This document shows positions 1 to 64,000 of a stretch of 64,000 bases of DNA, piece by piece. Each line of letters begins with the position of its first letter. The stretch's first letter is position 1. The stretch is from a virus, in IMG/VR virus record IMGVR_UViG_3300031857_000027; one strand, written 5' to 3'. Made by a program: the position numbers and the translations under genes. The notes under the pieces were generated by a model. That model was not told the DNA's origin. It searched no databases and was given only the letters and a program-made list of their open reading frames with translations.

Positions 1-174
1 GTAGACATATTCACGAACCGCAGTATCGGTCGCCTCTTCAAAACCTTCTACCCTTGAAATAGCGGTAAGTACATCATTCACACATTCCCAAGAATAATTA
101 TGCTCTTTTGCGAAAATCACAATCCCGTCAATCACACGATTGCCGTTGTCTGTAAACATACCATAGTGTCTCAT
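1..174 (-). CDS. hypothetical protein (partial, runs off window start)
   Basis: Open frame MRHYGMFTDNGNRVIDGIV... read manually; GGAG SD at 181-184. Confidence 0.6.
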   Translation of the reverse strand, partial: MRHYGMFTDNGNRVIDGIVIFAKEHNYSWECVNDVLTAISRVEGFEEATDTAVREYVY

Positions 175-185
175 CACATTCTCCA

Positions 186-458
186 TTATTTAAACACAAT
201 CAAAGCCAACAGTATGCTGTTAAAGAAGAAACCAACAGCGTTACTAATTATGTATAATTTATCGTTACGACCCAAAGCACGGATCAGAAACAGAAACAAT
301 CCGCCCCAGACCATCAACACCATGCTTAGTGGTGGCAACTTATCAGTATAACCGAAAATCACACCAAGGCTAGTAGGAAGAGTAGCAGCATGAATCATAA
401 CCATACCGACCCAACCACATGCTTCACTTATATCAAACTTAACAACTTTCTTTCTCAT
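186..458 (-). CDS. small membrane protein (about 3 TM)
   Basis: Three hydrophobic segments; downstream of a sigma70-like promoter. Confidence 0.65.
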   Translation of the reverse strand: MRKKVVKFDISEACGWVGMVMIHAATLPTSLGVIFGYTDKLPPLSMVLMVWGGLFLFLIRALGRNDKLYIISNAVGFFFNSILLALIVFK

Positions 459-486
459 TTTTTACTCACTTTCTCATCACATTGTT

Positions 487-515
487 AGTATGGCGGAAAG
501 CGGTAAGATTGTCAA
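487..515 (-). promoter_or_regulatory. sigma70-type promoter TTGACA-N17-CATACT within an inverted repeat (489-550)
   Basis: -35 at 510-515, -10 at 487-492, 17-nt spacer. Confidence 0.65.
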
Positions 516-589
516 CCATTATCTGCTAGGGGCCTGCCTTTTTCGCCATAATGATTTCTTTTTGACAACTTTTGTGTCAACTGGTGTTG

Positions 590-919
590 TCATTTTTGCA
601 CCTTTCTTATCAATTGAACATCATCATTCGGTGTCACAAATATTCTTGCACGAATGATAATTTCGTCATTTGCATAATCTTGTTGTTTTGTAAACTCTAT
701 GCAATTAGCATCCATAATCTCACGCACCATCAATGAAATTAGTCTATTTTTTACTTCAATATCATCCATTTGTTCGGCTTCATATGGCGACATTTTTAAT
801 GTGGTCGTCAACATTTGACCTTGAATAATATAATCTGCACTTGCAGGTGGAAATATTCCAATTGATGGTGTTGAAGCATCTATATTGCCAACTCCTTGAC
901 TACTTGGTTTAAGGGTCAT
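590..919 (-). CDS. hypothetical protein
   Basis: 109-aa ORF with GGAG SD. Confidence 0.6.
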   Translation of the reverse strand: MTLKPSSQGVGNIDASTPSIGIFPPASADYIIQGQMLTTTLKMSPYEAEQMDDIEVKNRLISLMVREIMDANCIEFTKQQDYANDEIIIRARIFVTPNDDVQLIRKVQK

Positions 920-938
920 TTTATCTCCATAATAAAAT

Positions 939-1013
939 TGGTCCGGCTGCCAGGAATCGAACCTGGATCACAAGATTAGAAGTCATGTGTATTATCCATT
1001 ATACTACAGCCAG
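939..1013 (-). tRNA. tRNA-Arg(TCT)
   Basis: Cloverleaf, GGTTCGATTCC T-arm, anticodon loop CTTCTAA, encoded CCA. Confidence 0.92.
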
Positions 1014-1015
1014 AG

Positions 1016-1091
1016 TGGTGGGCTGTGCAGGACTTGAACCTGCACTCAACGAATTATGAGTTCGCTGCTTTGACCATTAAGCTAACAGCCC
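1016..1091 (-). tRNA. tRNA-CAT, most likely Ile2 (lysidine type), otherwise Met
   Basis: Cloverleaf, loop CTCATAA, GGTTCAAGTCC, CCA; overall resemblance to bacterial tRNA-Ile2. Confidence 0.88.
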
Positions 1092-1095
1092 GAAA

Positions 1096-1180
1096 TGGTG
1101 CGACTAGCCAGAATCGAACTGGCAAACCTTTCGGCGGCAGATTTTAAGTCTGCTGTGTTTACCTATTTCACCATAGTCGC
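1096..1180 (-). tRNA. tRNA-Leu(TAA)
   Basis: Cloverleaf with long variable arm, loop CTTAAAA, CCA end. Confidence 0.92.
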
Positions 1181-1369
1181 TTAATAATACTTAACGTAGA
1201 TACATCTTGGGCTTACACGATAGCCATCCATGCGCCACTGTTCTTTCACTCTGTCACGTTCTTTGTGACATTGTTCAAGGCTACGCTGTGGTGCTTCTAT
1301 CACACCTTTGCTTTGTACAAGTTCAGTGTTTGATTGCAGCATGTATAGACTAATCATTAAAACCCACAT
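1181..1369 (-). CDS. small exported hypothetical protein
   Basis: Hydrophobic N-terminus, two Cys; stop codon abuts tRNA-Leu. Confidence 0.55.
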   Translation of the reverse strand: MWVLMISLYMLQSNTELVQSKGVIEAPQRSLEQCHKERDRVKEQWRMDGYRVSPRCIYVKYY

Positions 1370-2094
1370 TAGTATCCACCTGCCATATTATCTGGTCGTG
1401 CTTCACTACGCTGTGGTGCATCGGTATCTTGATCTTTTAAGTGTAGACCAGTCAGACTATGTTCATCACCAATATAACCTTTGAGGAATGTATTGATAGC
1501 AATACTCACTCTGGTATCATTGCTTGTTGTTTGTTCTACCATATGTGTAAGATATGATGGGAAAATAACAACATCGCCAGTGCCTACAGAAAACCACCAT
1601 GATTCTGAATTGTATGGGTTGAAGTTTTCTGTAGGCAAATTGATTCGGTTGTAACCTTCTTTATAAAATGTAATACGATCTTTTTCTTTATCAGTATTCA
1701 CATAAATGCATCCTGATAACCAACTGTTTGGGTGTGCGTGTTTGTGGTGAAATTGTCCTGTGTCAGTGTAATTCATCCATGACTGTGTAATGTATGTTTC
1801 AACAGAATATTTTGGTGCGTATATCTTTTCCATGTAGTAATTCAAATAGAATTGATAATGATCACGAATTTCTTTCATGGCCGGATGATCTAGCACATAA
1901 CGGTCAGAACTTGTCTTATTGCCTGTGTTTTGTGTCGTAGATTTTGCAGTCTCTTCAAAAAATTCTTTTTCTTCTTTTGTCCAATCACGGTGAAATTTGG
2001 CGAACAGCACTGGTGTTGGAAATAAACCATGCACATTAGGCTCAGGCATAATTTTGATCACACTATTTTTTTCTTTCATTTTCTTCCCTATCAA
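1369..2094 (-). CDS. putative 2OG-Fe(II) oxygenase (TIGR02466-like); start may be 2079
   Basis: LFPTP, SWMN, HxH (HAHPNS), FPSYLTHMV and RVSIAIN motifs. Confidence 0.8.
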   Translation of the reverse strand: MIGKKMKEKNSVIKIMPEPNVHGLFPTPVLFAKFHRDWTKEEKEFFEETAKSTTQNTGNKTSSDRYVLDHPAMKEIRDHYQFYLNYYMEKIYAPKYSVETYITQSWMNYTDTGQFHHKHAHPNSWLSGCIYVNTDKEKDRITFYKEGYNRINLPTENFNPYNSESWWFSVGTGDVVIFPSYLTHMVEQTTSNDTRVSIAINTFLKGYIGDEHSLTGLHLKDQDTDAPQRSEARPDNMAGGY

Positions 2095-2224
2095 TATCTA
2101 ACCACAAATAACCGGCTTGTTCGTCAATCACTCGTTGTGACCACATCTCTTCATTCTCTAGAACAGGCACATCATATTCTGGTGCCATCCAAGGCTTACT
2201 TGTATTTGCTTTCGAAGTATTCAT
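2063..2224 (-). CDS. small hypothetical protein (53 aa)
   Basis: Manually read ORF MNTSKANTSKPWMAPEYDVP... filling the gap. Confidence 0.4.
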   Translation of the reverse strand: MNTSKANTSKPWMAPEYDVPVLENEEMWSQRVIDEQAGYLWLDIDREENERKK

Positions 2225-2414
2225 TTACTTTAAACTTTGCCTCTTCCATTGATGCTGCTATGACTTTTACCCATGCTACACCACCGGCAATCTCCATATC
2301 AAACGGTACAGGACCATCAAATTGAAATTCTTCCGGCATCACTATTTCAATCTCATACTCTTCAAGATTTTGTATGCGTTTCATTACCGCTTCAAATTCG
2401 GCTCGGCGTGTCAT
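2196..2414 (-). CDS. hypothetical protein
   Basis: 72-aa acidic ORF in the operon. Confidence 0.6.
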   Translation of the reverse strand: MTRRAEFEAVMKRIQNLEEYEIEIVMPEEFQFDGPVPFDMEIAGGVAWVKVIAASMEEAKFKVNEYFESKYK

Positions 2415-3276
2415 AATAATCTCCTATCACTCCATTATACACAACTCGTTTTACAGTGTCAACTCTGTGTGAAGAGTTTCGTGCGCCCATTACAACTATT
2501 ACCTCATGGTAATCTCTGTCACCATCTGTTTTATGTACCATAATTGCCACACAAAATCCTGCCGGGTTTGTATAGCCAGTCTTACTTACCTGAACACCAT
2601 TGACTTGTGATAATATGGCAGTGTTCGTATTATGTAGAACTAGGACTCTAGCCTTTTGTTTGACCTGTGTCAAAATTGTTGCCACTTTTTTGGTAGAAAT
2701 GTCACGAATCTCTGGATAGTTTGCTGATTCAATGACCATCTGTGTTACATCACTGGCGGTGCTTACATTGTATTTACTCAAGCCTGATGGATCATCAAAA
2801 CTTGTGCTATACATGTCCAACATCAATGCTCTTGAATTCATATGATGAATGAATCGTTGACGACCACCAGGATAATCTGCTGCTAATGTTTCCGCTGCTG
2901 CATTATCACTCTTAATCAATAGCATATGAAACAATTCACCACGTGTGTATTCACGGTTTGGCATTTTACTGCCTGCCAATTTACTTAACACAAGTTTGCG
3001 GTTCATATCACGATCATAATCTAGTGCAACCATGGCAGTCATCAATTTCGTCATGCTAGCCAATGCACGAACTTGATCAATGTTTTGTGAACGTGTAATC
3101 TTACTATCTGTGATATTCGTTACCATCACTGATATGTTGCCGTAAGTTTGCACGGCATATTGTTTTTCTTTCTTTTTTCTTTTGTGTTTAGGCTTGGCAT
3201 CGGCTGCTGAAACAGTCAGAAAAAATAAAACAAAAAATGCTACAAGCCACTGTGTAAGTGTAAGTTGTTTGTTCAT
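2392..3276 (-). CDS. D-alanyl-D-alanine endo/carboxypeptidase (peptidase S11, PBP7/PbpG-like)
   Basis: Signal peptide; SxxK (ASMTK), SxN (SDN) and KTG (SKTG) motifs. Confidence 0.9.
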   Translation of the reverse strand: MNKQLTLTQWLVAFFVLFFLTVSAADAKPKHKRKKKEKQYAVQTYGNISVMVTNITDSKITRSQNIDQVRALASMTKLMTAMVALDYDRDMNRKLVLSKLAGSKMPNREYTRGELFHMLLIKSDNAAAETLAADYPGGRQRFIHHMNSRALMLDMYSTSFDDPSGLSKYNVSTASDVTQMVIESANYPEIRDISTKKVATILTQVKQKARVLVLHNTNTAILSQVNGVQVSKTGYTNPAGFCVAIMVHKTDGDRDYHEVIVVMGARNSSHRVDTVKRVVYNGVIGDYYDTPSRI

Positions 3277-3387
3277 TGGGTGATTGTGAAAAAAATATAC
3301 GGTAAAGTTATTACCGTAAAGAATACAACGATATAGAAGAATAGATATCTGAATAGAGTGTTCATCGCCCTCTCCTTGGGCGACAAC

Positions 3388-3639
3388 TTATTTCAGTTTA
3401 TCACCCACTTGTTTAACTGTCTTTTCGTAGCCTTCACAAAGTTCCATGTAGTATTGAACCTCATTCCATGCATGTAGTATTTGAAATTTTGCTTCATACA
3501 ATGTATTCGTCAGTGCTTTATATCTGTCTCTAGGACCATTTTCAATAAGTGTTATTAAGATGTCAAGTTTGTCAATGATATTAACATCGTCAATGTCAAC
3601 CTTATCATCATCGCCAAAATTGTCGGGTTCATCTGTCAT
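3388..3639 (-). CDS. hypothetical protein
   Basis: 83-aa ORF overlapping the upstream stop. Confidence 0.55.
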   Translation of the reverse strand: MTDEPDNFGDDDKVDIDDVNIIDKLDILITLIENGPRDRYKALTNTLYEAKFQILHAWNEVQYYMELCEGYEKTVKQVGDKLK

Positions 3640-3842
3640 TTTTCGCCTTTTTCAAGCAGTTTAATTGCATCTTTTGTATACCTTATTTCTTTGTTAAGTG
3701 CATCACGGATTTCATGTAATTCTAGCAACTTTGCTCTCAAACGGTTAAGTTCCTCGTTTTCATCCGTGGACTTTTTTTTGGGTGTAAATGTATATATCTC
3801 AGCCATAATTGAAAGTTTATCATCACTATCAATTTTTGTCAA
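3636..3842 (-). CDS. hypothetical coiled-coil protein (start possibly about 3806)
   Basis: ORF track; heptad pattern. Confidence 0.5.
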   Translation of the reverse strand: MTKIDSDDKLSIMAEIYTFTPKKKSTDENEELNRLRAKLLELHEIRDALNKEIRYTKDAIKLLEKGEK

Positions 3843-3979
3843 TCATCCACATCATCTTCATCCATTAATGCCCACATAATCAGAAACCCCATCATAGCAA
3901 GAATTATACCGAACACATCACCCATTTGCATGGCAATTACAATTAGAATTAGAAACAATAAAAAGATAAATGTTTTCAT
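3839..3979 (-). CDS. small membrane protein (46 aa)
   Basis: Manually read MKTFIFLLFLILIVIAMQ...DEDDVDD. Confidence 0.5.
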   Translation of the reverse strand: MKTFIFLLFLILIVIAMQMGDVFGIILAMMGFLIMWALMDEDDVDD

Positions 3980-4293
3980 TACCATTTCTCCGCTCGTTGC
4001 CATGTGTCATCATAGTCTGCCACATAGTCAGTAACATCAGGAATATTTACCACATAATCTTCCATGTCGGGTATGTGTATCTCTTCACCTTTTCTAAGGG
4101 CTGTAAGATATTTGCCGGCCTTTGCACGTGTTGCTGCACCTTCGGGTGTTTGATGATAGTCTAATAGTTTTTGTGAACGAACTGCTTTGTCTTCTTCAGT
4201 GTGTTCACGCACATTGCCACACGAACGTGAACAATATGGTCCACGTTTATTGTGTGTTGTGCCACATCTAGGACATGTTTTTTGTGCGGGCAT
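3979..4293 (-). CDS. zinc-finger hypothetical protein
   Basis: CPRC...CSRSC motif. Confidence 0.65.
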   Translation of the reverse strand: MPAQKTCPRCGTTHNKRGPYCSRSCGNVREHTEEDKAVRSQKLLDYHQTPEGAATRAKAGKYLTALRKGEEIHIPDMEDYVVNIPDVTDYVADYDDTWQRAEKW

Positions 4294-4891
4294 TTTCTTC
4301 TAGTGTTTTCTCTATGTATTCACAGAGCCAATGACCTAAAATTAAATGACCTTCTTGTATGCGGGGTGTTGATGTTGATGGTATGGCAATATAATAATCA
4401 GAGTAATCATACATCCACGTTGTTTTCATACCCGTGAATGCAATATTGACCAATCCATTAATTTTACCAAACTTCATTGCCTCAAGCACATTTGGAGATT
4501 GACCAGAAGTTGAAAGATAAATTGCCACATCACCAGGTCTTGAGAGTGCTTGTAGTTGTCTTGAAAAAATATATTTGAAACCCAAATCATTACCAATTGC
4601 AGTGAGAATTGAAGTGTCGGTGTTTAATGCAATAGCGGCATATGCATCACTTTGTAAATTGAAATAAGAAACTAATTCACCAGCAAGGTGTTGTGCTTCT
4701 GCTGCTGAACCACCATTACCCATGAAAAAGATTTTATTGCCATTCTTTAGTGCATTCACACAGGCTTCAGCGGCAAGTTTAGTTTGTTCTAATGGATTTG
4801 GTATTGGTCGTGATGCGAATTCAAGTGGAGCATCTGTCAATAAACAATCAATCACCGCTTTGGTGTCCTTCAAAGACTCATAAATGTTCAT
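4268..4891 (-). CDS. gmhA: phosphoheptose isomerase (SIS domain)
   Basis: GNGGSAAEAQH, STSG.S.NV and TPRIQEGH motifs. Confidence 0.92.
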   Translation of the reverse strand: MNIYESLKDTKAVIDCLLTDAPLEFASRPIPNPLEQTKLAAEACVNALKNGNKIFFMGNGGSAAEAQHLAGELVSYFNLQSDAYAAIALNTDTSILTAIGNDLGFKYIFSRQLQALSRPGDVAIYLSTSGQSPNVLEAMKFGKINGLVNIAFTGMKTTWMYDYSDYYIAIPSTSTPRIQEGHLILGHWLCEYIEKTLEENARTKNMS

Positions 4892-4899
4892 AACAATTC

Positions 4900-5169
4900 C
4901 TATGCTGATTGAAAAATGTCCTGTGCCCTACATGTGGTAATGAAATTGATAAATGCCACTGCTTCACTTTCATCTTCATAATAACGAAGAATTGTTTGGC
5001 CTGTGTATTTTGAAATGATCATCAATAGAATATAGTGGTCACGGTAGGTGGAGAATTTAATCCACCAACCGTTTCTGACCACCGGCTGCCAAAATTTGGT
5101 TTTACCCTCTATATCAAGCCTTAGATTCTTTGTTTTCCGATTTGATGATTTTTTTTGCATCTTCTGCAA
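4900..5169 (-). CDS. hypothetical protein (start uncertain)
   Basis: ORF track. Confidence 0.45.
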   Translation of the reverse strand: MQKMQKKSSNRKTKNLRLDIEGKTKFWQPVVRNGWWIKFSTYRDHYILLMIISKYTGQTILRYYEDESEAVAFINFITTCRAQDIFQSA

Positions 5170-5362
5170 TGTTGTTATTCAGATTTACCACTTTCTTTGT
5201 ATATGTAGTAAAACTGTTGTCTGTAACACTGTCAAAATAGGCAATGGTGTGATCAACCAAAATTTTGTTGAAATCAATTGTCTTGATTGTTGCACTTTCA
5301 GCCTTGCGCTGAATATCATTCCATGTGTAGAATGTTGGTAATTGTGGTTGATTTAAAAACAT
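5114..5362 (-). CDS. hypothetical protein
   Basis: 82 aa with AGGAG SD. Confidence 0.55.
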   Translation of the reverse strand: MFLNQPQLPTFYTWNDIQRKAESATIKTIDFNKILVDHTIAYFDSVTDNSFTTYTKKVVNLNNNIAEDAKKIIKSENKESKA

Positions 5363-5499
5363 TGTAATCTCCTTTTGTAATTGAACTCTTTAATAAGTTG
5401 TTCTACATCTGCCGTAGTTTTTGGATCTCTTGTTGCGATAAAATACTCAATTTCAGTCATTTGTCGCTGAGTAAACCAATTAATAAATTTCTTAAACAT
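5353..5499 (-). CDS. small hypothetical protein (48 aa)
   Basis: Manually read MFKKFINWFTQRQMTEIEYFIATRDP...; AGGAG SD. Confidence 0.55.
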   Translation of the reverse strand: MFKKFINWFTQRQMTEIEYFIATRDPKTTADVEQLIKEFNYKRRLQCF

Positions 5500-5554
5500 C
5501 GTTGCTTCTCCTTATATACTAGTATATAGTATTTTTTGCTGCTTTGCAACATTT

Positions 5555-5965
5555 TTAAGAGGCAATTATTTGAAGATTTTTTAGATGTGCCCGTCTAACT
5601 TTTGCTGAGACCCAATCATTATAGTATACACTATCCAGTAAAGCATGTCTACTGAATATTTCATAGGTTTCAAAGTAGGAGCATTCGGACTTTGATTTGC
5701 AGAGGTGTAGAATAGTCCTGCGGAAATTATGTTCGCCTAATTCGGCAACTTCTCTTTTAAGTGTTTCATTGGAACCCCAATAGGTTTCCCAGTCTGAAGT
5801 TTTTCGTATCTTTTTTTTCTTGCCGTTGACTTGCTTGTAGCCAGCGCATGTAAAGTATTTGCGTCCAATATATTTTCTTCCTGTAATAAGATTCTCTATC
5901 AGGTAGACAAAACCAAAATGTGTGCCGTCTTCTTCAAACGGCACACCATCGCAATACCATGTCAT
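5555..5965 (-). CDS. GIY-YIG nuclease-family protein
   Basis: GFVYLI...YIGRK, YWGS and conserved Glu/YN motifs. Confidence 0.75.
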   Translation of the reverse strand: MTWYCDGVPFEEDGTHFGFVYLIENLITGRKYIGRKYFTCAGYKQVNGKKKKIRKTSDWETYWGSNETLKREVAELGEHNFRRTILHLCKSKSECSYFETYEIFSRHALLDSVYYNDWVSAKVRRAHLKNLQIIAS

Positions 5966-6126
5966 AGAGGTTCATCATCTTCATCTTCATCAAAATCTTC
6001 TTGATCAAGTAAAAGATATTCGCCACAAAAACTACAGTACAAAGGGTCAGTTTCGGTTTCCAATTCATTATAAGAAATGCTGAATTCAGAACTACATGCC
6101 GAACACTGGTGATTGATCCTAATCAT
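5962..6126 (-). CDS. small zinc-ribbon protein with acidic tail (54 aa)
   Basis: Manually read CSAC...CSFCG...DEDEDDEPL. Confidence 0.65.
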   Translation of the reverse strand: MIRINHQCSACSSEFSISYNELETETDPLYCSFCGEYLLLDQEDFDEDEDDEPL

Positions 6127-6561
6127 TTAATTACACCAAGATTGTTTTGCCTCACCGTAGTATTCACGTGCAAAGCCATTTTGAATTAACATTGAACGAA
6201 GACTCTGACCATCTAAAACGATATCACCCAATACACGACCACCAAATTTATCCCACCCATAGAGAGTGACTTGACGCTTAGTTGATTTAGCAACGGCGTT
6301 GGTTGTAAATTTAGTAGCGGCTTTTCCTCTTTCATCTTCTTGTGGGCATTGGGCACGAAAGCCTTTCTCTGGTGTATCTACTCCATAAATTCTAACGGCA
6401 AGTTCAGGCTTCAATGGTGCTGGTAAAAATGGTGCAGAAATGACCACAGTATCACCATCATTTACACGAACGATTTGTGCATCATATGTTACACCTTGTG
6501 GTGCTTTCTGTGCCAGAGCCAGTGATGGCACTAACAGTAATGCAAATAATAATTTTTTCAT
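6127..6561 (-). CDS. secreted staphylococcal-nuclease (thermonuclease) family protein
   Basis: Signal peptide; DGDT, RIYGVDTPE and DKFGGRVLG motifs. Confidence 0.88.
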   Translation of the reverse strand: MKKLLFALLLVPSLALAQKAPQGVTYDAQIVRVNDGDTVVISAPFLPAPLKPELAVRIYGVDTPEKGFRAQCPQEDERGKAATKFTTNAVAKSTKRQVTLYGWDKFGGRVLGDIVLDGQSLRSMLIQNGFAREYYGEAKQSWCN

Positions 6562-7013
6562 ATTGATTCCTTACAAACAAGATTTAAAATGTCAAAACGT
6601 GTGGTATTAGGTACATTGAGTGAAACAATGTGTGAATTAACCTCATATGAATTACGGAAAATTACTTTATTGTTCGCATCAACATACAAATCCATGAGAA
6701 GCATTAACTTTTGTTTACCACAATGCAATGAACCATAAACATATAATGCAGTCGCAGGAACATCTACGCCATACATGTAATGTGGTTCGTGATATGGTAC
6801 AAATGCATGAAATTTAACAATCTCATTTTCTGCACCAATCATGCTTTTCTCAATGTATATATCGTGTCCGTCCGACTTGGCTACAAAATACCAGTCGTTT
6901 TGATTGTGTATGATTACATCATCTGCTGTGATGTTGAGTAGAAACTCTGGCTGTGCTGCATGTGACGAAATCGCCAAAAAAACAGCAAGTATAAAAGAAC
7001 ATAGGTATTTCAT
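6558..7013 (-). CDS. secreted hypothetical protein
   Basis: Signal peptide, beta-rich, Cys pair. Confidence 0.6.
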   Translation of the reverse strand: MKYLCSFILAVFLAISSHAAQPEFLLNITADDVIIHNQNDWYFVAKSDGHDIYIEKSMIGAENEIVKFHAFVPYHEPHYMYGVDVPATALYVYGSLHCGKQKLMLLMDLYVDANNKVIFRNSYEVNSHIVSLNVPNTTRFDILNLVCKESI

Positions 7014-7031
7014 GATACCCTCCGAAACACC

Positions 7032-7039
7032 TATTTAGA
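7032..7039 (-). promoter_or_regulatory. T4-type late promoter candidate (TCTAAATA)
   Basis: Variant of gp55 consensus TATAAATA just upstream of the 7013 start. Confidence 0.5.
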
Positions 7040-7103
7040 GAATAAATTAAATTACTGGTTACGGCTCCAGCGTCACCTGATCGTTGTGACCGATTTTTCT
7101 ATT

Positions 7104-8510
7104 TTAGAAACTTAATTGACTTCTAAGCATGATCGCTTTCTCACCATTTACACGACTACCAGAACTGCCGACAAGTGCATCAAACTTAGTATCAACATAG
7201 TTTACCATAAATCTCAAGTTGTCAGTGCAAAACCAAGTTAGACCGTATGTCATAGCAGTAGCACGATTTGATTTACCTGTTGCCACTGTGATTGTGCTTG
7301 CATCAAACTCACTCATACGAACACCAACTTGCCATGCACCCTTGCCACCCTTATCAATAGGATTGTTTGGTTTAATCCAACCAAACGCACCATCTTTATA
7401 TGCATGTGATTCACCAGTCAAATTATACACCGCTTGAACATAATAACCTTTGATTTCTTGATTGTTGCCGGTTAGTGGATCGTATTTGAAGTTGAACTGC
7501 TCACCCTGAACTTTGAAACCTTCATACGCAAATGCTGCTTCTAATCCTTGGCGTGTTCTTATAGTGTCACCACTCAACGCTGAACCAGTAAACCAAGCGG
7601 ACTGCATACGTGATTCTGTTCTACCACTAACTGGTATAACACCACCTTTAATTTCACCTGTGCTATAAGCCGCACCTAAGTGTGCAGTGTATGCTTTGCT
7701 GCCTGTTAGTTCAGCAATGTTAGTGGTTACACGACCAATATAATCAAAACCGTCGAACTCTGCGTTCTTATTGGCTTTGCCTCTACTTGCCGCTATGGCA
7801 TATGTAAGGCCAGGCTTTGGTACACCGTGTAACATGAAACCCGTTTCTTTTGCAGGAATTAATTCTGAATCATTCTGACCAATCAAGCTACGTTCCATAA
7901 AATCTAAATTGTTTGAGCTAGTCAATTGTTCAAGACTGAATGGCATTTTAAACAAACCAAATTGAAATTGCATCTCTGGATTTGCTGCATAGTTTACCCA
8001 CATTTCATCTGCTGTTGATGATGTAGAACTAAACCCATCGCTTGCACCAAAGTTTGCTAATAATTGATACTTAAAATCTTTAGCAAACTGACCACGAACA
8101 CCAAATCTACCACGGCGCATCTCTGCTATGTTTTGGTACGAATCTGTGGTTTGACCGACACCATAATCTGGCGTGTAGTGTCGATAGTCCATATGAATTC
8201 TACCTGTAAGTTGAATGGTGTTGTTACCATCTTTTGATTTAAGTCCAATTCCATTTTCTGTGACTGAACCATCGTTTGCTCTTGCTTGTCTATATTTGAC
8301 TGAATCGCTAACGTCTTTGTCAATTCGCTGTTCTGCAAACTTTTTGTTTTCTTCTCTTTCTTCATATGCTTTGAGTTTTGATTCATATTCTTTTTGAGTG
8401 ATTACATTTTTCTCTCTGAGAATATTCAATGTGTCTTTATACTCATCAGCATATGCAGGAATTACTGCTGCTAGTGCAACTACGATAGAAAGTTTTTTAA
8501 ATAGTTTCAT
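7104..8510 (-). CDS. phosphate-selective porin OprO/OprP family
   Basis: Signal peptide, GLFKMPFSLEQLTSS...FMERS motif, C-terminal Phe, adjacent to pstS. Confidence 0.88.
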   Translation of the reverse strand: MKLFKKLSIVVALAAVIPAYADEYKDTLNILREKNVITQKEYESKLKAYEEREENKKFAEQRIDKDVSDSVKYRQARANDGSVTENGIGLKSKDGNNTIQLTGRIHMDYRHYTPDYGVGQTTDSYQNIAEMRRGRFGVRGQFAKDFKYQLLANFGASDGFSSTSSTADEMWVNYAANPEMQFQFGLFKMPFSLEQLTSSNNLDFMERSLIGQNDSELIPAKETGFMLHGVPKPGLTYAIAASRGKANKNAEFDGFDYIGRVTTNIAELTGSKAYTAHLGAAYSTGEIKGGVIPVSGRTESRMQSAWFTGSALSGDTIRTRQGLEAAFAYEGFKVQGEQFNFKYDPLTGNNQEIKGYYVQAVYNLTGESHAYKDGAFGWIKPNNPIDKGGKGAWQVGVRMSEFDASTITVATGKSNRATAMTYGLTWFCTDNLRFMVNYVDTKFDALVGSSGSRVNGEKAIMLRSQLSF

Positions 8511-8519
8511 GATATATCC

Positions 8520-9542
8520 TTATTTCCAAATTGGGTTGTTGTCTGGACCACGGAAGTCTTTCTTCCAGTTTTCCTGTACGAGTTTAATTACATCGGCTGG
8601 CATGTGAACATATTCCAACTCTGTTGACATTTGACCGCCGTTCTTATATGCCCAGTCAAAGAATTTAAGAACTGCACGACCTGTTAATGCGTCTGCTTGT
8701 TGCTTGTGCATGAGAATGAAACTTGCGCCTGTTGCTGGCCAAGCATCTTTACCTGTTTGCCATGTGAGTAACAAATACATTCCTGGTGCATTAGCCCAAT
8801 CTGCATTGGCTGCGGCTGCTTTAAATGTTGTATCATCCGGTAATACAAAGTTACCATCACGATTCTTTACTGATGCAAATGCAATCTTGTTTCTCTTTGC
8901 AAATGCATACTCAACATAACCAAATGCACCTTTGATACGTTGTACTTGTGCTGCTACACCTTCGTTACCTTTACCACCCACACCAACTGGCCACTTCACT
9001 GCTGTACCTTCACCTACTGCCTTTTGAAAGTCTGCATTTGATTTGCTTAGAAAATTAGTCCAAATAAATGTAGTACCTGAACCATCTGCACGATGAATAA
9101 CTGTAATATTCATAGCAGGTAAATTTACACCAGGATTTAAATCAGCAATTGCTTTATCATTCCATTTGGTAATTTTACCAAGATGAATATTTGCAATTAC
9201 ATCTGGTGTCAACTTTAGTTTACCTGCATCAATGCCATCAAGATTATAAACTGGTACAACACCACCAATGATTGCTGGAAATTGTACAAGACCTTCTTTG
9301 TCTAGTTCTTCTTTCTTGAGTGGCATATCACTTGCACCAAAGTCAACCGTCTTGGCTTTGATTTGACGGATACCACCGCCTGAACCGATTGATTGATAGT
9401 TTAGACCAATGCCTGTGGCAGCCTTGTATGCTTCTGCCCACTTAGCATAGATTGGAAATGGAAAAGTCGCACCGGCTCCAGTTAATTCTGCTGCGGATGC
9501 GACTCCTGTAAATAACAATAATGATACTAAAAAATTCTTCAT
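8520..9542 (-). CDS. pstS: phosphate ABC transporter substrate-binding protein
   Basis: GAGATFP, YQSIGSGGG, DFGASD and RADGSGTT motifs. Confidence 0.97.
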   Translation of the reverse strand: MKNFLVSLLLFTGVASAAELTGAGATFPFPIYAKWAEAYKAATGIGLNYQSIGSGGGIRQIKAKTVDFGASDMPLKKEELDKEGLVQFPAIIGGVVPVYNLDGIDAGKLKLTPDVIANIHLGKITKWNDKAIADLNPGVNLPAMNITVIHRADGSGTTFIWTNFLSKSNADFQKAVGEGTAVKWPVGVGGKGNEGVAAQVQRIKGAFGYVEYAFAKRNKIAFASVKNRDGNFVLPDDTTFKAAAANADWANAPGMYLLLTWQTGKDAWPATGASFILMHKQQADALTGRAVLKFFDWAYKNGGQMSTELEYVHMPADVIKLVQENWKKDFRGPDNNPIWK

Positions 9543-9579
9543 TTTATCTCCTTTGAGTTAGACTACTAAAATTATTCTG

Positions 9580-9597
9580 CTGTAACGGATCCGTCAC
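9580..9597. promoter_or_regulatory. Pho-box-like repeat/palindrome upstream of pstS
   Basis: CTGTAAC-N4-CCGTCAC with 11-bp period on the + strand; also the near-palindrome GTAACGGATCCGTCAC. Confidence 0.45.
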
Positions 9598-9647
9598 AAT
9601 TTGGAATTTTTTTTAATAGTCCAATCGCCGAAGACAATCAGACTTTA

Positions 9648-9655
9648 TATTTAGT
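9648..9655 (-). promoter_or_regulatory. late promoter candidate (ACTAAATA) followed by a 5' hairpin (9618-9644)
   Basis: Consensus variant; 12-bp GU-rich hairpin that forms only on the minus-strand RNA. Confidence 0.55.
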
Positions 9656-9656
9656 A

Positions 9657-10649
9657 TTATGCGGCTTTACCCCACACATTTTCCCAATTACCCGATAATG
9701 CACCTTTTGAATAATCAGTTGCACGATTTTCAAAAAAGTTTGTGTGTGTTGGTGCATTGATCATCTCTTCAACCCATGGAAGCGGATTCTTTTTAACTTT
9801 GAATACACCCTTGAGACCCAGACTAATGAGGCGACGATCAGCAATGTAGCGAATGTATGATTTAACGTCATCAGAAGATAAGCCAGACATGTCACCCATA
9901 TTGAAAGCAAGATCAATAAACTTGTCTTCAAGTTCAACCATCTTTTCAGCAATGGTATAAATTTTTGATTTGAGGTCGTCATTCCATATTTCCTTATTCT
10001 CTTCGATATAAGTGCGGAATAATTTAATCATAGACTCAGCGTGTTGTGTTTCATCCACGATTGACCAAGTAATAATCTGACCCATGCCTCTCATTTTACC
10101 TTGGCGTGGGAAGTTAAGTAACATGATAAAGGAACTGAATAGTTGCATCCCTTCGGTGAAAGCAGAGAATACTGCAATATGAGCAGCAGTAGAAGCCCTA
10201 TCGCCATTCTGTGCGCTAAGATTAAGAACGTAATCATGTTTATCTTTCATTGCTTGATATTCCATAAACTCAGTGTACGTAGTGTCTGGCATACCAAGTG
10301 TTTCAATCAAGTGTGAATATGCTGCAATGTGCAGTGCTTCACGTGCCGCAAAACCCAATAGCATCATTCTTACTTCAGGTTGAGGAAAATAAGGTAGGTA
10401 ATTATTAACATAGCCACCTGCAACATCAATGTCACCCTGAGTAAAAAATCTGAATATATGAGTGAGAAAATTCTTTTCGTTCTGCGTAAGTTTATTCTTC
10501 CAATCCTTAACATCTTCAAGCATCGGTACTTCAGTGTGAAGCCAGTGAGATTGTTCATGTTTCAGCCATGATTCATATGCCCATGGATATGCAAATGGTT
10601 TGAATGATGTTCTTTCGTCTGTTAATCTTGTTTCGTGCTTTTTAATCAT
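9657..10649 (-). CDS. nrdB: ribonucleotide reductase class Ia beta subunit
   Basis: EALH, EGMQLFSSF, DETQH and NFFE motifs. Confidence 0.96.
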   Translation of the reverse strand: MIKKHETRLTDERTSFKPFAYPWAYESWLKHEQSHWLHTEVPMLEDVKDWKNKLTQNEKNFLTHIFRFFTQGDIDVAGGYVNNYLPYFPQPEVRMMLLGFAAREALHIAAYSHLIETLGMPDTTYTEFMEYQAMKDKHDYVLNLSAQNGDRASTAAHIAVFSAFTEGMQLFSSFIMLLNFPRQGKMRGMGQIITWSIVDETQHAESMIKLFRTYIEENKEIWNDDLKSKIYTIAEKMVELEDKFIDLAFNMGDMSGLSSDDVKSYIRYIADRRLISLGLKGVFKVKKNPLPWVEEMINAPTHTNFFENRATDYSKGALSGNWENVWGKAA

Positions 10650-10887
10650 TGATGAATGCCTCTAGTTCTTGTTTTGTTTTATTTCCTACTATTCTTTTTG
10701 ATGGTATATTATCCTCAACGATTACCAATGTTGGTACACTACGAATGCCAAACTCTGCTGCAATTTCTGGATGTATATCAATGTCAACAACTTCAATCGG
10801 CAGTTTTGAATCTACTTCTTCCAATGTCTTTGCTAACATCTTACATGGTCCACACCATGATGCAGTGAATCGTACTATCTTTTTCAT
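10642..10887 (-). CDS. thioredoxin
   Basis: WCGPC active site, SVPT. Confidence 0.93.
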   Translation of the reverse strand: MKKIVRFTASWCGPCKMLAKTLEEVDSKLPIEVVDIDIHPEIAAEFGIRSVPTLVIVEDNIPSKRIVGNKTKQELEAFIND

Positions 10888-11021
10888 TTACCTTGACCTC
10901 TATATTTTTTGTGTGAACGCTTTTCGTGTTTACTCATACTTGCTGTTTTCTTGTGACCGCCTTGTTTAGTTCTTTTATGCACTTTTTTGTGTTTGCTCAC
11001 CAGACCTGTTTGCTTAGCCAT
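10884..11021 (-). CDS. small very basic protein (45 aa)
   Basis: Manually read MAKQTG...HKKYRGQGK; AGGAG SD. Confidence 0.6.
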   Translation of the reverse strand: MAKQTGLVSKHKKVHKRTKQGGHKKTASMSKHEKRSHKKYRGQGK

Positions 11022-11030
11022 AATATCTCC

Positions 11031-11192
11031 TTATTTGCTTTTGTATTTTGAATCCTGTTTTGCTTCAAGTTCTCTTAAATCATTTGCTACATCAGATACA
11101 CCATGCCAATCTTCAATTGCAATCATTACTTGTAGATATTCTAACAAAATTGCTTTCTGTGTTTCAAAGTTACTATAGTCCTTTTGATTCAA
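11031..11192 (-). CDS. small hypothetical protein (TTG start, 53 aa)
   Basis: Manually read ...EDWHGVSDVANDLRELEAK...; AGGAG SD. Confidence 0.5.
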   Translation of the reverse strand: MNQKDYSNFETQKAILLEYLQVMIAIEDWHGVSDVANDLRELEAKQDSKYKSK

Positions 11193-11433
11193 TTTTCTCT
11201 CCTATATGAAATTTCATACCAACATACGTGCCCACAAATGCTCCTAATACCGCTGGTATAATCATCATGTTGTCGTTGGTGTAGTTGATGATTGCCACAC
11301 CACCTAAAAATGTAATTGCTGACGCCCAAATGCTTGATGCAAGTGGTCTATCATTTTGCACTGATTTAAGTAACTGTGTATAAACAACGTCTGTAACAAA
11401 CATACACACAAAAGTAAAAATATATGCCCACAT
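11173..11433 (-). CDS. small membrane protein
   Basis: Three hydrophobic helices. Confidence 0.65.
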   Translation of the reverse strand: MWAYIFTFVCMFVTDVVYTQLLKSVQNDRPLASSIWASAITFLGGVAIINYTNDNMMIIPAVLGAFVGTYVGMKFHIGEKIESKGL

Positions 11434-11565
11434 TATTCTTTTTTCTCTGCTGGTTGTACTATTACTGTTTGTGGTGGCTCAGGCCAAACTTTGTCTTTAA
11501 TTGCATTAGCACCAATCCAACCCCATGCACTAAAAAATCCCCACACAATCATATCTAATATCATT

Positions 11566-12207
11566 TTACTTCTCCAATAATTTATTCACAAACTCTCTCA
11601 GTAGTTTATGATGTCTCCCATGATGCCAATGTTTATGCAAATATGGTTTACTGTACCAATACTCTTCTGCTTCAAGGTGTGGACCTATAAGTCCTATTTT
11701 GTTTTGTATAATTGCTGCCGGATCGCCGTTGCTGTATCTTGCGATTGTTTCAAACTTTGATTCGTTTCCGATAAATGCAGGTCCATCGTAAAAGAAGAAC
11801 CTTTCTGTGTTGCCTTGCCAGTCACATTCAACTGCTTTGGAATAATATCGTTTAGTACAGGTATTTGGTCGTCGTATGTATTGCTTGGCTTCAACGCCAT
11901 CCATAATGTCCAAAAAATGCTTGTCAGCCCAATAAGCACCCATACAAATACCGAGAAATCTACCACCATTTCTAATGTACTGTCTGACACTAGATTCATG
12001 ATATTTAAACATATGGTCATAGGTGTCAGCATCGCCAATGCCACCAGGAAAACAAACAAGATCCACATCGTTGAAGTAATCGTCTTCGATTTCATGTTTG
12101 GTAAAAAGTTTATAGTTATAGTTAGCACCAAGTGCTTTGATTACACCATTACATGATTGTACAGAACACCTTGGGTGCTGTACGAAAAGAGCAATTGTAC
12201 AACTCAT
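11566..12207 (-). CDS. BPL-N / class I glutamine amidotransferase-like protein
   Basis: FPGG, GICMGAY nucleophile elbow, GPHLE (Cys-His-Glu triad). Confidence 0.8.
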   Translation of the reverse strand: MSCTIALFVQHPRCSVQSCNGVIKALGANYNYKLFTKHEIEDDYFNDVDLVCFPGGIGDADTYDHMFKYHESSVRQYIRNGGRFLGICMGAYWADKHFLDIMDGVEAKQYIRRPNTCTKRYYSKAVECDWQGNTERFFFYDGPAFIGNESKFETIARYSNGDPAAIIQNKIGLIGPHLEAEEYWYSKPYLHKHWHHGRHHKLLREFVNKLLEK

Positions 12208-12329
12208 TTTTCTTCTTTTTTATTCTCCTGTTCTTTCTTCTTTTGTTGTGGTTGAACGGGAGTTTTTTCCTTGTAAGTTGGCCTCTTTGGATGCGGCTTT
12301 GGTTTCTTTGTGTTTATTTCAAATGTCAT

Positions 12330-14123
12330 TTAGCCCTCACACGCTAAACAGACCTCCTCAGTAGCCAGTTGCTTCAAATCAATTTCTTGTATAATTTCAC
12401 GTTCAATCTTTTTGGATACTTTGTCGGCCTTTGCTAGTTTCTCTGAACGGCAGTAATACAATGTTTTCAGGCCTTGTTTCCATGCCTGAAAGTGTACTGC
12501 ATGTAAGTATTTAACATTCACATCAGGTCTAAAAAAGAGGTTAATGGATTGCGCCTGGTCAATGTAATGCTGTCTGTCAGCGGCGTGGTCCACAACCCAT
12601 CGTTGGTCAATTTCCATACCAGTTTTGTAGACATCTTTGGTGTATTCATCCAGGAAATCCAAGTGCTGGACGGAACCGTCGTTTGCAATAATACTTGACC
12701 AGATTTCTTGATAGTCCAATTTGTTGTCTGCATCACATTTCTCCTTGATGATTTTATCCAAGAATTTGTTTTTGTTTAGAAAAGCGCCTGAAAGAGTGTC
12801 TTGTCTATAAGCATTAGCACGATAAGGCTCAACGGAGGGACTAGTGTTGCCCATAATAATGGAAGATGAAGCATTAGGAGCAATGGCAAGCATATGGCTA
12901 AACCTTTTACCTGAACCAACAGCATCAGGAGCCTCACCTCTTTCTTTTCCCAATTGGAGATTCGCATCATCTAATCTTTCACGAATATGTTTGAATACTT
13001 GATTGTTGAATGACTTTGCTACGGCAGATTCGAACGCAATATTTTTTTTCTGAAGAAGAGCATGATAACCAAGAGCCCCCACACCAATACTGCGCTCTTG
13101 TTCAGCAGAGAACCTGGCTCTGTGAATAGCATCAGGAGCATTGTCAATAAAATACTGAAGTACATTATCAAGCATTTCCGCCACGTCCCGCAGAAAAAGT
13201 TCATTACTCTTCCAATCATCATAATACTCCAAGTTTACAGATGAAAGGCAACAAACCGCTGTGCGCTGTTTATCTGTAGGTAAAATAATTTCTGAACACA
13301 AATTTGATTGCTTGATGCTCAGACCTTTTTTCTTCTGAAAATCTGGCATTGCACGATTGCTTGTATCAATAAAGTGAATGTATGGTTCACCCGTCAGCAT
13401 ACGTGTTTCAAGAATACGCTGCCACAATTCACGTGCAGATACTTTATCTTTGACTTCACCACTATGTGGATCTTTAAGTTCCCATGTATCATCGGCATCA
13501 TGGTCAAGCATACATGTTTCAATTATATGCATGAATTCATCTGTAATGTTAATTCCATGATGTAAATTCAGTGTGCGTAAATTAGGATCACCTGTGGGTT
13601 TACGCATTTCTAAGAAAGAAATAATATCAGGATGAGAAATGTCAAGATAAGCAGCATAAGAGCCACGCCTTGTACGACCTTGTCTATATGCCAGTGAAGA
13701 TGCATCATAAGTACGTAGATGAGGCATGATGCCAACGGACTTATCATCAGCAGAACGAATTCCCAATCCAATTCCAACTCCACCTCCCAACATTGAAAGC
13801 CAATTTACTTCTGAAAGAGTGTTAACCAAACCTTCTGCACTATCATCAAGATAGGGGAGAAAACAACTAATAGGCAAGCCACGCTTACTACGGCCAAAAG
13901 ACAAGATAGGAGTAGAATAAGAAAGCCAATGCTTACTACTGTAATCGTAAAGCCTCTGAGCATGAGCAACATCACTTGCAAAGGCAGCGGATACAAATGC
14001 AAATCTTTCTTGAGGACTTGATTCAGTCTCTCGCATGTATGATTCTTTGAGTCTTTTAATTCCGAGTTCATCAAATAATTTATCTCTCTCTAGGTCTATT
14101 GTAATGCTGCTAATATCTACCAT
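12330..14123 (-). CDS. nrdA: ribonucleotide reductase class Ia alpha subunit (no ATP cone)
   Basis: ISCF, SNLCSEI, APNASSS, TLYYCR, C-terminal CLACEG. Confidence 0.97.
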   Translation of the reverse strand: MVDISSITIDLERDKLFDELGIKRLKESYMRETESSPQERFAFVSAAFASDVAHAQRLYDYSSKHWLSYSTPILSFGRSKRGLPISCFLPYLDDSAEGLVNTLSEVNWLSMLGGGVGIGLGIRSADDKSVGIMPHLRTYDASSLAYRQGRTRRGSYAAYLDISHPDIISFLEMRKPTGDPNLRTLNLHHGINITDEFMHIIETCMLDHDADDTWELKDPHSGEVKDKVSARELWQRILETRMLTGEPYIHFIDTSNRAMPDFQKKKGLSIKQSNLCSEIILPTDKQRTAVCCLSSVNLEYYDDWKSNELFLRDVAEMLDNVLQYFIDNAPDAIHRARFSAEQERSIGVGALGYHALLQKKNIAFESAVAKSFNNQVFKHIRERLDDANLQLGKERGEAPDAVGSGKRFSHMLAIAPNASSSIIMGNTSPSVEPYRANAYRQDTLSGAFLNKNKFLDKIIKEKCDADNKLDYQEIWSSIIANDGSVQHLDFLDEYTKDVYKTGMEIDQRWVVDHAADRQHYIDQAQSINLFFRPDVNVKYLHAVHFQAWKQGLKTLYYCRSEKLAKADKVSKKIEREIIQEIDLKQLATEEVCLACEG

Positions 14124-14136
14124 TTCTTCTCCATTG

Positions 14137-14802
14137 TTATTGTTCTAGTGCTGCTACTACATTTGGAAATTTATCTGCAATAATTTTCCAGCAGGCCGCT
14201 GCCACTTCGGCATGTTCTTTCTGTGTACCATTTTCCTTACGCAACTGACAGTAGTGGATCCAACTACGCAATGTACCATTCATGTACATACGTGACTGTG
14301 TGTTGCCTTCTGGTAATACTGCACGTGCTTGTTCTTTTGCAATACCATTCGCTATCGCCCAATCGTATGCTGTTTTTGCTTCAGCAATTAGATTGACTTG
14401 CTTAATTTTCCATTCCGACTGCAATTCATTATCGTCAGTCTCAATAGAGTTTTGACGATTCTTTGTATCTTGTAGCCTTGCTTCCCGTAGTTCAAAACCT
14501 AAATCTTTCGTTGGATCAGCATATCGTTGGCTGAATTCTTGAAAGGAAAAACTACGATGTCGCAAGATTTGTCTTGCAATGTCCCGTGTAGTGTTTATTT
14601 CCATAACAACGTTGACCATTTCAAATGGTGACCAATGTTGATTTTTGATGAGATAACGAATTAATTTCTCATCACCTCTTGTCATATTCTGATTGCTTGG
14701 ATTTGATACACGTGCCATGTGTACAATCAAATCTTCAGCGGAGTTGTGACCTGCATACGGTGCAGTCACACCAATTAACTTCACGTTCATAATTTCTTCC
14801 AA
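14137..14802 (-). CDS. thyX: FAD-dependent thymidylate synthase
   Basis: HWSPFE, RHRSFSFQEFSQRY and AR.VLP motifs. Confidence 0.96.
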   Translation of the reverse strand: MEEIMNVKLIGVTAPYAGHNSAEDLIVHMARVSNPSNQNMTRGDEKLIRYLIKNQHWSPFEMVNVVMEINTTRDIARQILRHRSFSFQEFSQRYADPTKDLGFELREARLQDTKNRQNSIETDDNELQSEWKIKQVNLIAEAKTAYDWAIANGIAKEQARAVLPEGNTQSRMYMNGTLRSWIHYCQLRKENGTQKEHAEVAAACWKIIADKFPNVVAALEQ

Positions 14803-15836
14803 AAAGTAAATTTGGCTATAGCCTCAAGTCCATAAAATGTATTACTATCTATGATTTCCTGGATTTCGCCTGTTGAAAAACCATTTAACACCATCTCATT
14901 AATATCTTTACCATCTATGTTATCAGGCCAAATGACGACATTGTGATTTGATTTGATTGCATTTTCAATCAACTTGCACACTTCTTTATTTCTTGGTTCA
15001 TTGTCAAATACAAGCGTAATTTTTTCTGCTTGAATATTTTTCACTGTTAGAGCAAGATTTGCGTCACCTGATGCTACACAATTCTTCAGAAACAAACTAT
15101 CTAGTGGACCTTCAACAAGATACACACGTTCTTTTAAATTCACACGATCCATGCCAAAAACAAGTTTATTATCAGAATCGTCTGTTCTCAATGTAACATA
15201 GCGTAGTGTGCGGTCGCTTGTCTCTAATGCTCGACCAGATACAGCGATCAATTCATTCTGATAATTAAAATACGGTATAACTAGTCTAGCGTCTTCAACT
15301 AGGTTTTTATCGTGATTTGGAATTAGCGCATCACAAAATGCTTTATAGTTTGAAGTGAACAACAACTTATCATAATGTTCTTCGGGGATTAGCCGATTCT
15401 CAGCATACGTTAAACAAAAATGTCCACTTGGTAAACTACTGAGCCATTCCCCATGTTCAAATATGCTGCGCTTTTTGATGTGACCAAATTTGGGTGGGTT
15501 GGTGACGATTCGTGGTGATACTTCACTTTTTCTGTGATACGTGTTGGCAGTTCCGGTTGTGCCCGACTTATATTTTTCGAGTACGTACTCTCCATGTAAG
15601 GATGAGTCGATGTGCTTGAGGAAATTGGCGACATTTGTTCCTACTCCACAGTTATGACAGCGGTAAAATAAATCATTACCCTTGGCGAAAACATAGCCTC
15701 GGGCTTTAAGTAAATTTGTTTTGGAATCGCCACAATAAGGGCATGAAAAATTCCACAGATTGGTATTCTTCTGCTTGAAGTTACGCAAGCGGGAAGAAAC
15801 CATTCTCACATATTTTGCATCAATGTATAGAGCCAT
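14787..15836 (-). CDS. DNA primase (T4 gp61-like)
   Basis: CPYCGD...CHNC zinc finger; TOPRIM EGPLDS, DNEPRN, KDIN. Confidence 0.93.
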   Translation of the reverse strand: MALYIDAKYVRMVSSRLRNFKQKNTNLWNFSCPYCGDSKTNLLKARGYVFAKGNDLFYRCHNCGVGTNVANFLKHIDSSLHGEYVLEKYKSGTTGTANTYHRKSEVSPRIVTNPPKFGHIKKRSIFEHGEWLSSLPSGHFCLTYAENRLIPEEHYDKLLFTSNYKAFCDALIPNHDKNLVEDARLVIPYFNYQNELIAVSGRALETSDRTLRYVTLRTDDSDNKLVFGMDRVNLKERVYLVEGPLDSLFLKNCVASGDANLALTVKNIQAEKITLVFDNEPRNKEVCKLIENAIKSNHNVVIWPDNIDGKDINEMVLNGFSTGEIQEIIDSNTFYGLEAIAKFTFWKKL

Positions 15837-15842
15837 ATCTTC

Positions 15843-15871
15843 ATTATAACACTACTACTCACAAAAATCAA
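15843..15871 (-). promoter_or_regulatory. sigma70-type promoter TTGATT-N17-TATAAT (extended -10)
   Basis: -10 at 15843-15848 preceded by TGn; predicted +1 at or near the primase ATG. Confidence 0.65.
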
Positions 15872-16300
15872 TTAATTAAAAAACTTTGCCAGGTATTCAA
15901 ATTTGACGTTTGAGATCATCCATGCAACAACGACAACACCGCCGGCAACCATCCACTTCCACTGCATCAATGACTTTAGATCGTCATCTTCTTTTTGATT
16001 GTGTTCGGTGATATGATCACGTAATGATTTGATTTCATCCATGATTCTACGCTCAGTCAGTTCTATTTTATCCGATAGATTTCTGTCTGTGGTAGTAATA
16101 CGTGAATGAAGTTCTTTGATATCGCTTACGGTATCTTCTTTGCGTTTGTCCATGTCTTTGTAAATCTGATTGACAATATTGGCATTGTTATCGGTAAGTT
16201 TTTCGATAACACGGTCCATCTTCTCACAAAGGTCTACAAGTGTATAGACCTTTTCTTTGAGAACGCCAACCTCTACTTTAAGTGCTACATCTCCGTCCAT
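15872..16300 (-). CDS. coiled-coil protein with C-terminal TM (lysis cassette)
   Basis: Heptads plus a hydrophobic C-terminal helix. Confidence 0.6.
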   Translation of the reverse strand: MDGDVALKVEVGVLKEKVYTLVDLCEKMDRVIEKLTDNNANIVNQIYKDMDKRKEDTVSDIKELHSRITTTDRNLSDKIELTERRIMDEIKSLRDHITEHNQKEDDDLKSLMQWKWMVAGGVVVVAWMISNVKFEYLAKFFN

Positions 16301-16301
16301 T

Positions 16302-16499
16302 TTATTTCTTCTCAGGAATCTTTGTGCCCTCTAGTTTCTTATGAACTTTGATGGTCTTGCAAACTTCTTTTTCTTTTTTAGTTTTGTTATCAAACTCTTT
16401 GACACAAACTTTCTTTTCTTCAGCGGCAAATGCTGCTTTGGTCAATGGTGCAAAAAGCAGAAACAAAATCATTGATGCTAGGGCAAGTTCTTTTTTCAT
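16302..16499 (-). CDS. small secreted basic protein
   Basis: Signal peptide, two Cys. Confidence 0.6.
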   Translation of the reverse strand: MKKELALASMILFLLFAPLTKAAFAAEEKKVCVKEFDNKTKKEKEVCKTIKVHKKLEGTKIPEKK

Positions 16500-16723
16500 T
16501 TCTTTTCCTTGTTAGTAAATTTTTCAGTTGCGGTAAAACCCAACCCACCAAGGACAATATACATTATAGCATCAATTGTCTGTGGATTCAACTTCTTTTC
16601 AAAAAACAATTCGGCAATAAAACCCGTAGCAAGCAAAAGGAATGCCAAAAAGGTAATTAACCTTTTGCTGCTAGGATTCTGTTCATTTTCTCCAGATAAT
16701 GCTTTAGCAATAAAACTAATCAT
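16496..16723 (-). CDS. putative holin (2 TM)
   Basis: SSKR motif, 2 TM, charged C-terminus, near the endolysin. Confidence 0.6.
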   Translation of the reverse strand: MISFIAKALSGENEQNPSSKRLITFLAFLLLATGFIAELFFEKKLNPQTIDAIMYIVLGGLGFTATEKFTNKEKK

Positions 16724-17196
16724 AGTTCTGGATGTAGTGGTTGTGCTGGTGCTTCTTTACCACCAAAACCTGTTGCAACTGCTGGTGCAAATGCTGCTAC
16801 TGCGGCAACTGGTGCAGCAATTTCTGCACTGCTAGTTGAAAACGTTGCACTAAAACCACCACTTGGTGGCAATGAAGGTGATGGTGTTGGTACATATGGC
16901 TTGTTTGCAGCATCAATCGCTTTTGCTCTCAAGTCTTTGTCATCACCTGCCAACATAATGCCTGACAGTGTACCAGTCAAGAATGTGGCAATTGGAATAA
17001 TTAATTCAAAAAATTTGTTGTCAACAGGACTCATACCGTTCATTGGCTGAGTTACAAAAATCAAACTGTATAGAACAACAAATACAATACCAAATAGTGT
17101 TAAACCTAAAACGATACCAATAAAGAACTTCAGTCGTGCATTTAGTTCCTCAGTAGTGTATCTTTCTCCTGACCATAGATCCTTAATCATTTGCAT
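16720..17196 (-). CDS. membrane protein (2 TM plus Pro-rich tail)
   Basis: Hydrophobic helices; lysis cassette context. Confidence 0.6.
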   Translation of the reverse strand: MQMIKDLWSGERYTTEELNARLKFFIGIVLGLTLFGIVFVVLYSLIFVTQPMNGMSPVDNKFFELIIPIATFLTGTLSGIMLAGDDKDLRAKAIDAANKPYVPTPSPSLPPSGGFSATFSTSSAEIAAPVAAVAAFAPAVATGFGGKEAPAQPLHPEL

Positions 17197-17417
17197 TCTC
17201 CTTTACTTGGAACTTGTTGAAATTGTGTTGATGGTGAAGGTTGACCTGTTTTATTTTTTTCGTAATGAGTCAAGTCTTCAGGACAAGTTCCGTTTGCGCT
17301 ACAATATGGTTTCTTACATTGTTTCTGATCCCAATTTTCTGGGTCTTGGCAAGGATAACGATAGTTCTCTTGACAAGCAACCAGTAATGGAAACAATAGA
17401 AGTGCTAGATATTTCAT
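17187..17417 (-). CDS. small Cys-rich lipoprotein
   Basis: Lipobox LVAC; RYPCQDP.NW motif. Confidence 0.65.
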   Translation of the reverse strand: MKYLALLLFPLLVACQENYRYPCQDPENWDQKQCKKPYCSANGTCPEDLTHYEKNKTGQPSPSTQFQQVPSKGECK

Positions 17418-18034
17418 TAGTGTACTCCTAGAACGTGAAGTGCATGTTCATAATGTTTCTTGCGATCTTCAAGTCCTATGGTGCCACCATTGATTCTCTT
17501 GGTCATTGTAAGAATGTCACCTTTGTCTGCCCACTGATTGAGTTTGTTTGTTTCCCAAAACCAACATGCAGACTGTGCAGCGCCTTCAAAGGTCTGTGTG
17601 TATTCGGCTGCTTCTTCAGGTGTTATTTCTAATGAAGCGGCAAACCAAGTATAGTTTGTTTTGCCGGTCAGTTGAATGAGTCCTCTACCACGATATTTGA
17701 ATCCATCACCAGATGCTTCGTTGCCGTTACCCATGCGGTCAGCATAGATACGATTTGCAATCTTTTCTGGTTTCTTTTCGTATGCTTTTGCAGTTGCCAT
17801 ATCTGGAAAATATTTTCCGAATATCTTCATCAGACTTTCTGCTTTGTAGTTCAAGTTTTCAGTAAGAAAAACAAAACCACCAGACTCATGGGCGCACTGA
17901 GCAATAAACGATGCTATGCGTTGTGGTGTATTGATTTCATAATCTGGAAGTAATTGGCTTAACGCCTTGTGCCACTGGTCAATGTATGGGTTCTTTGGTA
18001 GTAATTGTTTTAATTGTTCTTTTGTGAGTTCCAT
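17417..18034 (-). CDS. endolysin, glycoside hydrolase family 19
   Basis: AQCAHESGGF, YRGRGLIQLTG and INGG motifs. Confidence 0.92.
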   Translation of the reverse strand: MELTKEQLKQLLPKNPYIDQWHKALSQLLPDYEINTPQRIASFIAQCAHESGGFVFLTENLNYKAESLMKIFGKYFPDMATAKAYEKKPEKIANRIYADRMGNGNEASGDGFKYRGRGLIQLTGKTNYTWFAASLEITPEEAAEYTQTFEGAAQSACWFWETNKLNQWADKGDILTMTKRINGGTIGLEDRKKHYEHALHVLGVH

Positions 18035-18049
18035 GTTTTTCCTCAGGTA

Positions 18050-18310
18050 TTATTTTACGGAATCAAAAATCTCCTTTTGTAATCTATACCATTCTATCCA
18101 CATGTCAACTTTGTCACTACACTTATGATACTCCATGTAGTTATCAGATACGACCGTAATCACTTCACTCAGTTTGGTCGTTCCTTCTTGCACTTGCGTC
18201 AGTGGCGGGCAAGGTCTCCCTAATGATTCTGGCATTTCGGGAAACTTGCGAGCCACTGGTACTGTTGTACTACAGCCCGATATCAATAAAACTATAAGTA
18301 ATTTTTTCAT
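18050..18310 (-). CDS. o-spanin-like lipoprotein
   Basis: Lipobox ISGC, Pro-rich, follows the i-spanin candidate. Confidence 0.75.
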   Translation of the reverse strand: MKKLLIVLLISGCSTTVPVARKFPEMPESLGRPCPPLTQVQEGTTKLSEVITVVSDNYMEYHKCSDKVDMWIEWYRLQKEIFDSVK

Positions 18311-18744
18311 GGCTTCTTGGCTGCTTCGTTCAAAATGCTTACTACGTTAGAATCAAGTTCGCATTTTGCATCAATAACTTTTTCCACTTCTTTAATCTTT
18401 TGGACAACAATCTCTCGTTTTTCAACGACTCTCTTTGTTCTCTCTCGGATTTTCGTTTCGATAACAACATTTGTCTGCTGTGATTTCGCTTCTGCATCTT
18501 TTATTTTCTCCTCTAATTCAGCCACTCTTTGGCGCCATTCTTGCTCGACGCTATAGCCTCCTTTCCAGTATATACCGATGCAAAGTAATGCTATGGAAAC
18601 GTATTTAATAACGTTTGCATAGTTGCCAATAAATGGCAGTCTACTACCTAAAAAACCCAATACGGCACCAACGGCACCGCAGATTAAAACAGTGTTGATG
18701 ATGAATAAAAGAAAGCCCGATGGCAAAAAACTAAGAAGCCACAT
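18307..18744 (-). CDS. i-spanin-like membrane protein
   Basis: N-terminal TM plus periplasmic coiled coil. Confidence 0.7.
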   Translation of the reverse strand: MWLLSFLPSGFLLFIINTVLICGAVGAVLGFLGSRLPFIGNYANVIKYVSIALLCIGIYWKGGYSVEQEWRQRVAELEEKIKDAEAKSQQTNVVIETKIRERTKRVVEKREIVVQKIKEVEKVIDAKCELDSNVVSILNEAAKKP

Positions 18745-18967
18745 TTGACTTTCTCTTTATAAATGAAATGAATGTTGCAGTCTTACGTTTCTTCACGCCG
18801 GGTTCACCTTGTGGTCCTACGCCGACACCTGCAATTGCACCACCACCCACAGCGTTAGTGGGCGCACCGCCCATGGCTCCAGCATCCTCTTTGAGTGGTT
18901 TGCAGACTTTATCGGTGCTACACCAATAATAACCTGCGCCACATTCTTTTTTAAATTCGTTCGACAT
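18731..18967 (-). CDS. hypothetical protein (probable head-associated, starts MSNEF)
   Basis: LKE linker, then P.N.VG.G.IAG...GEPG motif; CATAAATA upstream. Confidence 0.55.
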   Translation of the reverse strand: MSNEFKKECGAGYYWCSTDKVCKPLKEDAGAMGGAPTNAVGGGAIAGVGVGPQGEPGVKKRKTATFISFIKRKSNVAS

Positions 18968-18983
18968 AGTTTTATTTATGTGA

Positions 18984-19712
18984 TTAGTACCCTGTTCCAC
19001 CCACATTATAGCCAGTATATACAGTCCACGATGTTCCTGTGCTATTTCCTACCATGACATAACTCTGATTGGCAGTGACGCCACGATTTGATGGCCCCAA
19101 ATCACCACCTGTCAATTTCGCTGTAGAACTATACAAACCAGAAATGACACCAACATTGTTGTTTCCTCTTGCTTGTACACCAACAAGCAATTCAAGCCAT
19201 GGATTACCCGCAGTCAAACTTGGATTGAAGAATGTCAATTCATACACCATGTTAGGGCTGCCCGGTGTACCTGATGTTGATGCCGTACCTTCCCAACGCA
19301 GTCTTCTATAATCTGTGCCTGAAGCAATTGTAGATACTCTTTGCCAAGAATTGTCAGCACCAGCAAAAAAGATTTTATTGAGTGCTGGATTACTTGCACT
19401 TAAACCATTGAACACAGTTGAACCAGAACCAAATGTTACATAATAATTTGAGTTTGGGAAAAAACTTGTATAACCAGTGCTGTTATATGTCCAAGTAAAA
19501 GGAAGTGATACATTTGTGTTAGCATCGTCACCTGTTGCAGATATGATAGATGTCCAACCAGAAGCAGGAAAAGGACTTTGTGCGCCAGCACCAAGAACGG
19601 GTGCTTTCGTTCCAACTTCTAATGTGTAAACACCACTGGGCAATACACCAATACCACCATTGACATCAATACCACCTGTTATTGTTATGCCTGGTCCAAT
19701 GATGATTGTCAT
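18984..19712 (-). CDS. Gly/Ser/Thr-rich putative virion protein
   Basis: Beta-rich composition; DD...V.LPF...Y...NSN.YVTFG segment. Confidence 0.55.
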   Translation of the reverse strand: MTIIIGPGITITGGIDVNGGIGVLPSGVYTLEVGTKAPVLGAGAQSPFPASGWTSIISATGDDANTNVSLPFTWTYNSTGYTSFFPNSNYYVTFGSGSTVFNGLSASNPALNKIFFAGADNSWQRVSTIASGTDYRRLRWEGTASTSGTPGSPNMVYELTFFNPSLTAGNPWLELLVGVQARGNNNVGVISGLYSSTAKLTGGDLGPSNRGVTANQSYVMVGNSTGTSWTVYTGYNVGGTGY

Positions 19713-20107
19713 TTTAGATTTCTGAGAACCTCTGCGACATTCATATCAACTGGTATTTCTGATGATATAATGTCTGTATTGTTGATGCCACGAACTTTTT
19801 CGGGCATGAGATTTAAAAACAACAAGTATGTTTTGAGTATACTATAGTCGTCTTTATTGGTATGATAAAACATAATTCTTGTTGATACTTCAGGACCAAA
19901 AATATTGTACAGAACAACAATATGATTGAGTATCAGACGCTCACGCATTTCACCATGTTTAGAATAACGTCTGAATAATCTTTTGAGATAATTCAATCGT
20001 TTCATGTCTTCAGTGAATTCACTCATAACGCAATTAGGCCTATCATAGGCCTTTGCTGCGTACAACATTATATTGTCATCGGTTAGATTCTCAAAAGACA
20101 TAATCAA
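19709..20107 (-). CDS. conserved T4-like phage hypothetical protein
   Basis: F.EDMKR..YLKRL...RERLILNH pattern. Confidence 0.65.
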   Translation of the reverse strand: MIMSFENLTDDNIMLYAAKAYDRPNCVMSEFTEDMKRLNYLKRLFRRYSKHGEMRERLILNHIVVLYNIFGPEVSTRIMFYHTNKDDYSILKTYLLFLNLMPEKVRGINNTDIISSEIPVDMNVAEVLRNLK

Positions 20108-20108
20108 T

Positions 20109-20130
20109 GAGGCTGCCCGAAAGCAGCCTC
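20109..20130 (-). terminator. stem-loop GAGGCTGC-N6-GCAGCCTC
   Basis: Perfect 8-bp GC-rich stem between genes; weak U-tract. Confidence 0.6.
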
Positions 20131-20138
20131 TATTTCAA

Positions 20139-20717
20139 TTAAGCGTCAGGTGCGATAGCGTCATCGGATGCATCACCTTCCATTGAACCCATTGCTACTA
20201 GAGTTTCAAATGTGGTACGACCGTTACGACCGCCCATTGTAAAGGTGAATGCTGTGTTACCGAATGTGTTTGCTGTTGGTGTACCTGTGTACAAACCAGC
20301 GTTCGTAACTGTGACTGCTGTAATCCTACCAGTAGCAGCCGTTGTTACACTGACTTGTGCAGAGGTATTGTTTGTACCACCACCAGACAATATCAGTGTA
20401 TATGTGCAGGCTGTTGCTGCTGGACCTACAGCATTAGTATTTGCTGCGACCGAATCAATTCCACCTGCGCCTTTTGTACGTGCTACCCAACCAGCGTGTG
20501 TTGGTGTACCGTCAGTGATTAGACCTTCTTCTGTCGTATCAATACCAAATACACCAAACTCTACGTTAGTACGAGTGGCACTCATATATGTGTTGCCAAA
20601 TACTGATGAAGGCTGTGAATTAGCCAGGCTTTCACCAGTAGTTGATGTATCATAGCCAGTCAGACCTGAAAAGTTTGGAGCATTGTTAGATGCGTCTACA
20701 TTTCCCCAAAGTGACAT
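20139..20717 (-). CDS. putative virion structural protein
   Basis: MSLWG, HAGWV and ETLVAM motifs; late promoter upstream. Confidence 0.6.
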   Translation of the reverse strand: MSLWGNVDASNNAPNFSGLTGYDTSTTGESLANSQPSSVFGNTYMSATRTNVEFGVFGIDTTEEGLITDGTPTHAGWVARTKGAGGIDSVAANTNAVGPAATACTYTLILSGGGTNNTSAQVSVTTAATGRITAVTVTNAGLYTGTPTANTFGNTAFTFTMGGRNGRTTFETLVAMGSMEGDASDDAIAPDA

Positions 20718-20745
20718 GTTTTTCTCCTATAAATCTTTGATTAGT

Positions 20746-20753
20746 TATTTATG
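20746..20753 (-). promoter_or_regulatory. late promoter candidate (CATAAATA)
   Basis: 7/8 match to TATAAATA upstream of the 20717 start. Confidence 0.6.
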
Positions 20754-22368
20754 TTTTCTGTATATCGCTAGACAATTCGGGGTCTTTTTGAAACTTATCC
20801 GATGCCTGTTCTTGTTCTTGTTTTTTGCCCTTTGCGGCATCTCTAACAATCTGAGCCTTGCGTGATAGAGTTCTTGCTGCTGCGCTTGGATCGTCAGTGT
20901 TTTCACTCACAGACTTCCAACCACCACCCATTTCTTTGTATTTCTTCGCAGCCCAACCGTTAGCATATGCTGAAGGATATACATCAAACTTAGATTTTGC
21001 TTGTGCTTTAGCCTGCGCCCACTTCTCAGGTGATGTAGGCACATTCTTTTCTTCAAGATATTCAACATCTTCACCCATTGCTCTTTTTTGACTCTGTGTG
21101 TATTTTCTTTGTTTAACTGGTGACATAGATGCCATTGAAGCCTTTTTTCTGTCTCTTTCTACTGCACTATGATAACCACTTCTCAATCTAACTGCCTGAC
21201 CCAGATGTTCATCACCCGCTTCATCATGTCCTTTTGATCTGGCGTCTTTTCCTTTTTTTGTGGCTATTTTTGCAGCACGATCCAAAAGTGCAGGCGAAAG
21301 TTCATCAAGTTGTTCAGTCTCTTCTTTGACATGACCATACTTCTTTTTGTACCAGTCGGGCATACCACTCTTTTGACGGAAGTATCTTACTGTTGCAGAA
21401 TCGTTTGCTTGATCACGATATTTGTTTTCTGCTGTTGTATTATGGCTCTTCATTGCTTCTGCTGCTTTATGGGCATCTTTGGCAATATATTCCAATTCAG
21501 CATTCGTCTTCTTATGATACTCATGACCTTCTAGTGGATGGCGCTGTGATGGGCGACCTTCAGTGAGTTCAACTTCTTCTTTGTTGTATTTCTTTTTTAA
21601 ATACTTATCAACCTTGCGTTCGTATTCACCTTTTGGTTTCTTAGGAACAGGAGTGCCGTGTGGTGAAGGAACATATCGTTTAACTTCTTCATTCAGTTCA
21701 CCACGCAGATAGTTGGCTGCTGTAGAGATATAATCTTCAGCAAGTGTAATCTTTGATTGAACCCATTCTGGCAGATTTGTGTTTTCTTCCATCAAGTCCA
21801 TCATGTCTTGTGCATTGAACATCAGTGAACGAATTTGTGACATCGCCATATCACCTTCATAATCATACTCACGTGCATCTTTTGCTTCTTTAATTGGTGT
21901 AACAATCGTAGAAGACTTATATGGTTTTTTAACTGGTCCAGACACAAATCGTCCTTTCTTTTCTAATTGTTCATCAATCTCTGTTTCTTCAGAAACTCTT
22001 GATGCTTTCATGATACCACGAATCAGTGGTGCTTTGAGTTGCTTGTGTCTTGGAACAGCAATGTGTTCTTTTGACTTTGGATGCCCATATACATCATGGC
22101 CACCACCTGTGCGTTTCAATGTCCAACCTGATTTGCGAAGATGAGCATGAACATCACGTGTCTTCATGCTTGACTCTGGCATCTCATCAAGTTGTTCAAC
22201 TTCTTCCACTTTATATTTCTTTTTGATTTCAGATTGCTTCGCAAGTCTTTCTTTATCGTCAGAAATACCGTAAGAATGACCCAACTCTTTGTAATAGTCG
22301 GGATGTGGTAGTCCCGACTTCTTACGCAGAGCCATTTGTCGTTGATGTAATTTATCTGCGACTGACAT
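20749..22368 (-). CDS. modular putative internal head polyprotein containing a HicA-like toxin domain (22000-22167)
   Basis: Modules split by EEVEQLDE, EETEIDE, EEVELTE, EETEQLDE and EDVEYLEE; HicA pattern MKTRDV...L..SGW...R.GGGH..Y.HP......VP.H..L...L.R.IMK. Confidence 0.75.
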   Translation of the reverse strand: MSVADKLHQRQMALRKKSGLPHPDYYKELGHSYGISDDKERLAKQSEIKKKYKVEEVEQLDEMPESSMKTRDVHAHLRKSGWTLKRTGGGHDVYGHPKSKEHIAVPRHKQLKAPLIRGIMKASRVSEETEIDEQLEKKGRFVSGPVKKPYKSSTIVTPIKEAKDAREYDYEGDMAMSQIRSLMFNAQDMMDLMEENTNLPEWVQSKITLAEDYISTAANYLRGELNEEVKRYVPSPHGTPVPKKPKGEYERKVDKYLKKKYNKEEVELTEGRPSQRHPLEGHEYHKKTNAELEYIAKDAHKAAEAMKSHNTTAENKYRDQANDSATVRYFRQKSGMPDWYKKKYGHVKEETEQLDELSPALLDRAAKIATKKGKDARSKGHDEAGDEHLGQAVRLRSGYHSAVERDRKKASMASMSPVKQRKYTQSQKRAMGEDVEYLEEKNVPTSPEKWAQAKAQAKSKFDVYPSAYANGWAAKKYKEMGGGWKSVSENTDDPSAAARTLSRKAQIVRDAAKGKKQEQEQASDKFQKDPELSSDIQKT

Positions 22369-22370
22369 GA

Positions 22371-23519
22371 TTAGTCCTTCTTGGCCATTTTCGTTGCAGT
22401 TGCATACATTACCGACTTAGCACGTTCACCATAACGCTGTTTGAAACCAGAAAGACCTTTCTTCATACCCATTACGTAATCTTCTTTCTTCTTGGCTTCA
22501 CCTTTTGTTAGTTCACGTTCTTCAATTTGCTGAACACTTTCTGGCATTTCTTTTACACCAGTTGTCTTACCTGCTGCAACTTTTGGTTGTTTCTTTTTGC
22601 CTTCAAAACTTGCTTTTTGGTCTTCATACTCTTTTGTGAACTCATCGTTTGTTGGTTCTTCTGACAACGATTCTTCTTTACGAAGTTTGCTCATTACTTC
22701 GCCAGCCTTTTGTTGTTTTTGTGCTTGATATGCTCTCTCTTTTGAGATAACATCCTTTACCACACCAGCAGCACCTTTTGCAACATCCATAATACCTTCT
22801 TCAATTTCTGTTGCAACAACGCCGTTTACTTTATCTGCATCAATAACTTCAATCATTCTACCATCAATATCCATCTCTTCTGTTTCAATTGGTGCTAACA
22901 CTTTCAGACCATGCTCATTGTACAGTTCAAGCATCTCTGTGAATGATGTTGATTCGTTCACACGTGTTGAACGCTTAAAGTTTTGACGGGCACCATAGCC
23001 ACCCTTTTTCTTCGGTGCATCATCTTCATCATTGTCATCTTTGTAGTCACGCTTGTGAACTAGACCTTTTGCTGTCTTTGTGACTGAGCCATGTTCTGTT
23101 TTACCAGCATCCATGCGCTTCTTTGCATCTGCTACAGTTGGAAATGCTTCGTTCAGTTGCTCTTGTTCAGTTGCTTCAACTTCTTCGTTCTTTTTGCCAT
23201 AGAAGTTATCTTTGTACATGCGTGATGTTGCCTTACGCAGACCTTTTGTGCGATCTTTTGTCTTGTCGGCAATTGCTTTGGTCACATATGAACCAAGTGC
23301 TTTTCTGCCCGCTGGTGTATCACCAACTTCATCTAATTGCTCAACTTCTTCTTTCTTCATATCTTTTTTAGCACGTAGAAGTTTGAAGTCGTGAGCATCA
23401 ACTTTGCCATTTTTGTTGGCATCAATTTTATGCTGATTGCCTTTTAGTTGTTCTTGTTGTAGAACCTTTGCTGCTGCTTCTGCTACACTTTTCAGTGCTT
23501 TGTCATTGAAAATTGACAT
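22371..23519 (-). CDS. modular putative internal head protein
   Basis: EEVEQLDE, EQLNE, EIEE and QIEE linkers; EF-hand-like DANKNGKVDAHD; C-terminal RYG.RAKSVMYATATK. Confidence 0.65.
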   Translation of the reverse strand: MSIFNDKALKSVAEAAAKVLQQEQLKGNQHKIDANKNGKVDAHDFKLLRAKKDMKKEEVEQLDEVGDTPAGRKALGSYVTKAIADKTKDRTKGLRKATSRMYKDNFYGKKNEEVEATEQEQLNEAFPTVADAKKRMDAGKTEHGSVTKTAKGLVHKRDYKDDNDEDDAPKKKGGYGARQNFKRSTRVNESTSFTEMLELYNEHGLKVLAPIETEEMDIDGRMIEVIDADKVNGVVATEIEEGIMDVAKGAAGVVKDVISKERAYQAQKQQKAGEVMSKLRKEESLSEEPTNDEFTKEYEDQKASFEGKKKQPKVAAGKTTGVKEMPESVQQIEERELTKGEAKKKEDYVMGMKKGLSGFKQRYGERAKSVMYATATKMAKKD

Positions 23520-23544
23520 TTTAGTTCTCCTGATTTAGTTTTTG

Positions 23545-24855
23545 TTATCTTGTGACTTCTTCCCAATCCATCGATGCGTAGATATCAGAACCATTAACTG
23601 ATGCTGCCACGCATAATGTGAGTTCGAAGGGTGTATTGGTCAATCCATTTCTTTCTAATTGAAATTTGAATAGTGCTTCTCTAAGAATATCCACTGGTAT
23701 AGAACTTTGTGTAGTAGAAGTTGTAAAGCCCGATGCTAATATTCTTCCACCTGAAATTGTTGCGGCATCTAATTTATATTCAACAGCAGAATTAACTCCT
23801 GCACTTTCCCATGTTCCACCTGTTGTTGTACCACCCGCCCTGAGTTGCCAGTTATAATATGAGTTGTTAGTTAATGCTAATAAAGATAGTGCAGTAATAA
23901 TGACAATCGCATCTAATCTATCCGATTTCAATCTCAAAGAAATGAGATTATAATATGTTCCAGCAACGGCCAAATCAATTGGGCTAGTAACTGGTGTGCC
24001 TATGGCTTGCTGCGATCCAAGCAATTCATATCCACCTTCAGATATAACGGACGAGCAAATCTGTTTGAGTGTGGAATTACTTGCTGTAATACCTGTGTTC
24101 TTGATTTCATAACGCAACGGTAAAGATGCCGTTGTCATATAAGGAACAGTATTCCTATTGTCATTGTGAAATATGTGGGCAGGAACCATTTTACCATCAA
24201 CCACAAATCCACAGCGAACATCACCAACACCCAACCACTCAACATCCATCCAAAGAATATTTGTCTTACTTACATCAATGCCACCAGCATGTTCAGCACC
24301 ACCACTTTGAGATGAATAACCCGTACCGTCAAACTTGTCTATATTCCAATCTGTTTGTGCAACTTTTGTTTCTGTAATTGTTCCTGTTGTATTACTTCTT
24401 AGCACAAAATAGTTTGTTGTACCCTCATTCTCAAAATAGATACCGTTTTCGGCGCCATAATAACCAACTCTCTGACGAACATTTGCTTTAGGTGTTTCCA
24501 TAGCAAATGACGACATCATTAACAAAGACTTACCTGGTTGATATGAAAACACTCTTGTTGTTTCACGAATGACTTCAGCATTTGCTGTAGTTCCCACAGT
24601 CATCACAATCATACTTTGATTGTTTACAAAAGCATATGAACTATTTCCTGCTGTATTTGATGTTGACCACAGTCCGTTATCAGCAAAGCGATGTGTACTA
24701 TCAAAAAGAGTAAATGGTTGTGATAGACGAAGACGACCAAACGCATCTGTGATTGTACCAGATGGCGTAAGACGATCAGACATCATATTCACCTCATAAC
24801 GAGTGAATACTTGTCCTGAATCTATCTTATGTAAGTCGGTTCTAAACTGTGCCAC
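23545..24855 (-). CDS. putative virion structural protein (beta-rich)
   Basis: GTG start; DAFGRLR.S.P.TLFD and EWLGVG motifs. Confidence 0.6.
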   Translation of the reverse strand: MAQFRTDLHKIDSGQVFTRYEVNMMSDRLTPSGTITDAFGRLRLSQPFTLFDSTHRFADNGLWSTSNTAGNSSYAFVNNQSMIVMTVGTTANAEVIRETTRVFSYQPGKSLLMMSSFAMETPKANVRQRVGYYGAENGIYFENEGTTNYFVLRSNTTGTITETKVAQTDWNIDKFDGTGYSSQSGGAEHAGGIDVSKTNILWMDVEWLGVGDVRCGFVVDGKMVPAHIFHNDNRNTVPYMTTASLPLRYEIKNTGITASNSTLKQICSSVISEGGYELLGSQQAIGTPVTSPIDLAVAGTYYNLISLRLKSDRLDAIVIITALSLLALTNNSYYNWQLRAGGTTTGGTWESAGVNSAVEYKLDAATISGGRILASGFTTSTTQSSIPVDILREALFKFQLERNGLTNTPFELTLCVAASVNGSDIYASMDWEEVTR

Positions 24856-25350
24856 TTAGCAGTTCCACTTTCTCAATGCTTTATTAATACGTGAATCTGG
24901 ATCACGTGCTGTCTTTGCTGATGTTAGTCTACGCTTCATCCCACCCATTCTGGCGCAAAATGACTTACGACGATTTGCTGCCTTAGAACCTGCTTTTAGT
25001 TTACTTGGTTTCGTTGTCACAGCAGTTTGTAATTTTGAACCAGGATTTTCACGACGATATGACTCAACACCTTTTTGATTCAAACCACCTTCTGGATTTT
25101 TACCTTCTTTACGCTGCCATGCTGCAACTTCTTCTAATTGTTCTTCTGTAAGTGGACCATCATCGGCTTCATAATCTTCTTTTTTTAACTTCATCATCTT
25201 CGGCTTTGTGAATACAGGATTATCTGCACCACCAGCACCACCTTCTCTCTCTTCTCTTACGCATGAGCCTTTTGCATATGCTTTTTTACCCGGCGCTGGT
25301 TTATATCCAGGCCAACATCTTTCATCCATCAGTTGTTTGAATGATTTCAT
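24856..25350 (-). CDS. modular basic protein with CTS-like N-terminus (DUF6321-like C-terminal domain)
   Basis: MKSFKQLMDE; CWPGY; EQLEE linker; GGLN.KG...RRKSFCARM...LRKWNC. Confidence 0.65.
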   Translation of the reverse strand: MKSFKQLMDERCWPGYKPAPGKKAYAKGSCVREEREGGAGGADNPVFTKPKMMKLKKEDYEADDGPLTEEQLEEVAAWQRKEGKNPEGGLNQKGVESYRRENPGSKLQTAVTTKPSKLKAGSKAANRRKSFCARMGGMKRRLTSAKTARDPDSRINKALRKWNC

Positions 25351-28049
25351 ACGTAGTTTCTCTTTTTAAATGTTATAAGTGAGATACCTTTTTTCTTCAA
25401 TTCATCTTCTTTTTGATCACCAATTGATGCTGTCGTTTCATCACCAGTAAGTTCACTAATATTCTTAGGCACAACTTGTGTTGCTTTACCCTTTTTACTC
25501 AACTTCTCACCCATGTCTCTAGCAGGAGATTCACCAGCACCTGCCATTGAAATACCAGGTTCAATGCCTCTGTCAATCTCAGAAATTATTTCTCTTTCTT
25601 CGGCTTTCTTCTGGAAGTTTTCTTTGATGGTGGCAAGGCTGATGGTTCTTCTTCCTTCGGCAACGGGTTTGTCAAGGGCTGGTCGTTCTTTTCTTCCAGT
25701 ACCGGTTCTAACCTTACCGAGTTGTTGGGCTGACGGGGTGGAACTATTCTGTCCATAAAGTGCTTCAATCGCAGAATGATCAGGTGAATGTATTTCATGC
25801 AAGTCCTCTTTTAATTTAACAACGTATCTGTTACCAACTTTTGCTACTGTGCCATTTTTTTGGTGTGCTTCTTTTGCTGCTGAACCACGAATGTAAAACA
25901 ATCTTGTCTTACCGTTCTTGTCTGTCAATAACTTCTGTTTCTTTTGCGTTTCTTCAAACTGTTTACCAATTAACTTTGTGCCAGAAACATGTTGAATCAT
26001 TTTCCATGCTTCTTTGTGATTCTTGTTCGCAAGATGTTCTTTGAATTTTTTCTTCTGTTCTGGTGTAGCCTTCTGATGAAACTTCATGACTTCCATCATG
26101 CCAATGTTACCTTCATATGCCGCTTCACTGATCTTACCTTTGCCATAGTTTGAAACATTGATTGGCTCACCCTTGCGTTCTGGATTAGGATCATGGCGGC
26201 GTTTTGAAGCCACGGCAGCAGCACGTTCTTTCTTAGATAGTGATGCTCTCTTTTCGTTTGACATACATTTTGGTTTTGCTTCACCTGGTTCTCTGGCGCA
26301 AGGACCAATTGCTTCACCTTTGCTATTGATGCGCTTCCAGCCACCTTCTGGATCAGTTTTACTAAACCACTTACGTAAATCTTCTTTAATCATACCTCTA
26401 CCTAATGTCAGTAGATTGTAAGCACCAGCATCAGACATTGTGTTTACTTCTTCTTCCTCTGTCATCTCTTCTTCATCTGACTTGAGCAAACGAAGTGTGC
26501 GTGTGACTTCTTCTACTGTATCACCTGTAACTGATACTGTGACTGCTTCATTCATCTTGGCCATTTTGTTTTGATGTGTCTCAACAGTCTTTGCAATTTT
26601 CTCTACCGGCACTAAACTACCATGCACTGAACGATGTGTAACTTTGCCGTCTTTACCATAACGGCCAAAGCCATAATACTCTAGACCCATCTTGGACATA
26701 TCTTCATGTGTGCCAGCATCGGCATGTGGTTTCATATCAGTACGAATCGGTGCAGTATCTTTCTTACCCAACTCTGTAGCAATCCAACCTTTTGCCAAAT
26801 CATTCTTCGGTGGCTTGCCGACGAACTTTTGCATGTTTTTAAAAATGCCATCAAGTTCTTTTGTCTTTGCTTCTACAACTTCCGGTGCTGCTGTACGCAA
26901 ATCTTCTGAATTATCAAACTCAACATAGTTGTCACGAAATAGTTTACCAAACATTGGTCGTGCTGCTTGTACAGATTCCCATTTCTCTTTACGAATGTCT
27001 TCTGGCACTGTACGACCACCACGTTGACCACGTTCAATGTTTCTTTCTTTTGATACTTCGTCTGCTGTATTGACCATGACCATGGATGTTTCATAGCCTA
27101 ACTTCTCAAGCATCTCTTTGATCTTGGCATACTTTTCTGGATCATCACCAGTACCATTGATGATCAATCCATTACGACCATGAAGTGCTAAACGTTGACG
27201 CAATTCTGTAACGTTCTTTGCTCTTTTACGAACAGCATTACGTTGTGATTCTTCATTCTCTGGCATCTTCTTATCAAGGTTTTCTTTGTCCATCAGATAC
27301 TCAAGTGCTTTATCAGAATTGATTTCTGTTAGACCATGACCATCTAGTGTCTTGCTTAACACATAGTCTTTGCCTGAACCAGGACCACCACCTAGAAATA
27401 CTGCTTTGAAAATACCTTTGTCGTGTACACCCTCACGAATGATTTCTTCGTGAAGTCTCATACCTTTACGTACATCATTGAACATTTGCTTGACATGAGC
27501 ATGAGACATTGATGATGGTGCGCCTTTCTTGAATGAATCAAGATCGCCACTCTTTGCGTGTTCACGCATTTTAGAAGCAGAAATGCCAGTTACACCTTCA
27601 GCATCAGGATCACGTTCACCTGCTGAGTGTACTTTGATTTCTTTGAAGTTGAAACGGGCACCTTCATGTGTGCCATTGTACTTGTGTAGCAGTCTGTGAT
27701 ATTCTTCTGTGCGGTCAGAACCACCAACCATGTGAAGATGTGTTACACCCTTCTTGTGTAATGCTTCGGCATGGTCAAAGAATGTTGGTTTTTCTTTAGA
27801 TGCTGCTGTGAAATTCGTGCCAGAAAATGCTCTCTTGGCATGTTTGACTTTTTGATCTGCTGTAAGGGGATTCTTCTTGGCGTCCTGTGAATGTGACAGA
27901 ACGATATGATGTGAGCCGCCAACTTTATCGGCGATCTCTTTGACTTTATTGACTAGTTTTTCGTGACCGTTTGTAATCGGATTCATGCGACCAAATGCTA
28001 GGACGGCATGTTTCTCTTTCTGTTCACGTAGAAAATCTCTAAATTTCAT
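25347..28049 (-). CDS. 900-aa multidomain protein: cytidyltransferase-like (HIGH) domain, zeta-toxin-like P-loop kinase and several small modules
   Basis: FGRMNPITNGH, GSDR, ISASKMR; GGPGSGKD, NSD, INGTG, RGGR.VP; N-terminus MKFRDFLRE. Confidence 0.8.
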   Translation of the reverse strand: MKFRDFLREQKEKHAVLAFGRMNPITNGHEKLVNKVKEIADKVGGSHHIVLSHSQDAKKNPLTADQKVKHAKRAFSGTNFTAASKEKPTFFDHAEALHKKGVTHLHMVGGSDRTEEYHRLLHKYNGTHEGARFNFKEIKVHSAGERDPDAEGVTGISASKMREHAKSGDLDSFKKGAPSSMSHAHVKQMFNDVRKGMRLHEEIIREGVHDKGIFKAVFLGGGPGSGKDYVLSKTLDGHGLTEINSDKALEYLMDKENLDKKMPENEESQRNAVRKRAKNVTELRQRLALHGRNGLIINGTGDDPEKYAKIKEMLEKLGYETSMVMVNTADEVSKERNIERGQRGGRTVPEDIRKEKWESVQAARPMFGKLFRDNYVEFDNSEDLRTAAPEVVEAKTKELDGIFKNMQKFVGKPPKNDLAKGWIATELGKKDTAPIRTDMKPHADAGTHEDMSKMGLEYYGFGRYGKDGKVTHRSVHGSLVPVEKIAKTVETHQNKMAKMNEAVTVSVTGDTVEEVTRTLRLLKSDEEEMTEEEEVNTMSDAGAYNLLTLGRGMIKEDLRKWFSKTDPEGGWKRINSKGEAIGPCAREPGEAKPKCMSNEKRASLSKKERAAAVASKRRHDPNPERKGEPINVSNYGKGKISEAAYEGNIGMMEVMKFHQKATPEQKKKFKEHLANKNHKEAWKMIQHVSGTKLIGKQFEETQKKQKLLTDKNGKTRLFYIRGSAAKEAHQKNGTVAKVGNRYVVKLKEDLHEIHSPDHSAIEALYGQNSSTPSAQQLGKVRTGTGRKERPALDKPVAEGRRTISLATIKENFQKKAEEREIISEIDRGIEPGISMAGAGESPARDMGEKLSKKGKATQVVPKNISELTGDETTASIGDQKEDELKKKGISLITFKKRNYV

Positions 28050-28081
28050 AATCCCTCTACCTCTGCGGCAGTTGTTTCTGT

Positions 28082-28096
28082 TATTTAGTATTTAGT
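28082..28096 (-). promoter_or_regulatory. tandem late promoter candidates (ACTAAATA twice)
   Basis: Two overlapping copies upstream of the 28049 start. Confidence 0.6.
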
Positions 28097-28799
28097 AAAC
28101 TTCTAGCGTGTTTGTGGTGGCCACGGTCCCTTGACAATGAATTTGATCCAATTCAACTAGAATTTCTTTGTTTAGCACAAGAAAGTGAGCATGTTCCGTG
28201 TCAATTCTAGTCTGATTTGTTACCGTAATGATTTGTCGTAAAGATTCTAGATAATTGTCTATCAAAGACGGACAGAAAGAATACATTCTGGTAATAAGAA
28301 GATTTGTTGCAAACTCCTTACGACTGTCGGTTAACCATGTTGGTATTCTTTTCTTGAACACATATTTACCAAAGTGATCATGTTCGTGAATATCAAAAGA
28401 ATTCAACAAATCTGTTCTACCTGACAATTTAAAGACTCTATTTACAGACAACATAATCTTGGCCAGATGTGGTTCTTGTTTTAGAAGCAGAAGAGTTTTC
28501 ATCAATAAAGTGCTTTCAGCCTCACTTTTGCGATGATTAACTGCAAATGTACTAATCATTTCATCACTGGAAAAGTCGGCTACAAAATCAACACAGTCTG
28601 AAATGATTTTGATTTTTTCTTCTTCAACTTTGTGTGGTGAACCATCAACGAATAAAACAATAGCGTCAGGTACTTTTTCTCTTAATAATTGTAATCCGTC
28701 TATAGTTTGTTCTAATCGTTCTTCACGTTTAATTTCACCCATGTCTGTGTTGAGTGCTGAAGTTACAATAAAAAGTTTGCGATCAGGTATCAGTGCCAT
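28092..28799 (-). CDS. putative glycosyltransferase-like protein
   Basis: FIVTSA, R.EQT, FKLSGR pattern; sugar cluster context. Confidence 0.5.
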   Translation of the reverse strand: MALIPDRKLFIVTSALNTDMGEIKREERLEQTIDGLQLLREKVPDAIVLFVDGSPHKVEEEKIKIISDCVDFVADFSSDEMISTFAVNHRKSEAESTLLMKTLLLLKQEPHLAKIMLSVNRVFKLSGRTDLLNSFDIHEHDHFGKYVFKKRIPTWLTDSRKEFATNLLITRMYSFCPSLIDNYLESLRQIITVTNQTRIDTEHAHFLVLNKEILVELDQIHCQGTVATTNTLEVY

Positions 28800-29464
28800 T
28801 CAAACTCCGAAAATAATTTAATTGTTTTGTATGTTGCTTTAGAATTCAATACATGAACTATTGTGTTAGTAATTTCCTTTGTATCTAACATTTTATCTTT
28901 AGAAGTATGTTTATCTTGCATTGGTGTTTTGATACCACCAGGATGAATACTTGTCACACGAATCTCATTCATTTGTGTATGCAGTTCAGAGCCCAACGCA
29001 CCAGCAAATGCAGTAATAGCATGTTTAGATGCCGAGTAAACTGCTTCCCATTCCATCTCTTTAAGACCTGCTACAGAGTTAATGAAGATAATATTACTAC
29101 CTTTGTTCATTAACTTGAGTGCTTGCAGTGTCACATACATTGTGCCTTTAACGTTCAAATCAATAATTTGATCTATCTTTTCAACTGTAAAATAACTTTT
29201 GAAACGCCCCCACTCATATATACCCGCATTGTTTACAAGCACATCAATGTATGTGCCAATTCTTTCAAATGCGGCTTTAACTTGATCTGACTTTGAGATA
29301 TCACATTCTATCCACTGAAATGTATCCGGTGCAGAAAATAGTTTTACTGGTGGTTTTGTGCGTGAAAGACCATACACGAAATAACCTTCATCAATCAGCC
29401 TATCTGCAATATCATGGCCAAGGCCATAACTACATCCTGTAACCACGGCAACTTTACGCATCAC
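28790..29464 (-). CDS. SDR family oxidoreductase
   Basis: TGCSYGLG, VNNAG, YSASK and PGG motifs. Confidence 0.92.
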   Translation of the reverse strand: MMRKVAVVTGCSYGLGHDIADRLIDEGYFVYGLSRTKPPVKLFSAPDTFQWIECDISKSDQVKAAFERIGTYIDVLVNNAGIYEWGRFKSYFTVEKIDQIIDLNVKGTMYVTLQALKLMNKGSNIIFINSVAGLKEMEWEAVYSASKHAITAFAGALGSELHTQMNEIRVTSIHPGGIKTPMQDKHTSKDKMLDTKEITNTIVHVLNSKATYKTIKLFSEFEWH

Positions 29465-30597
29465 ATCTCCTCAAAAACATCAATCGCAAGTTTCATTTCA
29501 TCTTCAGTAACATCATTCACAATCTTATAGTTACCAATTGCAATAGGCAGTGGTGCATATTGATTGCCGTTACGGTGTTTAGTTGCATCACGTAGACTCT
29601 CCAACAAATACTTCATATTGGTAAAGTCTTTATGAAATGTTTTCAGTTTCAATCTTTTTGCAACACCAAAGATTCGTTTCAATTGAACTGTGTCAATGTA
29701 GCCACGAATGAATGAGATACACGAACTATACAAACAATCTAATGCTACTGCTTCACCATGCAACAACTCTGGTATATTAGACATCTCAATTACAGGACTG
29801 AATGTGTGACCAAAATCTACGCAACGGTCTAATCGTTTTTCCCATAGATTCGGTCCAAGTTCTGCAATCATGTCTGTGATAGCAAGATTGATTACACGAA
29901 CTGGCACCGCACCATATTGAAACTTTTCATCAATCAGTATCTCTGCATTCTCTTCTAGCAGATGAAAAAGTTCTGGTGATTTGATAACTGCAAGTTTGAA
30001 TATTTCTGCAATGCCATTTACAATCTCACGTTCACTTTGCGTCTTGATAAACTTTTTATCAATGTATGTTGCAAGTGGTGGATAGTACGCACCGATACGA
30101 TTGCGTCTGCCTAGATGATTGACTCCAACTTTAGAGCCTACAGAAGCGTCAACGATGGCAAGAAGTGTTGTGGGAATTTTAACGTAGGGAATTCCACGAC
30201 GGTATATGCTACAAGCAAAGCCAACAATGTCCAGCAGAACACCTCCGCCAATTGCGATAATAGGTTCACGGCGTAACACTCCATATTGTTCAAAAAAGTC
30301 CAAAATACGATCAACATTTTTCCAATTCTTATTTTCTTCTTTGCAGTCTACGCAAAGTATTTTACAACTCAACTTGACTGCACCAAAATATGCTGCGATA
30401 CTATCTTTGTATAAATCATGTACTTCAGAATCAATCACGATAATTCTACGCTCACTATTCGTGATGTTTACAATATCTTGATTGCTTGGGCTAAAGATGT
30501 CAGCAGAGTATGTAAGTTTGAATTCTACTGGTAGTTCTGTTTTAACTGACCAAGTTCGTTTGAACTTGTCATAATCCATCATAAAGTCTAAACTCAT
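29461..30597 (-). CDS. sedoheptulose-7-phosphate cyclase (2-epi-5-epi-valiolone synthase-like; DHQS superfamily)
   Basis: GGGVLLD, PTTLLAIVDA, EL.PNLWE...R.VDFGHTFSP, HGEAV; lacks the AroB LNLGHTFGHAIE motif. Confidence 0.85.
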   Translation of the reverse strand: MSLDFMMDYDKFKRTWSVKTELPVEFKLTYSADIFSPSNQDIVNITNSERRIIVIDSEVHDLYKDSIAAYFGAVKLSCKILCVDCKEENKNWKNVDRILDFFEQYGVLRREPIIAIGGGVLLDIVGFACSIYRRGIPYVKIPTTLLAIVDASVGSKVGVNHLGRRNRIGAYYPPLATYIDKKFIKTQSEREIVNGIAEIFKLAVIKSPELFHLLEENAEILIDEKFQYGAVPVRVINLAITDMIAELGPNLWEKRLDRCVDFGHTFSPVIEMSNIPELLHGEAVALDCLYSSCISFIRGYIDTVQLKRIFGVAKRLKLKTFHKDFTNMKYLLESLRDATKHRNGNQYAPLPIAIGNYKIVNDVTEDEMKLAIDVFEEM

Positions 30598-31547
30598 TTC
30601 ATCGCCTTACTAAACAATTTACATGCATGAACATAAAAATACTTGGCTTTGTTGATATCACCCGCAATCAACTTAAATGGTAGCATACGAATGAACTGTG
30701 ATGCTTCTAGTATATCTATGAGTTTCATTTTATCTTCTGGCAACTCAGAGATAAAGTGTTTGTTGAACGTGTCAAAGTGTTCTGTGCCGCCATGAGGATT
30801 GAACAGATCAATTCCTATAACACGAACATCACGGTCGTTGATGAAACCATAGTGACTACGTGAACACTGAAGCACTTGTGCATAATCAAGATACTTGGTG
30901 TTCCACATACTTTCATCATATGTATCAATAAAAACTACACGATCTTCTTCAAATGAATACATGATGTTTTCAAGTGTGGGATTACCATGAATATTACACT
31001 CATCATCGTTTTCCAATTCTGCAAAGTATTCTTGCAAAACTTGAAGATAACCACCAATACCTACAATAAGGTCTCCGTTGAAACCATATGTGCCACGATA
31101 AAAGAAGTCTTTGAATGATGGCAGACTTATTGCATCAGCAATCTTCTGATCAATCTCTTCATCAAAATAAAGTCTTGGCGCACCAGGAATAGGTTCTTTT
31201 TTAATTGAATGAAGAGTATTCAAACCTTTCCAAACCGCTTGGCTCATTCTGAAGATTTGATCTTCACTCAATATGTCTTTGCTGAGAATGCTTTTGATGT
31301 CACGAAAACCTTCAAGGTATTCTAAATCAAACCATGCAGTTGTTTTGTTTGAATCTACATTCACAACTTTAGGAAACAAGCCAGGATATAGTGTATTGTA
31401 TTCTTGTAATTTCTTTAACTGAGAATACCAACGCATAAAACCATATTCACGATTTTCTATGCGTGAAATTTCTTTACGAACGATCTTCTCATCTGGTAGC
31501 CAGTAAGTTCTACTGAGTGAGCCACCTTTCAATGATATAGTTTTCAT
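30594..31547 (-). CDS. APH/choline-kinase-like phosphotransferase
   Basis: GGS glycine loop, VRK, HGNPTLENI (HGD-type loop with Asn), FID. Confidence 0.7.
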   Translation of the reverse strand: MKTISLKGGSLSRTYWLPDEKIVRKEISRIENREYGFMRWYSQLKKLQEYNTLYPGLFPKVVNVDSNKTTAWFDLEYLEGFRDIKSILSKDILSEDQIFRMSQAVWKGLNTLHSIKKEPIPGAPRLYFDEEIDQKIADAISLPSFKDFFYRGTYGFNGDLIVGIGGYLQVLQEYFAELENDDECNIHGNPTLENIMYSFEEDRVVFIDTYDESMWNTKYLDYAQVLQCSRSHYGFINDRDVRVIGIDLFNPHGGTEHFDTFNKHFISELPEDKMKLIDILEASQFIRMLPFKLIAGDINKAKYFYVHACKLFSKAMK

Positions 31548-32275
31548 TTTGCACCTAATGTTTGCCTTGCTATCTCAATTCCGTATTCTTGAGGACTGCC
31601 TAAAACAATCGTTTCTTGGTTACTACCAAGAGGATTCATGAATACTTGTTTATTAGATTGTATCATACTTTGTATCACATCTGCAATATATAATTCACCA
31701 TCTTTTTCGGCTAACTTGTTATAATATTCTAGATAAAGATGACCCGTCAGGAAACCATAGAAGCCTGATGATGCATACGGTGAGATTTGTTTCTTTTCTA
31801 CAATTTCAATTACCGTATTTTCAAATGCACGAACATAAGAATACTTTGGTGAGTTGCCCACAAAAACATCAATATATGCATCATGCTTTGCGGTTAAGTC
31901 ATCAGCAATAAAATCTATACGACGACCTTTAATAATTGTATCTGCATTGTGTACGAACGTTGGTAAATATTTGTTGTTCAGTTGTTCAATACCAATTGCT
32001 GCTGTGTGTGCTTGGCCTTTTGTGTCACCAATGTATAGAATATTGCTTTCATTCCAACCAAGTGGTTTGATTGCTTCAACAAGTTGATCTTTGAAATAAA
32101 TGTCTCTTTTATTGGCCACAAGAATCAGTTGTGTAACCCAACCAAGATTCTTCAAAATATCATATATGATTGTCTTGTCATTCCAAGGCAAAAGATATTT
32201 TGGTATGTCAAAGCCAACATCATGAAAACGGGTGTTATATCCCGCCATACAGATTATGAGATTCATTTCAACCAT
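31544..32275 (-). CDS. NTP transferase (sugar-1-phosphate nucleotidyltransferase-like)
   Basis: MAG...RF...PKYL, TKGQA.T, EKKQIS and LGSP motifs. Confidence 0.85.
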   Translation of the reverse strand: MVEMNLIICMAGYNTRFHDVGFDIPKYLLPWNDKTIIYDILKNLGWVTQLILVANKRDIYFKDQLVEAIKPLGWNESNILYIGDTKGQAHTAAIGIEQLNNKYLPTFVHNADTIIKGRRIDFIADDLTAKHDAYIDVFVGNSPKYSYVRAFENTVIEIVEKKQISPYASSGFYGFLTGHLYLEYYNKLAEKDGELYIADVIQSMIQSNKQVFMNPLGSNQETIVLGSPQEYGIEIARQTLGAK

Positions 32276-32976
32276 TCTTCCATATCATTTCGTAACAGTG
32301 AATGCCATGTGCCATTATACTCACCAGGTGAGAATGGATGATTGACATCACAGTATACTAGATTTTCACCAACAAGACCGTATCGTTTCCAGTTGGCACT
32401 CATAAAGTCTTCCATCATGAACTGCACACCATTATTGTAGAATTCATCATAGTGTTGATATGCATATGAATACTTGTCCATGTTTTCTGAGGATGAAAAC
32501 GCAAACTGATCATTACCAAAATCACGATTAGGTGACATACGACAGTTTGGAATGTATAGTTTGTTCGGATTCAATGTGTCAAAAGGAATACGAGCATTAA
32601 TTGCAAAATCAAACCGTGAACGAACAACCCAATCAAACTTCATGTTGTGATATTCTTCATACTCACGCTTTGTACGCATACATTCGTAAATTGCAAACAT
32701 CTGCGCCCATGTTGACATGCGACCATCTTTAACTTTCCAGTTTGGTGATGGTGGCGGTGTGTTTGTGTATTTTGATAAATCAATTGTGGGATTTGGTGAT
32801 GTGATGAAACTATGTGCATTATATTTCTCTGAAATATTTTGCATTTCTTCTGCTGGCATTTCCCACGAATGCAGAAACACAGTTACATCGTTGTTTTTGA
32901 TAATGTTTAGATTGTGATACTCAAAGCCTTTTTCCCACATTCTTGGTTGGCCAGAGATACAGAGTGCTATCTTCAT
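32263..32976 (-). CDS. putative glycosyltransferase-like protein
   Basis: KIALCISGQPR, F.HSW, D.VVRSRFD and NDQFA pattern. Confidence 0.55.
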   Translation of the reverse strand: MKIALCISGQPRMWEKGFEYHNLNIIKNNDVTVFLHSWEMPAEEMQNISEKYNAHSFITSPNPTIDLSKYTNTPPPSPNWKVKDGRMSTWAQMFAIYECMRTKREYEEYHNMKFDWVVRSRFDFAINARIPFDTLNPNKLYIPNCRMSPNRDFGNDQFAFSSSENMDKYSYAYQHYDEFYNNGVQFMMEDFMSANWKRYGLVGENLVYCDVNHPFSPGEYNGTWHSLLRNDMEEWLK

Positions 32977-33665
32977 AGGTCACGCCCCACATTTGCTTTG
33001 TTGTCTGTAATGCCGAATGTCTTCAGTTGTTCTTTTTCCATCACGACCATGCTGTTATAGAATGATACAGAATAAAGATTGTTATACACCGCAAGTGCTT
33101 CATCAGAAATTGGTGAGCCTTGAAAGTGTTGTTGATTCACAATATCTGTCACACGCTTACAGTGTTCAGTAAATGTGCCAGCACCACGGAATACACCACC
33201 CCATGGCTGTGGCCAATAACTTGTGTGAGTGTCTTCACAAATATAAACACCACCCTCTTTGATGTGTGTAAATACACTGTTCAATGTAGTGATTTGATGA
33301 TTCATTACATGAGAGCCGTCATCAATCACAATATCAAAATTGTTTTGTGTTTTCAAGAATTCTGACCAGAAGGCAGCGTCACCTTGGTCACCCATCACAA
33401 CTTTAACATCACCGTTGTATTCATATTTCAAACACTCTTCATTGATATCAACTGCCACAACTGAAGTATCAGGACCAAAATACTTTAGCCACATTTCAAT
33501 TGAACCACCACCAAGCACACCGATTTCTAAGATGCGTGGTGCTTTACCTACAAACTTCTTTAGGTGTCTTTCATAAACATCAAAGTAACCTGACCATTTT
33601 GTAGATGGCTTTTCTAAGTCCCAAAATAATTCTTTAATTCTATTTGTCGTCATATTTTGCCTCAA
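32973..33665 (-). CDS. class I SAM-dependent (sugar O-)methyltransferase
   Basis: ILEIGV..GGS, GDQ, IDDGSH and GGVYICED motifs. Confidence 0.85.
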   Translation of the reverse strand: MRQNMTTNRIKELFWDLEKPSTKWSGYFDVYERHLKKFVGKAPRILEIGVLGGGSIEMWLKYFGPDTSVVAVDINEECLKYEYNGDVKVVMGDQGDAAFWSEFLKTQNNFDIVIDDGSHVMNHQITTLNSVFTHIKEGGVYICEDTHTSYWPQPWGGVFRGAGTFTEHCKRVTDIVNQQHFQGSPISDEALAVYNNLYSVSFYNSMVVMEKEQLKTFGITDNKANVGRDL

Positions 33666-34482
33666 TCACTTTCTTCCATTCTGGCACACGATCATACTGA
33701 TGTACAATAGTATACTCTATTCCTGTTGAAGTTACAACCTTGTCACCTTCTAATTTCGGTGATGGTTCTAAAAGATGTGGTCTGAATTGATCAATCTTAC
33801 TTGGATCGGCAGTTGTGCCAAGTTGACATGCCCAACCATATTCTGACTGAGTGTACATTGACGAATCAATATATGGGTGTCTTGAAATCATTACATTGAA
33901 TACTGCTTGATCAACGATTGGTATTGGTCTGTTGATGCAGTTTAGAAACAACTGCAAAGTCAAATCCCTCATTGCATAACCACGACCAGCAAGAACACCG
34001 ACATTAAAGATCGTGTTGTTCTTAAAATCTTCGTAGATGCCTTGACCATAACACTGTGTTAGATTCTCACGACCCCATGGCTCATCTTTATATTTCATGC
34101 TTTCGGAAGAAAATACCAAATCTTCTTGTTTGGATAGATTTTCTTCTAACCATGTAACAGGGTTCTTTTGAAAGATAACATCTCGTACATCTGTGGTAAT
34201 TACATAACGATAGTCATTATCTTTGAGCAGTTTGTAAATGTGAATGAAACGCTCAACATGCACCATCAGTTGAGACTGATAAGTTAGATTGCCGTCTTTG
34301 TCTTGATTGAACGCTATGATTGAGAAGCCTGCGTCAGTTACCTTCTGTGCAGTTTCTTTATCGCAGTTCATGAGAATCAGAACTTTATCACCCTCAAAGC
34401 CTGATTCATTGATGGAATTAATCCAATATTTTAATTTTGCCCAGTCATAATTTGTTGAGCATCCCACGATCACATCTTTCAT
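33640..34482 (-). CDS. putative glycosyltransferase (GT-A)
   Basis: TDVRDVIFQ.NP, NVGV, DQAVFN and VHQYDR motifs. Confidence 0.7.
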   Translation of the reverse strand: MKDVIVGCSTNYDWAKLKYWINSINESGFEGDKVLILMNCDKETAQKVTDAGFSIIAFNQDKDGNLTYQSQLMVHVERFIHIYKLLKDNDYRYVITTDVRDVIFQKNPVTWLEENLSKQEDLVFSSESMKYKDEPWGRENLTQCYGQGIYEDFKNNTIFNVGVLAGRGYAMRDLTLQLFLNCINRPIPIVDQAVFNVMISRHPYIDSSMYTQSEYGWACQLGTTADPSKIDQFRPHLLEPSPKLEGDKVVTSTGIEYTIVHQYDRVPEWKKVIEAKYDDK

Positions 34483-34497
34483 AATATCTCCAGTGAT

Positions 34498-34683
34498 TTA
34501 TTTTATGTCAGTTTCTTTCCAACTTCCTGTAAACTTTTTATATTGTTGTGTGCTTTGACCAGGAGTGTCATCAAGATATTTAGCAGTGAGTTCAGGTCTT
34601 CCCCACTCACCTCCGCCGGCCTTAGATACAAACTCTTGTCTGCTGTCTTTGTTTGCCTTTAAATAATCTTTGAATGTTTTCAT
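34498..34683 (-). CDS. small protein with CTS-like N-terminus (61 aa)
   Basis: Starts MKTFKDYLK at an ATGA overlap; G.GEWG...L...Y..DTPGQ. Confidence 0.6.
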   Translation of the reverse strand: MKTFKDYLKANKDSRQEFVSKAGGGEWGRPELTAKYLDDTPGQSTQQYKKFTGSWKETDIK

Positions 34684-35003
34684 ATCGTGAATGAAGAACC
34701 GCAACCACACGTTGCAGTTACGTTTGGATTTTTGATTGTAAATGAAGCACCCATCATATCTTCTTTATAATCAATCACCGCTTCATTCATGTATTGCATA
34801 CTCATACTATCTATAACAACTCCAATACCATCTCTTTCAAATGTAAAGTCATCATCTGCTGCCGGCAATTCTTCTATTGAGAAGCCATATTGGAAACCAG
34901 AACAACCACCACCCTGAACGAACACACGTAGTTTGAGTGAAGGGTCTTCTTCAGCAATGATAGATTTAATTTTCTTTACAGCAGTGTCAGATATTGTAAC
35001 CAT
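34680..35003 (-). CDS. erpA: iron-sulfur cluster insertion protein (A-type carrier)
   Basis: GGGCSGFQY and NPN....CGCGSSF motifs. Confidence 0.9.
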   Translation of the reverse strand: MVTISDTAVKKIKSIIAEEDPSLKLRVFVQGGGCSGFQYGFSIEELPAADDDFTFERDGIGVVIDSMSMQYMNEAVIDYKEDMMGASFTIKNPNVTATCGCGSSFTI

Positions 35004-35284
35004 TATCCCCTCGTCAATTGCAATACTTTTTGCATTTGTTTCTCAATAATTGGACCACGATTTGGCCAATGAATGTATGGTTGACTTGCTGTCTTGTACA
35101 GATTTGTCAGAAATGGCATAATGATCTTTTCTACTTGCTGAAGTCTTGCTTTATACTCTTCAACAGTTTCATCTTTCTCCGCAATGACTGCTTGATATTC
35201 AACTTCATCAACTGTGCTGAAACCAAAATCATCATCACCATACTCTGCTAAAATTTTATTGATGTCGTAACTCATTTGTCCCAT
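35003..35284 (-). CDS. hypothetical protein
   Basis: DFGFS...PFL.NL...YIHWPNR pattern. Confidence 0.6.
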   Translation of the reverse strand: MGQMSYDINKILAEYGDDDFGFSTVDEVEYQAVIAEKDETVEEYKARLQQVEKIIMPFLTNLYKTASQPYIHWPNRGPIIEKQMQKVLQLTRG

Positions 35285-36495
35285 GCCTTCTGTGCGTTAA
35301 AGTTTTGTCTGCTGAACTCAAGTCTATCTACCAGTTTCAATGCTTTACCAAGATGATCAACAGCAACGAAACCTTCTGGTGCAGTAATACGGAAGCCATC
35401 GTCAGTGCGAACAAATGTGCCAATGCTCTTGATAGTTTCCAACTTACGAATGATCATCAACTTAGCATCAACAATCAGATTCATTAGATCAAATATTTGT
35501 TTCAGTTGAATCGCATTTGAACGATAGAAACGCATCACTTCATTTTTCTCTTTGATGCGTTTTTGTTTTGTGTCTTCTTTCTTTGCTGCCAGAATTTCTT
35601 TGTTCAGTTTTGCTTCTACGTAGTTAATTAACTCTTGTGTATGAACTCTGGTGTCAGCAATCTTTTTGCCTTCACGAACTTTCGTGTTGTTGAATGTTTT
35701 GATCTGTGTAAGAAAAACATCCGATGCAGCAATACGATTCAATGTCAATGCAGGTATCGTGTTGAAAACTCTACCTGCGTTTGAAAGAATAGATGTGATT
35801 GCTGCTGTCTCTTCTTCAGTAAACGTGACAGAACCAGACGCATCAGTAAACGATGCATCACGAAACCAAACATCTTTTGTAGTCTTTAAATGACCAATAT
35901 CAATGTTGAATGATGCTTTCATTGTCTCTAATGTTTTACCGGAGTATGATGTGTGAAACACCACACCAATCTGTGCCGCTAACATTGTTTGTGCTAACTT
36001 TGATTTTACTGGCACAGCATATACGATTGTGTTTGGCTGAAAGATAATATATTCTTCACCCGCAATAGTTTCTTTTTTGATGTCGCCTTTGCTGAACATC
36101 ATGTCGCCTTGCAAAACACCTTTGATGCCCAACTTAGGCAAGAATGCCAATGCAAGTTTGAGTTTTTGATTTAAACCCTCACCAGGATGATTTTCGTCAA
36201 TGTCTTCATCAGTATAATTCAATTTTGCATTTTTTGCAAATACTGATTTCGTACCAACGAAAAATTTACCGTTTTCTGGATTTGTGCCAGCAAAGATAGC
36301 AGGCGCACCATCCCATTTTGTAGTCACATTTAATTTTGAGCCTGTGTGACCAGCAAGCATATTGCGTAAAGAACGGAGAAATTCTATTGCTTCACGTGCG
36401 CCCGATACACCGGCGTTTAATACATTATCTTCAAGATGTTCAAGGTGAACATTCTTGCCTTCTTTACTCTCTTTTATGTAATCCATGAATTTCAT
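35272..36495 (-). CDS. DUF6267-like protein, putative ligase/nucleotidyltransferase fold, CTS-like N-terminus
   Basis: HLEHLED; KWDG (motif I), QGD, EGFV (motif IV), KLVDR (motif V); starts MKFMDYIKE. Confidence 0.65.
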   Translation of the reverse strand: MKFMDYIKESKEGKNVHLEHLEDNVLNAGVSGAREAIEFLRSLRNMLAGHTGSKLNVTTKWDGAPAIFAGTNPENGKFFVGTKSVFAKNAKLNYTDEDIDENHPGEGLNQKLKLALAFLPKLGIKGVLQGDMMFSKGDIKKETIAGEEYIIFQPNTIVYAVPVKSKLAQTMLAAQIGVVFHTSYSGKTLETMKASFNIDIGHLKTTKDVWFRDASFTDASGSVTFTEEETAAITSILSNAGRVFNTIPALTLNRIAASDVFLTQIKTFNNTKVREGKKIADTRVHTQELINYVEAKLNKEILAAKKEDTKQKRIKEKNEVMRFYRSNAIQLKQIFDLMNLIVDAKLMIIRKLETIKSIGTFVRTDDGFRITAPEGFVAVDHLGKALKLVDRLEFSRQNFNAQKAWDK

Positions 36496-37232
36496 TTTGA
36501 CATGCTTAGAAATGGGTTTTGTTTTTTTGTACCTGGTGCCACGGAAAATTTACTGTCTGGCATTTTCTTAATTTTTATTTCGGCTTGCACTTCATAAAAT
36601 TCTGAACGTGTAGATACACGAACTTTGAAATCACCTGAGCCACTTAGAGCAGGAATACCTTTTATTTTAAGTGGATTCTTTTTTGATACCATATAAAAAT
36701 CATCACCCGCCTGCATATAGTATGCTGGTTTTGCTTTACCAATTGTATAATGCTCTGTTACGACATCACCGAGATTGTAATTTTCTTCATTAGCAATGTA
36801 GCGATTAATGCTTGGTTGACTAAAATATGCTTTCATAACACTCAATGGCACAGCACCTTCTTCTTTTAGACCACCTTTATTCGTAGGTATTTTTATTACT
36901 TTTTCAGGTATACCAGAAAACTTTGCAATGTCTTTAATGAATTTTTTTGCCTGTGCGGATTTATTGAGGATGTCTACAGTGTGTTTTGCAGCGGGTGTTG
37001 TATAGGTGGTATGCCATTTACCTTTTTCGTAAAAAACACGTGGATTGGAAAGATTGTCTGTGTGTGACATTTTCACTTCTAACCATATGGCATTTTCACC
37101 TTTGAATTTATCAATCTCAATTTTAACATCCGAATACTCCGTACTAACTTTTGGCCTCAAGGCTTTGATACCTGGAATTTTGTTGATGTTCTTAGCGACA
37201 TCATTTTCAAACTTGTCGGAAGCAGCACTCAT
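36492..37232 (-). CDS. hypothetical protein, possible PD-(D/E)xK nuclease
   Basis: FE...V N-helix, SDV and WLEVK motifs. Confidence 0.5.
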   Translation of the reverse strand: MSAASDKFENDVAKNINKIPGIKALRPKVSTEYSDVKIEIDKFKGENAIWLEVKMSHTDNLSNPRVFYEKGKWHTTYTTPAAKHTVDILNKSAQAKKFIKDIAKFSGIPEKVIKIPTNKGGLKEEGAVPLSVMKAYFSQPSINRYIANEENYNLGDVVTEHYTIGKAKPAYYMQAGDDFYMVSKKNPLKIKGIPALSGSGDFKVRVSTRSEFYEVQAEIKIKKMPDSKFSVAPGTKKQNPFLSMSK

Positions 37233-37259
37233 TAAACACCCTTTCAGTGGTTATTAGAG

Positions 37260-37267
37260 TATTTATA
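37260..37267 (-). promoter_or_regulatory. T4 late promoter TATAAATA
   Basis: Perfect gp55 consensus 28 nt upstream of the 37232 start. Confidence 0.75.
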
Positions 37268-37270
37268 TTA

Positions 37271-37834
37271 TCACAGATAGTGTAGATATCCTCCAATAAT
37301 GTATTTGGTGTTGTCTACTGGCCGACTTGCAATGTGTGGATGTGTCCATAAAGGTGGAAATATGAGCAATTTACCTTCTCTAGGCTGAACTTTGATCTTA
37401 GGTGGCACGTTCTTATTCAACTGAAATACAGTTTCTCCACCCTCCATAACATCATTTAGATACCAGAAAAACACAAGAAATCTTCGTGCGGAATCATGAT
37501 TCTCTACATCTACATGAAACTGTATTTCATCTTTATCGTTAGGAAAGTACCGTTTCATCCTCAATTCTTCAAAACCATATTCTTCTGGCCAAGCCATATC
37601 ATCCACACCAACATCTTTCTTATAAACTTCAATATAGGTGTGTAGAGTAGACATAAGATAATCTATCTCTTTCTTCCACGTGCTTGAATTTTGATTCAAG
37701 TTGATTTCTGTAAATGAGCGATGACCGTCAAGCACGACATTCTCTTGTTGGTCAACATTTTTTTCAAATTTATCTATTGTATTACGACAAAGTATTGGTG
37801 GTAAAACATTATCATATGTTTTCACGTAACTCAT
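37271..37834 (-). CDS. 2OG-Fe(II) oxygenase
   Basis: HVD, YLNDV..GGET, FPP.WTH.H and KY motifs. Confidence 0.88.
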   Translation of the reverse strand: MSYVKTYDNVLPPILCRNTIDKFEKNVDQQENVVLDGHRSFTEINLNQNSSTWKKEIDYLMSTLHTYIEVYKKDVGVDDMAWPEEYGFEELRMKRYFPNDKDEIQFHVDVENHDSARRFLVFFWYLNDVMEGGETVFQLNKNVPPKIKVQPREGKLLIFPPLWTHPHIASRPVDNTKYIIGGYLHYL

Positions 37835-39237
37835 ACTTTGAATCCTCCAAACTTGTTCTTCATCCCAGACTGACGTTCACGGTCACCAAAACTGTTCAGA
37901 GGTTTGTCATCAACTTGTCCGGTATCTACCAAATCATCCTGTGCTGACTGTTCCACATCATACAGTTTCATCTTGGCTCTGTCAATACCCACTACAAACC
38001 GCTTGAAATAATTCGGATCATTGTAGCGATTCTTTAGTTGCTTAATTAGTATCTGATTCAATTGTTGCAACTCTTCGGTACTTATCAAGGCGAACATAAA
38101 GTCTGCGGTCGCTGGTAAGCCAAAGGACTCTGAAGTATCCTCAAGACCAGGATCGCTGGAGGTGAAGCCGGAACGGGTCGTTTGTGTAGCCGATACTATC
38201 GGCACTTCAAACTCAACCGCAAGACCCCTGAGTTCTTCCGCAATAGCCTTAATATAAGAATAACTATTTACGTTAGCACCAGGTTTGATTCTGGCACTTG
38301 CACAAATGTTAAGATAGTCAATGAAAATGATGTCAGGTTTGAAACTCTTTTTTAGTTGCAATTCATTTAACAAAGCACGGAAGTGTAGTGCTGAGGCTGC
38401 TGCTGTTGGATACTCTTTGATGATGAGTTTACCATGTGTTTTGACTTTCAATGCAGAGAACTTGCGGTCATAATCTTGTTTACTGATAGAGTTCAGGTCA
38501 GCAATATCAATGTTCAATAGATTGGCGTCAATACGTTCAGCAATTCGTTCTTCAGCCATTTCCATCGTGATATACAAAACATTCAGACCTTGTGCCAAAC
38601 AAGAACCTGCAACGTGACACATGAACAATGATTTACCAACACCCGTACCAGCAAGTGCAATGTTCAATGTTTTCTTTGGTAGACCACCTTTGGTAATCTT
38701 GTTGAACAAATCAAGGTCAAAAGGAATCTTTGTTTCATGACGATGATAGAAATCAAAACGATTATCTGAATCATCAATATAATCATGACCAACAGAGTTA
38801 TCAAATGATACACCAAGTGCATCAGATAACATCTTTGGTATCATACCTTTATCTTCTTTATTTTCCCTATCATCAAGAATCTTAACAGACTTCATGATGG
38901 CATTATAGATTGCTTTGTCTTGGCAAAACTTTTCAGTTTGCTTGATGAGCCAATCTACATCTGTAGGATCAGTTTTGTCTGCATTGATTTCACGAATCAT
39001 CTCAACGGCTTTTCTGACCTGTTCTTCGGTCAGTTTACGTGATTCTGTAAAATTGATGACAAGTGATTCGTAGGTTGGAAGATGTTTGAACTGATTTATG
39101 TGGTCGTTTATTTCCTCAAACAGATTTTTTTCTGTTGAGTCTGTGAAGTATTCAGTCTTTAAAAAAGGAATAATCTTTCTTGTATAGTCCTCATTAAATA
39201 TCAAATTCTTCAGGATCGTAGTCTCTAGGCGCTTCAT
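37831..39237 (-). CDS. replicative DNA helicase (T4 gp41)
   Basis: AGTGVGKS, IDYLN, SATQ and SESFGLPATAD motifs. Confidence 0.96.
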   Translation of the reverse strand: MKRLETTILKNLIFNEDYTRKIIPFLKTEYFTDSTEKNLFEEINDHINQFKHLPTYESLVINFTESRKLTEEQVRKAVEMIREINADKTDPTDVDWLIKQTEKFCQDKAIYNAIMKSVKILDDRENKEDKGMIPKMLSDALGVSFDNSVGHDYIDDSDNRFDFYHRHETKIPFDLDLFNKITKGGLPKKTLNIALAGTGVGKSLFMCHVAGSCLAQGLNVLYITMEMAEERIAERIDANLLNIDIADLNSISKQDYDRKFSALKVKTHGKLIIKEYPTAAASALHFRALLNELQLKKSFKPDIIFIDYLNICASARIKPGANVNSYSYIKAIAEELRGLAVEFEVPIVSATQTTRSGFTSSDPGLEDTSESFGLPATADFMFALISTEELQQLNQILIKQLKNRYNDPNYFKRFVVGIDRAKMKLYDVEQSAQDDLVDTGQVDDKPLNSFGDRERQSGMKNKFGGFKV

Positions 39238-39559
39238 AATTCTTTGAGGTTAAAATTTCAGTTAATATGTCACCAATGAGTGTATGAAACTCGGTGTCCT
39301 GCGTTAAATCATCAATCGGTATTTGTGGTGAAGTGACTATTGTATAAGAAAAAGTCATCTTAGCATGGTCTTCTTCTTCAGATAGTCTAACTTTACCATA
39401 ATGATAAAGAACTCCCTGATACGGACCCTTTAGTATGCCAACACCAGTTTTAAATCCATCATCAGAATCAAGAAGTGTGAAATCTTCATTAATTTGTGGC
39501 TTCATCTTCTTCTTCCAAAACGGCATCTTCTCCAAGAATGCTGCTATAAGTGATTTCAT
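39194..39559 (-). CDS. hypothetical protein, syntenic with T4 gp40 (start likely about 39505)
   Basis: Lies between uvsX and gene 41. Confidence 0.5.
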   Translation of the reverse strand: MKSLIAAFLEKMPFWKKKMKPQINEDFTLLDSDDGFKTGVGILKGPYQGVLYHYGKVRLSEEEDHAKMTFSYTIVTSPQIPIDDLTQDTEFHTLIGDILTEILTSKNYEAPRDYDPEEFDI

Positions 39560-40550
39560 ATTTTTTCCTTACATATTCTTTGAAACTTTCATTTGCAAGA
39601 ATATCTTTCCAGAACTCTTCATTTTGAGTATCAGCAAAACGTTTCTTCTCAAGAACTTCACCAGTTTCTTGATCTACTTTAGCGTACCAACCATTGCTTG
39701 GCTTAGTGACGAAATTACCTTCGAGTGCAATATCCAATAGGCCAGACCACTTGTTAATACCACCGTCAAAGGATACAGTAACAGGTATTTTGGATTTTTC
39801 TCTGACATATCTACTTTTTTCTACGTTGATAATGAAGTTATAGCCGACAATTTCTGTACCATCTTTGTCTTGTTGACGACCAAGAATCCAGATTGTGTCT
39901 GCTGAGTAATAAGAACCTGTGCCACCACCAACGATATCTTTAGGATACATACCAATCTCTTTGTATGTGTGATTGACAACAATCATTGGAATGTCTTTGA
40001 TTGTCAAATGTGGTGTGACCATACGAAACAAAGATTTCATCTGTTTTGCTCGGCTCATGTCAGCAACAGATTTACCTTCAATTGAATCTTCAACTTCTTT
40101 CTTTGAAGCCAAATTGCCAATCGAATCAAGCACAATAATCACTTTATCATCTTTTTCAATATTTTGCAACTGATTCATGATATCATGTTTCAATTGTTCA
40201 ACATCGGTAATTGGTGTGTGTAACACTCTTTCAGTATCAATACCGAATGCGTCAAAATAACTTTGTGGTGTGCCGAACTCAGAATCATAAAACAGAACAA
40301 CAGCGTCTTCATACTTCTTCATGTATGATTTTGCCATGAGTAAAGCAAATGCGGTTTTAAAATGTTTTGATGGACCAGCAAACATCGTTAGACCTGGTGT
40401 CAAACCACCATCTAAATTACCTGATAGTGCCACGTTAATGATAGGCACATCAGTTTGAATCATATCTTTATCGGTAAAAAACTTTGATTTAGAAAGCACC
40501 GATGTCTCTTTAATCGTTGATGCTTTTTTTAGTTTATCAAGTACGCTCAT
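39489..40550 (-). CDS. uvsX: RecA-like recombinase
   Basis: GPSKHFKT, DSEFG, DSIGNLAS and GGTG motifs. Confidence 0.96.
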   Translation of the reverse strand: MSVLDKLKKASTIKETSVLSKSKFFTDKDMIQTDVPIINVALSGNLDGGLTPGLTMFAGPSKHFKTAFALLMAKSYMKKYEDAVVLFYDSEFGTPQSYFDAFGIDTERVLHTPITDVEQLKHDIMNQLQNIEKDDKVIIVLDSIGNLASKKEVEDSIEGKSVADMSRAKQMKSLFRMVTPHLTIKDIPMIVVNHTYKEIGMYPKDIVGGGTGSYYSADTIWILGRQQDKDGTEIVGYNFIINVEKSRYVREKSKIPVTVSFDGGINKWSGLLDIALEGNFVTKPSNGWYAKVDQETGEVLEKKRFADTQNEEFWKDILANESFKEYVRKKYEITYSSILGEDAVLEEEDEATN

Positions 40551-41448
40551 TCATATCTCCAATATCTGCAATTTTGTCTTTTGGTATTACCGTGTGCTTA
40601 TCATCCACAAAGAATGATTCTAACGTGCGTGACGGTGTGCTGTCAAGTTTTTTCTTCTTTACTGCCTTTTTGATCGGTTCAATCTCACCTTTATCTTCTC
40701 TAATTCTGCGGTATGTTTGATTTGCTGCTATCAATAATAACACAGCAAGTGGGTCAAATACAATAATGATGATGAAGATAACCAATCGTACTGCTTTATC
40801 AATCAAGTCACGATCTTGTGTGCCATAAACTACTTCTGCCACATATTTTATAGGCCCCAAATCCGATTCAGCCTTTTTAACTTCCAAGGATAAAGGGAGC
40901 TTCTCTTCCGTGAGTAACTGTATTTCTTTTTGTAGCCTCTTAGTCTCAGCAATGATTCTCTCACGGTCTTTCTGTTGGGCTTTACGAATTTGGTTCGCCC
41001 GTTCAGCCCCCTTTTCATCTTTCGTTCTGCCCATAATTTGATCGACAGCCTCATCATACTGACTAAGGTTCTTGTTGTTCCTCTCAATTTGCGATTGAAT
41101 AACTTTGATCTTTTCATCATAGATTTCTACCTTTGCTGCTTGTGGTGCTATTGTGCTTGAATGTTCAATGTGTGCTTTTGAAAGATACCCAAAGATTCCC
41201 ATTGATGTAATACCCATCAACAGAACCACAGCAATGAGGAAGTAAAGTTTGAGTGCAGAGAATGTTGTTTTCCAATGATTGTATACCCACGACACAGTTA
41301 CCAGTTTTGCTGCTTCAAGCACAGAACCCATAATGATGATAGGCCAGTATGAACCTGGAAATATCTGTGCAAGACCAATCACCGAGTAATATGCAGCAAT
41401 ACCCGATAAAGCAAGAGCAGTCAAAAATGGTAATATTACATGTGTCAT
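40537..41448 (-). CDS. membrane-anchored coiled-coil protein
   Basis: 3 N-terminal TM, coiled coil, GPIKY, FDPLA TM. Confidence 0.7.
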   Translation of the reverse strand: MTHVILPFLTALALSGIAAYYSVIGLAQIFPGSYWPIIIMGSVLEAAKLVTVSWVYNHWKTTFSALKLYFLIAVVLLMGITSMGIFGYLSKAHIEHSSTIAPQAAKVEIYDEKIKVIQSQIERNNKNLSQYDEAVDQIMGRTKDEKGAERANQIRKAQQKDRERIIAETKRLQKEIQLLTEEKLPLSLEVKKAESDLGPIKYVAEVVYGTQDRDLIDKAVRLVIFIIIIVFDPLAVLLLIAANQTYRRIREDKGEIEPIKKAVKKKKLDSTPSRTLESFFVDDKHTVIPKDKIADIGDMNERT

Positions 41449-41990
41449 GGATTGTTTTTAGAGTGTGGTACATCAAAAACAAAAGTTATCCTATCAACGT
41501 CACCGACATTGAGTGTTCCGTGTAATGCCTTATTATTAAACCAAAGTAAAGTTCCTGGTTCAACAATAACTGATTCATCACCAACAAAGTATTCGTATCT
41601 ACCTTGTATTGATAGATGATAACGATCCTTTGTCAGATAATAAGTACCTTCATCTATATGTCTACCAACTGTTTGACCAACACCTAATTTCAAAAAACCA
41701 CAACGACAAAACTTTTTAAAATGTCTTTTGACAAAACTTATGATTTCTGTGTGATGCTTGTATGCCGGTGTTGGAATACAAAGTTCACTATCACCAACAA
41801 ATTGTTCTTCTCTTTCCAAACCTGCCATAACCAACTGAAGTACATCGGTTGTAACAATGTACTTCTCATGGTCAAGTTGTTCAGTGCCTTTTACTTTTTT
41901 TTGGTTGCCCCAGTCTTCTGGATACTGCTGCAACTGTTTCAATATCTTTGAGACATTAATACCAGTTCTGATTACACGTATATTTTTCAT
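41445..41990 (-). CDS. aspartyl/asparaginyl beta-hydroxylase-like 2OG oxygenase
   Basis: HID, RYHL, WFNN...H and RI..VFD motifs. Confidence 0.8.
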   Translation of the reverse strand: MKNIRVIRTGINVSKILKQLQQYPEDWGNQKKVKGTEQLDHEKYIVTTDVLQLVMAGLEREEQFVGDSELCIPTPAYKHHTEIISFVKRHFKKFCRCGFLKLGVGQTVGRHIDEGTYYLTKDRYHLSIQGRYEYFVGDESVIVEPGTLLWFNNKALHGTLNVGDVDRITFVFDVPHSKNNP

Positions 41991-44515
41991 GAAAAGAAAC
42001 TCTCAAGTGTGTATTGCTTCTCTGTTTGCCAACCGATACAATCAAGAATCAATTTAATCGGTTCAAGAAATGTTTTTTCAAACTGTGTTTCATAATCAAT
42101 ATATTCTTGCAACTCAAACTCTTTTGGCAATCTTGTTGGAAATGAAACAACCATATCTCTGAAAGGGTTTGGTGTTTTGAGATAGGTAAACTTCAACTTT
42201 TCACCTTCTTGTATCAAAGGATACTTAGTCATCAGATTGTGCTGTTTAAGGAAATGATTATACAGTATTGCACCCTTCACATGAATAGGTGTGCCTTTCT
42301 TGTATATTGTAACAGAATCCGCATATTCTTTCAAGCCATTACAGCCACGTGGAAAAGAAATATCTTCAACAGGTAACTTACGAAACTCTTCTCTAAAGTC
42401 GGCAACAAACTTTTGTACCGTTTCTTCGTCGGTGTTTACAACCAAATCAACCAATTGATACATCTTGGCACGTACAGCGGTAGGTGTAGATGACTTGACC
42501 ATCTCAAGACCCATGACCTTGATTTTTGGTTTTGCATACTGAACACCTTCGTTGTTGTACACATTTAGAATATAACGTTTCTTTGCAGTCCAGATACCTT
42601 TATCGGACAAGCCTTCACGTTTCATCTGCATTTTTTGGTCGAACGCATGAACATATTCAGCAAGTTCTTGATAACTCTTATCAATATATGGTTGAATTTT
42701 CTCTTCACAGATTTTGTCCATGAAGGCGATAACTTTCTGAGCCTCTGGTTTTTCTTTATACACAGAGTCAACCAGTGGACCAAGATTAAGATAGATTGAA
42801 TCTGTATCCGAAGCAATAACATAGTCAGTATTAGATTTTAGAATTTTATTCAAATAATCGTTGAGTTTGTTTTCAATCCAACGAATAGAGAGTTGACCCG
42901 CTTGTGTAACAGCAAGTGCTTGGCGCAAATCATAAAACCTAAAATACTGAGAACCCATTGCACCGTAGGCAGAGTTTAGCGAAACTTTCTTTGCAAGTTG
43001 TAGATTGTTGTATCTTGCAATTAACTTCTCAATTTCTTTTTTTCTACCTTTGTCTTTTTCGTTTTCATAATCTTGCTGTTCTTTCAACATCAACTTCTTA
43101 AACTTTTTACGGTCTTCATACATCTCAATCATCATTGCTGGTAGAAAACCTTGCTTGTCTGTACGAAAGAATTGACCATTTGGTGTAACTGTCACATCTT
43201 TCATCACACTCGTATCAATTTTTTGGTCAAGCAAACTTTCTACCGATGCCTGTGTTGAAATACGGCGCATATCATCAGTATAATCATCTTTCTCAATCAA
43301 GGTCTCTGGTGAGATGTTGTATTGCATAATCAAATGCGGATACAGACTGTTTAAGTCAAATGATGCGACCCAATTATGTAAACCAATTTTTGGTTCTTTG
43401 ACATAAGCACCTTCAAATGCTTCACTCTTTTTGGCAATACGGCGTGGTGGCACAACAATCTTCTTATCAAGTAGATAGTTGTAGATCAGTGCATCCCACA
43501 TTCTTGTTTGTGCAAATACATCATCATAGTTACACTTGGTGTCATACGCCAGAGTCAGTGCAAGTTCAACCAGTTTTAGTTTATCTTCCAGTTTCAAAAT
43601 CAGATGCACATCTTTGATGTTATACTCAATAAACTTTTGATGATCAAGTCTATAGAGTTGATGTAAATTATCATACTCATCATATGATAGTTTGCTTTCA
43701 CCAAGTTCTACACTGGCGATTGTATCTAGACGATAGTTCTCGGCGTTTTTACCACCAGGTGCATACCATTGGTACAGTTCAAGATAATCAAGAACAGAAA
43801 TGCCGACCAGATCATAAACAATCTGCTCTTTGCCTTTGAACACAGTCTTTCTTTCAGAATAGACAGACCATGGTGACAACTTGTTTACTACATCATCCCC
43901 AAATAAACGTGAGAAACGATTGACAAGGTAAGGAATATCAAAGAACTTGATATTCCAACCAGTAACAACGTCAGGATGGTCGCTTGACCAATCAGCAATA
44001 AACCGTTCACAAAGATTGATTTCATCTTCACACTTAATGTATGTTTCTTCACCTTTTACCTCATAATCACCACAACCATAAACCGTAGTACCGCCATTCA
44101 ATTGATGAATAGCGATTGCTGTAATAGGCTCAGTAGCCTTGTATGGATCAGGAAATCCATTTTCAGAACCAACCTCAATGTCTATGAAAGCGACAGAGAG
44201 ATGAGAAATATCCCAATCAACAATCCCTCTAAAATTGTCAGCAATGAATGCGTATTCATAGCGTGTATTGCCGTAGATTTTAAAGTTTGAAACATCTTCG
44301 TAACGTTTGACAAAATCACGTGCCTCCCGAATAGTATCAAAAGTCATAGGTTCCAATGGCTCATTGAACAATGAACGCCATTGGTTTTGTTTATTAGACT
44401 GCAAAAACAAAGTCGGAGAGTATTTGACCTTTGTCTTAACTCTCCGACCGTTGTTCACTCCACGAAAAAGTATGTGATTGCCGTGGACGCAAACATTCGT
44501 ATAATATTTACTCAT
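41987..44515 (-). CDS. DNA polymerase B (T4 gp43)
   Basis: DIEV, GWN...FD, DLNSLYP, K...NS.YG, DTDS and KKRY motifs. Confidence 0.98.
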   Translation of the reverse strand: MSKYYTNVCVHGNHILFRGVNNGRRVKTKVKYSPTLFLQSNKQNQWRSLFNEPLEPMTFDTIREARDFVKRYEDVSNFKIYGNTRYEYAFIADNFRGIVDWDISHLSVAFIDIEVGSENGFPDPYKATEPITAIAIHQLNGGTTVYGCGDYEVKGEETYIKCEDEINLCERFIADWSSDHPDVVTGWNIKFFDIPYLVNRFSRLFGDDVVNKLSPWSVYSERKTVFKGKEQIVYDLVGISVLDYLELYQWYAPGGKNAENYRLDTIASVELGESKLSYDEYDNLHQLYRLDHQKFIEYNIKDVHLILKLEDKLKLVELALTLAYDTKCNYDDVFAQTRMWDALIYNYLLDKKIVVPPRRIAKKSEAFEGAYVKEPKIGLHNWVASFDLNSLYPHLIMQYNISPETLIEKDDYTDDMRRISTQASVESLLDQKIDTSVMKDVTVTPNGQFFRTDKQGFLPAMMIEMYEDRKKFKKLMLKEQQDYENEKDKGRKKEIEKLIARYNNLQLAKKVSLNSAYGAMGSQYFRFYDLRQALAVTQAGQLSIRWIENKLNDYLNKILKSNTDYVIASDTDSIYLNLGPLVDSVYKEKPEAQKVIAFMDKICEEKIQPYIDKSYQELAEYVHAFDQKMQMKREGLSDKGIWTAKKRYILNVYNNEGVQYAKPKIKVMGLEMVKSSTPTAVRAKMYQLVDLVVNTDEETVQKFVADFREEFRKLPVEDISFPRGCNGLKEYADSVTIYKKGTPIHVKGAILYNHFLKQHNLMTKYPLIQEGEKLKFTYLKTPNPFRDMVVSFPTRLPKEFELQEYIDYETQFEKTFLEPIKLILDCIGWQTEKQYTLESFFS

Positions 44516-44823
44516 TAAATCACAAGACCAGGTGGTGCAATTTCAATTCGGCTAAACATTTTTCTATATTGTGCCAGCAAATCAGAAACGGGTGTATTGG
44601 TTGTTAGAATGTCATTATTATTGAAAGTAATACCTTTATCAAACTCTTCAACAAAAGCAAGATATGGCGCAAAGCCAACACCACCCGGATCACTTGCTGA
44701 ACGTGGTGGCACTGCAATGACTTGCATTGGGTTTTTTACTTTTACACCAATCTCACCTTTATCAACTACTTCACCAATGATTGTTTGATGTGTTTTAAAT
44801 GTGATACAAACTATTTCACTCAT
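44515..44823 (-). CDS. hypothetical protein (Sm-like pattern)
   Basis: IIGEV...VKNP...FAPY pattern; upstream of gene 43. Confidence 0.55.
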   Translation of the reverse strand: MSEIVCITFKTHQTIIGEVVDKGEIGVKVKNPMQVIAVPPRSASDPGGVGFAPYLAFVEEFDKGITFNNNDILTTNTPVSDLLAQYRKMFSRIEIAPPGLVI

Positions 44824-45050
44824 ACAGATACCCTTGTAGTTGGTTCATAAACATCAAGTGTTACCCACTTTTTTGGAAACAACATTTCACGACCGACAAA
44901 ATCGGCAATGTCATATGTTGGATCATCAACAAGACCGATCAATTCAACCTTGTTGTCAAACTCACGCATCACAAGATCATACTTGTATGCTTTAGAGATT
45001 TTAGGATTGGCTTCAGCCAATTGTTTTGCTACTTTTGTGATATTGCTCAT
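44820..45050 (-). CDS. hypothetical protein
   Basis: 76-aa ORF with SD. Confidence 0.6.
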   Translation of the reverse strand: MSNITKVAKQLAEANPKISKAYKYDLVMREFDNKVELIGLVDDPTYDIADFVGREMLFPKKWVTLDVYEPTTRVSV

Positions 45051-45053
45051 AAT

Positions 45054-45548
45054 TTACTCCTCACATTGAATAACTTTAATTTCACATTTTTTTAGAAAAT
45101 TGATACCTGAATCACTTCTGTAGGCGTTTTTGTAGTAAACCTCCTTGATTCCTGACTGATATATCATCTTAGCACATTCCAAGCACGGTGCGTGGGTAAT
45201 AAACATTGTTGCCCCATCACTTGAGTTTGTTGACCGAGAAACTTTAGCAATAGCATTAGATTCGGCATGTAGAACTTCTGGTTTAGACGTTAACCGTGTC
45301 CAACCATGAGCAGTTTCGGTATAACCATTGGCAATCATCCATTCCGGTGTCTCATAACATTCATCTTTGAGGACATATAAAGTTTCTTCACAGTTGTTAT
45401 CCCAACCAGATGGCATGCCGTTATATCCGATACCAATGATGGTATTGTCTTTGACGATTACACAACCTACATGTAATCTACGAGCAGTTGAAAGTTCAGC
45501 ATAAACGCTGGCCGCTTTCATATGGGCTTTTACGTATTTTTCTTTCAT
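45054..45548 (-). CDS. dCMP deaminase
   Basis: GYNG, HAE and PCLEC motifs. Confidence 0.92.
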   Translation of the reverse strand: MKEKYVKAHMKAASVYAELSTARRLHVGCVIVKDNTIIGIGYNGMPSGWDNNCEETLYVLKDECYETPEWMIANGYTETAHGWTRLTSKPEVLHAESNAIAKVSRSTNSSDGATMFITHAPCLECAKMIYQSGIKEVYYKNAYRSDSGINFLKKCEIKVIQCEE

Positions 45549-45600
45549 TATAAGTAAGCACTCACTTCATGCATGGCGCACGACGAAAAAATCGTTCCGA

Positions 45601-46464
45601 CTATTCCAAAATGACAAGTGACGTTCTAGCCACGTTTACGTTGTTGGCGTGTAGGAAGAATGGTAAAAATCTTTCACCTAAAAAACCTGGATATCTCCAA
45701 GGCAATGGCTCAGATGTTGTTGTAGTTGTTGGATATACTCTGCTTGTGTTCTGCCACACATATTCTAAAAGTTCAAATAACTCAGAAGCATATTTTCTGA
45801 ACAGTTGCTTACGCATGACATAACATGTTTCAAAACTGGCGCCGTTGTCATCCCACCAACTCATCTTGTCTCTGTAATCAGGTAATAACTTTTCAATACC
45901 CTCTAAAAACAGATTCAAATACTCTGCTGGTTGTGACTGTAGATACTGATTACGAACTGAGTATGGCAATGGTGTGATGTGATTCGTAATCGCATCGTGT
46001 GTCTCAAGTAGTTTGAGTGCGGCCGCCTTCTGTTCATCGGATGACATGTAATTAGCACTTTCTTGTGTGGCCGGCAACGATGATTTCAGAATATTTTTAC
46101 CCAAGTCACCTTTGAAGTCCAAATAACGACGATATGTTGTACAGCCAATGAAGTCTGCACGACCATTATGCCACAAGTAATACTCGGATGCTTGTTGTGC
46201 TAATGCACGAAGAAACTCATCTTCACTACACATGCTGTAATAGTGACGATAGCCATATACACTTTTATGTTGTGATGTGTTGATCCAATTGCCGGGACCT
46301 GGTGGTTGCCACTTGTATGGCGCATGAGAACCAGCGTATGCTGCTTTCAGCCAAGAGGATTCATGATTAAAAGGAAAGTCTTTATGAAAGTGACTTACCA
46401 TCAACAGATCAGTCACCTTGCACCTCTTCTTTTTTCTTCTTCTTGAATTCAATTCGTGGAGCAA
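45601..46464 (-). CDS. DUF4422-like (glycosyltransferase-associated) protein; true start probably later
   Basis: SE, IG...YRRY and R.PGFLGER motifs. Confidence 0.65.
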   Translation of the reverse strand: MLHELNSRRRKKKRCKVTDLLMVSHFHKDFPFNHESSWLKAAYAGSHAPYKWQPPGPGNWINTSQHKSVYGYRHYYSMCSEDEFLRALAQQASEYYLWHNGRADFIGCTTYRRYLDFKGDLGKNILKSSLPATQESANYMSSDEQKAAALKLLETHDAITNHITPLPYSVRNQYLQSQPAEYLNLFLEGIEKLLPDYRDKMSWWDDNGASFETCYVMRKQLFRKYASELFELLEYVWQNTSRVYPTTTTTSEPLPWRYPGFLGERFLPFFLHANNVNVARTSLVILE

Positions 46465-46572
46465 TGATTGCTTGAATCATCTCACGCTTGTAGTCAGTCT
46501 TGTTTTTACCAGAAAGACCTGAAAGTAGAACCTTCAGTTCTTTGCCCATTTTAAAGTTTGAATTTGATTTCA

Positions 46573-47181
46573 TTACCATGTCCAAGCAACATAAGAGTAT
46601 CGTGTGCCTTTCGTCACCAGATCGACTCTGTGTGGATAAAGGAAGTTTGATGGGAAAATCATAATCTCACCAGACTTCAAAGTTATAGGAGTGTCTTGCC
46701 AAAATACCAAATCACCACCATCATAGCCGCCATTCAAACCACCAAGAATAGTAAGTGTTGGTATACCCTTACGTTGACCATCAAACATTGAATGAATGTG
46801 GTCGCAGTGAAGTTTCATTTGTGTATCTTCACGATAACGGTTGAAACGAACTTCAGTGAATCCTTGCCAAGATTGATACCAATTACAACCCCAATCAGTA
46901 AGTTCTTTGTGATATCTCTGCAAGCCATCCCATATTCTTTGCATGATGTACTCTTTGTGCTTTACATTTGACCATGTAACAGCAAGTTCATGCTCATACG
47001 AATGATTAGAATTATTCTGATAGTCGTAGAACTGGTGCGTCTGAAACTGTCCTTCAACTAGTTCAAGTTCGTCAACAGTTTCTTGACACACTTCTGGTGT
47101 GAGCCAATCGGAATAGATTTTGAGATATGATCGTAGGTCTTTGTCCATCATGTATCCTTCAAAGTGGGGCTTGCGCCCCAC
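46573..47181 (-). CDS. 2OG-Fe(II) oxygenase (start likely 47150)
   Basis: HCD, Y.GG, FPSNFLYPH.V and RYS motifs. Confidence 0.88.
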   Translation of the reverse strand: MGRKPHFEGYMMDKDLRSYLKIYSDWLTPEVCQETVDELELVEGQFQTHQFYDYQNNSNHSYEHELAVTWSNVKHKEYIMQRIWDGLQRYHKELTDWGCNWYQSWQGFTEVRFNRYREDTQMKLHCDHIHSMFDGQRKGIPTLTILGGLNGGYDGGDLVFWQDTPITLKSGEIMIFPSNFLYPHRVDLVTKGTRYSYVAWTW

Positions 47182-47182
47182 T
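47163..47182 (-). terminator. hairpin after hsp20
   Basis: AGTGGGGC-N4-GCCCCACT perfect stem, short U run. Confidence 0.65.
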
Positions 47183-47184
47183 GT

Positions 47185-47670
47185 TTATGCAGCCTGTTTT
47201 TCTTCTTGTAGAAGTTTAGGCTCAAAAAATTTCAGTTCATTACCAATTTCAATGCGTTTTGGCTTTTGATGTTCTGGAATAACATTAATAAGACCAACAC
47301 GCAGAATACCATCTTTGAGTTCTGAACTATGTACTTCAATAGTGTCAGCAATGGTAATTGTTTTTGTGAAGTTACGTGCAGCAATACCTCTGTGTAGATA
47401 TTCTGCTTGTCCCATATCTTCATCTTCTTTATTACCTTTGATTACCAAAGTATTTTTTTCTCTGGTAATTTCAATGTCGTCTTTACTGAAGCCTGCAACC
47501 GCAAGTTCAATAATGTAACGATTGTCATCTACTCTGATAATATTGTGATACGGAAAAGTATTTCCAGTATGTTGTGCTGGCGTAGCAGACAACAACTTCT
47601 CAATGTCATCAAAGAAACGATCAAAGCCAAGAGTATGATGTAGTAAAGGACTAATACGAGTAATAGTCAT
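47185..47670 (-). CDS. small heat shock protein (Hsp20/IbpA-like)
   Basis: GFDRFF, PYHNI, ELAVAGF, YLHRGIA.R.F and DGIL motifs. Confidence 0.95.
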   Translation of the reverse strand: MTITRISPLLHHTLGFDRFFDDIEKLLSATPAQHTGNTFPYHNIIRVDDNRYIIELAVAGFSKDDIEITREKNTLVIKGNKEDEDMGQAEYLHRGIAARNFTKTITIADTIEVHSSELKDGILRVGLINVIPEHQKPKRIEIGNELKFFEPKLLQEEKQAA

Positions 47671-47720
47671 AGTTTTCTCCTTTTAAGCAAGTAAAATTAC
47701 GTGACCCCGAAGGCATCACG
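47671..47720 (-). promoter_or_regulatory. ROSE-like RNA thermometer in the hsp20 5' UTR
   Basis: UUUUACUUGCUUAAAAGGAGAAAA pairs UUGCU with the SD (bulged G); upstream UUCG-capped hairpin. Confidence 0.6.
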
Positions 47721-47722
47721 AC

Positions 47723-47905
47723 TCACTTGGCAATCGCAAATGCTGTACGATTGACAAGATAAGTTCTTTGTGGATTACTTTGATTGAAGACTTTAATGAA
47801 CTCATTATTGCCTTCTTTTATCACATCATCGTAATTCCGTGTGTACACCTCTTCTTTGGTGTACTTGTTAACCAGTTTAATCGCATTGTTTTTCACTTTG
47901 CTCAT
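47723..47905 (-). CDS. hypothetical protein
   Basis: 60-aa ORF between regA and hsp20. Confidence 0.55.
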   Translation of the reverse strand: MSKVKNNAIKLVNKYTKEEVYTRNYDDVIKEGNNEFIKVFNQSNPQRTYLVNRTAFAIAK

Positions 47906-47917
47906 GATGCATCACCG

Positions 47918-48322
47918 TTATTCAGTTCTACCTTTTTTACCTATGTTATATTTAGCAACTAGTTCCCATTCATCTTTTTCTTTGAAAGCAATAATCTTAA
48001 TTTGATGAATTGGTGCCATATTATTCTCTACTATATCATAGTTTACAATCTTTAGCAAGCCCCATTCCTCAAGTAAATTGGCAATAGCGTTACGTCTTTG
48101 TATATCATTTTCGGTAATTGTTGATAGCTTACCATCTAATGCAAATAATTCTTTGAAGTGTACGATATAATACTTACCTTGTTTATGTAGAATATGGCAA
48201 GACTGATACAGCACCCTCTCTTTACGACTTGAGACACCGATTCTTGTGAGTGTCTCACGAATTTTTAAAAAGTCATCTTGATTTGAAAGAACGACTTCAA
48301 CAAACTTTGATAAATCAACCAT
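47918..48322 (-). CDS. regA: translational repressor RegA
   Basis: FLKIRETLTRIG, LYQSCHILHKQG and HFKELF motifs. Confidence 0.96.
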   Translation of the reverse strand: MVDLSKFVEVVLSNQDDFLKIRETLTRIGVSSRKERVLYQSCHILHKQGKYYIVHFKELFALDGKLSTITENDIQRRNAIANLLEEWGLLKIVNYDIVENNMAPIHQIKIIAFKEKDEWELVAKYNIGKKGRTE

Positions 48323-48323
48323 G

Positions 48324-48710
48324 TCATTTCCTTAACCCACCCGTCAGGGTTTCTTCTTTTAGTTTTTGGATTTGTTCTTTGCTGAGAAGTCTCAAAGCCT
48401 CACGTGCTTTGGAATCGGACAGGCCATAGACCAGTTTGACACATTCCAAATCATCGTTTTTTTCAGCCTTAGCCCACTTCGCAAACGGTCTTTTCATAGA
48501 CCTGACGGTATTTAGCAAATAGTCAAATTGTAGTTTCTTTTCAAGGTAGTGCCTACTATTCATCTCATTCGCAAAGGCCAGACAATCCTTGTGTTGAGAC
48601 AAGGCTCGGTTGACCAGAAAAGGAGCATAGTCTTTCTCGGTTATATCATCTACAATCATTTGCTTCTTAGTTTGTAGGATGGCAGTTGCATAGTCAAATG
48701 GATTACTCAT
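48324..48710 (-). CDS. clamp loader small subunit (T4 gp62)
   Basis: Y.PFLVNRALS, ANEMN; synteny with regA. Confidence 0.9.
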   Translation of the reverse strand: MSNPFDYATAILQTKKQMIVDDITEKDYAPFLVNRALSQHKDCLAFANEMNSRHYLEKKLQFDYLLNTVRSMKRPFAKWAKAEKNDDLECVKLVYGLSDSKAREALRLLSKEQIQKLKEETLTGGLRK

Positions 48711-49704
48711 ATTTAAAAATCACCGTGTCATCTAAACTTTTCTCATTTTTAAGTTCATTCTGCAATGCCTGCCTTTTGCTGCTGACCAGTGAGAATTTAT
48801 CAAAAACGTAATAATGTTTTTCAAAGTGAACATTCTTAACATCATCTATCATGTTTTTATTTCCGACTTTACCGACGTTCCAACAACTCACACCATCTTC
48901 TTTCAAATGGCTTAGTGATTTTTCAATCAAAGGTTTGAGAAACTCTGCAATCCAGGATTCATAGTTAGTTACATTGTTTATTGATTGAGTTGACTCTTTA
49001 GTATAAACTTCAACATCAAAATAGGGTGGGCTGGTCAAAACCATATCCACTTTAGGTAAATTATAGTTAGCCATATTTAAAGCATCATCACATATGATTG
49101 TAACTTTATCTTCAATATTTAAAAACTTAATCAGTCTTTGTAAATTTTTATAAGTTTCTGTATTTGGTTCAAAAGCAATGTATCTTGCACCACTTGAAAC
49201 CACACCTAACATTCTTCCACCCCAACCAGCACATGGGTCTAAAACTATTTTTGGTTTATATTTCAAACACAAAAGTTTTGCCATTTGTGGTCTATACATT
49301 GTACTTTTGGTTAGACCACAACAAAAATAAACTCCACGTTTTAGTTCTGAAAGATATGGTGTGCTATGACTCTTTCTATTCCAACGTAAAATTTTTTGCA
49401 GATTTTCAGCAGTCCAACTGTTGGCAAAACTTTTACCACGATTGTCTTCTATTTTATAGAAGTTTGGGAAAAAGTGTTCACACAATTTCATTCCAATTCT
49501 TGAAGTTGAATTGATGGTGTTTTCATTTGAAAACCAACGAATCAAATTGTTCCAATCTGTCCTTAGTTGTTCTTCAGTATAAAGTGTTTTGTAATCTATA
49601 CCTTCTAATTGAGTGGCTAAGTCATTGACTATACCCTCAAATTGTTCATCGGAAAGATTTCTGGTACTATATCTGATATTCAAAAAGTCTTTTATTTCAA
49701 CCAA
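48703..49704 (-). CDS. amino DNA methyltransferase (m4C/m6A)
   Basis: LDPCAGWGGR (SAM binding) and TSPPYF (catalytic) motifs. Confidence 0.85.
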   Translation of the reverse strand: MVEIKDFLNIRYSTRNLSDEQFEGIVNDLATQLEGIDYKTLYTEEQLRTDWNNLIRWFSNENTINSTSRIGMKLCEHFFPNFYKIEDNRGKSFANSWTAENLQKILRWNRKSHSTPYLSELKRGVYFCCGLTKSTMYRPQMAKLLCLKYKPKIVLDPCAGWGGRMLGVVSSGARYIAFEPNTETYKNLQRLIKFLNIEDKVTIICDDALNMANYNLPKVDMVLTSPPYFDVEVYTKESTQSINNVTNYESWIAEFLKPLIEKSLSHLKEDGVSCWNVGKVGNKNMIDDVKNVHFEKHYYVFDKFSLVSSKRQALQNELKNEKSLDDTVIFKYE

Positions 49705-50261
49705 AATTCTAGACCTCTTAGTTCTTCCTTATTTTTCCATTCAGAAATGTCGTAGACAAAATCCAAATCAAAAAAATTATCAAAATTACCCATCAAAATG
49801 TAATCGTCATTCTTTATTTTTTCACCACCTTGTTGATGTTTAAACAAAGGAGAAGGTGTGTTGTCCATATGGTCAATAAAGTCTTGTTTCTTGAAGAATA
49901 CCATTTTTGACTTTGAAAGATCATAGTTGACTCCAAGAAAGATCAATCTTTCCCAATCTTTTTTTATTGAAATGTGATTAAGCGCAAATTGATTGTGTAC
50001 TGTTTCATGTGCTAAACTAATTTTAACTTCGGTTTTATAACCATCAATTAAAAAATCCTGTCCTGAATTTTTTCTTTCTCTTACAGAACAGTTTAGTAAT
50101 GTCATGTATTTACCTACTATTTTCTCTCCCAAGGCGCCTTTGTTTTTGTTGGATATCAATGGATACTTTTCAAAGAGTGTGCCTTCCCACAAGTTTTTAG
50201 ACTTTTCTTCCATAAACTTGTTGAGTTTGCCATCTTTAAATAAGGTATCAAAAGGTATCAT
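49692..50261 (-). CDS. putative PD-(D/E)xK restriction endonuclease
   Basis: KG.LGE, QDFLIDG.KTEVK; directly upstream of the MTase. Confidence 0.6.
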   Translation of the reverse strand: MIPFDTLFKDGKLNKFMEEKSKNLWEGTLFEKYPLISNKNKGALGEKIVGKYMTLLNCSVRERKNSGQDFLIDGYKTEVKISLAHETVHNQFALNHISIKKDWERLIFLGVNYDLSKSKMVFFKKQDFIDHMDNTPSPLFKHQQGGEKIKNDDYILMGNFDNFFDLDFVYDISEWKNKEELRGLEFWLK

Positions 50262-51187
50262 TTGAATTCCACGTTAGCCATGATTTCTGTCAGGCAAGCA
50301 ACAAGATTGATTTCATGGTCAGCAACAAATGCTTGCTTGTATTGGTAGTCAGCAAGAATTAAGACTGCTTGTGGTATACTCTGAGGCTTTGCAATGTCAT
50401 ACAAAGCATCATAGAGTTTGCGAAAGAATGTCGTGTTATCAATTTCCGACGTTGCTGCCCATTTACGGACGGACGTAAAGTCTTTTTCTTTCAAATGTTT
50501 GACAATCTGTGTTAGAGAAATATCACCAATCTGAGAGAGGATGCCTACATCAATCTTGCCGAGTTTGGAATAGCGTTGAAGTTCATTGATAACACGACGA
50601 AAATCTGGAAAGTGTTTCTTGACTACTTCGGCAATTACCTTTTCGTCAAATTCAACTTTCTCTGTATCAAGTATGTGTGTGATGCGTTTGAAAAACGCAG
50701 AAGCCATTTGCGCTTTTTCACCATTCTTCAAACCAAATTCAATGACCGCACAACGACTGTGTAGTGGATCAATGATTTTGTTTTTATAGTTGCAGGTGAA
50801 AATGAAAGAACAGTTTGCAGCAAACTCTTCAATCGCATTACGCAGAATTGCTTGTGCGTTTGGTGTTAGATAATCTGCTTCATCTAGAATGACAACCTTA
50901 CGGCCACCAGAAAGTGAAACCGATGATGCATAGTTTTTGATTTTGACACGAATTGTATCGACGCCGTTCTCATCAGAACCATTGATTACCATGTAGTCGC
51001 AACCGATTTCGTTGCACATGGCTTTGGCGATTGTCGTCTTGCCCACACCCGCCCCACCAGCCAGAAGGAGATTTGGCATCTCTTTCTGGTTTACGTATTG
51101 TTGAAACACTGCTTTCAAACGTTCTGGTAGAATACATTCTTCCACTGTTCGTGGCCGATACTTTTCTGTCCATAGAAGATGTTCCAT
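50258..51187 (-). CDS. clamp loader large subunit (T4 gp44)
   Basis: WTEKYRP, GAGVGKTT, DEAD and SRC motifs. Confidence 0.96.
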   Translation of the reverse strand: MEHLLWTEKYRPRTVEECILPERLKAVFQQYVNQKEMPNLLLAGGAGVGKTTIAKAMCNEIGCDYMVINGSDENGVDTIRVKIKNYASSVSLSGGRKVVILDEADYLTPNAQAILRNAIEEFAANCSFIFTCNYKNKIIDPLHSRCAVIEFGLKNGEKAQMASAFFKRITHILDTEKVEFDEKVIAEVVKKHFPDFRRVINELQRYSKLGKIDVGILSQIGDISLTQIVKHLKEKDFTSVRKWAATSEIDNTTFFRKLYDALYDIAKPQSIPQAVLILADYQYKQAFVADHEINLVACLTEIMANVEFK

Positions 51188-51225
51188 GGTAACCTTTCAC
51201 AAAAATCATAATGTAATATATTATA

Positions 51226-51441
51226 TCAGTCAGCGTTCAATTTTGCAAGCACTTCAAGATATGGTTCTTTAACTTGCCAATCAATATTATTGACACCGTA
51301 AATAACAGTTCTTGGTTGTAGTTGTGCATTTGAATCTGGCTGAATTAGTTCAAAGACTGATGCAACAATGTCTTTATTGATAGCGATTGAATCACCATCG
51401 TGGTTTAGTGATGCATTTGTAAAAATAACAAACTTACCCAT
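51226..51441 (-). CDS. hypothetical protein
   Basis: 71-aa ORF. Confidence 0.55.
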   Translation of the reverse strand: MGKFVIFTNASLNHDGDSIAINKDIVASVFELIQPDSNAQLQPRTVIYGVNNIDWQVKEPYLEVLAKLNAD

Positions 51442-51443
51442 GA

Positions 51444-52124
51444 TTAACCTTTCTCATATTTTGAGCCTGCTTCAGTTGCAATCCAATACTGAATGCTCAT
51501 TGATTTGTGTTTGAAGTGTGCAATACCCTTTGAAGAGATAGTTACTGAATAAGCACCAGCAAGCATCTTCAAATTCTCTGTTTTGAACAGCATCTTGTAC
51601 TTGTCACCATTGCTCTTTGACACTTCAAGAGATTCTGTGTGTGCTGCATCATTCTGCAAATCAAATGCAGTTACAGAAACTTTACTACCATCAGATTCAA
51701 TAGCAATATGTGGTGAAGAAAGGACATTGGCAGCACGAAGAATCCAATCAAAGTCTTCTGCACTCAAATCAAATTTGATTTCTGGATTGTTGAGTTCCAG
51801 ATTCTTATCTGGTGCAGCAACGATCATGCTTGATGCACAGAAGCGATATTTGATTTTGCTGCGACCTTGTAGACCAGAGATGAGAACATTTGCCTCATCA
51901 AAGTCAATCACAGGTTCTTCTTTGTGTAGTGAAAGAACGGACAAAAAGTTGTTCAGATCATATACACCAAACTCTTTTGGAATTTCTTCAGAGACAACAG
52001 CCTCAGCAAGAATATTCTTATGAGTAGAAATGGTACGAATTGTTTTGCCTGGTTTGAAAAGAATGCCTTGATTAATACTGGCAAAGTTTTTCAATACAGA
52101 CAGAGTTTCATTTGAAAGTTTCAT
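51444..52124 (-). CDS. sliding clamp (T4 gp45)
   Basis: MKLS.ETL..LKNFASIN, FGVYDLN.FL and YWIA.E motifs. Confidence 0.95.
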   Translation of the reverse strand: MKLSNETLSVLKNFASINQGILFKPGKTIRTISTHKNILAEAVVSEEIPKEFGVYDLNNFLSVLSLHKEEPVIDFDEANVLISGLQGRSKIKYRFCASSMIVAAPDKNLELNNPEIKFDLSAEDFDWILRAANVLSSPHIAIESDGSKVSVTAFDLQNDAAHTESLEVSKSNGDKYKMLFKTENLKMLAGAYSVTISSKGIAHFKHKSMSIQYWIATEAGSKYEKG

Positions 52125-52127
52125 GAT

Positions 52128-52397
52128 TTATTTCCTCGTCAAGTCATGATTATGTAAGGCCATTATAGCATAGTGTACAACTTTTAACAAGTCATCTCGA
52201 TTATAGCCGTTCTTTTTGCCGTAACGCTGTGCATACTTCATGATGTTTCCAATAAAGAATCCTTCACCGTGCCCACAGTCTATAATGAATTCTGAAGTTT
52301 GGAATTTGTTTAGTGAGTAGTGTTGACCGTATGTCTTGTCGATGTATTTTTTTAACTCTTCAAGAATACGGTCTTCACTGTATTTGTAGTCGATCAA
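52128..52397 (-). CDS. DUF3310-like protein
   Basis: TY.QHY, GF.IGNIMKY..RYGKK...DLLK motifs. Confidence 0.7.
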   Translation of the reverse strand: MIDYKYSEDRILEELKKYIDKTYGQHYSLNKFQTSEFIIDCGHGEGFFIGNIMKYAQRYGKKNGYNRDDLLKVVHYAIMALHNHDLTRK

Positions 52398-53209
52398 AGT
52401 CTACCGGTATACTGAGCAACAGCGGGCATGTTGCCAGTAAATGCGTATGTACCGATATGCTGAGTTCTCATCCAAGGACACAACCAAATGTTTCCACCCA
52501 TCTTGCGCCACATTTGACAGAACATATAATCTTCTGACAGATAACGCTCAGAGCCACCACCAACACATGAATCAGTTGTGTCAATCACGGTATCAAAGTA
52601 TGCATGAATGTAACGTGAGCCATCGAAATGTGCTTGACCAATATGATCGGGCTTATAACGAATGAAAGGATATTCTTCTTTCATCTTATCAAACACCTGA
52701 CGCTTGATCATCATATGACCTGTACCAATTTCCATTACTTCTAATGGCTCGGATACTTGGAATTGTTGTGTGCCTTTTACTACGTTGAATACGTATTCAC
52801 CAACAAGATTCTCAAGTTCTTTTGGATTCAGGTCTGGATGTTTGCGGGCTGTTTCCGCAATGTTGCCCCAGTTGATTGACTTCTTGGGATAAGGACCACC
52901 AATAACATCTTTATCTAATGCCATCAGTGCTACGATATCATTCGGATCAAAGTGAATGTCCGAATCAATGAACATCATGTGTGTAAAATCTGTGCGTAGA
53001 AACTCATCTACCAAATAGTTTCTTGCTCTTGTGATGAGTGATTCGTTGAAGAGAAAAGAAAACTTTGTTTCAATGCCATAACGAATCATGATAGTTTGTA
53101 AGTCAAGGCAAGACTTCATATACAAACCGTGATTCATACCACCATACATTGGTGTAGCCACGAACAGTTTATTCTTTCTCAGTTCTTCAAGGTTAACTTG
53201 TAATTGCAT
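52394..53209 (-). CDS. putative glycosyltransferase (GT-A fold)
   Basis: ATPMYGG, ESLITRARN, FIDSD and YLSEDY.FC motifs. Confidence 0.75.
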   Translation of the reverse strand: MQLQVNLEELRKNKLFVATPMYGGMNHGLYMKSCLDLQTIMIRYGIETKFSFLFNESLITRARNYLVDEFLRTDFTHMMFIDSDIHFDPNDIVALMALDKDVIGGPYPKKSINWGNIAETARKHPDLNPKELENLVGEYVFNVVKGTQQFQVSEPLEVMEIGTGHMMIKRQVFDKMKEEYPFIRYKPDHIGQAHFDGSRYIHAYFDTVIDTTDSCVGGGSERYLSEDYMFCQMWRKMGGNIWLCPWMRTQHIGTYAFTGNMPAVAQYTGRL

Positions 53210-53220
53210 AATTTATCCAT

Positions 53221-53260
53221 AAAAAAAGAGTGAGAACACATAATATATATGCTCTCACTC
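53221..53260 (-). terminator. intrinsic terminator
   Basis: GAGTGAGAGCA/TGTTCTCACTC stem followed by T7 on the minus strand. Confidence 0.7.
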
Positions 53261-53279
53261 CACCAGTTTCTAGCCTAAT

Positions 53280-53543
53280 TTAGGCAAACGCTTCTGCTCC
53301 AAGAACAGCATGTGCCATAGCAACCATTTCTTTGGTTGGTTTGCCGAGTTTGTAGTAAGTGATACGACGACCATCAGCAAGAGTTTTCTTGTTGGTATAG
53401 ATGCAGTAGCCTTCAGCACGAAGTTCTTCAATGCGGGCACCAACGTTTACGATACCGAAACGGGCACGTGCTTGTGCAGAAGTCAAGGTATTGTAAGGAC
53501 CGTCCTTAGAAAGGAACTTTAGAATTTTCTCTTTAGCAGACAT
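53280..53543 (-). CDS. winged helix-turn-helix protein
   Basis: LT..QA..RFGI....ARI.ELR..GY.I pattern. Confidence 0.75.
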   Translation of the reverse strand: MSAKEKILKFLSKDGPYNTLTSAQARARFGIVNVGARIEELRAEGYCIYTNKKTLADGRRITYYKLGKPTKEMVAMAHAVLGAEAFA

Positions 53544-53614
53544 TCAATTTACTCCATAAAAATTAGTCGCACGAAAAATGAATAGTAGAGGCGACTTTTC
53601 TCTACATAGTTAAT

Positions 53615-53652
53615 AGTATATACAAAAAAAGAGAGTGTGTCAACACTCTCTT
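53615..53652 (-). promoter_or_regulatory. terminator-promoter hybrid: TTGACA-N17-TATACT with the -35 at the apex of a hairpin plus U-tract
   Basis: -35 at 53638-53643, -10 at 53615-53620; stem AAGAGAGTGT/ACACTCTCTT. Confidence 0.75.
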
Positions 53653-53668
53653 AGGCAATAGTGAAAAA

Positions 53669-55045
53669 TTAAGCAAATGTTACCGCTTGATCAGACCAAC
53701 GATTACCTTTTTTATTGTTGTATTCAGCGCAAACAAGTTGACCGTTTTCAATAGTAGTTTCACCACCTAGATCGTGTGGTAGAATGTGATCGGCTTGCCA
53801 CTTTTTGTGATTGTTGATCTCATGTTCTGGAATTTCTTTACCAGTTTTAGGGCAAACACCACCTTGTTTTGACCATAATTCATACTTCTGTGCTTGTGTA
53901 TAAAAACGTTCTTTATCACGTGCAGTCACAAGTTTACCAAGGCAATCAACTTTATTGAACTCACGCAACAAAGTATCTTTACGTGCAGTCAATTCTGGTG
54001 CAGACATGGTATCATTACATGAACTATAAGTACGTGATTCACCACCTGAAGTTGTCATGATTGGTTTATCATTTGCAATCAAACGATTCTCTGTAGCCAT
54101 AAACCACTTGAAAAAATCACCTTCATTCAAAATTTTCATGTTGTTGTCTTGAATATGTGTAGTCAACATATAAAGATTGAATAATGTTGATGAGTTTTTA
54201 AAACCATCATCAGCATATTTTTTCACAAGGCGCAGAACTTCTTCAATGCGTTTCTCTGCACGATTTGTACCACGTGATACCGCAGAGTCATCTTCATAGG
54301 CTTTTTTCTTTTCACCCAATTGAATTGTTTTTTGGGTGCCAAACGTTGAGTAAATTGCCATTGAAACAATAAAGTCATCAATAGAACGGCGAACAAATTG
54401 TTTCTCTGTTGGAAAAACTTTTTTCAAAACTGGATAGTGTTCTTTAACACGATCACGAACCCAACCCGAAAAAGGAACTAGAATAGCATTTAGTTTTTCT
54501 TGTGAGTTAAGAGATACACCGTCATTGATATTCAAAAACAATTGTGTCATATCATAACGTGTAGCATTCGTATATGCAACATAAGCCACTTGCACATACT
54601 CATCAACATATTTGCGGAAAATTTTCTTGAATGTATTATAATTGTCGCAGGTTTTATCAACGTGTACCGTTGTACCATTAGGCAGTGTATAATCTCCATG
54701 TGCAATGGAAATTTTGCCTTCTAAAAATTCATTGATAGTAATGGTGCGGTTGTTACCGTCAATTGAAATCCATTCATATCCTTGGTCTTGCCAATATTTG
54801 AAGTATTTCCAGTCATCTGAACCCTCGATAACATTTTCAAGGCACTTCTCGACATTACAAAGAACAATTTTTGATGGTGCCATGCCTGTAACAAGTGATG
54901 TTACAAATGCGGTTTTTGTATCATCAGACCATCGTGCAGATGATTGAAAGGAAAGGTCTAGACCTGTTTTTTTACGCAAGTCAAAAAGTTGCGGATCAAT
55001 AAGTTTGAAGGATGCATTATAGCAATGCAGTGTATTGTATTTCAT
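53669..55045 (-). CDS. DUF262 (ParB-like) plus C-terminal HNH protein, GmrSD-like
   Basis: FQ...RW, IDGNNRT, FLNINDG..L...EK; DHI.P...GG.T...N.QL.C...N..K. Confidence 0.75.
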   Translation of the reverse strand: MKYNTLHCYNASFKLIDPQLFDLRKKTGLDLSFQSSARWSDDTKTAFVTSLVTGMAPSKIVLCNVEKCLENVIEGSDDWKYFKYWQDQGYEWISIDGNNRTITINEFLEGKISIAHGDYTLPNGTTVHVDKTCDNYNTFKKIFRKYVDEYVQVAYVAYTNATRYDMTQLFLNINDGVSLNSQEKLNAILVPFSGWVRDRVKEHYPVLKKVFPTEKQFVRRSIDDFIVSMAIYSTFGTQKTIQLGEKKKAYEDDSAVSRGTNRAEKRIEEVLRLVKKYADDGFKNSSTLFNLYMLTTHIQDNNMKILNEGDFFKWFMATENRLIANDKPIMTTSGGESRTYSSCNDTMSAPELTARKDTLLREFNKVDCLGKLVTARDKERFYTQAQKYELWSKQGGVCPKTGKEIPEHEINNHKKWQADHILPHDLGGETTIENGQLVCAEYNNKKGNRWSDQAVTFA

Positions 55046-55134
55046 AATTTCTCCTAGTTTAGTTTCTGACCAGTAGTCAGAGTTTAAAAAAGTGTCACTT
55101 ACTTAAACATTGTTTGTTCAGTGACACAAATATA

Positions 55135-55163
55135 ATCCTAACAGAGGACTAAGCCTCTGTCAA
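55135..55163 (-). promoter_or_regulatory. sigma70 promoter TTGACA-N17-TAGGAT with internal inverted repeat
   Basis: -35 at 55158-55163; ACAGAGG/CCTCTGT stem. Confidence 0.7.
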
Positions 55164-55166
55164 GAA

Positions 55167-56348
55167 TTAAAACGGCTGTTCTTCAGAAGTTGTTACCGGT
55201 TCAATCTGTTCAGTTGATACCAATTCACTAGGATCAATACCAGCATCAATCTTAGTATACAGATCAAGGAAGGTAATCTTAGTATCGGCATCAAAACGAT
55301 TCAAGCAATACTCAATCGCTTTTTTCTTATCACCGTAAATACCGAATGTTTTCACAATGTGTACCAAACGGCGGGTTGAAATAACCTCATCACAACCACC
55401 ATCAGCAAAGGTATTACGAATCGTATTAGCCCAAGTAACTAGATTTTTGGCAAATACATCATCAGAACGACCGACTGAATCAAGTTCTTTGTTGATAATT
55501 TTTTCTTCAATACGTGCAGGTGGAAACTCTTGCTCCATTGTATTTGGGAAACGCTCAAGAAACGCCTCATTCAATACATTGGTAAACATATAGCGACCAT
55601 CTTCAGAGCCTTTACCTTTTGTGTTAGCGGTAGCAAACACGGTAAAACCTGGCGCAGGTGTAACCAGTTCATTCTTTTTCTTTAGCAAGAATGGCTTACC
55701 CTCAAGTACCCGTTGTAAGCAGGAAAGATTCTGAGCGCCGTAGTCAATCTCATCAATACAGAGTACAGCACCTTGGCGGGCTGCCACAGTCACAGGACCG
55801 TCACGCCATTCCATTTGACCGTTGATCAGAACATAGTTACCAAGCAAATCACTCTCATCAGAATCAGGTGTCATTGATACGCAAACGAATTTGCGTTTTG
55901 CTTTGGCGCAAGCCTGTTCAATACTCATGGTCTTACCGTTACCAGATTGACCAGTGATGAACACAGGGAAGAATTGTTTTGATTTCACAATTGACAACAC
56001 ATCATCAAAGTTGCCAAAAGGAACATAGTTGTCATATTGAAAAGGAACCAGATTCTCAAGTTCAAGATCAGTTGTCACATTTGCAATACGATTACCTTGC
56101 ACAGGTTCGGGTTTTGCCATAGGTATTACCTGTGCAGCCAGACTGATGGCTGGTGTAGCACCAGAGGCGCCAGGAACACGATATACACCACGTTTGACCT
56201 TATTACTCTCATCGTTAGTGAACCAGTAGGGAATCGCCAGACCAGCATCGGAGGCAATGTCTTTCACTTCTGACAACGATACCTCAGCCTTACCAGTTGC
56301 ATTAAGAGCATCAATAAAAGCCTGACGTTTATTAGCACGACTTGTCAT
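55167..56348 (-). CDS. MoxR/CobS-like AAA+ ATPase
   Basis: GQSGNGKT, DEID, TANTKGKG, LNEAFLERF and ISTRRL motifs. Confidence 0.9.
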   Translation of the reverse strand: MTSRANKRQAFIDALNATGKAEVSLSEVKDIASDAGLAIPYWFTNDESNKVKRGVYRVPGASGATPAISLAAQVIPMAKPEPVQGNRIANVTTDLELENLVPFQYDNYVPFGNFDDVLSIVKSKQFFPVFITGQSGNGKTMSIEQACAKAKRKFVCVSMTPDSDESDLLGNYVLINGQMEWRDGPVTVAARQGAVLCIDEIDYGAQNLSCLQRVLEGKPFLLKKKNELVTPAPGFTVFATANTKGKGSEDGRYMFTNVLNEAFLERFPNTMEQEFPPARIEEKIINKELDSVGRSDDVFAKNLVTWANTIRNTFADGGCDEVISTRRLVHIVKTFGIYGDKKKAIEYCLNRFDADTKITFLDLYTKIDAGIDPSELVSTEQIEPVTTSEEQPF

Positions 56349-56380
56349 AATATAAATTCTCCATCACTTTAGGAACTACC

Positions 56381-56419
56381 ATTATATAAGGATACCACCA
56401 CTTTGTCAAGCGGTGGTAT
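56381..56419 (-). promoter_or_regulatory. consensus sigma70 promoter TTGACA-N17-TATAAT with the -35 inside an inverted repeat
   Basis: -35 at 56404-56409, -10 at 56381-56386; ATACCACCGC/GTGGTGGTAT. Confidence 0.85.
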
Positions 56420-56423
56420 GTTA

Positions 56424-58712
56424 TCAAACTGCTATCATACCGATGAAACGTGATACCAGAACACGGTTGACTTGACGATTTTTGGTATACTTACTGAACG
56501 CCTTGGTCAAAGTTGAGGTGGTAACTTTTGTTGGTGCCTCAAAGTCTTCATCCTCAATATTCAAATCACTACCACCTGGTAGAATAAAGAATGATTCATA
56601 GCCAACATTCTTTGATTCAAGATACTTATCTTTGCGAATCAATTTCATGTACTTTGAATACGCATCTTTCAATTGATAGTAATTCTCACGTGGTGATTTA
56701 CGCAGTTCATTAATTTCATCATTAAACAAACGGCGGCGTACAGCATTTTTCATCATGTAGTTGGGCGACAAATAGAAGCCGATGATTTTTACACCGGTTG
56801 TTTTCGTCAACCAATTACTAATGGCAATACGAATACCATCATCACCTTCAGGTACCGCTTGTTGAATTTTGTTTTTCTTATCACATAGAAAAACGTTCTG
56901 ATAATTTGTACTGAAGAAGTTTCGGTTGCCATTGATGCTTTCACCTTCATTCGGTTTGTGATATGAATTGATATCATCAGCATCACCATCATGAACCACA
57001 CACAAGTTTACAATATCAAGATTGTTCACAGTGCGGAACTCTTTGATAATTGATTGGCAAGCAATCATCGCCTCAGTCAACGGTGTATTGGACAGTGAAT
57101 CGGATTGTGGGCGATAAAAATTAGCACCTCTAGAATAACGACCACCAGACCAAGCATTCATGAGACACAGAATATTCTTTGTTGCCTTAGAAAATTCTGA
57201 GTTACTCATCTTTGAGTTAATTAACTCACGAAGATACACCGAAGACAAGTGCATCTCACGATTGTTTTCAGAGAAACAACCATAAGATTTACCTGTACCA
57301 GGTTCTTCACGGTAGTCAATCGTTTCACGAACATGATCAGCATTACCGAAACCATATGCTGCAAATGGAATGTTTACTTTGCGGCAGAAGGTAGCCAACA
57401 CAAGTATCTGTTCATATGATGCACCAAGATTCTCTGACATTGAACCAGACTTATCAAGCAACAAAATCAAGCCGTGCGATTTACCTTTAGGCACACGCAT
57501 AACTTTTTTGAAAATGTTATCATCAATCTGATATTTGAAAACACGGCTTACATCAATGTCACCAGTTGACGATGTTTTCGCTTTAGAAAACTTATCGGCA
57601 GCCTTACGCATCTCAAATTCTTTTGCCAACAATGAAATGAATCGTTCATTCTTACGACGAAAATCATTGTACAAAGTATTGGCAATTGATTGATAGTCAG
57701 AAGGTCGCTGTTTTGAAAACTCTTCAGTCAGAACTTCCTGTACACGTTTTGCTGGTGTGACAATCTTTGTCAGATTCGGCTTAGGTATATCAACATAAAC
57801 ATACTCACGTGCATGTTTCGCAATGAGTTTGCCTTCATTCTGACGGAAGTTTTCATCAGTCTCACACCGTGGTTCGGGAGTTTGATCCTCACGTACACTC
57901 TGAGATTCTTTGGTGCGATTTACACCATCTTTGTCTTCACCCTCATCATCACCTTCCTCTTCACCATCTTGGCTAGCGTTTGATGCCGATTCATTTTCTT
58001 GATCACCATCTTCACCTTTGGCTTTAGTCTTAGATTTTTGTTCACCTTCGCCATCAGTCTCAGCATCACCTTCATTTGAACCAGGTTGGGTTTCATAATC
58101 TTCATCACCCTCATCGGACTCAAAATTATCTTGAGGCATATTAGTCTGAGACTGTTCTTCTTTTGAATAGTCCCAAATCTCATTGGTAACTTTGAGAACA
58201 TCATCCCATGTTTCACAGGTCTGAACACGTTCAACAAACTCCTGTTCTTTTGCATTGAATGCAACAGGAATGGTGTAGCCAGATTTTGAATAGATGTTCA
58301 AACGGTCAATGAACGACATTGTATTAACATCACGACCAGCCAGACCAAAGAAGTCTTTGTCCATGAGTTCATTGAAACCGTTGACAAACGAACGGCGCAG
58401 ACCAGGATAACGGCGCTTTTGTCGTTTTTCAATACGTGCATCTTCAACTACATTCAAAAAGCCTTTGTAGTTTGCACCACGTTCATGTACAGCACCATGC
58501 CAACCATCGGCAGGAGTATCAATAGCGTGACCAACTTCATGACCCATTAGCAAGTCATAAAGGTCGCCTGACATTTGTTCCCAAATAGGACAGGTTAGAA
58601 CACGATTTTTAGGATCAAACATTGCCGTTGGAACTTTGGCATGTTGAACGATAAGATTCTCGGTGGCCATGAGTTTGGCCAGACCGGACTTTTGATTTTG
58701 AATGTTACTCAT
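56424..58712 (-). CDS. HExxH peptidase-like plus VWA domain protein (partner of the MoxR/CobS ATPase)
   Basis: HEVGHA, NVVEDARIE, acidic linker, MIDAS DKSGSM, TPL, HDGD. Confidence 0.85.
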   Translation of the reverse strand: MSNIQNQKSGLAKLMATENLIVQHAKVPTAMFDPKNRVLTCPIWEQMSGDLYDLLMGHEVGHAIDTPADGWHGAVHERGANYKGFLNVVEDARIEKRQKRRYPGLRRSFVNGFNELMDKDFFGLAGRDVNTMSFIDRLNIYSKSGYTIPVAFNAKEQEFVERVQTCETWDDVLKVTNEIWDYSKEEQSQTNMPQDNFESDEGDEDYETQPGSNEGDAETDGEGEQKSKTKAKGEDGDQENESASNASQDGEEEGDDEGEDKDGVNRTKESQSVREDQTPEPRCETDENFRQNEGKLIAKHAREYVYVDIPKPNLTKIVTPAKRVQEVLTEEFSKQRPSDYQSIANTLYNDFRRKNERFISLLAKEFEMRKAADKFSKAKTSSTGDIDVSRVFKYQIDDNIFKKVMRVPKGKSHGLILLLDKSGSMSENLGASYEQILVLATFCRKVNIPFAAYGFGNADHVRETIDYREEPGTGKSYGCFSENNREMHLSSVYLRELINSKMSNSEFSKATKNILCLMNAWSGGRYSRGANFYRPQSDSLSNTPLTEAMIACQSIIKEFRTVNNLDIVNLCVVHDGDADDINSYHKPNEGESINGNRNFFSTNYQNVFLCDKKNKIQQAVPEGDDGIRIAISNWLTKTTGVKIIGFYLSPNYMMKNAVRRRLFNDEINELRKSPRENYYQLKDAYSKYMKLIRKDKYLESKNVGYESFFILPGGSDLNIEDEDFEAPTKVTTSTLTKAFSKYTKNRQVNRVLVSRFIGMIAV

Positions 58713-58741
58713 TTGATAACCTCGTCAATCACTGAGTAACC

Positions 58742-58770
58742 ATTATATATGGTTTGACGGGGTTTGTCAA
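58742..58770 (-). promoter_or_regulatory. consensus sigma70 promoter TTGACA-N17-TATAAT
   Basis: -35 at 58765-58770, -10 at 58742-58747. Confidence 0.85.
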
Positions 58771-58830
58771 GCACATCAGAAAAGTGTTGCAAAAAAGACA
58801 TCAATACCTCCATATCAAACTGTACACACC

Positions 58831-58859
58831 ATTATAACTGGTATGCTGGAGATTGTCAA
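58831..58859 (-). promoter_or_regulatory. consensus sigma70 promoter TTGACA-N17-TATAAT
   Basis: -35 at 58854-58859, -10 at 58831-58836. Confidence 0.85.
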
Positions 58860-58871
58860 GTTGCTTTTTTG

Positions 58872-60200
58872 CTAACGACCGACCTGCGGTAGGTACTTAG
58901 CCTTGGTCTCTTCCCACGATAGTTCAATTAAGTCATCATAAAACAGTGTTTCATAAGATACATTGTCTTTCTTCATCAACTGTTTGATACGACCTTTGGC
59001 ATGTTTGTCTCTCCAGATACCAACTAATGAATCGTAGTCAGTAGGAAAGGCCTTGACTAATTCACTTTCTTTGATTCGGTCACAAAGAAAATCGTTTGTG
59101 TTTGTATACAATGAACTAAAGTAAATGCCACGTGCATGTTCAGAACGAATGAGTTCTTTAGGCACTTTCAGTTGTGAATAAGTAAAGTTCAAAGAACGAT
59201 TCTTATGGTCACGTTTGTGTGGCTGACCACTTGGTTTTACCGCTTCATACCATTCAAAGTATTTGCGTGTGTGATTTTTTTTCAGCCATTCACGAATCTC
59301 ATATCGTGTATCTTTTTCTGGTTCAAATGAAACAGAACCAGAGGTGAAACCCATTGGCTGCCAATGATCTAGATTATCATACTGTGATAAACCACCCGCC
59401 TTAGTTTTACCATAAAGAGAAGTTGTGGTAACACCAACAAGCACATCACCATAAACTCTTTTCCAGATATTTTGCACTTCATCTGACAGACACAACAATG
59501 CTAGTAGTTTACCACCAACATAGTTGAAGCCTAGTGGTTGAAAAGGTACAATCGTAGAACCAATAGCAGTATGATTAATCATAGCACCTTGTGTCTTACG
59601 TTCACGTGACCAACCAATAAAGTTATCACGTGGTGTCAGATCAAGAAAATCTGATGAGATACAAATCACACCAAGATATTTACCAGTAACATCGTCTTTG
59701 ACAATAAAGTTTAGATTACGACCGATATTGGAATTGTTTTTCATCGTAGAGATGAATGTACGAATCGTATTCCAAGTTTCTGGTAGTTTCTTGTTTCTTT
59801 TCTTTGTGATTGTTACTGAAGAACCATCAATACCAGTTTTTGTAATTTCACCAGAATCATCGGTATACTCTAGAACAGGTTTAAGATTCAAATAGTCTTC
59901 AGCGGATTCTGGCACCCAAATATTTGATTTGACATCCTCAATAGATGCCGCTTGTGACAAATCAATTAGTTGTTTCTCAACACCAAACAATGTTGAAACT
60001 TCTCTACTAGGATATTTGTCTTGTACTTCACACCATTTCTGATACAAAGTATACTCTTTGACATCCATTTGTGAAACATAAGTCAACTCACGTATAACTT
60101 TTTCACGCAGGTAATCAACATCAATATCGGAAAAAGAACTGGCGGGATTTTTGTCCTGCCATTCTTGCCATTGTTGCTCTACAAATGTTTTCTCATCCAT
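58872..60200 (-). CDS. DUF4338 / Druantia DruA-like protein
   Basis: GR.L...V.D...GKYLG, RD.FIGW, GFNY.GGKLLA and TTTSLYG motifs. Confidence 0.7.
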   Translation of the reverse strand: MDEKTFVEQQWQEWQDKNPASSFSDIDVDYLREKVIRELTYVSQMDVKEYTLYQKWCEVQDKYPSREVSTLFGVEKQLIDLSQAASIEDVKSNIWVPESAEDYLNLKPVLEYTDDSGEITKTGIDGSSVTITKKRNKKLPETWNTIRTFISTMKNNSNIGRNLNFIVKDDVTGKYLGVICISSDFLDLTPRDNFIGWSRERKTQGAMINHTAIGSTIVPFQPLGFNYVGGKLLALLCLSDEVQNIWKRVYGDVLVGVTTTSLYGKTKAGGLSQYDNLDHWQPMGFTSGSVSFEPEKDTRYEIREWLKKNHTRKYFEWYEAVKPSGQPHKRDHKNRSLNFTYSQLKVPKELIRSEHARGIYFSSLYTNTNDFLCDRIKESELVKAFPTDYDSLVGIWRDKHAKGRIKQLMKKDNVSYETLFYDDLIELSWEETKAKYLPQVGR

Positions 60201-60771
60201 TTTTTTTGCTATTACGAATAATTTTTTTCACAAGTTTAGTTGCTCTTTGTCTTGCCATTCTCAGTGCTACGGGCTTCACATAGTTCGTATAATGAATTCC
60301 ATTCATGTGGTCCATTTCATGCATAAAACAACGAGCCGTTAATCCATCAAGTCTCATTTCTTGTTTTTCACCATGCTCATTAAGAAATTCAACTTCAATC
60401 CAATCAGGTCTTTCTACATTTAAAAACAGACCTGGATAAGATAAGCATCCTTCTTTTTCTTTTACTTTATTGGCAGACATTATTTTTAGTTTAGGATTCA
60501 AGCATGTTAGTTGAAAGTCGTCCATACCAATAACAAACATTCTCTCAGCAACACCGCATTGGTTTGCAGACAATCCTAAACCAGAATACAATTTCATGGT
60601 AGTACGCAAACGTTTTGCCAAATGAACAATTGCGGGATTAGGAAAGTCTCCTTTATACTCAGGTATAGGAACACTCAACATAAAGTAATCTTCACCATGT
60701 ACAGGCAAAGGATTTACTTTCTCTATTTGTTGTAAGCCAGCGGCAGTATCAATTGTTAGTATCTCACTCAT
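60193..60771 (-). CDS. def: peptide deformylase
   Basis: GLGLSANQ, EGCLS and HEMDH motifs. Confidence 0.95.
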   Translation of the reverse strand: MSEILTIDTAAGLQQIEKVNPLPVHGEDYFMLSVPIPEYKGDFPNPAIVHLAKRLRTTMKLYSGLGLSANQCGVAERMFVIGMDDFQLTCLNPKLKIMSANKVKEKEGCLSYPGLFLNVERPDWIEVEFLNEHGEKQEMRLDGLTARCFMHEMDHMNGIHYTNYVKPVALRMARQRATKLVKKIIRNSKKNG

Positions 60772-62474
60772 TTCACCATCCTTGAAAAATTTTTGACTTT
60801 CTCAAATTTAATTGTATTTGCAAACTTATCTTGTAGTATGTCACCTTTATGGCTGATGACAAACAGATTTACACCTTCAAGTGTATGTAATATCTTCATC
60901 AAGTCTTCTGTGCCACTTGTATCTAAACTTGAATCAAACACTTCATCAAGTATCAATAGATTGGTATTGGTGGAGTTCTTTAGTTTTGCAACTGCTCTCC
61001 ATGTCAACATCAATGCCATATCAATACGCTGTTTCTCACCTTCTGAAAAATTATGGTAAGAAAATTCATCACGATGCCTAGACTTAATTGTTTCTTTGAA
61101 TGACTCATCAAGATTGAAGTTCACAAAGAAATCCATACTTGTCAGATACTTGTTCACCAATTTGTTTATTACTGGCAAATATTGCTTGATGATGTTTGTT
61201 TTGATGCCGGTATCTTTCAACAATGAAGAAGCAACATCGTAATATGCTTTATCATCCAACAACTGCTTCAGTTCATCTTGTGCTTGTTCAACCTCTTTCT
61301 TGATGGTATCTAATTCATCCTCATCAACGTCTTCTTTTGGCTTTTGTATTTGTTTGATTTGTTTTTCTAGTTTGATAATTGAATCATTCAAACCTTTGAC
61401 ACCAGTCTGTGTTGTCGCCAATTGAATGCGTACATTTGATAGTTCTTTTTCTTTTTCACGCAGTTCAGCAACTACATTTTCTTGATCTGTAATTTTTGTT
61501 TGTAATTCCGTCAAAGCACTAGCAAGTTCGTGTTCTTTTGTGCCAAGTTCTGTGAGTTGCCCTTCTTTAAACTCCATGGTAATGGCCTGCCTACAGGTTG
61601 GGCAATCAGCATTGTGTTCATAGAAACTTCTATCATTTCCCACTTTGGATATCTTGCTCTCAATTTGTGACTCAACTTTTTTAAACGCAGTAATCTTCTT
61701 TTCATTTTCAGGAATTTTAGCACAGACTTCGGATAAGGTCTGCTTGGTTTGTTCCAAGCTGTCAATGTCACCATGTAAGGTGCGAATGGTTTCTCTGTGC
61801 AGAAGTATCTCTTCCTCATATTCTTTTACCTTTGCTTCATTATCTTGATTGAGTTTATCTTGATGCTCTTTCTTCAATTGATACTTCTGCATCAACAAAG
61901 ATATATCACTCTTTTTTGCTACCGTCAGGTCTTTATTGTTTGACAATCTTTCTTTGATTAGACCATTCATTGTAGAGAAAATCTGAATGTCTAACAAGTC
62001 TTCAATAATTGCTCTACGGTCGGCAGAAGACAACTGCATGAACGGCGTAAACGATGCTGAACCAAGAATAACGATCTGTGTGAAAGACTTGTAGTTTAGT
62101 TTGAGAATAAACCTCTCTAGGTAGTCTTGATAATCTCTTACAGCCGCATCTTGATTCAGCAAAACTTTATCTTGGTAGATTTCAAAGATGTTTGGTTTGA
62201 TACCACGAACAATCTTGAACTCTTTGCTACCAATTGAAAACTCTATTTCAACTACAGCATCCCGATTGTTGATTGAGTTTACAAGATTTGGTTTGTTAAT
62301 TGCACGAAAAGGTTTACCAAACAAACCAAAACACAAGGCGTCAAGCATCGTTGACTTACCAGAGCCATTCGTACCTACAATTAATGTATTAGCGTTACTG
62401 TTTAGTGCTATTTCGGTAAAGTAATTACCGGTACTTAACAGATTTTTCCAACGCAGTGTTTTAAATAATATCAT
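60768..62474 (-). CDS. recombination endonuclease ATPase subunit (T4 gp46, Rad50/SbcC-like)
   Basis: GTNGSGKS, CPTC hook, FSEGE and LDEVFD motifs. Confidence 0.96.
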   Translation of the reverse strand: MILFKTLRWKNLLSTGNYFTEIALNSNANTLIVGTNGSGKSTMLDALCFGLFGKPFRAINKPNLVNSINNRDAVVEIEFSIGSKEFKIVRGIKPNIFEIYQDKVLLNQDAAVRDYQDYLERFILKLNYKSFTQIVILGSASFTPFMQLSSADRRAIIEDLLDIQIFSTMNGLIKERLSNNKDLTVAKKSDISLLMQKYQLKKEHQDKLNQDNEAKVKEYEEEILLHRETIRTLHGDIDSLEQTKQTLSEVCAKIPENEKKITAFKKVESQIESKISKVGNDRSFYEHNADCPTCRQAITMEFKEGQLTELGTKEHELASALTELQTKITDQENVVAELREKEKELSNVRIQLATTQTGVKGLNDSIIKLEKQIKQIQKPKEDVDEDELDTIKKEVEQAQDELKQLLDDKAYYDVASSLLKDTGIKTNIIKQYLPVINKLVNKYLTSMDFFVNFNLDESFKETIKSRHRDEFSYHNFSEGEKQRIDMALMLTWRAVAKLKNSTNTNLLILDEVFDSSLDTSGTEDLMKILHTLEGVNLFVISHKGDILQDKFANTIKFEKVKNFSRMVK

Positions 62475-63547
62475 TCAGTAGTGGTACTCAGTGCCTCAAC
62501 ATAAAGTTCCTGCATAATACTTTTTAGTTTAACAGGCTCTACATTGATTGTCAAGTTATCGATATACTTTGAAAGTATTGTCATGGTATCTTCTGCCTGA
62601 TCAACTAATTCTTGGTCAATATCAGTTGTTGTATCGGTGAAATCTTCAACGACAGATATATCGGCAGCACCGGCTTTGTATATACTATCAATCACAATGT
62701 CAAACAAAAATGGATTTAGTTTGTTGATCACAACCACCTTGACATAACAACCCTCATAGATCGAATAGTCCATGAATGTTGGTTTATAACCTTCAGCGAA
62801 ATTTTCTAGTTCATCATTATAATTTAACTTGTAAAACATTCTGTATGGGTTCTTGACAAACTCTTGTTCACGGGTATGTGTGTCAAAGATGACAAAGCCA
62901 CGTGGGTCATTATAATCTGCCCATGTCATTTCATTTGGTGAACCAACGTAGTAAATGTGTCCATCATCAGAACGATGATGAAAATGACCAGACAAAACTA
63001 TATCATACTTGTTAAACAGTGCCTTGTCAATACCCTCATGGCAAATATTACCACGATCCATTTCAAAGCCTGCTATTTCAAAATGACCAAAAACGATTTG
63101 TGATTTGGAGTCTTTTAGTCTTTGAGTGATTTCAACTTCGTTATCGTCACATATCCAAGGTACCAGGTCAATATCAATGCCGCCAAACTGCATTGTAGTA
63201 AAAGTATCCAGTACAGTAACATTATCATAACCGTTTAGAAGTAACTTTGAGGAGTTAACCTGAAGGGTGTTTTTGAAAGCGACATCATGGTTACCAAGGA
63301 ATGTGATGAACGTGATGCCATTTTCTTGTAGTTTATCAAAGAAATATTTACGACATAGATAGAGTGAATTGAAGTTAATAAACTTACGGCGGTCGAAAAG
63401 ATCACCAAGTTGTACAACGGTTGTAACATTGTGATCCTTTAAGTAGGGGAAGAACACGTTATCGTAGAACTTCTCTATGTATTTATGAAAGTCTAAAGAA
63501 TCACCTCTCATACCGAAGTGAGTATCACCAAGCACACATATTTTCAT
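62471..63547 (-). CDS. recombination endonuclease subunit (T4 gp47, Mre11/SbcD-like)
   Basis: GDTHFG, GDLFD, GNHD and SGHFH motifs. Confidence 0.96.
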   Translation of the reverse strand: MKICVLGDTHFGMRGDSLDFHKYIEKFYDNVFFPYLKDHNVTTVVQLGDLFDRRKFINFNSLYLCRKYFFDKLQENGITFITFLGNHDVAFKNTLQVNSSKLLLNGYDNVTVLDTFTTMQFGGIDIDLVPWICDDNEVEITQRLKDSKSQIVFGHFEIAGFEMDRGNICHEGIDKALFNKYDIVLSGHFHHRSDDGHIYYVGSPNEMTWADYNDPRGFVIFDTHTREQEFVKNPYRMFYKLNYNDELENFAEGYKPTFMDYSIYEGCYVKVVVINKLNPFLFDIVIDSIYKAGAADISVVEDFTDTTTDIDQELVDQAEDTMTILSKYIDNLTINVEPVKLKSIMQELYVEALSTTTE

Positions 63548-63551
63548 AATA

Positions 63552-64000
63552 TTACTCTACATCATCATCTAGAAATTGTTCAAGACCCTCCGACTTCTTT
63601 TCTTTTTTCTTTTTCTTATTTTCCTCAAAGTTATGAATGAACTCTGAGATGTTATCATACAACTCAAACTGCTTCATGTTACCATTTTCATCTTCATACA
63701 TCTCACCCTCATCAAGCAAACCAAACTGTTGTGTGGCTTTATACTTCACATACAGTTGCTTCTTCTCACGCATAATTCTACGCAGAAAAGCATAGTAAAT
63801 TATCTGTGTGAAGTAAGCAAATGGATTCTTTGATTTGGCAGGATCAAAGTTACGAAAATACATCAGACAGTTTTCAACACCATCTGATATCATCTCATCA
63901 CGGTATGTGTATGAAATAAAGTTTGGCTTACGTGATAGGTGTTCTGCAATCTTTAGAAAGCATTCGCCAATGTAATCTGGTATCTTTGGCTCTGGTTTAT
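63552..64000 (-). CDS. late sigma factor (T4 gp55), 5'-truncated by the window end
   Basis: Frame stays open to 64000: YIGECFLKIAEHLS.KPNF..Y.YRDEMISDG; NPFAYFTQI. Confidence 0.93.
   Translation of the reverse strand, partial: KPEPKIPDYIGECFLKIAEHLSRKPNFISYTYRDEMISDGVENCLMYFRNFDPAKSKNPFAYFTQIIYYAFLRRIMREKKQLYVKYKATQQFGLLDEGEMYEDENGNMKQFELYDNISEFIHNFEENKKKKKEKKSEGLEQFLDDDVE

Follow-up and report, generated by a model that had tools for sequence, protein, structure and literature searches.

What a phage might gain from a cyclase of the type that starts carbasugar synthesis is the question raised by a block of genes at positions 28092-34482 of the window, the 64,000-nucleotide stretch of viral DNA analysed here. 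The block consists of eight minus-strand genes, g1 to g8, each sharing 4 to 26 bases with its neighbour in the open reading frame list (Table 1). The original observation of eight overlapping, co-oriented phage genes was confirmed by this list, by family matches and by conservation of the order elsewhere, and the source proved to be an uncultured T4-like phage from lake water. The question of co-occurrence in other phages was also answered, as the gene order is the same in all 37 IMG/VR loci retrieved via the cyclase. It is likewise the same in further loci retrieved via the upstream gene, and the arrangement is therefore not due to chance. DNA nearly identical to the block was detected in 20 sequencing runs, which belong to 14 studies. 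The overall reading of the block, held with moderate confidence and based on sequence comparison, is that genes g4 to g7, derived from bacteria, would make an NDP-C7-cyclitol, and that they fill an exchangeable slot in a glycan island with which the phage builds or decorates a glycoconjugate.

Table 1. Genes of the block, with coordinates in the window and predicted products
Gene	Coordinates	Strand	Length	Predicted product
g1	33640..34482	-	280 aa	GT-A-fold glycosyltransferase-like protein; conserved TDV(R/K)D after strand 4
g2	32973..33665	-	230 aa	Class I SAM-dependent methyltransferase
g3	32263..32976	-	237 aa	DUF7796 protein, probably GT-like
g4	31544..32275	-	243 aa	Sugar-1-phosphate-type nucleotidyltransferase
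g5	30594..31547	-	317 aa	Protein-kinase-like fold, presumed cyclitol kinase; atypical catalytic loop HGNxTLEN
g6	29461..30597	-	378 aa	EEVS-type sedoheptulose-7-phosphate cyclase
g7	28790..29464	-	224 aa	Classical SDR, presumed ketoreductase
g8	28092..28799	-	235 aa	GT-A-fold glycosyltransferase-like protein

The cyclase g6 matches the families DHQ_synthase (PF01761, E 7e-36) and DHQS_C (PF24621, E 9e-19), and among the structures in the PDB it scores highest against ValA (4p53, 287 bits), followed by DDGS (5tpr, 223 bits), DHQS (144 bits or less) and DOIS (95 bits). Assignment as AroB, a 3-dehydroquinate synthase, was rejected on the margin between ValA and DHQS and on a score of 215 bits against the aroB equivalog, which lies under the cut-off of 305. 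The predicted EEVS-like character thus holds, and the motifs PNLWE and VDFGHTFSP named in its support are both seen in the cyclase alignment. EEVS and DDGS enzymes are separated at two fingerprint sites (PMC4426668). In the PDB alignment, the Asp in VDFGH (D261) and the His in KHRNG (H341) of g6 are the same in ValA, whereas DDGS has Ala and Thr. These two residues are presumably the fingerprint sites, reportedly described by Kean et al. 2014. Residues D150, K156, E198, K201, R258, H264 and H280 are conserved, N166 is kept in 129 of the 150 nearest cluster representatives, and the catalytic and metal-binding residues together with the Asp261/Pro268/His341 pattern are common to 102 of the 150. 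The NAD-binding GGGV (G117-V120) and the metal ligands E198, H264 and H280 are present in 148 to 151 of 151 sequences (the representatives and the query) and are invariant in the cassette clade described below. Since EVS has been placed near DHQS (PMC5133447), g6 is unlikely to be an EVS. By family and active-site residues, g6 is classified as an EEVS-type sedoheptulose-7-phosphate cyclase.

The genes adjoining the cyclase encode candidates for the steps that would activate its product. The nucleotidyltransferase g4 matches NTP_transferase (E 3e-11), with a nucleoside-diphosphate-sugar pyrophosphorylase as its top PDB match (4evw, E 2e-18), and 17 homologues from phages and bacteria all share its residues A11 G12 ... 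R16 F17, P25 K26, T85, Q88, N110 and D112. The SDR g7 matches adh_short (E 2e-44) with its motifs intact (TGxxxGxG at residue 9, NAG at 79 and S130...Y143xxxK147); an aldo-keto reductase replaces it in some bacterial cassettes. The kinase-like g5 scores 22.8 bits against APH, slightly under the cut-off of 23.2, and in 19 of 20 homologues its catalytic loop carries Asn instead of the catalytic Asp (HGN for the HGD of kinases). The HGN loop, and a top PDB profile match to the JAK2 JH2 pseudokinase (E 0.017), would fit a protein that is catalytically dead or otherwise active, with the cassette yielding no activated cyclitol and g4 acting on a host sugar phosphate. Several observations make this quite improbable: nucleotide-binding residues are kept, the Gly-rich GGS loop, K25, N194 and D208 being invariant in the alignment of the 20 homologues; the g5 reading frame overlaps that of the cyclase by four bases; a g5 homologue adjoins the cyclase in most bacterial loci; and the homologous kinase of an alternative phage module (hhalign probability 97.7%) bears HGD.

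The core of the block is not confined to phages. The order g4-g5-g6-g7 is shared by Gammaproteobacteria, Actinomarina, Magnetovibrionaceae, Marinomonas, Pelagibacterales, Verrucomicrobiota and Bacteroidetes; Prochlorococcus has g4-g5-g6 followed by an aldo-keto reductase, and Balneolaceae, Haliangiales and an archaeon have the core genes in a different order. Identities range from 26 to 64%. In a cyclase tree built without ValA, AcbC, EVS, EboD and DDGS references, the phage copies group with the cyclases adjoining a kinase-like gene in a single clade (SH-aLRT 93), in which the phage cyclases are monophyletic (95) and sister to those of Actinomarina (98). The neighbourhoods of the bacterial cassettes are glycan loci, variously with Wzz/Wza/GT1, GT2/GT47/sulfotransferase, GT2, GT1/GT2, or GT2 and GtrA, GT1 and GT8. 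No homologues of g1, g2, g3 or g8 were found beside the bacterial cassettes. Of the NDP-cyclitol gene set as originally proposed, the part comprising g4, g5 and g7 therefore stands, as these genes accompany the cyclase in phages and in many bacteria, whereas the GT-like genes and the methyltransferase fall outside the conserved cassette. Genes g4 to g7 appear to constitute a self-contained donor-synthesis cassette of bacterial origin, a component of the overall reading and held within its moderate confidence.

The remaining four genes were characterised by family searches and structural models. Neither g1 nor g8 has a family match in Pfam. A weak match to phrog_1579 'glycosyltransferase' was obtained for g1, whose AF2 model (pLDDT 64, residues 1-205 usable) retrieves SpsA, GpgS, the UGGT catalytic domain and GT6/GT8 enzymes in a Foldseek search of the PDB (E ~2e-7, TM 0.40-0.48); the protein is 73-95% identical across 16 related loci, with TDV(R/K)D conserved. 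The g8 model (pLDDT 87) retrieves alpha-1,3-galactosyltransferase and glycogenin from the PDB (E 3e-6, TM ~0.5) and, from BFVD and Atlas, GT-like proteins of cyanophages and giant viruses, including HtrL_YibB, DUF7796 and Stealth entries. A plain DxD motif was looked for in g8 and none was seen. Among the eight genes g8 diverges most, with 56-70% identity where the cyclases are 95-99% identical. Going by their AlphaFold models, g1 and g8 are GT-A-fold proteins. The g3 product matches DUF7796 (PF25072, E 1e-6, 28 bits, slightly above the cut-off) and phrog_13607 (E 8e-22), with distant homologues in cyanomyoviruses (22-26% identity) such as SSM2_209 of S-SM2, whose annotation reads capsular polysaccharide biosynthesis protein; from the DUF7796 match and indirect hints of its fold, g3 is probably GT-like. 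The methyltransferase g2 matches Methyltransf_24 (E 8e-6) and phrog_21658 (E 1e-21) and has the motif ILEIGVLG at residue 45.

The relation of these flanking genes to the core is illuminated by six related phage loci, in which the same GT-like and methyltransferase genes surround a different module, consisting of a homologous HGD kinase, an NTP-transferase/HAD fusion and a GalE-like enzyme. As this module corresponds to a normal sugar-nucleotide route, the slot is a swappable donor-synthesis module. Co-variation of g1, g3 or g8 with the type of module was not found, and so none of the GT-like genes is singled out as the user of the cyclitol. The inclusion of three GT-like genes and the methyltransferase in the pathway is thus not sustained, as they also flank an ordinary sugar-nucleotide module. 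Nor is the suggested methylation of the cyclitol indicated, since g2 is missing from four cyclitol loci (L020, L026, L027 and L037) and is retained beside the non-cyclitol module.

The same distribution bears on the possibility that cyclase, methyltransferase and oxidoreductase together yield an ultraviolet screen resembling gadusol or some other small cyclitol in free form. Vertebrate gadusol is made by an EEVS and a methyltransferase-oxidoreductase (PMC4426668), and lake water is the habitat of the phage; however, the methyltransferase is irregularly present in the phage loci, the bacterial cassettes lack it, and the cyclase is always linked to kinase-like and nucleotidyltransferase genes that a free sunscreen would not need, which renders this product highly improbable. 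The absence of co-variation between g1, g3 or g8 and the slot would also accord with an NDP-cyclitol or cyclitol phosphate that is never transferred and acts as a non-hydrolysable mimic blocking glycosyltransferases of the host or of rivals, for example in envelope synthesis, while the flanking GT-like proteins use host sugar nucleotides. Carbasugar nucleotides are known glycosyltransferase inhibitors. Such a role is nevertheless considered improbable, as bacteria hold the same cassette in their own glycan loci, where incorporation fits better than self-poisoning, and as related phages can have an ordinary donor module in the slot instead.

For the preferred reading, in which the cyclitol serves as a donor, the four core genes probably convert sedoheptulose 7-phosphate to a nucleotide-activated seven-carbon ring pseudo-sugar, the steps being assigned from sequence families. 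Judged by its family and active-site residues, g6 would turn sedoheptulose 7-phosphate into 2-epi-5-epi-valiolone or a stereoisomer, with loss of phosphate; g7 would then reduce the ring ketone to a hydroxyl; g5 would phosphorylate the pseudo-anomeric hydroxyl, the weakest step because of the HGN loop; and g4 would yield the NDP-C7-cyclitol. In acarbose synthesis, a 1-kinase followed by a nucleotidyltransferase gives an NDP-cyclitol by an established logic (PMC9200736). The co-occurrence of g4, g5 and g7 with the cyclase in phages and bacteria fits the synthesis of such a compound. Known pseudoglycosyltransferases are GT-B enzymes that act on unsaturated GDP-valienol (in part PMC9200736). No dehydratase or epimerase is evident among the eight genes. 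Transfer of a carbasugar by GT-A enzymes is, to our knowledge, chemically unprecedented.

This chemistry would be simpler with a CDP-alcohol-type donor, from which the cyclitol phosphate is passed on as a phosphodiester decoration, as with CDP-choline, CDP-glycerol, CDP-ribitol and CDP-inositol, and no bond to a carbocyclic carbon is broken. Attack at phosphorus sidesteps the displacement of a nucleotide from a saturated carbasugar, a kinase-fold enzyme beside an NTP_transferase is the arrangement of LicA/LicC, and a Stealth protein, a hexose-1-phosphate transferase, stands at rank 26 among the fold neighbours of g8. The route is judged unlikely, since the LicD, TagF and CDP-alcohol phosphatidyltransferase families were not detected in the block and g1 and g8 are closest in fold to ordinary retaining glycosyltransferases of the GT-A type.

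In the preferred reading, the cassette lies within a phage glycan island, in a swappable slot bordered by two GT-A-fold proteins, the DUF7796 protein and the methyltransferase. The island would build or decorate a glycoconjugate during infection, most likely on the host envelope, where the activated carbasugar would replace or accompany an ordinary sugar nucleotide. DNA, named earlier as another possible target, is disfavoured. The phage is T4-like, and T-even phages modify their DNA with sugars made by phage genes, as in the glucosylation of hydroxymethylcytosine in T4; however, no gene of the ThyA/dCMP-hydroxymethylase family (PF00303) was found in the 133-kb record, in a complete relative of 172 kb that carries terminal repeats, or in four more partial relatives, and the GT-like proteins resemble HtrL and the cyanophage 'LPS cluster' type. 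T4-type DNA glycosylation is unlikely, and very little probability is given to phage DNA as the substrate of the island.

More tentatively, and with doubt outweighing confidence, the nucleotide-activated carbasugar may be a genuine glycan building block: planktonic bacteria (Actinomarina, SAR11 relatives, Prochlorococcus) and phages would insert a glycosidase-resistant C7-cyclitol into surface glycoconjugates, and the same phage GT-A-fold transferases would take an ordinary sugar nucleotide when one module fills the slot and the carbocyclic counterpart of that sugar nucleotide when the other does. C7-cyclitols have so far been known as constituents of antibiotics (acarbose, validamycin), insecticidal symbiont products and sunscreens, and a 2026 review of this field names no virus and no polysaccharide. 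In keeping with the original remark that no such phage pathway had been described, a literature search found no description of a carbasugar cassette of this kind in a virus, and a search of 50,697 GenBank phage records gave no EEVS-type gene. If true, the proposal would extend carbasugar chemistry to the cell-surface glycobiology of abundant aquatic bacteria and of a widespread lake phage lineage, and would, for the first time, add GT-A enzymes to the pseudoglycosyltransferases and show a carbasugar in use beyond secondary metabolism. A glycosidase-proof residue would matter for phage receptors, grazing and phage depolymerases. The swappable slot provides a natural experiment, in which nearly identical phages are distinguished by the donor module alone.

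Among known systems, the closest parallel in chemistry is the GDP-valienol branch of acarbose and validamycin synthesis (AcbC/ValA, AcbN, AcbU, AcbR/VldB, AcbS/VldE), which likewise comprises an EEVS-type cyclase acting on sedoheptulose 7-phosphate, ketoreduction, C-1 phosphorylation, nucleotidylation and transfer (PMC9200736), the corresponding steps of the cassette being predicted from its genes; ValA is also the top solved-structure match of g6. Unlike these pathways, the phage genes include no ROK-type 7-kinase, epimerase, dehydratase, HAD phosphatase or aminotransferase, and family searches of the eight genes detected no GT-B pseudoglycosyltransferase either. The phage kinase-like protein has an atypical catalytic loop, g4 is of the short sugar-1-phosphate type whereas AcbR is a longer GlgC-type nucleotidyltransferase, and the candidate transferases have the GT-A fold in place of GT-B. 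The setting also differs, being a phage glycan island and bacterial surface-glycan loci rather than an antibiotic gene cluster.

In gadusol synthesis (EEVS and MT-Ox) and in the kirkamide/streptol clusters of Burkholderia leaf symbionts, the first enzyme is likewise an EEVS-type cyclase (PMC4426668, PMC12904256). The products are free small molecules, and the partner in the gadusol route is a bifunctional methyltransferase-oxidoreductase (PMC4426668), unlike in the phage cassette. The Burkholderia symbiont cyclases lie in the wider tree, outside the cassette clade, and a nearby cluster of secondary-metabolite type combines its cyclase with a ROK kinase, a HAD hydrolase and an ADH. The pair g5/g4 resembles LicA/LicC (choline) and AmgK/MurU (MurNAc), in which a kinase of protein-kinase-like fold beside an NTP_transferase-family enzyme activates a hydroxyl compound in two steps; the presumed phage substrate is instead a carbocycle from the neighbouring cyclase and reductase, and g5 has Asn for the catalytic Asp. 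As to setting, the 'LPS' clusters of the large T4-like cyanophages S-SM2, S-SSM7 and P-SSM2 are similar blocks of sugar-nucleotide and glycosyltransferase genes whose target is unassigned (Sullivan et al. 2010, PMC3037559). Unlike the present block these clusters have no sugar-phosphate cyclase. That of S-SM2 combines the distant g3 homologue with nucleotidyltransferases and two phosphoheptose isomerases, enzymes that likewise draw on sedoheptulose 7-phosphate.

The eight ORFs, which all lie on the minus strand with overlapping ends (g1 to g8, numbered in the order of transcription), form a real and conserved glycan island of an uncultured T4-like lake phage. The swappable core of this island (g4-g7) most likely makes an NDP-C7-cyclitol from sedoheptulose 7-phosphate, with a kinase step, a transfer and an acceptor that we infer. 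The source IMG/VR record of the window is 133 kb long with an estimated completeness of 75%. The window has a G+C content of ~38% and carries genes for a UvsX-like recombinase, a DnaB-like helicase, virion proteins and three tRNAs; by its UvsX, it is closest among isolates to T4-like phages that infect Proteobacteria (56-65% identity). The gene list of the original prediction was found to be correct, the labels 'GT-like' for g3 and 'APH-like kinase' for g5 being weaker than the others. A crude hydropathy test detected no membrane-spanning stretch in g1-g8 other than one in the cyclase, which is a hydrophobic strand buried in the protein. Promoter-like and terminator-like sites were in no excess over chance, and TATAAATA occurs once, being rarer than the chance expectation.

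Features of the phage island and its surroundings (window positions unless stated otherwise)
Feature	Position	Strand	Order of transcription	Annotation
Island	28092-34482	minus		g1-g8
g1		minus	first	predicted GT-A fold
g2		minus	second	Methyltransf_24
g3		minus	third	DUF7796
g4		minus	fourth	NTP_transferase
g5		minus	fifth	kinase-like, weak APH match
g6		minus	sixth	DHQ-synthase-family cyclase
g7		minus	seventh	classical SDR
g8	28092-28799	minus	eighth	predicted GT-A fold
DUF6267 gene	35272-36495	minus		407 aa, upstream of the island
900-aa protein gene	25347-28049	minus		downstream of the island
IscA-like gene	34680-35003	minus		Fe-S cluster assembly (PF01521), just upstream of the island
NifU-like gene	11642-12031 in L200			matching place in this more distant relative
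539-aa ORF	20749-22368	minus		HicA-toxin-like domain (PF07927), residues 71-122
2OG-Fe(II) oxygenase gene	37271-37834	minus		phrog_61, adjoins the DnaB-like helicase gene
tRNA cluster	939-1180	minus		Arg-TCT, Met-CAT, Leu-TAA
TATAAATA	37260-37267			

The island is framed by the DUF6267 protein and the 900-aa protein; in the latter, a cytidylyltransferase-like domain at the N-terminus is accompanied by a P-loop kinase of the zeta-toxin/AAA_33 type and by additional modules. Since successive parts of the phrog_455 profile match the two proteins, they may be encoded by one gene or by direct neighbours in other phages. No HicB-like gene was found among the ten ORFs scanned around the 539-aa ORF.

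Near-identical DNA of the phage block was present in 20 sequencing runs belonging to 14 studies; most carry the label freshwater, lake water or 'fungus metagenome', and no RNA runs are listed among them. No GenBank phage matched the block by megablast, and a protein search of GenBank phages with g6 returned only AroB-like matches (at most 31% identity, mostly in host DNA) and no EEVS-type cyclase. Full-text literature searches retrieved no paper that connects an EEVS with phages or with auxiliary metabolic genes.

Comparison with solved structures bears out the proposal that g6 is EEVS-like and not AroB, the scores being 287 bits for ValA (the validamycin EEVS), 223 for the Anabaena DDGS, 95 for DOIS and at most 144 for 3-dehydroquinate synthases. 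Residues for catalysis and metal binding are conserved. At the Asp of VDFGH and the His of KHR(D/N)G, g6 agrees with ValA and differs from DDGS, which carries Ala and Thr there. We take these to be the two positions that reportedly separate EEVS from DDGS (Kean et al. 2014). That two sites tell these enzymes apart has been reported (PMC4426668). Among the 150 nearest 50%-cluster representatives, the Asp is present in 149, the His in 129 and the full Asp/Pro/His triple in 102. The predicted EEVS-type assignment is well supported. EVS enzymes were considered as well; they are reportedly placed close to DHQS in trees (PMC5133447), and g6 is therefore unlikely to be an EVS. Many public EEVS-like cyclases (database proteins P0243, P0249, P0255 and others) form the C-terminal half of ~720-760-aa proteins with an N-terminal domain of ~350 aa.

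The co-occurrence of the gene set, a check proposed originally for other phages, was observed in phages and, for the core g4-g7, in many bacteria; the linkage of this core is well supported. The closest cyclases beyond this phage lineage (44-64% identity) have an NTP-transferase and a kinase-like gene directly upstream and a reductase directly downstream. The order g4-g5-g6-g7 occurs in named genome loci of an uncultured gammaproteobacterium, Ca. Caenarcanales, Ca. Actinomarina, Magnetovibrionaceae, Marinomonas, Verrucomicrobiota, Bacteroidetes and Pelagibacterales; in Prochlorococcus, an aldo-keto reductase comes after g4-g5-g6, and Balneolaceae, Haliangiales and an archaeon show a different gene order. 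In a tree of 79 cyclases (branch support as SH-aLRT), all the cyclases with a kinase-like neighbour and the phage copies fall into one clade (93), within which the phage cyclases form a monophyletic group (95) that has Actinomarina as its sister (98). Cyclases of Streptomyces, Nocardia and Burkholderia symbionts, all lacking the kinase-like neighbour, lie outside. The bacterial surroundings of the cassette are glycan loci, with Wzz, Wza, GT1 and acyltransferase genes in one case, GT2, GT47 and sulfotransferase in another, and a GT2 adjoining a giant PKD-repeat protein in a third; the neighbours are methyltransferase and CTP_transf_3 in Prochlorococcus, GT1, GT2 and radical SAM in Pelagibacterales, and GT2 with GtrA, several further GT2 genes, GT1 and GT8 in Actinomarina. 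The exchange of the SDR for an unrelated aldo-keto reductase in some cassettes points to a simple ketoreduction as the reductase step.

The reaction expected of g6 would release phosphate from the substrate, so that a new phosphorylation would be needed ahead of nucleotidylation. The only candidate for re-phosphorylating the cyclitol is g5, the putative activity of which is the weak step of the pathway. No variation is seen in the Gly-rich loop or at K25, N194 and D208 across 20 g5 homologues, of which 19 carry the catalytic loop HGNxTLEN and solely the archaeal copy has HGD. The top PDB profile match of g5, a weak one (E 0.017), is the JAK2 JH2 pseudokinase, which likewise has HGN.

The slot between g3 and g8 was surveyed in related phage loci, using the upstream DUF6267 gene as the anchor. 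The cyclitol cassette is present in 58 typed loci and absent from six (L154, L182, L184, L185, L190 and L196), these being counts of loci and not of independent phages, with some contigs counted twice. All six retain g1, g2, g3 and g8; the slot was read directly in L190, L184 and L185, while L154, L182 and L196 were typed solely by the missing g4-g7. In the three loci read directly, the slot holds an alternative module of a 248-aa kinase and a 339-aa nucleotidyltransferase/HAD fusion, the HAD half being of the 'capsule biosynthesis phosphatase' type, with a GalE/4,6-dehydratase-like enzyme also present in L190 and L184. The kinase, which has HGD, is distantly homologous to g5 (hhalign probability 97.7%), and the nucleotidyltransferase half shows 26% identity to g4. 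Both modules would therefore share a kinase-then-nucleotidyltransferase core and differ in the source of the substrate; we take this predicted two-enzyme core as the strongest comparative evidence for g4-g7 making an activated donor. In the more distant L200, the slot contains a HAD, a g1-like gene, a GT4, a HAD-NTP-transferase fusion and a methyltransferase.

None of the GT-like genes co-varies with the module type, the changes needed on the gene trees (five for g1, four for g3 and five for g8) being no fewer than for a backbone gene (four); the g8 of L154, which has the alternative module, is sister to that of the cyclitol locus L023. Thus, no GT-like gene is tied to the cyclitol, and these enzymes either take both donors or make no use of the module product. 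Use of both donors would be compatible with the cyclitol as a close steric mimic. Between phages with 95-99% identical cyclases, g8 shows 56-70% identity and its tree conflicts with those of the neighbouring genes, which together point to recombination or rapid divergence. The methyltransferase g2 is missing from four cyclitol loci and is retained next to the alternative module. It is not cyclitol-specific, which gives no support to the methylated cyclitol proposed originally and leaves a low probability for a gadusol-like product.

For the g8 model (pLDDT 87), the matches are retaining GT-A enzymes (families GT6 and GT8) together with GT-like proteins of viruses, among them HtrL_YibB, DUF7796 and Stealth entries; for the g1 model, which is of moderate quality, they are SpsA, GpgS and the catalytic domain of UGGT. 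An Atlas feature search with g8 gave WavE and DUF7796 at 0.88-0.90, as leads only. PDB-sequence profile searches with g1, g3 and g8 gave no match, hhalign detected no relationship among the three, neither g3 nor g1 matched g8 by BLASTP, and the g8 alignment, used to query a large protein collection, recovered close relatives only. Distant homologues of g3 occur in cyanomyoviruses; in the S-SM2 'LPS gene cluster', the homologue lies alongside two phosphoheptose isomerases, nucleotidyltransferases, GT11 and GT25. Sullivan et al. 2010 (PMC3037559) did not settle what such clusters do. Because the GT-like proteins are akin to LPS-type families (HtrL, cyanophage LPS clusters), host envelope glycans are somewhat more likely candidates for the acceptor than virion proteins. 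Phage DNA, also suggested as a target, is an unlikely one for T4-type glycosylation, since a ThyA/dCMP-hydroxymethylase family gene is absent from the 133-kb record of the window and from five relatives, namely a complete 172-kb genome with terminal repeats and four partial ones.

Two real alternatives to transfer from an NDP-cyclitol are that the cyclitol is passed on as a cyclitol phosphate, following CDP-alcohol logic, or that the activated cyclitol is not transferred at all and acts as an inhibitor. No dehydratase was seen in the block. The pseudoglycosyltransferases known so far are of the GT-B type and act on unsaturated GDP-valienol, the double bond of which aids the departure of the leaving group, whereas the phage transferases are predicted from their models to adopt the GT-A fold.
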